NCBI RefSeq assembly: GCF_964194155.1
Contig: NC_135882.1
Span: 4,340,001-4,404,000, forward strand
Reading direction: 5' to 3'
From: Cetorhinus maximus
Taxonomy: Eukaryota
Length of the DNA stretch: 64,000 bases
The notes under the pieces were generated by a model. It was not told where the DNA came from and made no database searches. It saw nothing but the letters and a program-made list of their open reading frames with translations. Position numbers and translations under genes: made by a program. This document shows positions 1-64,000 of this stretch, in pieces (position 1 is the stretch's first letter; each line of letters opens with the position of its first letter).

Positions 1-1597
1 CAATTCTTGTACAAATACACAGGGTAGGAGAGTTCCAAAAGGTGCCATCACAAGGCTGTACATAAAATATTGTATAAACAAAACTATTTACAATAATCCA
101 AAAACTTAGGTGCAACTACACAACTGCTGTGAATTCCCTTCACTATGTATATGTCTCCACAATTAAAATCAGGTTATTAAAAACTGGAATGCCAATATAG
201 TGTGTGTGTGTAAATGACTAACCCACCCCATTTCACAGGCAGTGTTTCGTTTGGAACGTACTTTATCACTAGATGATTGACTGGAAGGTTTTTCCAGAGT
301 CCCACAGACCTACATTTTAGAGAAGCAGATGCAGAGATTTCCAATGTCTGTGACGTTAGGGAGGACAACCCTGAAGAGAATAAATCCAATACCTATTAGA
401 TTGAAACACAGCTGATTTAATGATGGATTAGAAAGGGTTCACTTGTTTTTTTTAAAAAAAGTTACTCCCCATTAAATTTAACACAAACATGGACAATTAC
501 TGTAAGTGACTGAAGTTCCGATTACAGATCATTATCTATTCAGATTCAATCAGCACTGACCCATCCCTCCTACTGGTCATCATAAATGTGTGTCTGAAGC
601 CTTAAAATGTCAATCTGCAGGTATCTGTAGATCATACCCTTCCACGCCAGGAAAGGGGTGGGAGGCATTTCAAACCTTACACTGCAACACATAAGCAGCA
701 AGTAATTCACATTTAAAAAAAAGTCACAGCTACACTGACAAGTCTTTCCAACAAATTACATCTTATTGGCCTGCAAGACACAACACAACTTTGCTTCATA
801 TATTTCCAGTCACTACAGTACATGGCCTACCCCATCGAACTGACAGAACAAGCAGATGCAAACATACACAGACAAAGAGACAGGCTAGCCTGAGTGCAGT
901 GCTTTCTCCATTAAGGGATAGCATGGTGTTATGAGCACTGGCAGAGTTACTTACCACCATCTCTGTCCATTTATAGCACCTTAAAATTCCTGCTCAAGTT
1001 TGCCTTATCCTGAGTTTAAGTCAATGTGGACTAACCGGTACTGATGTGAGCTCACTGCAAATAGGTTAAGACTCTCCATTGTGGCTGTTCTGCAGAATAG
1101 CCGTTCATCAGCCTTGGAATATGGAAATACTTACACAGGAACGGCAATATTTCTGTTATTGCTTTGGTTCTTTTCTGTCAGATGCACTGGAGTATGCCAT
1201 TTAACCTGTGTTCTTTGATCAGATGGTTTAAAACAATATAGATTTGTTGCATTCTCCCATAAGTGCTACATTTAGAGCTACAAAGTGCTCCATTTACTTA
1301 AACTGCATTTAGCTCCATTAACAAAGCATAACAAATGGGTTGATGTTAAACTCAAGTTAATACAGATATTAAAATTCTGCCCAGCTCATGTTTTGCTTGT
1401 TGGGAAATTAAAAGTAATAGCAAGCAGCATGCACAAAGACCATGCATTGTCAAGATTTTGAACAAACAAATGCAAAACAGCAATAAATAACTCTCAAAAG
1501 TCCATTTAAAAGCTCAAGACTGAAAAAAGATATTTCACTGTGCTAAGTAAGTCACAAACTTTAACCAGCAAGGACAGTCAGATTAGGCTGAAACTAT
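1..1597 (-). other. SNRK: SNRK 3' UTR (probably continues beyond the window start)
   Basis: AT-rich, repeat-free sequence downstream of the stop codon. I saw no AATAAA on the minus strand. Pumilio element TGTAAATA at 85-92 and several miRNA seed matches. Confidence 0.75.
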
Positions 1598-2786
1598 TTA
1601 AATAACTTGACAGCAGCTAGTCTGACTGGAGGTACACAGCAACCCATCCTTGGGGTTCCGCTGAATATTCACAGAAATTGTTTTCTCGCAGAGAGGTAGC
1701 TGTAGAACATTATTCTTCAAGTTCATGTTGTTCTCTTTTGACATTTCAAGCTCATTCAGCAGGTCAGCCACCTGGTCAGAATAGGACTTCCTGCAGCAGG
1801 AGGTAGCGGATCGTTCCATTATATTGCTGGAGGCAATGCACATTTTCCAGGCTGATTTCTCATGTATTCGAATCGCTGAAGTTGGCTCAATGATGTATCT
1901 GCTACCATTGCCACCATGCAGTTGCGAACCCAGGCAGAGACTCATCAACTTCAGGCTCTCCATCAAATCCTCCGCAGCTTTGGACGACGGTGAAGTATTT
2001 CCCTGGGTTGTACAGCTGCGAGTTGTTGTTCCCGTGTTGTTGGTGCTCCCGCCGGAGTCATTTGAAGGGCTGCTCCCACCTTTGTTACCATCACTTGGGC
2101 TGCTCTTGTCAAGGCCAGCGTTACCATCACTCGGTTTACCCTGCCCACTTCCATCTCCTCCACTTCCCGGAGGCCCCTCGCCACTGTCACGACGATGCCA
2201 GGAGTAAGTGAATCCTCCATCTTTGTCAAGAAGTCTACGGCTTTCTGAATCATCATCGCTGGTTTCTGAGCTGCTGCAACTTGAGCCTCGCCCTTGACTT
2301 TTCCGCTTGTGGTACCGTTTGTGCACCGTGCTTGGAGAAGCTATGTTCATCTTTAGTCGACTGAGTTTGGGGGGCAGGTTTTCATCCATGTCAAAGTCAT
2401 CATCTGACTCCCCCTCCTCAAAGATCTGATTGAGGACAGGAGCACTCTTCCTGGTCGTAAGCCGGTTTGTTATAGAAGGCTTACGTCGCAAAACTACTTG
2501 AGTGGGAAGAGGAGCTGCTTTTTTGTCATCCTCATCATCCTCGTCATCCTCCTCCACCCTGAACAGACACGTCCTATTGCTTGCACCAGTCTTTCCAGCT
2601 GACCCAACGGTTGATGTCTCTTCTTTTTTTGCAGACTCACCAGATTTCATTCGGTGCCCATTAATAATGGACTCTGCAGTGCGGGCTGGTGAACAGACAA
2701 CAGGAATAGACACAGGATGGATGATGGGTGACGTTGTGATGTCTTCAATATCCTTGGGCACATCAATTTTTGTAGGCCAGGACTGC
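1598..2786 (-). CDS. SNRK: SNRK last coding exon (regulatory tail with acidic tract, basic KRYHKRK cluster and Ser/Gly-rich region; ends CCQVI*)
   Basis: ORF 1598-2800. A polypyrimidine tract precedes the acceptor tctag| at 2787-2788. Contains QSWPTKIDVP and APVLNQIFEEGESDDDFDMDENLPPKLSRLKMNIASP, which match SNRK. TAA at 1598-1600. Confidence 0.97.
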
Positions 2787-4780
2787 CTAGATTTGAACAA
2801 AAAAAAAAGGGAGAGAAAGAGAAAACAAAAAGCTTTAATTCGCCCATTTTGTTCATTTCCTTCCAGACTTTAGTATTGAAGTTAAATGTAGATTTACATT
2901 TCAGCAAGTTAATGATACACAGGATGGTCATGTTTAACATTAGACATTCAGGCTAATTATACTTCCTTACAGTCTTAACAAGTCCCTCAACATCACAGTA
3001 AGTTTATGATAAGAAATAATACTTTCCAAACAGTGGAGAGAACAAAACCAGTAAATACACTACACTAAACGAACAGTACTCGCTACTCCTGAATTTCAAG
3101 GGAGAGTCAATACAGACACTTCAATTCCTGCAGATGTACATCTCCTATAACAAAGCTGAGATAGTGGCTCCCTACAACTGCTCTTCTCAGAAAGTTATCA
3201 AGTGTTTCATGCTCAGGCAGGTCCTGTAGGGCAATGGATCAAAATCTGTTTACTTCCTGCACCTGAGCATATAAAATGTTTGGCACTTCACCTAATAACA
3301 ATTTCCTTTTGGTGGTGGCATTGGATGCTGAATGGTGGGTGTGACTAACTTACCCAATGATGAGAAAATCATTTAAGTCTTAACTCGATCTGTTGTGGTG
3401 ATAATACCCGACAGATGAAGCTGGTCAAACACTGATTGGAATTCTGGACATAATTATAGTAAACTGGCTGTTGCTCCAACTAGGTGACCAGTATGCAGGT
3501 CACTTCATGAGCTGGTACAAGGTAGTGCATTCTTGAATTGGGGTTTTCACGAATGATGAGTAGCAAACCCACCGGAGAAAAGATAGGCATGCTTCTGAGA
3601 AACAAGATCATCTTTCAGCACAAAGTACATGCCTCAGCCGAGCTGTCTTGCACTGCAGAAACTGAGGCCATGGTAATATGTTGAATTAAGAGAGAATCTC
3701 ATTAACTTTTGCAAACCTTATAGAACTATGTTAAGTTCTGCAACAAACCTGCACTTGGAAAATATCACCTCACTCAAACAGCAGTCAGAAATCCTTATTT
3801 ATGTGAAAAGTGAGCTGGTGAGAAGCTGGACAGGCAGAACTTCATATCATCTAGGCTAAAATTGACCAATATGATTATCTGCCTGGTAAGGTCCTGCACA
3901 TTATATGAGCATAGCCTAACTGTACAGGCTTGAGGGGATTATATCACAATCTGGGTGGGGGCGAAAAAGACTCTCAGCAAAGACTCATCAGGCTCTTGCT
4001 TAGTCTGAGGTAATACCACACCCTCTGATTTTAGAGGTTTTCTACAGATTTAACATTACCCATTAGCTTTTATATTCCAAACCTCGTGATAAAATCTAGA
4101 ATTCCATCAGCTTTCCCTCTTAGATAACGTTACTGACCAGAGGTGCTGTCATAAATGTCCCACCAACCTGTAACCACAAATCCCTCTGCTCTCCATAGAA
4201 TGCTCAATTTCTGATTTTCTTTTCTATTTCTTTATTTTACTCTAACAAGACCACCATCATTTGCATATACTAGTTCCTATCCCCATGACCATGGAATATA
4301 AAATGGACGGTGAAATCTCTGATGCAGTCTGTCCTCCAGAAGACAGTTTCAACTCTGGCCAGCATATTGAAACTTCGGGAAACCCTTAGACATAATGCAA
4401 GTCTCTGACATCAAGGTTTTAGCACTATGTATTTCCAGTGTTTCTTTGCCACCAATTGGCACCGCTGGTTTTAGCCATGGAATGACTAATTAACAAATGA
4501 CTAGATTTATTGCATTACCAACTCCACTAACTTGTTCTGCACAATTCAAGAAACACATGCTTTGCTATCCATTACATTATGTTTTGCCCACCCAGTATGC
4601 GTCACATTTTAATGCTCACAAGGACCAGCATCTGTTTTAGAGGCCTGCTAATGTGACTCTGGGGAAATACCCAGACTCCACACCACCCTACTGTGGTTGA
4701 GTGCAAACTTCCCCACAAGAAACATAGCTGAAGCGCCTGGGAGACATAAACCAACCTGAATACCTGATGTCCAAACTCCA

Positions 4781-6708
4781 ATTTGAATTGAAAACGTATT
4801 AGGCCCATTCTTCCTGCCTTACTGAGTGCAACAACAACACCTGTCCTATGCCCCACAGTTCCCCCACCCACCAAAACCCATCAGTAATACCATCCAACGG
4901 GCCAATAAGGACAATGATCCCCTACTAAAATGGAAAGTTACAGGCAGGACTTCCTTGTACCTTAAACCCAAAGACCAAAAGCAAAACCCTTTTAAGAAAG
5001 AAAATTGTACTTTTGTATTTTTTTTAAAACATCCTTGGAGCACCCTAAATAAAGCCCTTCACTGCCACAGAACATTCTACTCAGTCTTTGCGCAAGTTCT
5101 TTGATCAAGAACTCCAAAATTAATGAATTTTTTCACAAGATCCCAATGACAGCAGATGACATAAAAGACCAGTTCATTAGTTTTGGTGACATTGATCGAG
5201 AAATAGAAGTTGGCCAGGAATCTGGAAGGATCGCCCTGCTCCTCATGACATATTTTACTTTCCCATGAATAAGGTAGGCAGTTTAATGTCTCAACTGAAA
5301 GACAGAGCCCCTTGCACTCCCTCAGTATTGCACTGAAATGTCAGCTTAGATTATATAAAAAGTCCTGTGGTGGGGTTTGAACTCACTTAGGGGACAAGAG
5401 AGGCACCCCTGAGCCAAACTGGTACTTCATCACATATTGTATCCAGTCCACACACAGCCATGCCAAGAAATCTTAATATATTCCTCCCTCAAGCACTCTA
5501 CAATCAAAATGCATAGATCTAGCTCTAAGTAGCCTTTAAAATAAAACACTTTGTTAAAGCAAGGGGTTTAAGAGTTATACCCTAGTTATTTCTGCAAATC
5601 GTTTAATCTCAGATACCTGTATTTGCAGGGAAGTGGATTAGCAGAGCAGGTCACTCAAAACTCTAAAAGCAGGGAGATAACTCAAGGAGAAAAGGATTCC
5701 TCGGGTGAAAACTGATTACTCAAACTTTCCTTCCCTGTGAATCCAGTGACCCTACAGTAGAAAAGAATCTTTAGTTCTTACAAAAAAGCTGCTTACACTA
5801 AACTAAGCCTGGAAATATGAAAAGGCTATTGCAAACACCTTTGTGCATCTAGAATTAAACGTACTCCATCTGATCAATCCCAGATTTTGTGACGACTATT
5901 TTAGGACAGGCTACCAAAAATATTTTGTGGACAGCCAGAGAAGGCAGTTTCACCAGGACTGCCAACACCCTCAAAGGGATTCATTATACACTGTGGGGCA
6001 GTGTGAGGGTATTTACTCAACAAAGATTAACATTATATAAGGCAAAATCCAAACAAAAGAAAAATATGTAGAATACTTTGCTCATCACAAACACATTTCT
6101 ATTAAATAGCTTCAATAAAACATACCAAATGTAACCTGGTGCAGAATTTGGATAACTGATTATCACAATAATGCAGAAGTTTGTATGTGTGCGTGCTGGA
6201 TTTCACATCAGCTTTTTGCAGCATTGATGACAAACTAAGTATAAAATTGGCTCCTGTAACCAGCAGGAATCCAGCAACACAAGCAGTGCATGTTTATGTT
6301 AGAGGCAAAGATTAAGAAATTTCTGTTTGAAAGTGTGTGTCTGTACTTCTAGAACTTCCATGTTAATCATCAGTCTGTTTGTCCTTACCTGAACTGAGCT
6401 TTGATATGGCTCGGACTGGGAGATCGGTTCCTGACTTCTTTTTCCTGTTTTTCCTTCAGGATCCTCTCAGCCAGCAAAAAGTAAGTGGCAGTGATGTGAT
6501 TGTACTTGTTACTTTCCAGGGCCCTTAGAAAATAAAGCAAGCAGCAAAAGCACCCTTTAGTAGCTATTTAGAAAACGACATGTTTATAATATAAACCACA
6601 GAATACTGATGGGTTTTGGTGGGTGGGGGAACTGTGGGGCATAGGACAGGTGTGTTGTTGCACTCAGTAAGGCAGGAAGAATGGGCCTAATATGTCTTCA
6701 ATTCAAAT
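4781..6708. repeat. Long inverted repeat (arms 4781-4886 and 6604-6708) flanking the SNRK exon at 6389-6523
   Basis: The reverse complement of 6604-6708 matches 4781-4886 with 2 substitutions and one 1-nt indel. Confidence 0.95.
6389..6523 (-). CDS. SNRK: SNRK coding exon 4 (UBA C-terminal part, [45 protein letters not shown]), 135 nt, phase 2-2
   Basis: Translated by hand because it is not in the ORF track. Acceptor ttctaag| at 6524-6525 and donor CAG|GTAAGG at 6388. The [11 protein letters not shown] motif is typical of AMPK-related kinase UBA domains. Confidence 0.95.
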
Positions 6709-7582
6709 ACTGTGTGCACCCTTTGTGACAAATAAATTTGAAACTGGTTAAAAAGCTGCCACTTGTTTGGAATTCCCTGCAACAAGCAATAATTATGGCA
6801 CATTAATTCTATAGATGCTATGCTGATAACTGCCTATTTATAGAAATGTTATCCTATTTGCACAAAGAGTAGCACAAGTTCCCAAGTAATCCATCATATA
6901 AAGTGCTATTTTGCTTAAATTGAATATCACTGTATCTTGAATTCATGGTTATATTCAAACCCGAGAAACTGTGACCAAAATTATAGCAGATTTTGCACTA
7001 ACATAATGCTATACATGAACAAAACCTTTCTCTCCGCAAGCTTTTAAATGTGGAGAAAGTTTTTATTGCAACTTGTGTCAGCTTCATCAGGGAATAGGTG
7101 TTCCTTAGATGAGTAAATCTCCCACCGAGTTCCAAACACTAAGTCAGATGACAAGATTGTTATTCCATGTCCTGCAAAATGAGTTATTCCACCCAGGTGA
7201 CGGTATCCTTAAGGCCACAACGCCCAGCTGTTGTCCATTAAACAGAACCTAAGGTTAATCAGAGTTTAATCACGGTTCTCATTGAAAAAGATGGAAAATT
7301 TCTATCTCAGGCTGGAGGTCAGAAGTGCCCAACATTAAGTCGGGGGCTCCTTTCTCTTTTCTAAAGATTTCTCTCCAGTTGTAACAAAGCGATAGAGAAA
7401 ATGTGGAATAAATGTAATGTTTTTATACAGCGTATATTTGTCCATATTATTTATTTTCTAGACATCACATTTTGTATAATAGTCCTAAAAGGCAACTTCT
7501 AGGCTACATCCCGAACCCAACAAGCACATTAACTTGTGAAGATTCCTGATGAAATAATTAAGTTGAGTAATTTTAATCTTCA

Positions 7583-9985
7583 CAAGAACATAACAATTAG
7601 GAGGAGTAGGCCATTTGGTTCCTCAAGTCTGCTCCGCTATTCAATAAGATCATGACTGATCTAATTCTGGCCACAACTCCTCTTTACTGCCTGCCCCCCC
7701 ATAACCCTTAATTCCCTTGTTGATCTAAAATCTAACTCAGCCTTGAGCATATTCAATTAGCCAGCCTCCAATGCTCTCTGGGGAAGAGAATTCCACAGAC
7801 TAATGATCCTCAGGGAAAAATATAGTCTTAAGTGGCAAACTCCTAATTTTTAAACTGTGCCCCCTAGTTCTGGACACCCCCAAAGGGGAAACATTCTTTC
7901 ATCATCCACCCTGTTAAATCCTCGCCAGGTATTACGCGTTCCAATAAGATGACCTCCGAGTCTTCTAAACTCTAATGGGAATTAGCCCAACCTGTCCAAC
8001 CTTTCCTCATAAGCTGACCCTTTTATCCCAGGAGTCAGTTGAGTGAACTGTCTCCGAACTGTTTCCAATGCAATTATGTCCTTTAAGCAGATGAAAACAG
8101 TACAGGGTACTCCAGATGCAGTCTCACTAAGGCCCTATACTACTGTAGCAAATCATCCCTACTTTTATACTCAATTTCCCTTGCAAAAAACAACAACATT
8201 CCATTTGCCTTCCTAATCACTTGCTGTACTTGTATACTGCATTTTTGTGAATCATGTACCAGGACACCAAGGTCCCTCTGTGCCACACATTTCTGTAGAG
8301 TTTCTCCATTTAAATAACATACTGCTTTTCTATTCTTCCTGCCAAAGTGGACAAGTTGACATTTTCTCACATTATAATCCATCTGCCAGATTGTTGCCCA
8401 TTCACAATCTAAAGTCCCTTTGTAAACTCTTTGTCCTCTTGACAACTTACTTTCCTATCTATCTTTATGTCATCAGCAAACTTAGCTACAATAAATTTGG
8501 TCCCTTCATCCAAGTAATTGATACAGATTGTAAATAGTTGAGGCCCCAGCACTGATCCATGTGGCACCCCACTAGTTACAGCTTGCCAATCTGAAAATGA
8601 CTCATTTATCCCTACTCTGCTTCCTGTTAGTCATCCAATCCTCTATGGAGGTGTCAGCTGTGGCTCAGTTCATAGCACCCTCGCCTTTGAATCAGAGGGT
8701 TGTGGGTTCATGTCCCACTCCCGGAAACCAAGAACTGTGATTGTACTCGAAAGAGTTGCAATCTGTGACTGTTGATAACTCGAAAAGAGTATCCAATCCT
8801 CCATCCATGCTAATATGTTATCCCCTACACCATAAGCTCTTATTCTGTGAAGTAACCTTTGATGTGGCACCTTATTGAATGTCTTTTGGAAATCCAAGTA
8901 CATCACATCAACAGGTTTCCCTTTATGCACGTTGCTCATTTCTTCCTCAAATAACTCTAATAAATTAGTCAAACGATTTCCCTTTAACAAAACCATATTG
9001 ACTCTGCCTGGTCTTATTATGATTTTCTAAATGTCCTTCTATTTTCTCTTTAATAATGGATTCTAGCATTTTCCCTATGCAGATGTTAGGCTAACTGGCC
9101 CTCTTAGTTTCCTGCTTTCTGTCTCCCTCCTTTCTTGAATAGAGGTGTCACATCTGCAATTTCCTAATCTGCTGGGACATTTCCAGAATCTAGGGAACTT
9201 TGGAAAAATCACATTTAATGCATCTAGCTCTGCAGCCACTTCTTTTCAGACCCAAGGATGAAAGCCATCAGGTCCAATGGATTTGTCAGACTTTAGTTTT
9301 TATAGTTTTCCCAGTACCTTTTCCCTAGTGATTGTAATTATTTTAAGTTCCTCCCTCCCTTCTACCTCTCGATTTTTAACTATTCTTGGGGTTTTTTTGT
9401 GCCTTCTACAGTGAAGAACACAAAATACCTGTTCAGTGCTTCAGCAATCTCCTTGTTTTCCATTATCAATTTCACAATCTCACCTGCTAAGGGACAAATT
9501 CTTACTTTAGTTACTCTTTTCCTTTTTAAATACTTGCAGAAAGTCTTACTACCTGTTTTAATATTGCTAGTTTCCATATACTCTAATTTCTCCCTTTTTT
9601 TTGGTCATTCTTTGCTGGTTTCTGAAAATCTGTCCAATCTTCTGACCTACCACTAATTTTCCGAGTATTGTACATTTTTTCTTTCCATTTAATACTATCC
9701 TTAACTTCCTTTAGGAGCCACGGATGGTGCATCCTTTTCATATGTCTCTTTCTTTCTTTGCTGAGAGTTATGAAATATCTCCTTAAATGTCTGCCACTGC
9801 TCCTCAACTGTCCCTATCTTTTAACCTATTTTCCCAGTTCACTTTAGTCAACTCTTTTTCATACCCTTGTAATTGCCTTTATTCAAGTTTAAGACACTAG
9901 TCTTAGGTTTACACTCATCGTTGTCAAACTGAATGTGACTCTTATGTTATGATCACTGTTGTCTAGAATCTCCTTTACTATGACT
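7583..9985 (-). mobile_element. CR1-clade LINE, 5'-truncated, with decayed ORF2 (RT) and 3' end
   Basis: Fragments LTNLLELFEE...VDVMYLDFQKTFNKVPHQRLL and WQMDYNVRKCQLVHFGRKN...QRDLGVLVH are CR1 RT motifs. The CR1 3' tail is at about 7585-7700. Confidence 0.92.
8647..8790 (+). mobile_element. Short tRNA-head SINE-like insertion within the CR1, with a 14-bp target-site duplication
   Basis: A-box-like tggctcagtt and B-box-like ggttcatgtccc. Flanked by atccaatcctctat (8633-8646) and atccaatcctccat (8791-8804). Confidence 0.75.
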
Positions 9986-10775
9986 TCTGCCTTCAAGGGA
10001 CAGCTTCACCATAGCAGCATAATGCTATATAGTAATATGTAGTATGTCATCTACTGTTATTAAACTACTAAGAACTCCCACATTATCATGTCATGAGAGA
10101 AATGTTAAACGTGCCATTATGTGTCATTATTTATTTTCTTGCAACCGTTACATTTGAAATAAAACCAACTCTTACTTCTGGGTAAGTGGGACAGCAAACA
10201 GATACCTCTACAAACTAATTAGCCCTCCTCATCTCAGTCATGAATAAGCTGACTTATTAATTCAGTTTTTCAGAAATATGCAGTGAACTGACAGCCAGTA
10301 AAGGATATTCAATGGAAGCCAACAACTTTATAAATTGTATTTCTGAAATTTGATTACAATTGTAGAAAGTTGGTGAAGTTTCCCTGTCCACTCATTATAT
10401 TTTTGTGACTCTATACTCCACTCTAGTTCCATTTTCTCATGTCTATTCAGTTGTGAATACTGGTAAATAAAGTTCATAATGGCATAACTTTTAATTTGCC
10501 CTCCCACAATTTCACATGTACGTCAACGAATATTTAACTGCATTTTCGCTGCGACTGCATCTCAACAGCTTTTAATCTAGGTCTTATTAAACAGGTTATT
10601 TTCAGAAATACGCAACTCAGAAACTGAAGTTGGGTGATACAAGTGTTAAACCCATCAATGCCAGAAATTAGACAGTGCAAGTATTGTAGACAACGTGTCT
10701 ATGATACCCTCCAGAAAACAAAGCCGGCATTGATACAGGCTTGTGTTTTGTCCACTAGGCTTTCTCTACACTTAC

Positions 10776-10988
10776 TCAATAATGGTTTCACGGTCTGCTA
10801 TTTCACCAAGCACCATGCGCTGGATAATGCCATTGTGCTCCTCCTCAGAGAGGTTCTTGTAAGAAACAAGAGGGATGTTGCACTTAGTTGCAGGTGAGGG
10901 GTCGATTCCTAGTAGCCAGGGGTGGTCCTCAATCTCTTCCAACGAGGCTCTTCGCTTCGGATCCCTCTGCAGCATCCGATTAATAAGA
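10776..10988 (-). CDS. SNRK: SNRK coding exon 3 (end of kinase domain, start of UBA domain), 213 nt
   Basis: Encodes [25 protein letters not shown]...RETIIE. Acceptor ccaacag| at 10989-10990 and donor GA|GTAAGT at 10775. Confidence 0.97.
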
Positions 10989-12349
10989 CTGTTGGGATAG
11001 TCATAAAATGAAACAGTTCAGAAATGTTGCCTTCTATGACTTATGAGAAAATGGAAATACCCAAACATTGAACAGCACTGTAGATGGACCTGAAAATGGA
11101 ACTAAATGTGAGGAATGCTCAGGAAAACCCCATTTGTGGAATTAACACAGAAGATAGGCCAAGCCTGGGCAGTAAAATTAAACTCAATAAAGCAGTGGAA
11201 GAAAAAAGTAACATTGAGTAGAAGAACACAGTTTAATAAGTCTAGCACTTATTAAATGGCAAACTTGATACGCTGCTGTTGTGAAGATTAACACAAGAAT
11301 GTCACTGAACAGAAAATACTAAATTTTCAGACAGATTAAAAATGGGATTTTTCAACAGAACAAAAAGATTCTGACAAGGACAGGACATCAGAAAATGCAT
11401 TACTGCCTGTCATTTTTGGGATTAGAGGAAATATTTCATGTATATGAAAAGGCAGCTTTTCAAAATACATTAATGGGAAGAGACTCCTGAAAGTGCGACA
11501 ACAAGGCAGTGTTGGAACTTTCTCATTTCCTGTTATTATTATAGAAAGCAGATGAAAAACTAGCATAATAAAACACATTGGTGCAATCAAAAGATCTTTC
11601 ATGCGTCAATTTAGCAACTATTTAATATTAACAGCAAGGTGACAGGCATATTGAAAAATTAAAATAATTCCTATTTACTCATTTACCAATTTAAACCTTG
11701 AACATTTTGCTTAGCCCTTTTCTTTAAATTAAAGCCTTAATAACTTATTTAAAATGTCTGTTTTCCTTTCTAGTTGCTCCTCTCCTAACATGGATGGCTG
11801 GCTACTTGCATTGATGTTCAAATTTTACACTCACCATTGACAAACACTACACTTGAGCTGAATCATTTTATTTCAAGTTTCTCTCGCTAGTGTTGGGAAT
11901 CAAGCAAAAAAAAAAAAGGGGGAACTGCAAGGAAGGGCAAGAGCAGTGATTTGTGTGTACTGAATGTGGGCATCATCTCCCACATCCTCATTCCAGACAT
12001 CTTCAAATAAGCCACCAGCCTAGATTCAGAACAGCTGCCCACTTTGGAGATTCTACATAAAATGGATAAATTTGTCCAAACTGTGTGAATCCAAGGTCCT
12101 TTATACAAGGAGGGCATAAGGTTTAACGGATATCATGAATCATGTCTAGTTGGCATCACACAGTCTTATTTTGCCATAAATGATCATCTTGGAACTTCTA
12201 TGCAGCTTATACATACTTTATATATAAAGTACAGCTTTTAAAATACAGAATCTTGTTAAATACATTTATATCACTTAGAAATATTAAAGATTATACAGAA
12301 ACAGCCAGCATGTAAACACCAAGTTGATAGGAATGTTGTTTCTACTTAC

Positions 12350-12491
12350 TCCTTGCATTCTTTGGAGACACGGGATGGCACTGTATATTTGCAGTCCATG
12401 ATCATGGTCAGCGTCTCACTATCATTTGCCTCTTGAAATGGAGGTTGGCCACATACCAACATGAAAAGTATAACTCCCAGGCTCCAGATAT
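12350..12491 (-). CDS. SNRK: SNRK coding exon 2 (kinase C-lobe, [19 protein letters not shown]...KECK), 142 nt
   Basis: Acceptor ttttttcag| at 12492-12493 and donor GA|GTAAGT at 12349. Frame is continuous with both neighbouring exons. Confidence 0.97.
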
Positions 12492-12544
12492 CTGAAAAAA
12501 GAATGCAGGGGATGGAATCCCTTAAAACAGAATAATACAATGGT

Positions 12545-13920
12545 TACAGTACAGAAAGAAGCTATTTAGCATTATTGTCTGTGCCAACTCTCCACAAAAG
12601 CAACTCAATTAGCCCCTCTCCCTGCAGCCCTGCAAATTTTCTCACTTCAGATTCTTATCCAAGTCCCCATTGAAAGCCACGATTGAATCTGTCTCCACCA
12701 TAACAGTGTGGAAAAGCTTTTCTATATGTTAACTTTATTTCAATCACCAATTGCTTTAAATCAGTGTCCTCTGGTCCTCGACTCTTCTGCCAATCGGAAC
12801 AGTTTCTCCCCATCTCCTCTGTTTCGACCCCTCATGATTTTGAGCATCACTATCAAACCTTGTCTCAATTTTCTCTTTTCTAAGAACAATCTCAGCTTCG
12901 CCAGTCTATCCTTGTAACTGAAGTCCCTTACCCCAAAACCATTCACATAAACATTTTGTGCAACCTCTCTAAAGCCTTCATATTCTCCCTAGGGTGTGGT
13001 GCCCAGAATTGGACACAATGCTCCAATTGAGGCCGAACTAATGTTTTATAAAGGTTTGTCATAACCTTCTTGCTTTTGCACTCTATTTATGTCTCTATTT
13101 ATTAAGCCCAGGTTCCTGTATGCCTTTTTAACCACATTCTCCATCTGCCCTGCTACATTCAACGGTGTGTGTACAGATACTCCCAGGTCTCTCTCCTCCT
13201 GCAACCCCTTTAGAATTGTACCTTGTCTTTTATATTGCCCCTCCTTGCTGTTCCTATCAAAGTGCATCACTTCACACTTCTCCAAATTAAATTTCATCTG
13301 CCATAACTTTCTCCAGTCCAAAAAAAATCAACCGCTCACTACTACCATTTCCTGTCATGCAGCCAATTTGCATCCACGTGGCTACAGTTCCTTTTATTCC
13401 ATAGGCTTTAGTTTTGCTGACAAGCCTGTTATGTGGCACTTTTTATAAAATCCTTTTGGAAGTACATGTACACCACATCAACCACATTACCCATGGGGAG
13501 ATGGTGGCATAGTGGTAGCGTCACTGGACTAGTGATCCAGTGACCCAGGCTAATGCTCTGGGGACATTGGTTCAAATCTACAATGGCAGCTAGTGGAATT
13601 TAAATTCAATTAATAAATCTGGAATTGAAAGCTTGTCTCACTAATGGTGACCATGAAACTACCATCGATTGTAAAAACCCATCTGGTTTACTAACGTCTT
13701 TTTGGGAAGGAAATCTGCCTTTGGCCTGGCCTACACAAGACCACATGATGTGGTTGACTTTTAAATGCCCTCTGAAATGCCCTCACAAGCCACTCAGTTC
13801 AAGGACAACTAGGAATGGGCAACAAATGTTGGCCTTGCCATTGACACCCACATCCCATGAGAGAATATATTTAAAAAACCCTTCTGAACCCTCTGATACT
13901 TCATCAAAAAACTAAAACAG
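12545..13920 (-). mobile_element. CR1 LINE 3' fragment interrupted by a SINE
   Basis: ORFs WQMKFNLEKCEVMHF...ERDLGV and FSYKDRLAKLRLF. The element resumes after 13878. Confidence 0.88.
13495..13877 (+). mobile_element. tRNA-derived SINE (family B), near full length
   Basis: Head ggtggcatagtgg...ggttcaaatc and 3' tail gggcaacaaatgttggccttgcc...cacatcccatga. Related copies at about 18700-18905(-), 35230-35595(-) and 51620-51978(-). Confidence 0.85.
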
Positions 13921-16739
13921 TCTGCATGATGTAAAACTATAAATCTACATTTAGAAAACAAGACCAAGTTCCAACAGATATTTTGGTTCATTTGCCAAAG
14001 TCAAAAATTCTACACTTTAATTTGTGTAATATTTGCTTTGATACACATTTTGGTGTTATACTGTTCTAATTGCAAACATTGTGAAATTGCTCTCTCAGTG
14101 ATGTGCCACAGAAATCCTCAATGTTTATGATAGATGTGTGTTTAAATTTAAGGGCAGGGACAAATCAGTCCAGAAAACAAGCTCCATCTCATCACCATCA
14201 CGAGTAGTGATGGATCCGTAAGCATCAATACTTCATGATCGTTCAAGCCACACACTCCACATAGAAATCAAATTTGAAAAAAATAAAACCTATAACACTG
14301 CATTGTCACAAAATTGTCCAACCATTTAAGTGGATACAGTACAAGAATTTGGACCACTCTGTGCTAACTCTTTTCTCTCTCAGGCTTTGATTTCAAGGTT
14401 TAAGGTATCTAATTCTCTCAAGTCAATTAGTGCTGCAATTCAAGGAGGTGATTGGTGGTATTCACATTTAATCATTACTCCCCTGTAATTTCCAAATGAA
14501 AGGAAATGAAGGGATTGCATAGAGAGAATGCAGTAACTGTATAAAGGAACATGCAGTTCAACCTTCCCTCACTTCCAAGAACAAGAAACTATCAAAAGTT
14601 ACCACCCTGCAGTAGAACATTTAGTCTGTTTTCAAGAATGGCTGGATGAGACCCATCAGCAAATGCCCAAAGCTCCAAAGCCATATGGATGCATCCAGGA
14701 TTGTAAATTTCAGAATGTTATGGACATAATTACACCTAATGCCATCCATTCTAAGTTGCTGAATCTTTAGATACTACACATGAATAGTGGCATGTGTTAT
14801 TTTGCTGGGGGGGGGGAGGTGTTGTGGTAAGGGGAGTTGGTACTTAAGTGAATAAGCTCCACTCACCCCTGATCTTGGCTAGCACAACAGTATTGATTTT
14901 AACAGCCTGATCCTCATCTACAAATCCTTCCATAGCTTGTGCCACCTAAACATTGAAATGCATACACCATTTTAGAACAAAATGATCAGGAGCCATCCAA
15001 GATTGGATGAAGAATTTGAACAGTTTTATGGCACTTGCCAATTTGTGAATTGTAGCTTTGAAAAACAAGAGGCTTCAGCTACTCCATTTCTGCCCTCTTG
15101 TGCCCACTGGTACTCTGCTATTTTTTGACTCATTCACATGTAGTGAATCAATTACCCAATTGGTAACTTTAGAAATTTTGCTTATTTCAGACAATTAATC
15201 ATTATTTGGACCTTCGATACAAACATGATGTTTGACGTCAAATGAGTGATGCATTTGAAAAGAACAACAGACACATAGAAACCAAGATTTAACGAGAACA
15301 GATATGCCATGCTATCCACAGAAAACCCAAATAAACATCTGATATTGATCACGCCTCAGTACTGATTTAGTTGATCACACAACCAATTCAAATCCCTCAT
15401 TTATAATGTTCTATAACATTTTCAAGGTTTTATCAAAAGCCCTGAGATCAGCTGTATACTTAAGCTGCTTATCCCTGTAAAGCAAGTGGAGAAAAAAATC
15501 TCCTAAATCAAATCGTCAGCTTAAATAGGCAGTATTGTCACCCTAGCTGGTAAAGACACCTCCTCTTCAATGCAGGCAGACTTTAGTAATAAAGAGGCAA
15601 TTAAAACTTCCGTTATTCATATCACAAGCTGTCAGCCCGGTTGCATTCCCACTTCCTAGTCAGAAAGTTGAGAGTTGAATCCTCACCATAGACCTAAACG
15701 TATAATTTCAGCTGACACGTCAGTGTTGTGCTGAGGGAGTGCTGTACTGTTGAAGGTGCTGTCTCAAGTGAGGTGTTAAACTCCATCTGACGTAAAAATT
15801 CCTGAGTACCCTGGCCAACATTCCTCCGTAAATTGGCTGCTGCAATGATCAACTGGCTGCACTTCAAAATGTTGCGTTAGACGTAAAGAACTTTGGAATG
15901 TTACAAGGACTACATATTTTTTTTTAAACTTAACGGAGACATTGGGACAATGTTATCCTGAATCACCCAGCAGGAAACCGACAGAGTTGGATCAGCTTCC
16001 CGTTTTACATCTCTGCTTGCCACCACTTTCACCCCTCAACTGGTTTTATTTCCTATTGGCTTCAGTAGAAGGCAAAATCAGCGGGGTGTAAAACTTAAGA
16101 TAAACTCATTTGGTCATTCAAACCTTCTCCACCAAAAAAATCAAGATTGATCTTCTACCTCAAATCCACTTCCCTCACTATCCTCATATTCTTAAATTCC
16201 CTTAGAGTTCAAAAATCTATTGATGTCAGTCTTCAACATACTCATTGATTCAGCATTCACAGCTCTCTGGGGTAGAAGTTCCAAATGTCCACTATCCTTA
16301 AGAAATTTCTCCTTGTCTCAGTCCAAAATGCCTTATTCTGAGACCATGATCCCTAGTCCTAAATTCACCAACCAGGGATTCATCTTCCCTGTCAAGCCCC
16401 TTGAGAATTGTGCGTGTTTTAATGTGGAGACCAATTCAGTTCTGTTTCCCACAGTGCAGATTAGGTTAAAATTACTCCCCTTATCTCTTGTCTGTGCGTA
16501 AGAATAATTTGATACTTGTATAAACTAAGGGAGCTAGCCTTCGGATTTAGATAGAAAACTAACAGTCCTTTCCCATAAAGTATTTAGCCAACAATAACAG
16601 CTTCAGGCTGTTGGCCTCAGTCTGTAGAGATTCTTCAAATATCACCATAACTCTTGGTAGCTACCCTTTTAGCACAGCGGTGGAAGATCTACAGTTAACA
16701 ATTCATTCACGTGTACACGCCCAACACCAGACTTCCAAT

Positions 16740-17050
16740 GCAACTCTCAGTCACGGCAGGAAATTCCCAGGGGTACAGTGGACATGCTTTGGCGTGTCAA
16801 GGTCAAACATTCCCACCGACTTGGGTGAGTCTCTGGCCTATAACCAACTAAAATGGAGAAAGCTCTGCTCGGAAGGCACCAAACAAATCAAGAGACTTCA
16901 CCAGGAACATGCAGAGAAGAAATCAAGACATCAGAGAGAGAGCTCATAAACCTCCAAACAACTCAACTACCTGACCCTTCAAGCACTACCTGCTCCACAC
17001 ATTGCAGAGTCTCCAGATCACACATTGGACTTACCAGCCATCTCAGAATC
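16740..17050 (+). mobile_element. RTE-clade LINE 3' remnant
   Basis: Decayed C-terminal ORF ending in the zinc-finger-like CSTHCRVSRSHIGLTSHLR, typical of RTE ORF ends. Confidence 0.6.
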
Positions 17051-19493
17051 TGAGGGACTGCCTGAGGACAATTACACGGGTATACACACTCCTTCCAAAC
17101 AATATACAAGATTGGAAGTACAGTCTTTCCAATGAAACAAAAGTCCACTCATGTGGATGTAAAGAGTTCATGAGACTAATCAAAGAGCAGGGGAGTTCTC
17201 CCTGGTGCCCTGACTAATATTTATCCTTCAACTAACATCACTCAAGCACAGATTATCTGATTTTTAAAAATCGCATTGCTGTTTGTGGGATCTTTGTGTG
17301 CAAATTGGCTGCCACGTTTTCCAACATTACAAAATCAGCTATACTTTAAGTACCTCACTAGCTGTAAAGCACTCGAAGTCCTGAGGCACTATATAAATGC
17401 AAGTCTTTGTTTTCTTTCATTAGATAGAAAAGGATAATGAGGCTTGGAACATGGACGAGGCTCATTTAAGTTTGAATTCTAGTTTAGATTGAGCACAACT
17501 GCATGAGGTAATCGCATCTTTAAAACATTCGGGAATAAGAATTGAAAATGTGGGAATTACACAGGCCTGTTAGCATCTGTAACGAGGGGGGGAAATAGGG
17601 TCTATGCCAGAAATATTAGCCTTTGTTAGGACTGGATCCTTTTATAGGACTGAAGAAAGTAAAGATGGGGGGATAAAAAGAAATCAGTCTGAAGATAATA
17701 GCATTAACTATTATCATAATGTAGCAGGTAATCAGCTTAACAGCCTGAATATCTTATATAAAACAATATTTAATGTTATACTGTATAAAAATTGCCTCAG
17801 ACAGTGGAAAGGCATTAGAAAGCCCAAGGAGGTAGGGAAAGGCAGAAGACAGGTTAAAATAAGTCCATAATGGAAAGGAATGAAGTGGAAATCTTCTATT
17901 TTATGGTGCTGAGTCATAAGTATAGGTTATATATTTAAACCATCTAATGTGCTTACGTGAAAGGTGCATACAGCTCCAAGACGGGTTTCCCCAGATACTG
18001 CCAAGGAACAGTCTTTATAACATATACCTAAAAGGTACCCCCACAGTGGAGGAGCATCAACTGTCAAAGTGCCATGTAGCTGCCCCCCCGTCACCCCTCT
18101 CAAAGACAGGTCATTAGTTTGAATGTGCTACAGTGTCCTCCTACCATTAATCTATTTGTATTGGTATTGTCACTGGACTTTTCACTTCTCCAAGTACTTA
18201 ACTTTCGCAGGTCTCAGCTCAATGCAATATTTCAATCTCACTTTTGTCCAAATAAAGATCAAGTTTCAAGGAAAAAAGGAGGAAACTTGACACCAAACTG
18301 GCTTGGACTCAAAAAGAAATACGATAATGTAGAGGGTTCAGCAATAAAGGCAATATGTTACCTGCATCAAGGGAAATCAAATAGGTTTAGTACACCTGTT
18401 TTGATGAAATTTCTGCTCTGAAAACAGCTCAAAGGTGATTACACACTGGGGCTTCATTCTTCCCACATGCTACAAAATCAGAAATCCATATGATAAAAGC
18501 TACATCTTTCCTCCTCGAGTAATTTAGGTTTGCTGGAAGGTCAAAACAGTGCGGGGTGAATCTTGCAACATGCTTTGAGGAGTAGCACTGTAACTGCTGC
18601 ACAATATTGGAATTTTACATTCCTTAAAAAGGTCAGAAATGATGAGATCATTTCATCAAATCTAAAGGCACACAGAGACAAAGTTGTTTCTTTAAAAAAA
18701 AAATTATTTACAGGATATGCATGTGGCTGGCATGGCCTGCATTTATTGTCTGTCCCTAAACAACTGAGTGGCTTGCTGGGTAATTTCAGAGGGCAATTAA
18801 GGGTCAGCCACATTGCTGTAGATCTGGAGTCACATCTAGGCCAGACTGGGTAATGACAACAAATTTCCTTCCCTAAAGGACATTAGTAACTCAATGGGTT
18901 GTTACAACAGTTGAACCATGTCATGAATGCTCCTTCTGTGGCCAACAAGCCCTGGAGTGGGACTTGAACCTGAAGCTTCGGAATTGCTTCCTACTGAGTC
19001 ACAAGATCCTGGGCTCCAGCGGATTGGAGAGTGAAGTGCTGTATACAATGAGTTTTTACCGCTAAGACCTTAGCATGATTCCAGTCCAGACCAAGGGCAT
19101 GAAAATCTCATCAGTCAGTAGTTTGTAACAGCCCAATGAGTTTTGCAGTTTAAATTTAGTTCCTGGTGTTAACTGACACTAATTGCCAATCCGACTCAAG
19201 AAAAGCAAGGATAATTAATGTAAAGTATGATTTTCTAAGGTAAAGGGGCTCAGGCATGTTGTTGAGACAGAGTAAAGAGTAAACTCTGCCCCTGTGCTAT
19301 ATTTGACCTGTGAGTACTTAATGCTGACAATTAAGCTTGCAAGCTTAAAATGTCACTAATATGTCTGACATTAAAAATTGAGCACTGTGTACCAAAATCA
19401 GAACCAATTAATTTCTCTACATGCAAAGATTTTGAACAATATTTTCAGAATGTTGGATAACCAGTTGTGTTGGTTGTAATCAGTATTCTTTCC

Positions 19494-21146
19494 TTCTCAA
19501 GTATGTAATCAGAAACAACCATGGCAATTTAACAAGTTAGAACAGTCATGCAGCACAAGAACTGACTCACGTTTTCTGGAGCTAACCCACTCTAATAAAC
19601 ATACCTGTAGTACATTCCAACCACACCTCTTCAGTGCCTCAAACACGGTATTTTGCATAAGGGAAATGAAAGTTACACATTGTGGAACTCCTACATCTGG
19701 CAGCTCTTGGCCATATGCAAATTTACTTAGATTTTGTAATTCACTCAGATATTGGACACCAACGTCTCCTTTGAATGAGCAAGTGCTTTTCAAAAAGACT
19801 TTTACCAAAATCCACTGCTCCTAGCCCACACCTTTTATTTATATTCCTGATTGATGCCATACTCCAGCAAGTGCCTTCTCAGTGTTGGTAGGCTGTTTTC
19901 AGTGGAGGACAGAGGTAAACTGGGTTCTAAACTGAAGTCTACACTACCAAGAAGTGTTACCAAATAGCAATCAAAAGAACTTTATTCTTTTTACTTTTAG
20001 TGCCCAATAGTCACACTGTCACACTGGTTGAGCTCAGCTAATTCAGCAGCGTGGTGATAAAGAAGGATTTACAACTACATTGCACCTTCCATGACCACAG
20101 AATGTTCCCAAGTACTTTACAGCCAATGAAGTTCTTTTGAAGTGTAGTCACTGCTGTCATGTAGGAAACACAGCAGTCAATGAACACAACAAGCCCCCAC
20201 AAATAGCAATGTGATAATTGACCAAATAATTTGTTTTAGTGATTAAACCTGCAACCTTCCAATCTGTTTGGCTCAACTATTCACTGAAAAAATGGGGCCA
20301 ACCAAGTAACAAATTATTGCACCCTGTGTTCCTATTCATAGTGGAACTATGCATTTCACTGCTACAAAAGATAGAAACACACCAGCTATGTGTGGCTAAC
20401 TGGGAAACCAAATGTGCCTAATTGTGTGTCTGATTAAGTAATTAAAAAAAGTAACAGACACCATCACTGGATGTGTGATCCCAATGCTCATTGCAGAGCA
20501 TTGCCCTTTAACCTTGTGTGTGTTTGTAAAATGGTAACAAAGAAAGAGGGTGCTTTATGATCATTGGTTACCAAATGGTGGTAGCTATGTTAAATATCTA
20601 AGTAAACTTACTAGCCATAGCAACACCTATGGCTAGTTAGCAATTTCTATTGGGCAACATTGTTTTAGAGACACAAAATCCTCTTTTAAGAAATTGTTGT
20701 ACAGCAAGTAATTTCCTTGCACCTCTGCAATAGAACAGTTGTACAAATGGGCAATTAGCTGGGTCTCAAAAAGGCTGTAAAGAAACTAATGATAGAAATG
20801 AGACGTATTCAACAAAAAAAAGCTAGTGGCTCTTTGCGAGGTCCACTCAGCCTATTTCTCAAGTATGCAGTCAGAAACACCATGGCATTTTAACAAGTTA
20901 GAACAGTCATAAAACACAAGAACTACTCACACTTACTGTAGCCAACCCACCTCTAATAAACATACCTATAAGTACATTCCAACCACACCTCCAATACATC
21001 AAACAAGGTATTTTGCAAAAGGGAAATGAATGTTACATATTGTGGAACACCTACATTGAGAAGGTAGCCCTCACACATATAGGCAAATTTACTCAGATTT
21101 TGCAATTTATTCAAATATTGGACACCAATATCTCCTTTGAATGAGC
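19494..21146. repeat. Dispersed direct duplication (19494-19780 and 20856-21146)
   Basis: About 290 bp of clearly homologous sequence from ttctcaagtatg to tctcctttgaatgagc. Diverged, with small indels. Confidence 0.9.
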
Positions 21147-22969
21147 GCGCGAGAAGGATCCAATACCCTGCCCCCAAATGGCACATCTACATCTCACCAA
21201 ATTTGAGAATGGCACATGGCTAGGAGAGGCGAGATGCAATAACTTACACAACTACTACAAGGAAAGAAATCCCATGAGCCCATCTCCATGCTATAAGGTT
21301 TTCACTGACCCATTGGAACAGCAGGAAAAGAGGAGAGGGTTGGGAGGGGGGGCATGACACATAGGTTATAATCCGATTGCTTAAAATAATTTTGTGAGAA
21401 GGCAACACAATGTAACAGGCTAATTAATAAAATAGATGGAATGATCTAAGATAAGACTACCTAATTAAGAAAGTGCAAGGCTATTTGGGTAAAGGGGAGC
21501 TGGTTTATTCGCTAAGCAAACACAGGTACAGAAATCGGAATAAAGATATTCTCTGGATAGCTTTTAAAGCACTCTTTGGGTTTTGAAATAACTTAATCTG
21601 TCAGGATCAAATACTAAACTGGTGACCAATGCCTGAAATAACACAGGGTGACAGACAGACAGAGCTATCTCCCAAACTGGGCACATTAGTGTCCAATGAC
21701 AGGTATACAATTTCCTTCTAAAAACCCACAGCAGTCATATATGACATATTTGATCATATAAATTTTCAATTAGATATATGTATCCAGCTCCTTTTTGAAA
21801 AAATTGACAAAGTAATTATTGCTTTTGCTAAGAATCTTCTACACATCCACCTACCTGTAGATTTCTCTCCCTCCTAATTTCTACATGAATTGGAGGATCA
21901 TTAATTTTAAACCTCTCGCTTCTAGTTTGTGCTCAGTCTCCATCAAATACCCTGCTTATATCTACAGTTTACAAGTACCTGCATTTTAAAGACTTGGGTC
22001 ATGATCCCACCTTAATCTTTTCACTAATGAAAACAGGTTTAACACTATGCCTCTCTCCTCAAGGTCCAGGAAACATCCTTTTCTTTCATACCCAAGACCT
22101 CACCTGCTTTATGCTATATAACACACTCTGAATTCACTAACTCCTATTACATGGTAGAGATCAATGGGAAGTGCGTAGCCAAAATGAGCTTTATATTTGG
22201 TCATTTTGTATTGTAAGCAGTAAGTGCACAGCTAAATTGTGAATCCTTAGTTTTTACAGCCCTGATCAGGATAATCTGTGATTGCGTTTATGATCAACTA
22301 ATCCAACAAAAGAACTGGAAAAATCGTCCAAAATGTCTTTTGAGAGAAAAGAGATGTAAAAGAAAGATTGGCCCTTAGGTCACCACTAGAAACAGCCATT
22401 AGAATTAAACAGATGCAAGATTCAGAGAGTGACCTACATACAAAAGTGTGGTTCTATCAGTGATGACATGCGTGTGCCTGATTGCAATGCAAAATGACCA
22501 ATGATAGAACAGTAAACAGGCTGGATCTTACTACAAGAGCCCAGAGGAGCTTCCCCTTTCTGGTTTTATGATGAGCCACACAGGGGATAATTGTAACCCT
22601 GCAGGAATATGACTTCTTCGCTTTTCTTGAGTGTGCCTATAATTGGATCACCAATTAAGAAGAAAATCCTGGTATTTTTCTTGAAACGAGATGTGTATTG
22701 GTTCAATATTCTAGCCAAACACACCCCAATTTACTTACAACAGCATTTTAAATGCCTAGCCTTTGGTACTCCATTTACCAGAACAATTCTACACCTGGTG
22801 ACCTGCAGATAGCACCTCTTCACATCCAATTTTGATAGCCTTGTTTACAACACTAAACCACATCAAATGCTATTGGGCCTCACTATCCTCTGCATAAATC
22901 ATCCACTCCTCCAGGATAATCCATGCAAAGGAAAATTAAGAGCAGGGCTATTTAATCCACTACCACAGA

Positions 22970-23575
22970 AACAGCAGGAGGCTATTCAGTCCCTCAAGGC
23001 TGTTTAATATTCAATGAGATTATGGTTGATCTGTATCTCAACTCCACTTACAACTTTGAATCCATATCGCTTACTGAATATAAATTTGAGCCTTTAAAAT
23101 TTCATCTGATTCAACATCCAGAGAGGGGAAAGAGTTCCAGATTTCCACTTCCCCTTGAATGAAAAATTGCTTCCAGATTTCAGTCCGGAATGAAATGGCT
23201 TAGTTCTAATCTTAAAATTATTCCCCCTTGTTTTGGATTCCCACAGAGAACTGAGTAAATCATTTGTCTGTATCTACCAAATCCCATCCTTTAATCTCAC
23301 TCAAACGAATCCTCAAACCTTCTAAATTCATGGGAATACACCTTTGCAGCTCTAGTATATACTGCTAACTCTACACCATACCCCTCCAGTATATCCTTCA
23401 AGGTGTGGTGCCCAAAACTGATTGCCATTTTCCAGGTAGGACCTGACCAAGGATTTACACAATTTGAAACAGAACATACTCTCTTCTGTATTCTAAACCC
23501 ATGATAAATGCCTACATTCTATTATCCTTTTTGATTACCTTTTGTACCTGTGAACCAGTTTTTAATGATTTGTGT
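22970..23575 (-). mobile_element. CR1 3' fragment
   Basis: Similar to the CR1 3' ends at 7583 and 52845 (aggtgtggtgcccaaaactg; ttttgattaccttttgtacctg). Confidence 0.8.
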
Positions 23576-23619
23576 ACCTAAGCAGATTCAATGTGCTTGA
23601 TAGGCACAAAATATTCATG

Positions 23620-25140
23620 AAGTTATACAGGAAGAGATGGAGGGGCATTTATGTGATCCCTATGTTTAAGGGAAGTAATCGAGAACCAGGAAACCACAGG
23701 CACATTAATTTTACTTCAAGTCTAGGCAGGTTACTAGAAGATATGATTAGAGATATGTTACATCATATAGAAAGAGCAAGGGTTATTAGAGAATCCCAAT
23801 GTAGCTTCAAAAAGGGTAACTTTTTTCAACAATCAGATCAAATTTTTCAAAGCAGTTACACAATCGATAGATATCCAGTGAATGTTGTGTATCGTGATTT
23901 CCAAAAAAGGTTTTGATAAAGCCCTACACAAGAGGTTACTAAATAAGATTCCATCTTCTGAGATTGCTGGGCAACTCCAGGGTTTGATAATAAAATATTG
24001 TATTCACACACAGGGTAGTTATTAATGGTTGCAGCTTTGACCGGGGAGCTGGGAACTAGCAGAGTCCCACAGATATCCTCATTAGGCCAGTTTCTCTTCA
24101 TTTTTAGTAATAACCTGGATGCAGAACACAAACATGTATGTGGTAGTTGGTACCTTAGACAAATTAAGTAGCCTGCAAGAGGATCTAGATGACAAGGGAA
24201 ATGTGTCCGATGAATGGCAGATGTCTTCCAATTGCACTGGAAGCATTGCAATGGACTGGGGTAATACCATGGTGTGTATACACCATGAGGTTGGCTGCTC
24301 AAGACTGAACAGAGAATGAACACTATAGATACACAATTGGTGTCACTCGGCTGCTGTGAAAGTGACTATCACATTAGGGTGCATTGGTAGAATAATTAAA
24401 TATAAAACTCAAGTTACGAGTTTTTGCCTTGTACAAGACCTTTGTCCAGTTAGATGTAGAATACTGTGTCCTGTTTTGGTACCTTCACATAGCAAGCGGT
24501 GTTGAGGCACAAAGACAGTCATTCGATTGATACCTGTTTTAAGAGCTTTAGTTATAAACTTAGACTTAGGGAACTGGGTTTCTTAGTTAGGAAAAGTGCT
24601 AGGGGTGTAAATTAGAATTTTAAAATAATGAAGGAATAAAAGTCCTGCCTCTGGGGACAGACTACTTAAGCTAGATGAACGTGGGATGATCGGGGCATCA
24701 GTATAAGTTACAAAAAGCACATAATTAGACAAGTGCAGATTTGTTGCAAGCCTTCAAAAAGGTAGGTGGGTTAAGAGGTACCAATGACATCCGTCATTGG
24801 GGTTAACTGGAGCTTGCTTGATTGTAATTCTCCAGTGAAAACATGGCATCCAAGTTTCACAACAGCAAAGTGACCCCTGCCTAATGTTTTATCCAAATCA
24901 TACAGCCCAGCAATTTTTCCATCATATCCGTGTTTAAAACCTGCCAGGCTGTACTCAAAAATGGAAACAGAACTTAAGATGTTTATATCCAGGTTATTTT
25001 TCCTATATTAGGACAGGTTTATTCTCCCTTTCAGAAGAATGAGTGGGTGCAGGAGTAGGCAACCGTGGATTGCATCGTGTCATGGAAGGTTCGATAGACC
25101 AATTGAATCATTTTCCTGTCCTCTATTTCTTCATGTTCAT
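23620..25140 (+). mobile_element. Old decayed CR1 RT fragment containing the SNRK exon copy
   Basis: PMFKGSNREPGNHRHINFTS...VNVVYRDFQK matches CR1 RT. Further 3' CR1-like sequence runs to about 25140. Confidence 0.75.
24828..24992 (-). pseudogene. Intronic partial copy of the SNRK start-codon region (source 25812-25976)
   Basis: 165 bp, ungapped, 12 mismatches by manual alignment. Main ATG changed to CTG. Confidence 0.93.
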
Positions 25141-25342
25141 ATATAACTGGGCAAATTTTTAAAAACACCACTTCAATGTAATATCAATTCAAAATTAAAA
25201 GAAACTAGGAGCAATTTAATTGTTGCTGACAGCTACAGCACTTTTCACATTCATCTAAACATGTAAAAGTGATCCAATTTATAATATCAAAAAAGAAATT
25301 TGATGACTTTATCTCAAAAGGCCATATTTATAATGAACATAC

Positions 25343-25931
25343 CTACTGCAGGCGCATCATACTCATCACCAAGCAGAATCTCTGGGGCGGAATACGCAAG
25401 TGACCCACAGCTTGTTGTTAACTTCTTTCCAGGTTGAAACTTGTTACTAAACCCAAAATCTGTAAGTTTTACAATTCCTTGTTGTTCAAAGAAGACCACA
25501 TTTTCTGGCTTCAGGTCTCTATGAACAACATGCAGCTTATGGCAATAAGATATTGCATGCACTATCTGTGCAAAGTATTTCTTTGCTAGATCTTCACTAA
25601 GACCATCTTCATGTTTCATGATGTAATCAAACATATCACCTCCATCTCCCAATTCCAGAATAAGATAAAGTTTTGTCTGAGTGTCAATCACTTCATACAG
25701 ACGGACAATGTTGGGATGTTGCACCAGTTTCATACATCGTACCTCCTGGAACAAATGTCCTGTAGCTACAGAGTCCAGTTTTGTTTTATCAATGACTTTC
25801 ACTGCTACTTTTTCTCCAGTGAAAACGTGGCGTGCAAGTTTCACAACAGCAAAGTGACCCCTGCCTAATGTTTTATCCAAATCATACAGCCCAGCAATTT
25901 TTCCATCATATCCACGTTTAAAGCCTGCCAT
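25343..25931 (-). CDS. SNRK: SNRK first coding exon (kinase N-lobe through activation segment), 589 nt of CDS
   Basis: Encodes [31 protein letters not shown]...VAVK...HRDLKPEN...DFG...[14 protein letters not shown], the recognisable SNRK N-terminus. ATG is in strong context (agcATGg). Donor G|GTATGT at 25342, phase 1. Confidence 0.98.
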
Positions 25932-26058
25932 GCTGTTCTCAAAGCTGGAAGCAGAACATAAGATGTTTATATCCAGCAGCAGATAAAATGTGCAATTATT
26001 TCAAAAAGTCCATCACAGACAAAGAACCCATTTTCCCCGCTGTTTAATATGATGAATC
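25932..26058 (-). other. SNRK: 5' UTR part of the SNRK first coding exon, containing two uORFs
   Basis: Strong acceptor ttttttgtattgcag| at 26059-26060. uORFs at 26031-25996 ([11 protein letters not shown]) and 25959-25939 (MFCFQL*). Confidence 0.85.
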
Positions 26059-26734
26059 CTGCAATACAAAAAAAGAGGAAAACATTAGCTTCACTAATGT
26101 GTTTGAATACAAAATAAAGTACAGCACTAAGGTGTAAATCAGTATATGTGCACAAGGGAAAAATATTTGCAATTCATATTTATAGAATTAAAACAATATG
26201 ATGACAGCACTGCACGAATTACCTTATTGTTACTCAAGCAGAAAAGAATACATCTACGCCATCCTGTTTCTCAAATGCTTGTATATCTGATAACAGGTAA
26301 ATGTACAGAATTTCACAACTTAGAAGACTATTTCAAAGGTAGTTACCTAATTAAAGTTTCATTTTGAACCTTACTAACAATGCAAACTAGGCTAAGAGAA
26401 ACTACATGCGACATCATTAAACATCTCAATTGTACCGGGGTACGAAGGCAAAGTTAATGATCTATCACATGAAACTTTGCCAAAATTTACGGAACAATTG
26501 CAAAGTGAAGACAGACTTGCATATCTCCCTACAAATACTGTAACTGCAGGAAAGGTTAAATCATTACTCAGATACATATAATGATTCAACATAATGGAAC
26601 CCATGCAGCAGATTCCAGCTCAGCCTGTAGATAGTTTAACGGGTTAATGGTTGACAGTGTTAAACTGACAGTCTACATCAAGAGACAGAGTGTTACTTTC
26701 TATTGGCCACTGGTTTTGGAAGCATGGAAAATAT

Positions 26735-27260
26735 ACTGCACAGGAGGCCATTCAGCCCACTGTGTCTGGGCTGACTGAAAAAGCACTACCCAACCTAATC
26801 CACTTTCTAGCTCTTGGTTCATAGCTCTGTAAATTATGACACTTTAAATGCACATTTAAGTATTTTTTTGTTGAGGATTTCTCCCTCTACCACCCTTTTT
26901 GGCAGCGAGTTTCGGACCCTGAGCTTCAGTGAAAAGATTTCTTCTCAACTCCCCTTTAATACTTTTGTCAATTACTTGAAACTTATGCCCTTGGTTATTG
27001 ACTTCTCTGATAAGGGAGATAGGTCCTTCCTATCCAGGATCCTTAATTTTAAATGCCTCAATTAGATTTCCTCTCAGCCTCCTCTGTTCCAAAGAAAACA
27101 ATCCCAGCCTATCCAACCTTTCTTCATAGCTAAAATTCTCCAATCCTGGCAACATCCTCGTAAATCTCCTCTGTACCCTCTAATGCTATCATAGCCGTCT
27201 TGCAATATGGTGACCAGAATTGTACACAATCTTTCAACTAAGGTCGAACTAGTGTTTCTC
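26735..27260 (-). mobile_element. CR1 3' fragment
   Basis: cagcctatccaaccttttcttcatagctaaaattctccaatcctggcaacatcc is CR1 ORF2 end sequence. Confidence 0.8.
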
Positions 27261-29744
27261 CTTCTCACTACGTAATATCTGTCAAACACTCAGAACCCAA
27301 ATTTACAATGGAATTTAAAAACTGGTCAAAAGGTATAAAAATTATAGGATTTGCAGCACGATGATCTGCGACAAATCACGAACCTTGATAAAGGTCAGTA
27401 GTATATGTGGTAACTAATTGCTTCAGTTTCAAAAACCGGTTGACGTCACCAGTGATGTGTTAATGTTCTAGAATTGCTAACTTAGATCCATAACTGTCTT
27501 AAGTGTCTTTAAGGTACTTACAATGAACAGTATTCATCAGATACATTACAAGATACCAAAGAATACCAAAGACAAGAAAATACTTTAAAATTCCCCAGTA
27601 AAATGTAGCATGAGAAAATAATCATAACAAATGATCATGTACATTTGGTTCTACTGTTTCCACATCACATTTCCTTTTGGTTTCCTTTACAGCCAATGCC
27701 GTCATCAATTATCACTTTAAATTTACTTATTACATTGTGGCTTAAATTCAAGTAATCTGCTTGAATTTAAGCCATATAGGCTGCAGCAGTTCAAAAAGAT
27801 AGCTCACAACTACCTGCTCAAGGGCAATTAGGGGTGGACAGCCAGCGACACCCACATCCCATGAACGAATTTTTAAAAATGTATCCAAAGTCTTTAGCAT
27901 AAATGCTAAAGGTGTACCATTCCCCAATTCGAATCAAAGGGACACTTCACACATCAGATTTATAGGCTAAATAGTTCTCTATGCAGTTAGCATTTTGCAG
28001 TTCATGACCAAAATTCTGAAATTATTTTTCAATAATTTACATGAGTGATCAGAATACACTTAAAAATTAAGACCTGCCTGCCTAAAGCTCTTGCAAAGAT
28101 CAGCTAGGTAGAGCACCAGTTATTTTGGAATACAGAATTAGAACTAATTTCAATATCTGGCTCAAAAGCTTCAAAGAGGCTAAAAGTCAAATTAAGAACA
28201 CGTTCATCACAGGTGTCACTGCTGTCTTTGAAGGCTGGTGCAAAATCACCACAGCACATTGTATTATCAAAAGGATCTGCCAAAATGATTTTCACTGCAG
28301 CCTGCTTTATTGTATTTTGTGTTACGAAGAATCTTTCAGAACAGGATTAGAAAGTACACTGGAAGGAAACTGTTCAATTTGGCACTGGGGTGTAGAAGTT
28401 CTATGGTGTAGGGCTGATGAGACTTGATCGATAACCAAACATTAAAAAGGGTTACAAATATTGACAATCTAATTCAGTAAAGCAGTTAAATATATTCTGT
28501 ATATTGAATCCAAAGCTAAATAAAAGCTACGTTCATAATTTAATGTTTTTGGATTTGTGATGCTTAAAAATAATACATGCAGATGTAAGCACAAGCATGG
28601 CTTAAATTAAACATATGTATTTGGCTTTATGATAGATGTGTGACAGTGGCCATTAAGTCAGCATTCTGGACCAAAGGTTAACAAGTGACCTGCTTCACAT
28701 CCAATGTGTGTCCAACAGATCTGGAGCCACTATCCAGTGTCAATATTTTCTTCTTGCAATGTGCATTCACGTGGAAATAAATTTAAGCTGAATTTTTTAA
28801 GCCAAGTTAATAGATGTACGATGTAGAAAGTTTTAAGTTTTTGTCATGTTTGTCTCAACCTTAGTATTAGCTCTACATTCATTTATTTCTGTTCATTTTC
28901 TACACCCACATAAAGAATCATATCACTTTGTAATCCACAACTATTGGGAAGGAAGAAGTTTTGTCACCCAGAAAAGGTATCTTTGCACCTTAATACCAGG
29001 TTTTACATTCCTTCCTAAACATTTTAGCCTGAAGCTTGTGTAGTGAAAAACTCACTTTCAATTTAAATATAAACTTCCTCACTTAGGCAAGTGACAAATG
29101 GTCCTGAAACATGCATCAGAAGATACTACAGTTAGCAACAGAATGTGAGATTAGTGATAATCTAAACAGCAGTATTCATACCAAATATTACTGAATTAAT
29201 CGCTGATCAATTAAAGACAGTTTGCCAGCCAAATAGTACAGAATAATTTTTTTTTTAAAAAAGTGCACGTTGCTTGTGTGGAAATAATTTTACAAAGCTC
29301 AATAGGAAAAACCCTCTTATGACACAGATAAATTTCAAATCATACATCATTATCTAAGTCACTGTCAAGCAACAATTGAAAAAATATGCAATACAAAAAA
29401 ATCACTGATTATGCAAAAATCAAGCTTTACTATCATCCGAGATCTTTGTTAATTAAGATACTAATAAGCTTTGATGCTTCTCAACTTGATCCTGATGGGA
29501 TGCAGGATGTTTCAAAAATATATACAATACTAGATAAAATAACTGAGTTTGCCTAATGTATAAATATAAACAGTAGCAAATTCTTGAAGAAGTTTATCAC
29601 TATTCAAATTTGAAGGGAGGCACTGAACAAAGATTCAGAATTAAGATGCTTGGTCTGACTAACTAAATAATGCTGGAACAATATTTGGTAAAGATGTAAA
29701 TTAGCTCAATCTAAATAAATGGAAAGGCCAACCCCCAATTTACA

Positions 29745-30845
29745 ATAACTTGCATTTATTTAGTAGTAAGGTGTACCAAGGCACTACATAGGAGCAAACA
29801 AATTTAACACTGAGCAACAGAAGGGGACAATAGGACAGGAAGCCAAAAACTAGGTCACAGAGTTAAGTATAAGCAGTGCCTTAAAAGGGAGAGGCAAAAA
29901 GGTTTCAGAAAGGAGTTCCAGAGCTTAGATGCTATGCAACTGAAGCACGGTTACCAATGTTACACCAATGGAAATCAGAGATGCACAAGAGACTGGAACT
30001 GGATGAACGCAGATATCTCAAAAGTGTGGGCTGGCGGAGTTTATAGAGATATGGTGGAGCAAGGCCACACGGTAATCTGAAAACAAGGATGAAACTTTTA
30101 AAATCAAGGTATTGCTGGATCAGAGGTCAAGGTCAACAAGCACATGGTGATGGGTGAACAAGGCAGCGAAGTTTTAGATCAGCTCATGAAGAGCACACAT
30201 CATTCATAATGACGAAAGGAGGGTGAGCTATGCCTAAAGCTGGTCTTACCTGGATAAGAGCACACAATATGATCACATAGCATCCAGTTTCTTCAGGTAG
30301 ACCACCCATCCACCAATTTCCCGAGGGATTAAATTGAAAGTCTCACAAGAACAAGTGGGTGGTCTCAAGTTTTGACTTTCTGGCTGAGGATCCGGATAAA
30401 ACCAGACCCATACATTAATCAGAAGAGGAACTTATGTGAACACTGAGACCAATCTCCACAGTGCCAGTCAATTTGCATTTATATAGCACCTTTAACATGA
30501 TAAAAAATTCCAAATTGCAGGAAGATCAAACAACAATTGACATTAAGCCACATAAGAAATACTTAGGAAGATTATCAAAAGCTTATTCAAAGAGGTTGGT
30601 TTCAAAGAGCATCGCAAAAAAGGACAGAGGTAGAAAAACAGAGAGGTTTAAGAACAGAATACAAGATTTTAGGGCATAGTCAGCTGAAGGCATGGCCACC
30701 AATGGTAGAGCATTTAAATCAGGGATGCTCAAGAGGAGTGCAGAGGCCTAAGGATTGCAGTGCTGGAAGAGATTAGAGATAGGAAAGGATGAAGCCATTG
30801 ATGGATTTAAAAACAAGGACGGAAGTTTTAAAACCAAGACATTTA
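29745..30845 (-). mobile_element. Two L2-like LINE 3' fragments (about 29745-30190 and 30470-30845)
   Basis: Shared ttgcattta tail and cagctgaaggcatggccaccaatgg motifs. Homologous to 49330-50125. Confidence 0.65.
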
Positions 30846-31317
30846 TGGGCTGATATTTTCTTATTCACAGAAGTGTGATGCATGTGGGAACACTTATCTA
30901 CCCAAGGAAAATACATTTATTTTCCTGGATACAATATAAAACAATAGTTTTAGTGGCGATGCCTTACAAACTCCTTTACAGATATGCTGAACCCATAAGA
31001 CAATGACCTAAATCACCTCCGCAATCCTTGAGATTTGTACATTACTCATTCATCCCACACCACTAACACCTTCACTGGCAGATATATAACCACCAACACT
31101 TCACTCATGCATCATAGCTCCAATTGTTCTATAATTATACTGTTGAGAAAAATGCAATGGGATTTAAAATGCTAATTTGAATGATGAAATATGAAAACAG
31201 TGATAATAATATTACAACTTAAAGGTGATGCGTCAGGGAAATGGGCAAGAAACAGACTCAAGGAGAAAAAATATTTTCTTTTTTGTTCACTAAACAGGTC
31301 AGATTGAGGCATTCACT

Positions 31318-31500
31318 GGCAGGTCAGGCAGCATCTGTGGAGACAGAAACACAGTTAATACTTCAGGTCAATGTCCTTTCATCAGGTCACAGACCTGAAA
31401 CACGTTAACTGTGTCTCTTTCTCCAGTTGCTGCCAGAGCTGCTGAGTATTTCCAGCATTTTCTGTTTTTCTTTCAGATTTCTAGCATCCGCAGAATGTTT
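31318..31500. mobile_element. Palindromic Penelope-like terminal-repeat element with a hammerhead-like core
   Basis: Inverted arms gcagcatctgtggagacagaaacacagttaa and ttaactgtgtctctttctccagttgctgc. The minus strand reads CTGATGA-aaggac-att-gacct-GAAG. Related copies at 32875-33005, 41730-41855, 43525-43600 and 44900-45100. Confidence 0.65.
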
Positions 31501-33777
31501 TTGTGTCGGAGGGAGGTATCTTCTGATATAATCAATTTCAACTCCTGCTTCTACATTTGAAACATTCAATTACACACATGTGCACAAGCCCACGTAGACT
31601 AGAGTGCACAGCACCATACAGAATATAAATATAATTAAACTGCCAGAAAGTTACAACTATCCACAGCTATAAATGTTAAACATCCTTAAAAAAAGCAGGC
31701 ACCTTTCTGTGCATTGTAAAACTACTTTGGTCATTTGAAGTTTCAAAGTTCCATGAAGAATGGAAAATTATATTTCCTCCCACATCAAACATGATGTAGC
31801 AGTTAAGTAATTCAGGTGCATATACAAAGATTGCTCAAGCCATTATAATTCCATTTTCCCGTTTGAACCAAAGAGCTCTCAGACGTTTTTTTCCCCCCCA
31901 GTATTTCAGCTGACAACACATTAACGGTCCATATCTCAGATGCCATAAGAACTCTTGTGCATGGCATTTTCTATGTTACTTATCATTGCTTTAAAATAAA
32001 ACAATTCTAATGTCACTGTTTGTCTGTACAGATCAACAAGCTGTTTTCCCTTAGCTGGGCTAAATTACTATACTTGCTGGCTGGTCAAAGCAAAAGGCAT
32101 CAAAGTCTATCAGCAGCAAAGACCATGCCACACAGTCTTACATTTGAAGTTTGTTGCCAGATTGCAGTCACGACAAGCAACAACAGCCACTTTCAGCATA
32201 GTGAAGCATGTGATGAGTCTGATGTAGGAAATGAATGATGCATTCTCAAACTGAGTATGGCTACTGTAATTTGGAACAATGAAAATGGATTGTAGTTCTA
32301 TGCTGCATGTATATGGTCACTACAACATTACATTTCCTCCAAAACAGCTCTAAAGAGAAGAAACACAGATACTGGTCACAAACATCACACTTAACATTTG
32401 ACATGGTGATTGTTTATCAGACTGTAGCAAGTAAGCTCCATCATTAAAGGTATAAAGCAAGAATCAACTTTGATAAACAAATGGAAAAGACCCACATTGC
32501 ATGGTAATACCTTCAGCATATGACAAAGTAAATGAGTACCCTTCTCACTGCAATTTACCATAATTAGACACACAGAAATTGCATGCATGATGTTATGGGC
32601 ATTAAATAGCACTTAGCAAGGTGAACAAGACATGTAGCAAAGAGCATTGACAGTACAATCCATATAAATTTAGCACTTTTTTAAAAAAAAGAGCAACTGC
32701 ACAGTGGTGAATTGCTACAAAATTCACTTAGATAAGAATATGTTACTGAGGTGAGGTGATGAAACTGGGAGGAGGCTCACGTAGAACACCGACATGACCT
32801 TTTGGGCCAAATAGCCTGTTTCTGTGCTGTAAGTAATATGAAACTTTGTGGCCTTAAAAGAACACGGATCCACTGTGCAAAAGCGAAAAACTACAGATGC
32901 TGGAGATCTGAAATAAAAACAGAAATGCTGGAAATACTCAGCAGGTGAGGCAGCATCTGTGGAGAGAGAAACAGAGTTAACGTTTCGGTGATGACTCTTC
33001 ACCTGACTTACAATAAATAATGCTACAGGAAAGCTACGAACATTTTGTGATAACACAGCACTGATAATAAGTGCTGTCACTGACCTCAAAAAAAAAGCCA
33101 TTGACTGCGTGGTTTAAAAAAAAATATGGCAAGGGAGAAAAGCCAGATTTATTAATGACATCTCAAATATTTGGAAATCAAGAACGGCTATCCCTTCCAA
33201 TTTGTGACAATAACTTGCAACTTCCATGAACATTTTTGTGCTTTCAAAAACCTGTGCTGGGTTGTGGGAGGAATGAATCAATCAAGTGAATAAGAACAAT
33301 ATGTTAAAACATAGGAGTAGTAAACCCTACAGCACCATCCAACAAGATAATGGCTGATCTTCGACCATGACTCCTTCTTCCCCATCTGTTCCTCATATCC
33401 CTCAATTCCCTGGAAAAACCAAAAATCTGTCCATCCCAGCCTTGAACACATTCAACAATGGAACATCCACATCCCATTGGGGTAGAGAATTTCAAAGTAT
33501 CACAAACCTCTGAGTGAATACTGATTAAAAACCCAGTGTTGTGGGTTGTTACCCAGTTTATAACCTCACTAGCTGTATCTGCACTCATGCCTGGCCACAC
33601 CAATGGCAAACTGGGTAAGAAAGGGGCAAAGTCAAGGCCCGGGGGGGGGGGGTAGACGGAGAGAAACAGGGTGGGGGAAGGGATGGAGGGGGACGGAGGG
33701 GCGGAAGGAGGTGGAGGCGCCAGGGAGGGATGGGGACACGCAGGAACAGAGCCCCAGAATAGAGGGAATGAGGGACA

Positions 33778-34222
33778 GGGGCGGGGTCAGGGCCCTGGAT
33801 GGGGGGGGGGGGGAGAGAGGTGGGGCGGGGTCAGAGTCCTGGAGGGGGGGGAGAGGTGGGGTGGGGTCAGGGTCCCGGAGGGGGGGAGGTGGGGTGGGGT
33901 CAGGGTCCCGGAGGGGGGGAGAGGTGGAGCGGGGTCAGGGTCCCGGATGGGGGGAGGTGGGGCGGGGTCAGGGTCCCGGAGGGGGGGAGAGGTGGGGCGG
34001 GGTCAGGGTCCCGGAGGTGGGGGGAGAGGTGGGGCGGGGTCAGGGTCCCGGAGGGGGGGGAGAGGTGGGGCGGGGTCAGGGTCCCGGAGGGGGGGGAGAG
34101 GTGGGGCGGGGTCAGGGTCCCGGAGGGGAGGGGGGGAGAAGGTGGGGCGGGGTCAGGGTCCCGGAGGGGGGAAATGGGGCGGGGTCAGAGCCCCGGGAGG
34201 GGGGAGGTGGGGCGGGGGTCCG
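33778..34222 (+). repeat. G-rich minisatellite, about 12-13 copies of a ~33-36 bp unit (GGGGCGGGGTCAGGGTCCCGGAG(n)AGAGGT)
   Basis: Tandem units are directly visible and differ mainly in G-run length. Confidence 0.95.
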
Positions 34223-34830
34223 AACAGGCGCGGTGACTCCGCCCCTTTATTGCGCCCCCGTGACTGAGCTGGTTACCATGGCAACTGCGCCTTGGCGCAG
34301 GGGATCTCTGAAGGCCCCGGATGGCGAGTGCCTCGCTCTCGCGCAGTATCCGACTGACGGCGGCGGCGGCGGAGGAGGCCGCACTGCCAGTTCATGAGGC
34401 AACAAGAAGCAGCCGCCTCTCAACCCCGAAGCCGGACCGGCGCTTCAGCTCACCTAACCTGATTGAAGCAAAGCGACTCACTCTGTTTATCGCTTAAACC
34501 ACGGTTTAAATACCCGACAGGGGGACAGATCTGAGGAGGAATGCGCCTGCACGTACTCGGCCTCTGAAGCAAATTTCTTCCTTCAGCGGAATTTCGACAG
34601 CCGCACAACCGACAGCCGCGAACAGAAGCGAAGGCTCGAGGAACCTGCGTACTCCCCAACTGCGCATCCCGACAGACGTCACAGACTGCTCGCGGTGGGT
34701 GGGCGGGGCCAGCGCGGAAAGGCGTCAGAGCGGCGAGTGGGCGGGGTCACCGGACAAAGGGGCAGGGCCCGTCTTGGAATCGCGCGTCAGTGCATCCAGG
34801 GGGCGGGGCCGTTTTTGGAACCAGCATCAA
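34220..34830 (-). promoter_or_regulatory. SNRK: SNRK CpG-island promoter and non-coding first exon (about 34454-34680)
   Basis: High CpG density. GC boxes GGGCGGGG at about 34701, 34739 and 34801; CRE-like GACGTCA at about 34675; NRF1-like TGCGCCTGC at about 34542. Candidate minus-strand donors at 34453 (GTGAGC), 34458 (GTTAGG) and 34481 (GTGAGT). The TSS is inferred. Confidence 0.75.
34272..34285. promoter_or_regulatory. RFX X-box motif GTTACCATGGCAAC
   Basis: Matches the palindromic RFX consensus GTTRCCATGGYAAC. Lies at the 5' end of SNRK intron 1. Confidence 0.7.
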
Positions 34831-36149
34831 AACACTTAGCAGCTTAGATGCAACCCTCCATGGTAAGCATATTCAATACTGAAATGTTGAAGATATTTAT
34901 ATTTTTTAATCTTTGCACTTTTTTTTAAGTAAATCACGTGTGTGGAATTATTATGCAGAAGTCAGATGTAATCTGCAATAATAAGGGTGTGCCTGTCCTC
35001 AACAAAACCTTTTCCTGTCAGCTGATTCACCTGTAACTCTGGTTAGCACCAACAGGTTGCTTAAAAACACCATTGTCCTGCAAGCAAGCTGAAAATAGAA
35101 AAAGTGCAGTGGCAAGAATGCAAGCTGGTTATAAAGCTTTATTCAAGATAGCTCTGAAAAAATGCAGTGTCCCCTGACCAGTGATACAGCACAGCATCAA
35201 GGCACCTTTGGGTGATTGGCCTGGGTCTTTGGATCACCCAGCTTAGTGACATTACCACTGTGCCATTGTCTCCCCCTTTTTACAACCATATAAGTACTTT
35301 TGAATTTGTTAGGCCACTCCAGGGGACATTTAAGAGTCAACCACATGTCACAATGGGTCTGGAGTCACTTATAAAGCAGACTGAGTAAGAACAGCAGATT
35401 TCCTTCCCTAAGGGACATCAGGAAACCAGACTGGTTTTTTTTTACAATACTGAGAGTAGTTTTTTATTCCAGATTTATTTATTAACTGAATTTAAATTCT
35501 CCAGCTGCAGTGGTGGGATTTGAACTCATGTCACCATATCATTTGTCCAGGACTCTGAATTATTAACCAAGTAACATAGCCACTATGCTACTGTGCCCTG
35601 TAGTGGTATGAATTTGCATAACTGAACAAGTTGGGTTTATTATGATCTGACAACTTCAAGGTCATTTTTACTGATTCCAGTTTTTATTTTATTAATGACA
35701 TAAAAAATATTTGATCTTGAATAGTCCATGTGATAGTTTCTTATTTAACATATCTTGAGCAAAATGACCAATTCACTGACGAGGATCATTTTCAAACTTG
35801 TCAATCAGCTACACGGGATGTCATAACTAGGCTTACCAGATTTTAATTAGATTTGAAAAATAAAAATTCCAATATTGGAATATTGTAATTCCTTTTTTTT
35901 CTCCTGGCATCTATATTTCTGGCAAGAGACAGCAACCTCCCTAATTAGGGAGCTCTCAATTCAAGGGGCCATGACATATTTATCTACTTTGCATCTTCAA
36001 TACTGACATGAGCTGGTGCAAAGGTACTAATTTGGTACACCTGGAAATACCAGAATGTGCACATTGTTTTTTTAACAAGGGACACCCTTTAATTTGAATG
36101 TCTCTTACAGAAGTGATAAGAATTGTATACCATGCTCTTCTACTCCAGA

Positions 36150-36538
36150 GACATGATTACTAAGCTGAGACTCCCAATTTGTGCTGAGGGAGAGCTACAT
36201 TGTCAGGGCTGCCATCTTTTGGATGAGACTGTTCAACTGAGGCCCCAATCTCCCCTTTCAAGTGGATGTAAAAAAAAAAAAATCCCATGGCACTATTTCA
36301 AAGAAGAGCAGGGGAGCGCTCTCCCTGGTGTCCTGGCCAATAATTATCCCTCAGCCAACATCCCTACAACAGATTATCTGATCACAGTTGTTTGTGGGAG
36401 CTTGCTGTGCACAAAGTGGTTGCCGCGCTTCTGATATATCAACAATGACTACACTTCAAATGTATCTTATAGGTTGTAAAGCGCTCTGGGATACCCTGAG
36501 CTCATGGAAGGTGCTATAGAAATGCAAGTTCTTTCTTT
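36150..36538 (+). mobile_element. Deu-domain SINE (SacSINE1/AmnSINE1-like, family A)
   Basis: Contains gatgagac...gaggcccc...atcccatggcactatttcaaagaagagcagggg...cctggccaata, the Deu-domain core, and ends aaatgcaagt. Other copies at about 5190-5415(-), 15640-15910(+), 17182-17410(+), 20070-20240(-), 44793-45305(-), 46597-47020(-) and 56356-57350(-). Confidence 0.8.
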
Positions 36539-37334
36539 TCATGATAGAAGCAAATGTTTAATATCTCTCACACTAGCAGTTTTTCCAACATTTTAGACAC
36601 AATCTTAACTTTCTTCCAGGCTCTCCAGGTAGTGCCTAGGATGTTTTCTGCTAGCAGAAAGTTCCTCCAGGCCCACAGCAGGGCTTATCTGAGGAAAAGA
36701 TTCGCTGGAATGCTAAACAGGGCCACTTTCCTGTTGCTCACTTCCTGCAGCAGCAGCTCTACAGCCACATCGACAGGGCCGGTTGTTGGTTCTGGAACGC
36801 CATGCCATGACCTTGCCGATTACTCCGTTTCATGCTCAATGAATGATTTGCTGCCATTGAAAGCAAAAATCACTTTTAAGTCCCTGCTGCCCTTTAAATG
36901 GCGAGGCAAGAAATTCCACCTCCAGTCGCGTGAACCCCCTGCAAGGACAGGAAGTCGCAGAGAATAGCTCACAAGGTACAAATCCTGTGGTTTTACTGAG
37001 GAGCAATCAGGTGGCTGCCTCTACTGTGCATCAATGGGAGTTCAGTTACCAGAAAATCTGGCGTCTTGTGAGAATATTGATACCCTGTACCTAATGAGAC
37101 AAGAGTCCTTGCTTGACCTCCTGTCAGAGATAGCAACTGGAACATTTAAAATCAGTGTCTTAAAGCTGACAACAAAAAACCACCATCCCCAACATTGCCC
37201 TTTCCAGTACCTCAGTGACCATGAATGCCCGATCTTTGATGTGCTGCCTGGGCCCTAAGCTCTAGAATTCCTTCCATACACTTCTCTGAATCTCTATCTC
37301 TCTCTCCTCTTTTAAGATGCTCCTTAAAACCTAA

Positions 37335-40120
37335 GGAGCATTTGAGTACCGTGTGCAGTATTGGTCTCCTTATTTAAAGAAGGATGTAAATGCATTAGAA
37401 GTAGTTCAGAGAAGGTTTACTAGACTACTACCAGGAATAGGCGGGTTTTCTTATGAGGAAAAGTTGGGCAGGTTAGGCTTTGCATCCACTGGAGTTTACA
37501 CCATAAGACATAGCAGCAGAAGTAGGCAATTTGGCCCATCATTCAATGAGATCATGGCTGATCTGATAATCCTCAATTCCACTGTCTTGCCTTTTGCCCA
37601 TAACCCTTGATTCCCTTACTGATTAAAAATCTATCTATCTCAGCCTTGAATATACTCAACGACCCAGCCTCTACAGCCCTGTGCGGTAAAGAATTCCACA
37701 GATTCACTACCCTCTGAGAGAAGAAATTCCTCCTCATCTCTGTCTTCAATATTCAGCTCCTCTATTCTTCCTGCCAACGTGCATAACCTCACATTTTCTC
37801 ACATTATATTCCATCTGCCAAGTTTTTGCCCACTCACTTAACCTGTCTATATCCCTCTGTAGACTCTTTGTGTCATCCTTTCCACTTGCCTTCCCACCTA
37901 TTTTTGTGTTATCCATAAACTTGGCAATAGTACATTCATTTCCCTCATTTAAGTCACTAATATTTTTGTAAATAATTGTGGCCCCAGCGCTGATCCCAGT
38001 GGCACCCCACTAGTTACAGGTTGCAATCCTGAAAATGCCCCCCTTATCCCAACTCTGTCTTCTGTTAGTTAGCCAATCCTCTATCCATGCTAACATACTA
38101 CCCTCAACAACATGGACTCTGATCTTATTAAGATACCACACATAAGGCTACTTATTAAATGCCTTTTGGAAGTCCAAATATATTACATCTACTGGTTCCC
38201 CTTTATCTATTCTGCTTGTTACCTCCTCAAAGAATTCTAATAAATTTGTCAGGCATGATTTCCCCTTCATGAAGCCATGCTGACTCTGCTTGATTATATT
38301 ATGTATTTTTAAATGTTCTGCTATTACATTCTTTATAATAGACTTTAACATTTTCCCGATGACAGATGTTAAGCTAACTGGCCTAAGGTTACCTGTTTTT
38401 GTCTCCCTCCCTTTTTGAAAAGGGTGTTACATGGCAGTTTTCCAATCCTCTGGGACTTTTCCAGAATCTAAGGATTCTTGGAAGATTACTACCAGCGCAT
38501 CCACTATCTGTGTAGCTACTTCCTTTAATATGCTAGGATGCAACCCATCAGGTCCAGGGGACTTATAGGCCTTTAGCCCCATTAGTTTCCCTAGTACTTT
38601 ATCTATAGTGATAGTTATTGTATTTATTTCCTCCCCTTTTTGCCCCTTGATTATTTAGTACTTTTGGAATGCTATTAGTGTCTTCTCCCATGAAGACTGC
38701 TGCAAAGTATTTATTCAACTCCTCTGCCATTTCCTGGTTCCCCATTATTATTTCTCCAGCCTCATTCCCTAAGGGGCCTATGTTCACTTTGACCTCTCTC
38801 TTACTTTTTATGTATTTAAAGAAGCTCTTACTGTCTGTTTTCATATTACTTGCTAGTTTACCTTCAAGGTCTATTTTCTCTCTCATTTTTTGGTCATCTT
38901 TTGTTGGTTTTTAAAACTTTCCCAATCTTCTGGCTTACCATTAATTTTTGCCACATTGTATGATTTTTCTCTCAATTTGATACTATTCTTAACTTCCTTG
39001 GTTGGTTTATCTCCTTCCTAGAATCCTCCTTCCTCACTGGGATATATCTTTGTTATGAACCATGAACTATTTTCTTAAATATCTGCCATTGTTCATAGAC
39101 TGTCTTTTCTGCTAAAATCCTATCCCAGTCCACTCCAGCCAACTGTTGTTTCCGACCCAAGTTTCTCACTCTCAAACTGAATGCTAAACTCTACCATGTT
39201 ATGGTCAATGTATCCTAGGGGATCTTTTACTCTTGCGATCAGTTATTAAACTTGCTTCATTACACATTAACAGATCCAAAATAGCCTGATTCCTGGTTGG
39301 ATCCACAACACGTTCTAGGAAACTGTCCCGAATACACTCTATGAATTCTTGCTCGTGGCTACCTCTGCCAATTTGATTTTCCCATTCTATGTGATTAAAG
39401 TCATCCATGATTAATGTACTGCCTTTTTTACATGCCCTCAATATCTCCTGATTTATTCTGTCCTACATTTAGCTACTGTTAGGGTGCCTGTAGACTAGTC
39501 CCACCAGTATCTTCTTCCCCTTGTTATTTTTTTACTTCCTCCCAAATGGATTCTACATCTTCTGATCTGAGATCATTTCTTGCTATCGTACTCATTCTAT
39601 CTCATACTAATAAACCTACACCACCACCCTTTCCTTCCTGCCTGTCCTTTCGAAAAACCACATACCTCTCAATATTTAGTTCCCAGCTTTGATCTCCTTG
39701 TAACCATGTCTCTGTAATGGCTATAAGATCATACCCATTAAGAGGTGACTTGATTGAAACCTTTAAGATCCTGAGTAGCCTTGACAGAGTGGATGTGGAG
39801 AGGATGCTCCCTGTTATGGGAGAATCTAAAACTAGGGTTCACAGTTTAAAAACAGGGGGTCGCTCATTTAAGACAGAGATGAGGAGAAATTTATTTCTGA
39901 GGGTTGAGTCTTTGGAACTCTCTTCCTCAAAAGGCAGTGGAAGCAGGGTCTTTGAATACTTTTGAGGCAGAGCTGGATAGATTCTTGATTAGCAAGTGGG
40001 TGAAAGGTTATTGGGGATAGGCAGGAGGTTACAATCAGATCAGCCATGATTTCATTAAATGGTGGAGCAGGCTTGAAGGGCTAAGTGGCCTACTCCTGCT
40101 CCTAGTTTGTATGTATGTAA
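37335..40120. mobile_element. Nested CR1s: a plus-strand 3' fragment (37335-37500 and 39740-40120) split by a minus-strand CR1 (about 37500-39738) with an internal deletion
   Basis: ORF pieces VQYWSPYLKKDVNALEVVQRRFTRL and LRGDLIETFKIL on the plus strand; QSQHGFMKGKSCLTNLLEFFEEVTSRIDKGEPVDVIYLDFQKAF on the minus strand. Confidence 0.9.
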
Positions 40121-41109
40121 GTTTTTAGTTAGCTATTCTAATATGGTTCAGTGTCAGATTTAGTTTGATTATTGCTTCTGTGAAGGGTCTGGGGATGTTT
40201 TACTGCATTAAAGCTGCCATATAAATGCAAGTTGTTTTGCTATTGCCGTATTGTGCACATCAAAAACTCCTGACAAAGTTGAAAATCAATTGAAACCAGT
40301 TTTGTTTATCTGTATGTGGTCACTACAAGTGTTGATCAGGCTGTTTCCTACAGATGGAGAGTCTAGAACTAGATCTCAGGATAAGGAGTTGACCATTTAG
40401 GACTGAGATGAGGAGGAATTTCTTCACTCAGAATCTTTGCAACCCCAGAGGGATGTGGGTGCACTGTCGTTGAGTATATTCAACTCTGAGGTCAACAGAT
40501 TATTGAACACTTAGGACATCAAGGGATATGGCGATAGAGCGAGAAAGCGAGTGAGGAAGATGATCAGCCATGATCTTACTATGTGGTGGGACCAGGCTTG
40601 AGGGGCTGTTTGACTCACTCCTGATCTGTTTCTTGTGCTTTGATCTCCCCTTATCCTTTCTCTGTTCTTACTGATTTTAATGACAGCACACAAGATTCAC
40701 ACCTTTCCCAGTGTGCACATATCTGCACCATATTTCCAGGTTGCTCTTCCATCACATGAAGCTTCGCAATGGAAATGTCAACTCATAGGATTTACCCCAA
40801 TATCTCTTTATCATACTAGCAATACTGTTAAGGGCTCTTGCTGTTCCTGGTAAAGAGCTTCACCAGTGGAGGACCAGGAAAGTAGCCAATTTAACCACTG
40901 CTACATTGACCATTGGCAGGACTAACATCTAACTCAAAGCCTCCAAATTAACCATTTTATGCAGCTGTATAATTTTTGTTGGCAACATGGAACATACGCA
41001 ATTTTAAAAAAAGTATGAGAATGGATTTTATAAGTTAATTCTGATGGTCCAGGTAACCTGTTTTGCCTCTGCTCCAAAAGCCAGTGAGTGATATATGCTT
41101 CCAAACCTA

Positions 41110-41405
41110 CGACCACTACCATCTAGAAGGACAAGGGTAGCAGATAGATGGGAACACCACCACCTGGAAGTTCCCCTCCAAGCCACTCACCATCCTGACT
41201 TGGGAATATATCTCTGTTCCTTCACTATAGCTGGGTCAAAATCCTGAAACTCCATCCCCATCAGCACTGTGGGTGTACCTACACCACATGGACTGCAGCG
41301 GTTCAAGAAGGCAGCTCACCACCATCTTCTTAAGGGCAACTAGAGATGGGCAATAAATGCTGGTCCAGCCAGTGAAGCCCATATCCCGTGAATGAATTTT
41401 AAAAA
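41110..41405 (+). mobile_element. LINE 3' end whose terminal ~60 nt are shared with SINE family B
   Basis: aagggcaactagagatgggcaataaatgctgg...cccatatcccgtgaa matches the tail of the SINE at 13800-13860. Another copy lies at about 27780-27875. Confidence 0.7.
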
Positions 41406-44400
41406 TGCAAAGCTGCACGCCAGGGTGCAAAGATGAAAAATCTACCTTGTGTTCCAATTCTGTTCTATCAAGTGGTGAGAATGTTAATGTATTTTTCTGG
41501 TCAGCATTATCCACACTGCTTTTCCTTTGCTTGTTTGTCATTGTCCGTATTCTCCTTCTATTTTCTTGCACTCCCCCCACAAGCTACCTCGTCCAAAATT
41601 CGGCCATAACTGTAAGATGGTCATTGAAATTCAGGAGAGCCTTCTTTACCCAGAGACTGATGAGAATGTGGAACTCACTACCCACAGGGAGTGATTGAGG
41701 TGAATAGCGCAGACACACTTAAGGGGACAAAAACAGTTCTGAAGGAAAGTCATACGGACTTGAAACGTTAACTCTTTTTTTCTCTACAGATGCTGTTTTT
41801 CCAGCATTTTCTGTTTTTGTTTCAGATTTCCAGCATCCGCAGTATTTTGCTTTTACACTTACAGGGAAGCTGGATAAATGCCTGAGGGAGAAAGGAATAG
41901 AAGGTTTTGATAATGAAGGTGGCTCGTGTGAAGCATAAATACTGGGATAGGTTTACGTTGGGCCCAGTGGCCTGTTTCTGTGCTGCAAGTTCTATGTAAT
42001 GTAATATAAATAAACTTGTGCATTCGTCAATCATAGGGTGTTAGAATAAAGCTCTTGGTGCAATTTTCTCAGCACAGAATGTCTGGCAATGTTCTGTCTT
42101 CTTGCTGAATTGATTCCAACACCTGAGTGGCTGATGCAAACCTGCATAAAGGATAAGCTTATAAAGACAGGACTCTGATCCCTCCTTGGAGAACACAACT
42201 ATTGTGTCAATTCATCCCTGGCACCGTGCGCCAAGCTAGCTGCAGATAGAAACGCCTGAAGCATCTAAATGAGCTCTGTGAGGCAAACAGTCATCTTGCA
42301 CATCTTGGTGATTCTGTAACCTCTTCAGTACATATCCGGATGAGAAGTTCAAAATAGCTCTGGGTGAGAGCTGCTGGATAACTTCCAGCTGACACATTTT
42401 TACAAAAAAAATGGTTTTGAGGAATAAATTAATTTTAACTCCTATTTGCCACAGTTTGTGGGGGATGATTGAAAATAAATTGCTAAGGGGGGTGGTGAAG
42501 GGATGCAGTTGGTACTAGATTTCCTTCTGAGAGCCCAACTCTTCTCAGGCAGTCCTGGAGCTTAAATTGAAAGAAACCGGGTAATGCTGAATCGCCACCC
42601 CATTAACACCTTTGGGAACAAACCAAAGTAGTATTGACCTGATGGGCAGATTCTCAACCAGGTGGGTGGAAGTGGATAGGTTGTCAATGTAGAGAATAAC
42701 CCAGTTAGTTTTCTATATCAGGTCATGGAGGGAGGGCATAGGGCAGAGTACATTCTGAATTGGCTGTACTTTACCAATAGACTTTGTCCAATAGAAATTG
42801 TTGATTAGCCAGAGGCAGGCACAACGGTAATACCTTTAGCTACCTGCACTAAGTTTAGTCGAAAATCCTTGCACATGATATAGGTAAACATACTTGGCAC
42901 GTGTATGTTTATTTAACAAATATTCACTACCATTCAGTATTAATGAAAGAGGAAGACTGCAGAGTTTGATTTTGTAATGCAGGCATGCATTTATCAGGTG
43001 CCATATATCTTAGTGTTGTTTCTGGTTCTTATCCAGCAGCCATGTTGACTCGCACAACGAGACTCTCCAAATCTGACCCCACCCCTCCACCTTTCCATCC
43101 AGAACATGACCGGACGTGGATTGCCCGTTGCCATGACATGTCCTGTTGGTGCCGCTATTTATTGATTCCATTTACTTTCTCCTGCTGGAGCGGTTGTTGT
43201 GATTGGTCAAGCTGACCATGCTATTTAGCTTCCCCCCGCCTCATGTTACTGGTCTTTCCATGGTGCTGAAGTTCATCAAAGTGGTCCAAAGCAGTCCAAA
43301 ACTCTGCCTTAACGTCTTACCATTTCACCAAGTGCACAAAAAAAGTTAACATTCACATGTATGCACTGCGTGAGGATAAATATTGCGATCGCATGTCTAA
43401 CCACAGTGTAACACAGCACAGGTAAGCTTCCTGCTACTTGTCCAGCCAGGGTCAAACTATCTGATGGAGCTTTGGTTTGTAGTGTTCTCTGGTGGTGAGT
43501 AAGAAGACTAACCCTAACTCTAATGAAACGTTAACCCTGTTTCTCTCCAAAAATGCTGCCTGACCAGCTGAGTATTTCCAACATCTTTTATTTTTATTTA
43601 ACCCTAACCTCTTCAAATCCTATTGATGAGCCAGGGTGATTGATCAACATCAGTTATACCCTAGAGTACTGCAGACATACCTTGACCCAGCAATACTAAG
43701 GCTGCAATAGAGAATTAGTTCAGTTCCAAACTACCATCTCCGGGCATGCAATTTTGCAACTAGCTCAATCCTGCTGATTGCACAAGAATATATAATATTT
43801 CAGCAACTTAGAGAAGCTCAATCATCAAATGGTGCTGAATGGACCTTTTCAAAAGGACAATGTCGAGCGTGACAGAGCATTTTTCTGGTTCTGCTTTCTG
43901 CTCTCCACGGGTGTTTGTTTTTGAAAGTCTTTCTGTCCCTTTTACTCTTCTCTGGCTACTGCATCGACTCTCGTAGCTGAATTCTCAGCTGCTGGTATAA
44001 GGTTTTGGTAACCTGCCCAGGATAACAAACAGAAAACCTTTCTGTAAATTGCTCTTTCACATCTTCCAAAAGTGGTACAGCATCACAACATCAGACCTCT
44101 CTGCCTTTTGCTAAAAAAAGTGAATATATGGAGCAAAAAAATAAACAAATATATGTCATTACTATGGAATACATGGTTATAAAAGTTATACTAACCAACT
44201 CAAATAAAAACAATAAACCCAAATATTAAACTACTATTTTGTTGGTAACCTTTTTTGTTCTTGTTATTCTTCACATGTAATCTTTTTCCAACCACAAGAG
44301 CTAGCCAGCTAACCATGCTTAGTTTCCAACTGACTTGACTCCACTCAATCAGCTCCCAAGATTTTGAACAGACCTAACTGATTTAAAGTTGAATAATTGC

Positions 44401-45304
44401 CCGAGTTTGTTGATTTTAAAATTATATATTCAACAGCAAATGCTGCTTGTGTGTATAACTGCTGCAATAATCCAAGCCATTTGGGCTTGTTTCAATGCAG
44501 TTCAGCTCATCCCTCAAGCTTCAGAGATAACCCACAAAACTTTGCAGCATATGTGTTGAGTAGGGCTGGGGGACTTAATTCTGCATCTAGTTGGTTTTAA
44601 ACTCACTTTGTGATTAAGTTAAAGGTGTTTTAACAAAGACATCTTAGCATTTATGGGTTTTCATTCCATCCTTTTAAGCCATTATTATGGAGGAGCAATA
44701 TGGAATTTGACTATCATTTCAATAACAATGGACTATTCCAGCTATACCTGAATGAAGAACTTTGCCTATGTGCTGGTTACAACGAAAAGAAGATTTGCAT
44801 TTCTATAGTGCCTTTCAAGACCTCGGGATGTCCCAAAGTGATTTACAGTTAATGACATATTTTTGACGTGTGGTCACTGTTGTTACGTAGGAAACAGTGC
44901 CTGGAAATACTCAGCATGTCGGGTAGCATCTGTGGAGAGCGAAACAGAGTTAACATTTCAAGTTGATGACTTTTCGACAGGGTCTGGACAGAGTTCTGCA
45001 ACATCAGCTTGCTGTTCTCCCTCGGTTAATGCTATCTGACCTGCTGGGTATTTCCAGCATTTTCTGCTTTTATTTGAGTTTTCCAGTATTCACAGTTTGT
45101 GCACCGCAAGTTCCCACACAAAGCAATGTGATAACAGCCAGATAATCTGTTTTAGTGATGTTAGTTGAGGGATAAATATTGGCAAGGACACTGTGGAGAA
45201 TGCCCACGCTCCTCTTTGAAATAGGGCTGTGGGATCTTTTACGTAAACCTGGGAGAACAAGTGGGGCCTTGATTTAAGACCTCATCCTAAACACAACACC
45301 TCAG

Positions 45305-45665
45305 CTGGAACATTGCATTCAGTTCTGGGCACCACACTTTAGGAAAGATGTGAAGGTATTAGAAAGAGTGCAGAAAATATTCATGAGAATGGTCCCAGGG
45401 CTGAGGAACTTCAGTTACGTAGATTGTAGAAGTTGGGACTGTTTTCCATGGAGAAGAGAAGCTTGAGGGGAGATTTGATAGAGGCGTTCAAAATCATGAG
45501 GGGTCTGGACAGAGTAGAAAGGGAAAAACTGTTCCCACTAGTGGAAGGATCGAGAATGAGAGGACATAGATTTAAAGTAATTGGCAAAAGAAGCAATGGT
45601 GACATGAGGAGAACGGGCACAGATACAACAGGCCGACTGGCCTCCTTCTGTGTCATAACAATTCT
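45305..45665 (+). mobile_element. CR1 3' fragment
   Basis: ORF GLFSMEKRSLRGDLIEAFKIMRGLDRVEREKLFPL. Confidence 0.85.
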
Positions 45666-47308
45666 GCGTTTCTCTGACAGTGCAGCATTCACTCTGTGCT
45701 GCAATGGAGTGCCAATCTAGATTTTGTGTTCAAGTCTCAGGAGTGCGACTTAAACTGACACTGGTGAGAGTGCCACCCACTGAGCCACAGATGTCAGTGG
45801 ATGGATAATTGCGGTTTCTATACCCTCTCAATGTTACAGGCAGTTTTCCAAGTTCCCGCTGATGTGTCAGCAACTTGTACTGAAAAAAATCACGTGATAT
45901 GCATGATCGAACCTCCAATTTGCTCTCGCGATGGACTAGGCTCCCCAAAGATGTGGGAAATTTTTCCCTATAAAGTCTCTACCCAACAAAGTTAGCTATT
46001 AAAAGGCTGTATGGCTAACCAGTCCAATACTTAAGGATGAATGACAGAACCATAACATTATCTAGTGGGTAGTTAACCTTATATTTATGTAGCATGCAAT
46101 TATAAATACTGATTTGCTAAATGCTCAACAATTGATAAATTAAAGAAACAACCTGCTGGGATTTTATATTATAGATATTTCATAAATGTGTATCAACAAC
46201 TTGGGAGGAATAGGTTAGAATTTGTACGATAAATGGCCACCAAAGACTGAAAAGGTCACAAATAACTTGACCCCGACAAAATCTTCTGCAGAGTCCACAC
46301 TGCGGGCAGGCTGCAGCTAATAGATTGTCAATTAACAGAACAGTGGATAAATGGGCTGCTGGGATGAGCACCAGAAGGCAGCTGATGGCACTGGGGAAAA
46401 GCACCAGAACTGGCTGGCGCACCAGACCTGCGATGCCTTCATCTGCAGACAACTGGTTTACAAAAAAAAAAATTAAACAATTCACTTTACCTGCAAAGTT
46501 ATGGCACTTTTCAAAGCTGGAGGGGAGCCTAGCACGGGGAGAAAGAGGAAGTAAGGTCTCTCACATTCTGGCTCAACTGTTAAATGAAATATAAAGAAAT
46601 TGCATCTATCCAGAGCCTTTCACAACCTCAGGATGTCCCAAATCATTTCAGAGCCAATAAAAAGACTTGTGACTGTTGAAATGTAGGAAATACAGCAGCC
46701 AATTTGCACACAGCAAGCTCCCATAAACAGCAATGTAAAATGACCTGATAATCTATTTTCGTGATCTTGGTTGAGGTATGAATATTGGTAAATCAACTGG
46801 GGAAAATTCTCCTGCTCTTCTTTGAATACTGCATGATACATTCATCTGAGAGAGCAAGTTGATGCCTTGGTTTAATGTCTCATCCAAAAGATAACACCTC
46901 AAATAGTGCAGCAATTGCTTTATATTGTGCTGGGAGTGTCAGCCTGGTTTTTGTATTCAAGTATTGAAATTGGGACATGAACTCACAATGACTCAGGTGT
47001 GAGTGCTATCAACTGAGCCGTGCCCAGCTGGTGCTCCCTTCACCCTACCTTAACCGGAACGAGCTGACATCCTTGGCAACAAGATGTCTTTCACAGAATA
47101 GACGAATGTACATTGGTGATCCACAATACCCAGTCCCATAACATTACATAGGCTCTGCTTAGGTTCCAGCAACCTCCTATTGCCTTGATCTCAGCCCTTT
47201 TGATCAAGAAGCTAGAAGGAATGTGTTCAGTAAAGGAAAGCAGAGAGGTCAGTACTGGACTCAGGCCAAGATGTATAACTGCAGTTGCTTGGTAGTGCAT
47301 AACTTGAG

Positions 47309-47811
47309 TATTGCTGAAAAGAGAGACATGTTGAAATTTTCATCTTGCACTGATCAGGACAAGAATATCACATTTCAAATGATCACTGCAATTTATACTA
47401 CAGGAGAAAAGGGTTTTGATTGATTTGCAGGTTGACTCTGGCCGCGGTGTTGCCATGGAGAAAGCAACTGGGAACAATTACACAATTGGGCTGCACTTAC
47501 TGAACAATCCTGAGTGCGCTAATAGTTACATTAACAACCAATTTAAGATAATCAGTTGAGATTATAACATGGCTCTTTTATGCTTGCTGGATGCAGCATA
47601 CATTCATACACAGGGACCTGTTTTCTGCAAACAAAAGGAACATGTTCAAGCCTTGTGCTTATTTTGAGTTACCCAGAAGCCTATAGAAGCTCTTATTGGG
47701 AGCCTATAGTTCTCCATTTCTTTTCTCTGTTTGAAATTTGGCATTCTTGCAGCTGTCCTGATGGGTGCAAGATGAAAAGTTTAGCAACGTGTCTCTCTTT
47801 TCAGCAGTATA
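47309..47811 (+). mobile_element. Penelope-like retroelement remnant with inverted terminal repeats and a GIY-YIG-type C-terminal fragment
   Basis: Arms 47309-47379 and 47730-47811 are reverse complements. The internal frame IGLHLLNNPECANSYINNQFKIIS*...LLDAAYIHTQGPVFCKQKEHV resembles Penelope endonuclease C-termini. Confidence 0.7.
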
Positions 47812-48339
47812 ATAACAGTATAGTAAACAACAACACAATAGTATAAAAATTCTGGGCTGTTCCATCAGAATGAACATAGTCGAGACTGGGGGAGAGTTTT
47901 GGGGCAGAACCAATTTCCAATGCCATTTTGCCCCTTTTTGGTCTCATTGGTAAATGTTGAGGGATGGTGGGGTGAAGGGGTTGCTTCTTCTGTCTAAATC
48001 CCCTCTATTGTTATGTCACTTTTGGACAAGGCTAGCGGGCTGCTTGGCACCAGAAATCCTGACACTTCCAATGACTATGTGGCCAATGTTAAATATACTT
48101 GACATGAGGTGGGCATGCTCAGCCTGCAATGGCTGTAAGTGGACACCTACAATGCTGTATCTAAATGGTGGCTGACTTAGGAGAGGGATCACTGTTACTG
48201 TTGAGGCACAGCAAACGAGAATGGTTTGGAGCTGACTTAACTTTTCAGCTGTAGCATTTAGGCCAACCCAATCTGTGCCCGCAACAAGCTTCTGAACTCC
48301 AAAATACCAATGGCTCTGTGAGACTGGCACAAGAAGCAC

Positions 48340-48770
48340 CATTGGAGTTTAGAAGAATGAGCGATGAACTTATTGAAACACACAAGACCCTGAGGGGACT
48401 TGACAGGGTAGATGCTGAGAAGATGTTTCCCTTTGTGGGGGAATCTAGAAGCAGGGGGCACAGTTTCAGAATAAGGGTTCCCCCATTTCAGACACAGAGG
48501 CGAGGAGGAGTTTCTTCTCTCCAAGGTTTGTTCGTCTGTGGAATTCTCTTCCAGGGAGAGCTGTGGAGGCTGGGTCATTGAATATATTCAAGGCTGAGTT
48601 AGATAGATTATTGATTGTCAATGGTGTCAAGGGTAATGGGGGTGGTGGGGGGGGGGGGGAGGCAGGAAAGTGGAATTAAGGCCATGTCAGATCAGCCATG
48701 ATCTCATATGAATGGCGGAGCAGGCTTGAGGGGCCAATTGGCCTACTCCTGCTCTTATTTCTCATATTCT
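48340..48770 (+). mobile_element. CR1 3' end
   Basis: ORF LEFRRMSDELIETHKTLRGLDRVDAEKMFPFVGESRSRGHS, followed by the tail ggcctactcctgctcttatttc. Confidence 0.85.
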
Positions 48771-49329
48771 TATGACTTATGTTCTTATATGGCTTATATA
48801 GGGTAAGGATAACTGGGTGTGCAAAGGTTCCACCTCCACCCAACTGCACTTCTGGTGCATTAAGCACTTCTGGAATTTAGACCCCATATTTTAAATCTGT
48901 CACGCGTCAGTCCCACCTAATATCACCCAAAATCAACCAAATCTCTGAAAATATCGTGGCACCAATTAAACTTACTGGTGTTGACATAATCGTTTTAACA
49001 CCACAAAATTAAAATATTGCCTTGACATGCCGCTTGGAGTTAAAACAACAAACTTTTAGGCAACTAAGCTTAAAAAAAAATGACTCATTTTACACCCTTC
49101 GGTTTCCAAAGATTTCAGGAAGTGGTTTTTAGAAACCTGAAAATTGACAAAATGACTAGATGCATGAAAGTAAGGCATGTTTTATCATCGAGTCAACAGA
49201 ATTTAGCCCAGAATGATAATGATACACATTCCTTTATGATATTTGTAAGTATATCTTCTGCCCTGGGGTTAGTTCTAGCACCATTTCACAGCTGTTTACA
49301 ACACCGCAAACTTGGGTTTATACAACACT

Positions 49330-50125
49330 CTTAATGTAGGAAAATGTCACAGGAGTGAACGGAGACAAAAATTGAAACCATCCAAAGAAGATGTTGAGAC
49401 ATGATGACTAAAAACTTAGTCAAAGAGGTAGCTTTTAGAGAGGGTCAGTGGGGGGGGAGAGAGAGAGAGAGATTGAGGGAGGTAATTCCTAAATTTAGGC
49501 CTTGGCAGCTGAAGGTACAGCCACCAGTGGTGGAGTGATGGAAACCGGAATGTGCAAAAAAAGCCGGAATTGGAGGAATGCACAGTTAGTGCTTTCAGGC
49601 TGAAGGGAGCCTGCAGAGAGAGGGAGGGTCAAGGCCATGGAGAGATTTGAAAATGAGATTGCGACTTTTAAAATCAATGCTTTGGTGAAGCAGAGCCAAT
49701 GTAAACTAGTGAACACAGTGGGGAATGTATTAGAGTACCAGCAGCAGACTTTTGGATGAGCTTAAATTTATCAAGGGTTCCAGCCAGAGCATTGGAATAG
49801 TCGAGTCTGGAAATGACAAAGGCATGGATTAGGGTTTGAGCACCAGATATGCTGAGGCGGGTCAGAGACTAACAATATTACTGAGGCATAAATCGGCAGT
49901 CTTGGTGATGGAGAAGATATGAGGTCAGAAGCTCAGCACAGGATTAACTAGAATGCCACATTTGCAGCCTGGTGTAGCCCGAGTCTGGGGGTGGGGTGGG
50001 GTGGTGGTTGAATTAAATGGCGTTGGTCTTCCCAATAATTGGAAGAAATTGCGGTTCATCCAGGACTGAATGTGGGACAAGCAGTCTGACAACACCGAGG
50101 CAGTGGAGGGGGTCCAGAGAGAGAG
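49330..50125 (-). mobile_element. L2-like LINE 3' fragment
   Basis: ORF pieces LSDCLSHIQSWMNRNFFQL and TSLHWL...ILKVAI are L2 ORF2 C-terminal motifs. Confidence 0.75.
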
Positions 50126-50269
50126 ATGTTTGCTGTTTCTATTAATATTGTGTCCCAATATCAGTCCAGCCTATAGGTTCAGAACCCGTCCAGCCTAGCA
50201 CACCAATATAAAACCACACAATGCAGCGGAAGCACTGTGCAACTGGAGGACACAAACAGCGAAGGAATC

Positions 50270-50460
50270 CCCCACCCCCCTATTTGAACAGAGCAGGAGG
50301 GGGTGGCTCTGGAAATACGTGCTGGGGCGTGTGACGTGTCGAGTTGGGAGGTTGTTGTTGTGGAAGTGGCGCCGGGTCGGGCCCGTTACTGGCAGAGAGT
50401 GACCGCGGGTCAGTGAGTACCAGAGCTCTGGCAATCTAACAGCCAGAAGTGAGTGTATGG
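50270..50460 (+). promoter_or_regulatory. Small CpG-rich promoter and probable non-coding first exon of a divergent plus-strand gene
   Basis: CpG cluster with TACGTG, GGGGCGTG, TGACGTG and GGAAGTGGCG motifs, followed by donors CA|GTGAGT (50413) and AA|GTGAGT (50449). No coding exon is recognisable downstream in the window. Confidence 0.6.
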
Positions 50461-50487
50461 GAACAAGCGGAGAGTCTGTTCGTGAAA

Positions 50488-50660
50488 GAGATACAATAAA
50501 TAGTGTGATACAATGTGTAGCTTAATGATAGCGTGTGTAAGACTGATACAATGTACCTGGTTGGTGAAATGTACCTGAGAATCTGATACAGCGTTTCTGT
50601 TTGAGTGATTCCATTCGATACAATGTATCCGTGTGATACAATATCTGACACAATGTATAT
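50488..50660 (+). repeat. Degenerate tandem repeat built on GATACAATG
   Basis: About 7 copies of gatacaat/gatacag/gacacaat spaced 10-45 bp apart. Confidence 0.7.
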
Positions 50661-52191
50661 GTTTTTGTGTTGAATTCACGTTGCTTGATAGATATCACGG
50701 CCTGTTTTTAAAAAGAATCACCCGGCCTGTGCCAAATGCTGCCTCCGATGAAGAAGGAAAGATGATGTGTATGTGACTCAGAGGGCGGCCCACTCACCCA
50801 CCTGCTGGTGCTTTTTCCAAAGCAGCCACTGCCAGAGGCCTGTTCAGATCATTTGCCTCCCACACAGTCTCTCTCTCTCACCTGGTGTTGCACTTATTTC
50901 CTGTGCTGTGGAGTGGAAGGAGGGAATTCTTTGCAAAATATCGGCCTTTTAATTCTGTTGTTATAAAGTGAATACAAGGGAATTGTTACATCTGTGTTTT
51001 GGCTCTTGTGCACCTGTGACAAAGTGTGTAATAGAGCAAAAAACGCTTTAAAAATTTAAAATTCATTCATCGGCCTAAGACTTACAAGCCCCCTGATCTC
51101 ATCTTTAGATTCACCTCTTTCCTATTAAAAGCTAAATTTCACAGCTGTGCTCCAGACTTAAGACCACCCAATTGTAAAACCACAAGAGACCCTTTAAAGA
51201 ACTTGTGGCTATTATAGCATCTTAACACACTCTGAATCCCAAGGTACTTGGTATTTTGATACATTATTTTGAAGTGCAATAGTCACTGTGGTATTCTGGT
51301 GAGTGCTAAATGCTAATTTGAGTAATAAATTGAATAACATGTATAAATGGTATAATGCATGTTTTGCCTCCCAAAATCACCCTCTAATTTCCAGCCTACA
51401 ATCATCCTTACTTTTCTCACTCCTGTACCTGTTGTTAACTTATTATGCAGGGTAAATGTAATGCACTGGACGTAAATGTTCATTGATTATTTTCCCCTCT
51501 TTTTCACCGTCCATGATGGACATTCCATTGGTGTCATTTTCTCCTCTCAACAAAAGTCACTGCCTTTTGTTGAACGCCCAAATGAGTTCGCTGGTAATCT
51601 TCATGTCTGAACATTTTTTTAATATGTGTTCATGTTGGAATGGGGGCGTCGCTGGCTAGGCCAGCATTTATTGCCCTTGAGAGCTGAGTGGCTTGCTAGG
51701 CCATTTCAGGGGGCAGTTAAGAGTCAACCACATTGCTGTGAGCCTGGAGTCACGTGTGGGCCAGACCGGGTAAGGATGACAGATTTCCTTCCCTAAAGGG
51801 CATTAGTGAACCAGATGGGTTTTTACAGCAATCGACAATGGTTTTTAATGACTTTTAATTCCAGATTTTTTAAATTGAATTCAAATTTCACCATCTGCCA
51901 TGGTAGGAGTCGAACCCAGGAGCAATACCCTGGACCTCTGGATTACTAGTACAGTGGCAATATCACTACACCACCATTTCCTCATGACCTGCGAGTTTTG
52001 ATTATGAAAATCACTGCAGTCTATACATGTGACCAGTTCTGGCTTTCTCTCCACTACTTTCGTCTTTTACCCATTGTGGTTTCAGTAAACGGAGCAAGGG
52101 GGTTGAAATGTCCTTCTGCAGAAGCACACCATGGGCCATTGCCAATCAATAGTCGATTTTATGCCCACTTAATTCCCTTCCCTGTTGACTA

Positions 52192-52657
52192 GTGTCACCC
52201 ATGGCTCAGTGGGTGACACTCTCACTTCTGAATCAGAAGGTTGTAGATTCAAGTTCCGCTCCAGAAACTTCAGCACAAAATCTAGGCTGACACTCCAGTG
52301 TGGTATTGAGGCAGTGCCGCAATGTCAGAGGTACTGTTTTTCAGATGAGGCGTCAAATTGAGGCCCCATCTGCCCTCTCGGGTGGATATAAAAGATTTCA
52401 TGTCATTATTTTGAAGAAGAGCAGGGGCATTTGCACCCACCCCTTAACCCCCACTAGCAGCCTCCTGGTCAATATTTATCCCTCAATAATATCACTAGAA
52501 CAGATTCTCCCACTGTTATAACATTGTTTCTGGGAGCTTGCTGTGTGTAAATGGGCAACATTACCACAGTGTCTACACTTCACACTTAATTGGCTGCAAA
52601 ACATTTTGGGACCTCCTGAGGTCACGAAGGCTCAACATAAAATGCAAGTCTGTCTTT
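52192..52657 (+). mobile_element. Near full-length Deu-domain SINE with tRNA-like head
   Basis: Head tggctcagtgggt...gattcaagttcc, followed by the Deu core and the aaatgcaagtc tail. Confidence 0.82.
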
Positions 52658-52844
52658 CATCAATGGAACAGAAATCTTGTGGGCTGTAAGACAGGCTGCT
52701 GACTCACTGTTTTCCCTTTTGCAGCCAGGACCCATTTCACCCCCCCCCAGATCTTCCATAAAACAAAACCTGTGGCCTCCTGCATGCCTTGTATGGACAG
52801 TGTGCCACATTTTAACAATAAACTCTTAGGTGTGGCATGTAGCT

Positions 52845-53960
52845 CATAGGAACAGGAGTAGGCCATTCAGCCCCTTGAGCCTGTTCTGCCATTCCAGTAG
52901 ATCATAGCTGATCTGTTTCTTCACTCCACCTGCCTGCTTTGGCGCTATCTTTTATACTGTTATCTAGCAAACATCTATCAACTTTGGTTTTGAAATGTTC
53001 AGTTAAAGCCCCAGCCTCAAAAGATTTTTCGGGGAGAGAGTTCCAGATTTCCACTTCCCTTTGTGTGAAGAAGTGCTCCTGACATCACCCCTGAATGGCC
53101 TGGCTCTAATCTTAAGATTCTGCCCCCTCATTCTGGACTCCACCCACCAAAGGAAATAGTTTCTCTCTATCTACCCTGTCGAATCCTTTAATCATCTTAA
53201 ACACCTCAATTAGATCACCCCTTAATATGTATTCAGCTGAACACCAGGCTGGTTTATGTAACCGGTCCTTATAATTTAACTCTTTTCACCCTGGTATCAT
53301 CCTGACAAACCTGCATTGCATTCCCCCCTCCAAGGCCAACTGCGGTGCAGTGCTCAGAACTGAACACACTGCTTCAAATGAGGTTGAATTAGAACTTTAT
53401 GTTACTGAAGCATAACCTCTACCTCTCTGTATTTCAGCTATTTTGAGATAAAGCCAGCATTCATTAGCCTTTTTTTTTTAAACCTCTCCCTTAGCTTCCA
53501 GTGATTTCTGTACTTGGATCCCTAAATCTCTTTGCTCTGTCACAGTTCCTGCTTCTCAGCATTTAGAAAATACTCTGATCCAACTTTTTTTTAGTCCTAG
53601 GTGGATAAACTCATTCTGTCACAGTTTGCTGACTGACTTAATCTATCAATGGCCTTTTCTGTTCCCATTTACGCTATCTGCTGTGTCACCTAACTTAGTG
53701 TCATCAGCAAACTTAGATATACAACTCTCTCTTCCTTCATCCATGTAATTTATAACCGCAGTGAAAAGCTGCAGCCCCAGTACAGATCCCTGAGGGACAC
53801 CTGCCAATTTGAGTACATAACTATTAACCTTATTCTCTAATTCCCTATCCAAGCCAATAGGTTGCCTCCAATTCTATGTATCGTTGTCAACAATTTTTAT
53901 ATGAATTCTTGAATGCTTTCTGGAAGTACGTGTAAACAGCATCCATAGACATACTCCCTT
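52845..53960 (-). mobile_element. CR1 LINE fragment
   Basis: GVPQGSVLGLQLF...ISKFADDTKLG are RT motifs. Confidence 0.88.
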
Positions 53961-54454
53961 ATCATTGAAGATCATATGGAGTAATGTCCACATGTTCTTT
54001 TTATCTCTTAAAATAGAAAACATATTCTGACTGACCAATGTGTACAGGTTAATACTGTTAGCCAGATTTATTTACAGATTAGTTAGTATAAGGAAGCCAC
54101 ATGCTGCAGAAAAATACTGAATTGAAGAATGTTTATAGCAATTACTTTGGAATCATTCTATAATATGTTTAAATACACTGTCAGGATGTGGTCATGTGGG
54201 GTTGTTAAGTTTATTTCAAATGGTTTACTCCAGCTGCATGATGTATATTCAACTTCCATCTGTTTCACTGACACTAGATGATGACCCAGCAATGGGAGAA
54301 AGCAAGCTCCCACAATAACACTCTCTCTTGTATTGCCTTCGTTAATTCTTCAAGAGGATATTCCAGAAGATCGGGAAATGAAAGCAGTTGGTTATTACCG
54401 CACCAAATTGAGTGCTCACTCAGCCATAAAGTTATGTATGGCCCTTAGCAAGAC

Positions 54455-54680
54455 TCCCCATCTCACCCCCACTTCCCCATGTGGAGATCCACATGAACCC
54501 CTCATGGTACAACCCTTGATGTGACCCCCTTCTCGCACAGCCCTTGGTGTGAACCACCCCTTGGATGACACTCTGCATACCCATCCCATGTGACCATTGG
54601 TGTAACCATTGTAGCAGCAACCTGTAATCCCTTGTATAGTCCTCGGTGTGAACCCCCACCTCCACCCTCAATAACCCCTG
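54455..54680 (+). repeat. Degenerate C-rich tandem repeat (about 20-30 bp, TGTGAACCCCC-like)
   Basis: Recurrent cccttg...tgtga(a/c)cccc motifs. Confidence 0.55.
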
Positions 54681-56518
54681 TCAATATAGCGTTCTGCTTG
54701 AAATGATAAAGCTCAATTTCTTTGATTAAAAAGCTCTGTGAAAGCACAGCTGTTCTGCTAGGACTTGCATCTGATGACCTTTTCTCGTCCTCGTTCTAGT
54801 ATCACCGCTGGGATCAGCTCAGTCTGTATTGGTATCTTTCTTGTTCTGAGTTGGCTGAATGCACAGTGAACACTTTATTATGGTGCCAGCTTTGTTGTCA
54901 TCTGCCAGAGAAACAGGGAGAAGCCAGTAAGTTGCGATGGATAATTAACACCCAACAGCAGAAACAGGTATGTAAACACGAATCTCATGCCATTGACATG
55001 TTTTTAAATGTGCACAATGCATAATTCACAGAAGTTTAAACACAGTCTGTAGTTAAGATAGATTTAACGCCAAATCTGCAGGTAGTGGAACACACACAAT
55101 GCACAGTTCATGGGTATGAAACACAAAATTACAGTTGCCTCTTGGTTTTTGAACCAATTTAAGGTCATAAACATGTAACATTTAAGGGCATGCAACACAC
55201 CAGGATTAGACATGTTTTATACGTCACAAGCTTACTCATGCTTTGAAAAAATATGCAAAAAGCCAAAGCTCCTTCTCTTGAATGACTGCAGTCATCCTGA
55301 TGTTGGCATTGTTCAGAACCCTGAGGTACCTTTGGGAGTGATATTTCCTGTATCTTCTGGTCAGTACCTGCAAGATCCTCTTGAACAAGTGCAAAACTGC
55401 ACCTGGGACCATGCACCATTATATCTGTCCAAAATGCACAGGTCCTTAGGTCCTTCTGTACCGTACTGGAGTGGCAGCCTAGATACTGCACTCCAGTCAT
55501 GGTGTGTTATTAAGTGCTCACAAATGCACTCAGTGCTTATTGAACACTGCTCAAAATGTGCACCAAATCCCCAGCAACATAATGCCATTTACAAAAAAAG
55601 GAGCAATGCTACTCTCTCAGAAATACCCTGAGCAGAAACTGAAAACTGCCCTTAATGAAGACTCCAAATAAGCTGGGTGACAGTGTGCCTCACTTTTTAT
55701 TTTCAAGTGATTCTCCCAGCTGCCCTTCCACTGACCTTGGAGTAGGAGTAGACATCCAAGATTCTGCTGTAGACTCCCATGATTTCCAGGTACTACAAGA
55801 GGGCAAGAATGAACCAAAAATGAAAGCAATGTGAATGCTTTTCTAACAGTACACATGTAGCTGGCTTTCCCATGTACCCTTACCATTATATCATTGTGGA
55901 CAAGGAATTCTGTTTTGGCCAATCTTAATTCATGTGTTGAGAGAGATTCTAAAGTCTCTTTGCTGCAGCCTGTTAAATGTTTCCAGTGTTCTCGTCTGTC
56001 TATTCCATGCATCTCCTTCAATCACTGAATGATCGGTGCGTGGAATTGACCTACGGATAAAGCAGCTGAGGTAAAAGACCTGCACACGTTTAAGAGTTGG
56101 CAACGGGACTTGAGTGTCTTTTTACAATGACGAATTAAGACGGGCAGAATGGCTTTCCATAGCCAGAGCAGCTTGGGATGTTTTTCCACAGGTTAGAGAT
56201 CAAATGAATCTGTGTCTTTTTAAATGTGAAATAGTTCCTGTGCTGCTGCTAAAATAACCAGCTCAGTGTTGGTATATTGTTGATCCATCTGTCATCCTCT
56301 GTTTGTTGTTAACTGTACACAGAATGTTACCTGGTCACTGTAAGTATAAAAAGAAAGAACTTGCATTCCTATAGCGCCTTTCACAACCTCAGGATGCCCC
56401 ACAGAGCTTTACTGCCAATGAAGTACTTCTGGACTGTAGTCACTACTGTAATGTAGGAAACACAACTGCCAATTTGAGCACAGCAAGCTCCCACAAACAG
56501 CAAATTGTTAATGACCAG

Positions 56519-57141
56519 GGCCAGAAATTTCCCTCTGTCAGGGAGGTTGTGCGCGGGCTGGGGTGGGGACGGGCGCAATCCTGATCAGATCTGCGCTGCC
56601 GTTTTACGTGAGCGGGCCATTAAGGCCCGCCCAGCGTGACGCTCGTCCGGAAGCGCTGTGCGCTCCCTGTGCGGGCAGGGGGGGGTGGGGGGTGGATTCC
56701 CTGAGTGGGTTCCCTACGCATGTGCGCGAAAGAGTGCAGAGATCTCCCTGAGGCAGGGAGGTGCCTCAGGGACACTTGTTTCAGTGTTACACTTTTAAAT
56801 AAAGGATTTTTAAACTTTTGAAACACATCCCCTCACGTGGCCCGTGGATAAGGTTCCATGAAAAATGCGAAGGCCGCCTGGGCTCTTTGCCTGCCCGTCA
56901 GCCTTAAGGTTGGACGAGCCGCTCATTTAATTGTTTTAATTAGTTTTTAACAGGCCTTTGACAGATCGTGTGGCCAACCCGGCTGCGCGCCCGCCAAACT
57001 GACAATCTAAAAGACGTGCAGTGATGTCGGGACGCACGTCCAACGTCACTGTGCGTCATTTTGCACGTTGGCGAGTGGGGTCTCCCCCCCCCCCCCCCCC
57101 CCCCCCCGCCACCCCTACTCACCAACAGGAAAATGCTGCCC
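56519..57141. mobile_element. Non-autonomous DNA transposon (MITE, probably PIF/Harbinger) inserted in a Deu SINE
   Basis: Imperfect TIRs GGCCAGAAATTT and AAAATGCTGCCC, with a 3-bp TSD CAG at 56516-56518 and 57142-57144. The SINE sequence rejoins across the insertion. Internally CpG-rich. Confidence 0.75.
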
Positions 57142-57789
57142 CAGATCATTTGATTAAGTGATATTGGTTGAGGGCTAAATATCGGCCAGGGCACTGGGGA
57201 GAACTCCCCTATTCTCCTTCAAAATAGTGACGTGGGATCTTTTTCATGTAGCTGAGAAGGGTATAAAGGACCTTAGGTTAATGTCTCATCAAGAAGACAG
57301 CACCTCCGACAGTGCAGCACTCCCTCATTAGAGAACTGGTGTGTCAGCTTCGGTCTTGTGCTCCAGGCACAGTGTGTTGTTAAGTAGCCAGAAATGTCCT
57401 CTCTGCTTATTGCATCGTGAGTGAGATGCAGAAGCCCAGAGCAAATATTATTAGAAAATTTAAATTTTATAATGTCAATCAGCAGCAAGCTGGAGACCTG
57501 CTCTACAATCACCCCTTGGTACTGAAAGCCAGGACAGAAGGCTATAGCTGTCCCAGATATCAGGCCAGAACCTGGTGATTCTTAAGCTTCAGTGTTTGTT
57601 TTTAGCTAAAGCCACTGAAGCACCTTACGCTTTATGTCAAAATAGTAGTAACAGTGCATCTCTGATCATTTGGCTGTCTCATCGCAGTACCACACCCTGT
57701 GGAATTACCCTCTGCCACTTTGTAGGGTCATAAGTGTTCATTTCACATTGTGCAAAACCTCTTCAACTTTAAACCAGGAAAGTAAAAGG

Positions 57790-58200
57790 AGGTCGGGGGT
57801 GCTGTGAAGGAGATGGAAGATGAGGGCGTAACGGTGGGGGATGTGCAGGAGGCGGGAGATGGAGGGCGTTGATGCACATGAGGTAGAAGATGGAAGACAG
57901 GGGGGCACATACAGGAGGCAGAAGATGCTGGGGGTGGGTGGGGTAATGTACAGGAGATGGGAGACAGCGGGGGGGTGCTGTACAGGAGAGAGAAGATGGG
58001 GGCAATGTACAGGAGACTGGAGAAGGGGGGTGTTGATATACATGAGGCAGGAGATGGAAGACGGAGGGGGGGACGTAAAGGTGGTGGGAGACAAGGGGGA
58101 ATGTACAGGAGGTGGGAGATGGGGAGGGATGTACAGGAGGCGGGCGACTTGGTGGGGAGGGGGGGTGGTGGGAGGGGCGGCATGTATATAAATGAGGGTG
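57790..58200 (+). repeat. Purine-rich degenerate minisatellite (ATGTACAGGAGRYGGGAGATGG...G-run)
   Basis: About 10 recurrent tacaggag/ggagatgg units. These produce the Pro-rich and Gly-rich spurious ORFs in this interval. Confidence 0.8.
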
Positions 58201-59789
58201 TAAAGGAGGACCCAGGAAACCATAAATGCTGCTATGTCACTGAGTGTAGATGATTGTTGAGGCCTGTGTTGAGCTTCCAGAGGTTGACATCTGTTCTGCT
58301 GTCAGTGCAGAAAGGATTCAGAGTGAGGACGAGGATGATGGAGGCAGTATGTGTGGACTTGACTTCCACTCATGCCAGGCCGTGCCAATGGTGAACAAAC
58401 TGTCTAGATTTTTTGCAATATTAAATGATGTTGATGTCCAAACACGCCTCGATGCCTTACAGATTATGCAATGAATATTAGAACAAGAATTGACAACTGC
58501 CTGAAGACATGAAAAACAATGTTTTTTTTATACATGACTGCTTAGCTGATTGTACTGTAGTGTTCCAAGTATTTTTTTTAAGTAATGAAGCAGTTTAACC
58601 AGTCAAATGCTTTATGTAGGGTACAGTATTTCTCTGTTTAAATCAGTTTTGACCTTTGTTATTCATTGTCTAGACCAGTTGGTATATATGTGCTCTTACT
58701 TTATGATACACTGGATGCTATTTTGAAGATTTAATGGCCCGTAATTTCCGATCTCCGGAGGGTTGTACCTGGGAGGTACCCCTGGGGACCCCCCCCCCCC
58801 CCCAAGTCCCCTTGCAAGGGAATTGCCCAGGAAGTTGAAACTTCCAATGGACAATTACCCTGCACCAGGAATCATCTGATGCCCCGATTTAAATCGCAGA
58901 TTTTGGATGGTTCCAACTGTCTTACCAGAATAGTTACCCAGGAAAAGTTAAAAGAATTAAAACCACTTCTAACCTCTGGGTAACTATAGTACTGACCATC
59001 CCCTGCTCCATGCACCCCTGACTTCTAACCATCCCCTATATCCCTTGATTCCCCGAGAAACCAAAAATCTGTCTATCACAGCCTTAAATGTATTCAATGA
59101 TGGGGCATCCGCAACCCTCCAGGATAGAGAATTCCAAAGATTCACAACCTTTTGACTGGAGAAATTTCTCCCCATCTCAGTCCTACATGATTGACCCCTT
59201 ATCCTGAGACTGTGCCCCCTCGTTTCGGATTTGTGCCCAAACACAGATGAAACTCTTCCCTTTTGAGTTTCATAAGATTTTCTGTATTATTTTATCTCGT
59301 TCTCCAAACATATTTTTTCCTAATAAATTGTAAGGAGTTCTTGAGTGGAAAATTGTACATTTTTGGCAAATAACTTTTTCAAGAAACTGTAGATTATTGA
59401 GCATTTCAGGTGTGTTGGATGGTTCCCAAGCCCTGAGTTTAATCACTGCAACATTGGCGGCCGTGCCTTCAGTTTCCTGGGCCCCAAGTTCTGAAATTCC
59501 CTTCCTGAACCTCTCCACCTCGCTACCTCCCTCCCTCTCTGCCCTTCTTTAAACCTACCTCTTTGACCAAGCTTTTGATCACCTGTCCTAATATCTCCTT
59601 ACGATTCCACTTATCACCTTATGGGTGCGGTATAGCCACAAGTGAGCGTGTTTGGATGGTGGGCAGAATAGTTTGGTGTTTGAAAGGCTCACTGGCAAGA
59701 CTCTGTGCACATCCCACTAGTTATAGTGAATCATTGTGCTTAACAAAAGTCATTATCGTCTATTTTGGATGAAAATATTTTTTAAAAAA

Positions 59790-60700
59790 TGGAAGTCAGT
59801 CAGGCACAAAAAATTATCAAGAAGCCTGATGGAATGTTAGCCTTGAAAAGTGGAGCACTAGAACATCAAAGGAAGGAAGTGTTACAGCTATACTAAGCCC
59901 TGAAGTACTGTGTACAGTTCTGAGCACCAAACCTTAATAAGGATAAATTAACTTTGGAAGGAGTGCAATGCAGATCCACCAGAATGTTACCAGAGCTCCA
60001 AGGGCTTGATTTTGGGGAGAGTTTACATAAACCAGGTCAGTATTCCCTGGAATATAACAGGTTAAGGGGTGACTTGATTAAGCTTCTTAGACCTTTGAAA
60101 GTAATTGTTGAGGTAGATAGGGAGGAACATTTGTCATTGTTGGGGGATGGGGGGAGTCTAAAACAATGGTTCAGAACCTCCAGGCTCAGTACTGGGGAGA
60201 AGATTAGATACAGTTGGGAGAATAGTAGTGATCAGATAGCTTTTAAAGAACCTTCAACATGTCCAGTTTAATGTTTAATCCAAGCGGTTGAAAGTGGACG
60301 GACCCAAAAGTTGGGATTTTATTACAGTTTAATTCCTGGCAGTAGAAATACTTGATTTAATGTATTGGGGTCAGGAGGGCTGCAGAAAATGCAGTGTAAA
60401 ATACACTGGAGAGTGTATTTAAAAAAAAAATCTCCAAACTCAAATTCCAAAATTCAGGGCAGAATTTGGAACACTTCTTCGTTCAAAGGGTGGTAGAAGT
60501 GTGGAACTCTCTCTCTCCCACAAAAAAAAACAGTAACTGCTAACTTAATAAATCATTTTAAATTTGGGATCAATAGATTTTTGCTGGACAAGGATTATGG
60601 AGCCAAGGCAGGTGGATGGAGTTAAGATACAGATTTGCCATGATGTAACTGAATGAAAGAACAGGTTTGAAGGGCTGAATGGCCTCCTTTTGTTCCTACG
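59790..60700 (+). mobile_element. CR1 3' fragment interrupted by the 233-bp duplicated segment
   Basis: ORF LEGVQCRSTRMLPELQGL...YSLEYNRLRGDLI. The CR1 tail resumes at about 60450-60700. Confidence 0.8.
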
Positions 60701-62194
60701 TGCTCACATCAGTAGAAACCAAGCTGGAGTCTCACATTATGTGAAGTGCAGTTAATCTGTGCAGAATATTTTTTGGCATCAGTTAGGTTTGCAGCTGAGA
60801 GCAGCCAATTAAGGCACATTCACTTACAATTGGGAATTAGTCATCATGGAAACAAAATTGCCTTTCAATGCTTCATTTATTTTGTGAGTCAATGCATTAT
60901 AAAATGGTGAACCATAAGTAAGGAGGCAATCAGACTGCAGTGTAACAGTGCTATGAAGAAATTCTTACTTCACTGTGACTCTGAAGTTACATTATAACTC
61001 TGAATGCTGGTCCCACCCAATTCCAATCCCACTGGCGTTAGACTCCTTGAGGAACTAGTGTGATTTTTGAGGTCAAATCCAAGATAAAATGTGCGTAAGG
61101 ACCCTCAGAGAGCAGGATCCTGGATAGGGGCTTTGTAGTTCTAAGTCTGGAAGTAAAAACAAGATATTGGCTGGTTGGAAATACCCTTGAAACTTCTGTA
61201 GGGCAAGAAATGATGGGAATTTATACTGATGAGTTCTGACCCAATAATGCTTCAGTAATATAACCCAGGATTCATCTCTGATGAGCAACTCCCAACTCTC
61301 AGCATCTCTGCTGCTCTTGGACCAGGGATGGTTACTTTGGAGGTGGAGGGGAGACTTGGCTTGGGCTTGGCCAAGGGATGGAAAGCCATACCGTCGATGG
61401 GTGGAAAGAGAGAACCTCTTGGGGGAGAAGATCCCGTTAGCGCAAATTGGCAGAGACAGTAGGAGACACAACCTGTTGTGCTGTGAGAAGAGGACAGTTA
61501 GGGAGAAACCGAGTAGGAGCGAGGAACTATCCAGGACTCTTTCCAAAGAGCTGTCACTAAGGCTTAGTGTGATCGTGTCATAAAACATTGACTCATGCAC
61601 AGTATTACAGGAAATCTCTATGAGCGTGTGTGAGAGAGAGAGAGAGACAGACAGAGAGTGCATCCATAAACATATGTTCTGAATGTAGATAGAGAAACGA
61701 TATTTGACACAAATAGCATTCATGACTAAAGCTTTTGCTGTACTTGAGAAAACCATCTTGCATTGTTTTATTCATATTGCGCACGAGGCTGCTTTGCAAC
61801 TGATTTCCACATTAACATCTGCTGGGTGGGCTGTGAAAATGTTGACCTTGTGTTTATTTCTGTCCTTGTTCCTAGCTCTTGGGGAGTTACAAGGAGCACT
61901 GCACGTAACCAACCTTTGGGCTGCTGGCAAATTGCAGGAAGCAGCTGTAGAAGCGACAGAGCAGGCTCAGTACCGGGGAGAAGATTAGATACAGCTGGGA
62001 GAATAGTAGCCATCAGATACCTGTTAAAGAACCTTCGACATGTCCAATTTAATGTTTAATCCAAGTGGTTGAAGCTGGACAGACCCAAAAGTTGGGATTT
62101 TATTACAGTTTAATTCTTGGCAGTAGAAATATCTGATTTAATGTATTGGTGTTAGGAGGGCTGCAGAAAATGCAGTGTAAAATACACTGGAGAG
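60181..62194. repeat. Dispersed direct duplication (60181-60413 and 61962-62194)
   Basis: 233 bp in both copies, from caggctcagtac to atacactggagag, roughly 90% identical by eye. Confidence 0.92.
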
Positions 62195-62489
62195 CGTGCA
62201 AGAATACCTGGGGAGAGTGGCTGTAGCAAAATATACTGGAACGTGGCCTGTGAAAGGGGCAAGGCAAGGTTATCCACTGTCATTTGGAAGCGCTGTAGAA
62301 ATGTGAGTTATGATCTTTATGCCGATTTGTGTGCTAACTGCTTTCAAAATGTTATTTTCCACCCATTTACAGGACTGCATGGTACTTTACATACAATGCC
62401 AACTTGCATTTATATAGCACCTTTACCATAGTGCACCATTATACATGTACTCTTCTTGGTTGTACAGTAGTGCAATGGTTAAATGGTTG

Positions 62490-63000
62490 TATGAAAAGGT
62501 AGAGAGTTAAGATACAGATCAGCCATGATTTCATTGATGGCGGGACAGGCTTGAGGGGCTGAATGGCCAAATGTTCCCATTTCCCTGCTCTGTTGCACCC
62601 ACTGTGTGTTACCTTCTGAGGGGGCATGTAGAAACAACTCAATAGAGGCCTTTAAAATTATGAAAGGTTTTGATAGAGTAGACACAGAGAGAAAAATCAT
62701 TCCCACTTGTGGGGAGGAGCAAAACAAGAGACCATCCCATACAGGAGATATAATAAATAACAAGGAGTGAATTCAGAAAAAAGGCTTACTTATCCAAAGT
62801 GGTGAGAATGTAGAGCTCACTACCACAGGGAGTAATAGTGGTGAATAATATAGATGCATTTAAGGGGAAGTTGGATAAACCTAAAAGGGAGAAGGGAATA
62901 GAGGGTTACGCTGATAGGATTAGATGAGGAAAGATGGGAGGAGACTTGAGTGGAGCATAAAAGCCAGTATGGACTGAACGGCCTGTTTCCATGCAACTCG
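62490..63000 (+). mobile_element. Two adjacent CR1 3' ends
   Basis: cagatcagccatgat...gaggggctgaatggcc, then tttaaaattatgaaaggttttgatagagtagac...gcatttaaggggaagttggataa. Confidence 0.75.
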
Positions 63001-64000
63001 ATGCTTATTAATAATTGGAATCGACAATATTCTTATTTTCTAGTTCCTTTCAAATGACAAAGAATTCATTCTTTTTTTAAAAAAAATCTTGAGCACAGTT
63101 TTCTTCCTAGTTTGGAATAACTGTATGCTAAGAAGGGCAGATATATTGAGTTACCTATTTATTTGTTGTTCATTACACTCCTGCACCAAGCTGGCTTTTG
63201 CTTAGGTTACTTAAAGTGGAAGAGTGCTGTAGGAGCAAGTGCCAGTGCAACATATTGCCTCCCAGCTACAGAGGAGGAAGGGCCAGTGGGGGGAGATAAG
63301 GACATGAGAAATAGGAGCAACAGTAGGCTATTTGGCCCCTCCAGCCTCCTCTGCCTTTTAATAAGATCATGGCTGAATTTCTACCTCTATTCCACTTTCC
63401 CGTCCATTGCCATATCCATCTTAGTGGCCAAAAATCTATCAATCTTAGCCCTGGGTAAACTCGTTGACTGAGCATCCACAGCTCTCTGGGGTAGAGAATT
63501 CCAATGATTGCTGTTGGGAGAGGCCAGCCATTGTCCACTTACTGTCATCCTGATAAGCACACAAGGGGCATGATTAGCATCCTCCTTGTTACTGGATACA
63601 GGTCTTGGAGCTGTCAGTGATGCAAGCAAGAGTTCAGCACTAGGCTCTGGGAAAGGGACCCAGGGTCTGATTGGTACTGAGCTAGTAGCTGATGGACCGG
63701 CCACCTGCATTAGTTGGATGGCTCTTTTCCATGTGGTGTTGCAATTGTTCTCTCCTCCAAGGCAACCTGCTGGACAAGAAAGATTTGTCTTAGCCAAGTG
63801 CTCCTCGTTCTGTTTTCCTGTACGGCCACCCACTTTGCACTTGTAAACCTGAGCTCACGCAAAACCCTGTTGCCTGTACCCTAACTCGCACTGAGTCCCG
63901 TCAATCCATCGCTCTTTATGCTCGCTCCTAGTCTGGCAACACCTTGATTTTAAAAATTCTCATTCTTGTCCTCTAATGCCTTCACCCCACCCTATCTCTG

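What the first reader, a model, noticed from the sequence alone, without database searches (positions are those of the whole stretch)
4781..6708. Near-perfect ~105-bp inverted repeat loops out the in-frame UBA exon of SNRK: candidate structure-driven exon skipping or circRNA switch
Seen: 4781-4886 and 6604-6708 are reverse complements with only 2 substitutions and one indel; on the pre-mRNA strand one substitution gives a G-U pair. The arms do not resemble the SINE or LINE families elsewhere in the window and are far more similar to each other than those repeats are. One arm ends only 80 nt upstream of the 3' splice site of the 135-nt exon (6389-6523). That exon is symmetric (phase 2-2), a multiple of 3 and has a weak AAG acceptor. 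Known: complementary intronic sequences flanking an exon promote skipping and back-splicing and are ADAR substrates; this exon encodes the last helix of the UBA domain of an AMPK-related kinase. Inference: this locus may produce an in-frame SNRK lacking 45 aa with a broken UBA domain, and/or a 135-nt circle. The circle would be a stop-free frame, although it has no AUG.
Basis: partly seen in the sequence, partly recalled or inferred. Interest (0 to 1): 0.8.

Follow-up and report, generated by a model that had tools for sequence, protein, structure and literature searches.

The report
Repair-born inverted repeat around SNRK exon
In a shark's SNRK kinase gene, a 105-base piece of one intron sits copied backwards in the neighbouring intron, likely a DNA-repair scar; the two copies are predicted to pair around one exon and likely cause some skipping of it, as a white shark gene model lacking exactly that exon suggests.

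Summary
Bases 4781-4886 and 6604-6708 are a two-copy inverted repeat (103 of 106 alike) flanking the 135-nt, frame-preserving penultimate SNRK exon. It is neither a transposon nor an assembly artefact. The genome holds only these two copies, and a relative 3-4% diverged carries both arms.

The exon-proximal arm is framed by a 7-bp duplication and microhomologies, which marks it as a likely templated repair insertion. The arms are no more alike than neutral decay predicts. Comparable single-copy inverted pairs occur in 2 of 156 sampled 10-kb stretches.

The predicted product is annotated: RefSeq Carcharodon isoform X2 lacks exactly this exon and loses the UBA match, whereas 0 of 20 non-lamniform cartilaginous fishes list such a form (p=0.09). 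However, 5 of about 240 proteins from other vertebrates also lack it, and no RNA junction was seen directly.

Best reading: a natural, non-transposon counterpart of TBXT-type loop-out skipping, probably minor and tolerated rather than a regulated switch. A 135-nt circle is unlikely to be the main product.

The parts
4781..4886 (.). Arm A, in the intron downstream of the exon (pre-mRNA is on the minus strand); likely the template copy. It carries one extra base at 4836 that the relative lacks.
   Evidence: the best flanking direct repeat is only 3 bp; organism C contig 9 spans it
6604..6708 (.). Arm B, reverse complement of arm A, ending 80 nt upstream of the exon's 3' splice site; likely the inserted copy
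   Evidence: organism C contig 15 spans it without a gap
6602..6608 (+). Left copy of the 7-bp direct repeat AATACTG framing arm B; its last 5 nt are a microhomology with the end of arm A
   Evidence: 7 bp or more in 1.6% of 4000 random intervals
6706..6712 (+). Right copy of AATACTG; its first 3 nt are a microhomology with the start of arm A
6389..6523 (-). Looped-out SNRK exon: fourth of five coding exons, 135 nt, phase 2-2, residues 316-360, C-terminal half of the UBA domain
6524..6603 (-). 80-nt acceptor region with a branch-point-like TACTAAA, pyrimidine tract and AAG; it lies inside the loop, not in the stem
   Evidence: branch-point reading is by eye
10776..10988 (-). Upstream SNRK exon (end of kinase domain, start of UBA); donor of the skip junction
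1601..2786 (-). Coding part of the last SNRK exon; acceptor of the skip junction

Best explanation
A two-copy 105-bp inverted repeat flanks the frame-preserving UBA exon of SNRK; it likely arose as one templated DNA-repair insertion, is predicted to pair in the pre-mRNA, and likely causes minor, tolerated skipping of that exon rather than a regulated switch. Inferred origin: a broken end at about 6602-6608 folded back on its own strand, primed on 5 nt at the end of arm A 1.7 kb away, copied about 100 nt and rejoined through 3 nt, duplicating AATACTG. This happened before the split from organism C, and the arms have drifted since. Inferred action: arm B is transcribed first and arm A 1.7 kb later, so a 104-bp helix can close over the exon and let the upstream donor join the last exon in frame, giving a 710-aa kinase without half of its UBA domain. 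Shown: the repeat, its copy number, its presence in a relative, the junction repeats and the annotated isoform. Inferred: the repair origin, pairing in vivo, causation and the low level.
For: Two copies only. Both arms are spanned by single contigs of organism C, whose intron is 3.1% diverged (90 of 2862 sites). A 7-bp duplication frames arm B and not arm A, matching the snap-back pattern of insertion plus flanking repeats in PMC2943611 (passages). The arm duplex is -205.6 kcal/mol; 104 arm-arm pairs appear in the 2.1-kb fold with mean probability 0.99, and the fold loses 177 kcal/mol without arm A. RefSeq Carcharodon X2 lacks exactly this exon and its UBA match. The form is listed in 1 of 2 lamniform and 0 of 20 other named cartilaginous fishes (Fisher p=0.09). 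A 220-297-bp intron piece engineered in reverse across mouse Tbxt exon 6 produces skipping (PMC10901737 passages). For 'tolerated': 2 substitutions between arms against 3.3-4.3 expected under neutrality (P 0.20-0.36). Organism C's arms probably share no 31-mer, implying about 6 differences.
Against: The enrichment rests on one species and is not significant (p=0.09). Five of about 240 informative proteins from other vertebrates also lack the exon (a bird, whale, pig, whitefish and viper), and their introns were not examined. The window's own species lists only the 755-aa form (3 accessions). The tools do not say that organism C is Carcharodon, so the isoform and the arms are not shown in one species. 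In human, inverted Alu pairs differ only slightly in folding energy between skipped and constitutive exons (d = -0.12; PMC13019027 results part 1). The donor is strong and arm A lies 1.5 kb past it, so the exon may be committed before arm A is made. Only 1 of 10 other testable single-copy pairs had a flanking repeat of 6 bp or more, so the origin signature is not general.
Confidence: 0.5

Rival explanations
1. The repeat is a neutral repair scar with no real effect on splicing; the Carcharodon X2 model reflects the background skipping that any short frame-preserving exon shows, because such transcripts escape decay.
For: Single-copy inverted pairs of 80 bp or more, at least 90% alike and up to 3 kb apart occur in 2 of 156 stretches, and any such pairs including repeats in 9 of 156. 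They enclose 0.19% and 0.46% of sampled DNA, so hundreds of exons would be enclosed by chance. The exon is missing from 5 non-shark models. Arm identity fits neutral decay.
Against: The exact predicted isoform appears in the closest annotated relative and in none of 20 other cartilaginous fishes, while about 2% of other proteins lack the exon. The helix is far more stable than competing folds. Deleting Alu arms changed skipping in seven reporters, by about 1 to over 40% (PMC13019944 passage).
Confidence: 0.35
2. The repeat is a selected, regulated switch that sets the ratio of full-length to UBA-less SNRK in particular tissues of lamniform sharks.
For: Both arms persist in two species. The skipped form is in frame and annotated. 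The UBA domain is reported to inhibit SNRK activity (review PMC7508454, passage), so the product could differ in activity. The intron stretch 5486-6417 inside the loop is less diverged than 4300-5406 (17 of 932 vs 45 of 1107, p=0.004).
Against: There is no excess arm identity. An uncompensated one-base insertion sits in arm A of this species, and about 6 mismatches are inferred in organism C. The test has low power on 105 bp.
Confidence: 0.08
3. The main product of the pairing is a 135-nt single-exon circular RNA.
For: Flanking inverted repeats of 30-40 nt suffice for back-splicing (PMC4201285 abstract). The circle has a stop-free frame.
Against: In the same study ZKSCAN1 exons of 400 nt or less circularised poorly or not at all, and a 51-nt exon gave none. 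One arm is 1.5 kb from the donor. The known mammalian circ-SNRK (747 nt) comes from exons 1-2 and depends on NOVA1, not on this exon (PMC8989981 passages).
Confidence: 0.05
4. The repeat is an assembly artefact, or the ends or copies of a mobile element.
For: Repeats cover 54% of the sampled DNA, and the genome search can miss very common words.
Against: An independent organism's contigs bridge both ends of both arms. There are only 2 genomic matches and none in 1.56 Mb. The outer flanks printed show no target duplication by eye. There is no Rfam match. The enclosed exon keeps its orientation, which rules out an inversion.
Confidence: 0.02

Closest known systems
TBXT exon 6 skipping by the AluY-AluSx1 inverted pair, and the engineered mouse Tbxt insRCS/insRCS2 alleles (PMC10901737, passages read)
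   Same: A lineage-restricted inverted pair in the two introns around one exon, a similar span (1,448 bp there, 1,717 bp here) and a protein lacking that exon. The insRCS alleles are a piece of one intron copied in reverse into the other, as here.
   Different: The arms here are 105 bp, single-copy and not retrotransposons, and the event is natural. Causation and phenotype are untested.
Genome-wide loop-out skipping by inverted Alu pairs (PMC13019027 abstract and results part 1 of 3; PMC13019944 passages)
   Same: A long-range intronic duplex over a short exon with a non-optimal acceptor.
   Different: Not a SINE family; the arms are 97% alike; a fish; origin likely by repair synthesis.
Snap-back SD-MMEJ / MMBIR templated insertions (PMC2943611 passages; PMC8421209 search listing only)
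   Same: An insertion forming an inverted repeat with nearby sequence, with short flanking repeats on both sides.
   Different: The template is 1.7 kb away and the insert about 100 nt, longer than the near-break events described there; the event is fixed in the germline and shared between species.
Mammalian circ-SNRK (PMC8989981, passages)
   Same: Same gene; back-splicing.
   Different: Different exons (1-2, 747 nt), promoted by NOVA1; no link to this repeat.

Membership tests
Loop-out exon skipping by intronic inverted repeats | Complementary arms in the two introns flanking the exon | tested here: met
Loop-out exon skipping by intronic inverted repeats | Stable duplex predicted against competing folds | tested here: met
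   104 pairs, mean probability 0.99
Loop-out exon skipping by intronic inverted repeats | Skipped transcript exists in a species with both arms | tested here: inconclusive
   RefSeq Carcharodon X2 lacks the exon. The arms are shown in organism C, which is unnamed. No junction reads were seen.
Loop-out exon skipping by intronic inverted repeats | Skipping depends on both arms (deletion and compensatory rescue) | not testable with these tools
   needs a minigene
Inverted SINE/Alu-type pair | Arms are copies of a high-copy retroelement | tested here: not met
   2 genomic matches; 0 hits in 156 other stretches
Conserved regulatory RNA structure | Arms more alike than neutral expectation, or compensatory changes | tested here: inconclusive
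   2 substitutions vs 3.3-4.3 expected (P 0.20-0.36), one uncompensated indel and about 6 differences inferred in organism C. Per-site letters in the relative's arms were cut from the output.
Templated repair insertion (snap-back type) | Insert forms an inverted repeat with local sequence, with microhomology at both junctions | tested here: met
   5-nt and 3-nt microhomologies within a 7-bp duplication; 1.6% of random intervals, about 3% for two arms tested
Templated repair insertion (snap-back type) | Empty site in an outgroup | not testable with these tools
   no outgroup intron could be fetched; the one relative covered has both arms
Repeat-driven single-exon circRNA | Back-splice junction, resistant to RNase R | not tested
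   no RNA reads were obtained
Non-autonomous DNA transposon with terminal inverted repeats | Multi-copy family and target duplication outside the two arms | tested here: not met
   outer flanks read by eye

The most novel reading that the evidence does not exclude
One DNA-repair slip in the ancestor of basking and mackerel sharks created, with no transposon involved, a stem that makes a UBA-less and possibly de-repressed SNRK. The isoform is tissue-regulated and retunes mitochondrial coupling in the shark order known for regional endothermy. More broadly, repair-born single-copy inverted duplications (about one per Mb here) are an unrecognised source of lineage-specific exon skipping in slowly evolving shark genomes.
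Probability: 0.07. Interest if true: 0.8.

Novelty: new variant of a known kind. Interest (0 to 1): 0.4.

Why it matters
If the link holds, it is a natural example of what was engineered in mouse Tbxt: a short piece of intron copied in reverse across an exon creates a new protein isoform, with no transposon needed. It would hit a domain reported to restrain SNRK, a kinase tied in mice to mitochondrial coupling and thermogenesis (review PMC7508454, passages). It also defines a testable class, since pairs of this sort enclose about 0.2% of the genome. If the link fails, it is an ordinary repair scar.

Tried and rejected
RNA evidence: no RNA holder was listed as such (7 rows were RNA guesses with small shares). 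No RNA reads or contigs were laid, so skip and back-splice junctions and A-to-I editing remain unexamined.

Coverage in relatives: runs X5 (organism B) and X10 (organism C) gave no contig over either arm. About half of each run was read, so this says nothing about absence.

Searches that found nothing: Rfam gave 0 matches at E<=1 over 2700-11000. Earlier findings of the scan showed nothing. A fossil cDNA of the skipped mRNA was not found: searches with the middle exon, the upstream exon and P0122 found only a fragment that includes the exon and a paralog (one search used a stricter first look).

Other isoforms: the 'X2' forms of Chiloscyllium, Stegostoma, Scyliorhinus, Rhincodon, Heterodontus, Hemiscyllium and Narcine are N-terminal variants that keep the exon. 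Ten of 291 proteins were dropped from the exon tally as uninformative.

Alternatives rejected: an inversion with staggered breaks, because the exon keeps its orientation; direct masking of the branch point or pyrimidine tract, because both lie outside the stem.

Literature: a paper on short paired duplications, recalled from memory, was not held and the search did not list it. Searches for SNRK with sharks, SNRK with exon skipping and SNRK with circular RNA listed nothing on this repeat or isoform; only the top 12-20 rows were seen, and no supplements were read.

Full report
Observation. The repeat is as described: 4781-4886 and 6604-6708 align at 97.2% over 106 columns, with two substitutions and one indel. 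On the pre-mRNA (minus) strand the substitutions give U-G and C-A. The gene is SNRK. P0001 (755 aa, labelled Cetorhinus maximus by the tool) maps to five coding exons of the window and matches the solved human kinase-UBA fragment 5YKS over residues 1-356. The enclosed exon 6389-6523 is 135 nt and phase 2-2 and encodes residues 316-360; skipping it joins ...ETIIE to QSWPTK in frame.

It is real and two-copy. The arm has 2 matches in the genome and none in 156 other 10-kb stretches; Rfam finds nothing. In one search, contig 9 of run X13 (organism C, coded) spans 4300-5406 and contig 15 spans 6478-7300. All their gap letters are listed: the only one in an arm is base 4836, which organism C lacks, as arm B does. 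Both arms therefore predate the split. The own-species run X4 breaks at the arms, as a two-copy repeat would, but it may be the source sample and is not independent. Runs X5 and X10 did not cover the arms.

Age and constraint. Organism C differs at 90 of 2862 sites (3.1%; 4.1% in 4300-5406). Independent drift since the split predicts 3.3-4.3 substitutions between arms; 2 are seen (P 0.20-0.36). C's contigs pass unbroken through both arms, which in a 31-mer graph implies no shared 31-mer (inference). That needs at least 3 and more likely about 6 differences. The per-site letters in C's arms were among the 51 rows cut. Near-perfection thus reflects a slow clock, not shown selection; power on 105 bp is low.

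Origin. Arm B is framed by AATACTG on both sides (6602-6608, 6706-6712), whereas arm A has only 3 bp. Seven or more bases arise in 1.6% of 4000 random intervals. Five of those bases pair with one end of arm A and three with the other. This is the geometry of a resected end folding back on its own strand, copying about 100 nt and rejoining: the snap-back pattern of PMC2943611 (passages), here over a longer distance. Arm B, next to the exon, is therefore the likely newcomer. Only 1 of 10 other testable pairs showed a 6-bp frame, so this is evidence for this one event only.

Background. In 156 stretches (1.56 Mb; 20 beside the window, 136 dispersed), single-copy inverted pairs of 80 bp or more, at least 90% alike and up to 3 kb apart occur in 2 stretches (6 at 80% identity). 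With repeat-derived pairs the count is 9. They enclose 0.19% and 0.46% of the DNA. With some 200,000 exons (recalled order of magnitude), hundreds would be enclosed by chance. The arrangement alone is not surprising.

The predicted product. Cluster look-up returned RefSeq XP_041045600.1, Carcharodon carcharias isoform X2, 710 aa, lacking exactly this exon and both UBA profile matches (these are below Pfam's cut-off even in the full protein). Of 22 named cartilaginous fishes listed (my hand count), only this one has the form: 1 of 2 lamniforms and 0 of 20 others, p=0.09. Two unnamed cluster members were not listed. The window's species has three accessions, all 755 aa. Of 291 proteins held, 281 were informative and 6 lack the exon. 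The other five are a bird, a whale, a pig, a whitefish and a viper model; two are partial, and none of the five carries a RefSeq name in the listings. Only 120 of 344 and 120 of 323 search hits were listed, and large clusters were only sampled (15 of 319). That RefSeq variants need transcript support is recalled, not checked. No RNA junction was examined directly.

Mechanism. Folding of 4681-6808 gives 104 arm-arm pairs at mean probability 0.99; the duplex is -205.6 kcal/mol. The branch-point-like motif and pyrimidine tract lie inside the loop, so the route is loop-out, not masking. The precedent is close: a 220-297-bp reverse copy across mouse Tbxt exon 6 induces skipping (PMC10901737 passages). 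But most exons flanked by inverted Alus are not strongly affected (PMC13019027), and deletion effects range from about 1% to over 40% (PMC13019944). Here the donor is near consensus and arm A comes 1.5 kb later, so I expect partial skipping. A review states that the UBA domain inhibits SNRK, so the product could be more active. I recall that UBA integrity is needed for LKB1 activation in related kinases, so it could instead be inactive. A single 135-nt circle is disfavoured by exon length, and the known circ-SNRK is a different molecule.

Verdict. This is a real, shared, likely repair-born inverted duplication that works like TBXT-type pairs without being a SINE pair. I put 0.5 on minor loop-out skipping as a by-product, 0.35 on no effect, 0.08 on a selected switch, 0.05 on a circle and 0.02 on artefact or transposon. 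Searches listed no report of this repeat or isoform (top rows only). That some lamniforms are regionally endothermic is from an abstract start (PMC10645071); any link to SNRK is speculation. Interest 0.4.

Noticed in passing
window 24828-24992 vs 25812-25976: A 165-bp direct copy (92.7%) of the start of the first coding exon, including the first 40 codons (start codon changed, 90% amino-acid identity), lies 820 bp into the next intron.
   Followed up: partly
window 19494-19780 vs 20856-21146 and 60181-60416 vs 61962-62197: Two more single-copy direct duplications 1.1-1.5 kb apart. With the pair above and the inverted repeat, the window has 4 such pairs, against about 0.65 expected from the background (P about 0.005, not corrected for the window having been picked for one of them). 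This may be a local hotspot of short templated duplications.
   Followed up: partly
L160:1490-1675 (C5, 38.31 Mb) and L161:1457-1642 (C5, 35.92 Mb): An intronless SNRK fragment of about 190 nt (last 9 nt of the upstream exon, the whole middle exon and about 42 nt of the last exon; 89-92% alike), with no poly(A) seen. It is present twice within a 1132-bp inverted duplication (98.3%). It is a fossil of exon-including mRNA inserted into DNA.
   Followed up: yes
L165, L177, L162, L178-L179 (C6, 95.85-95.97 Mb): A diverged SNRK paralog with introns: first coding exon 89% alike, UBA exon 52%, a different acceptor phase before the UBA exon and a C-terminal match; no near-perfect inverted repeat around its UBA exon. 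Whether it is intact was not checked.
   Followed up: partly
window 5486-6417: The first 900 nt of the intron after the exon are less diverged from organism C (1.8%) than 4300-5406 (4.1%; p=0.004); possibly constrained intronic sequence.
   Followed up: no
window 5407-5485: 79 bp present in this genome are absent from both organisms B and C, which also share many substitutions, so they are closer to each other than to this species. A high-copy repeat fragment lies at about 5314-5357 between the arms.
   Followed up: no
L095:2296-2647 vs 3807-4158; L032:8029-8609 vs 9074-9649; L079:7306-7898 vs 9661-10000: Other long near-perfect inverted pairs in the background sample (352 bp at 100%; 583 bp at 96.9%; a nested single-copy pair at 92.6-95.7%), some possibly ends of young DNA transposons.
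   Followed up: no
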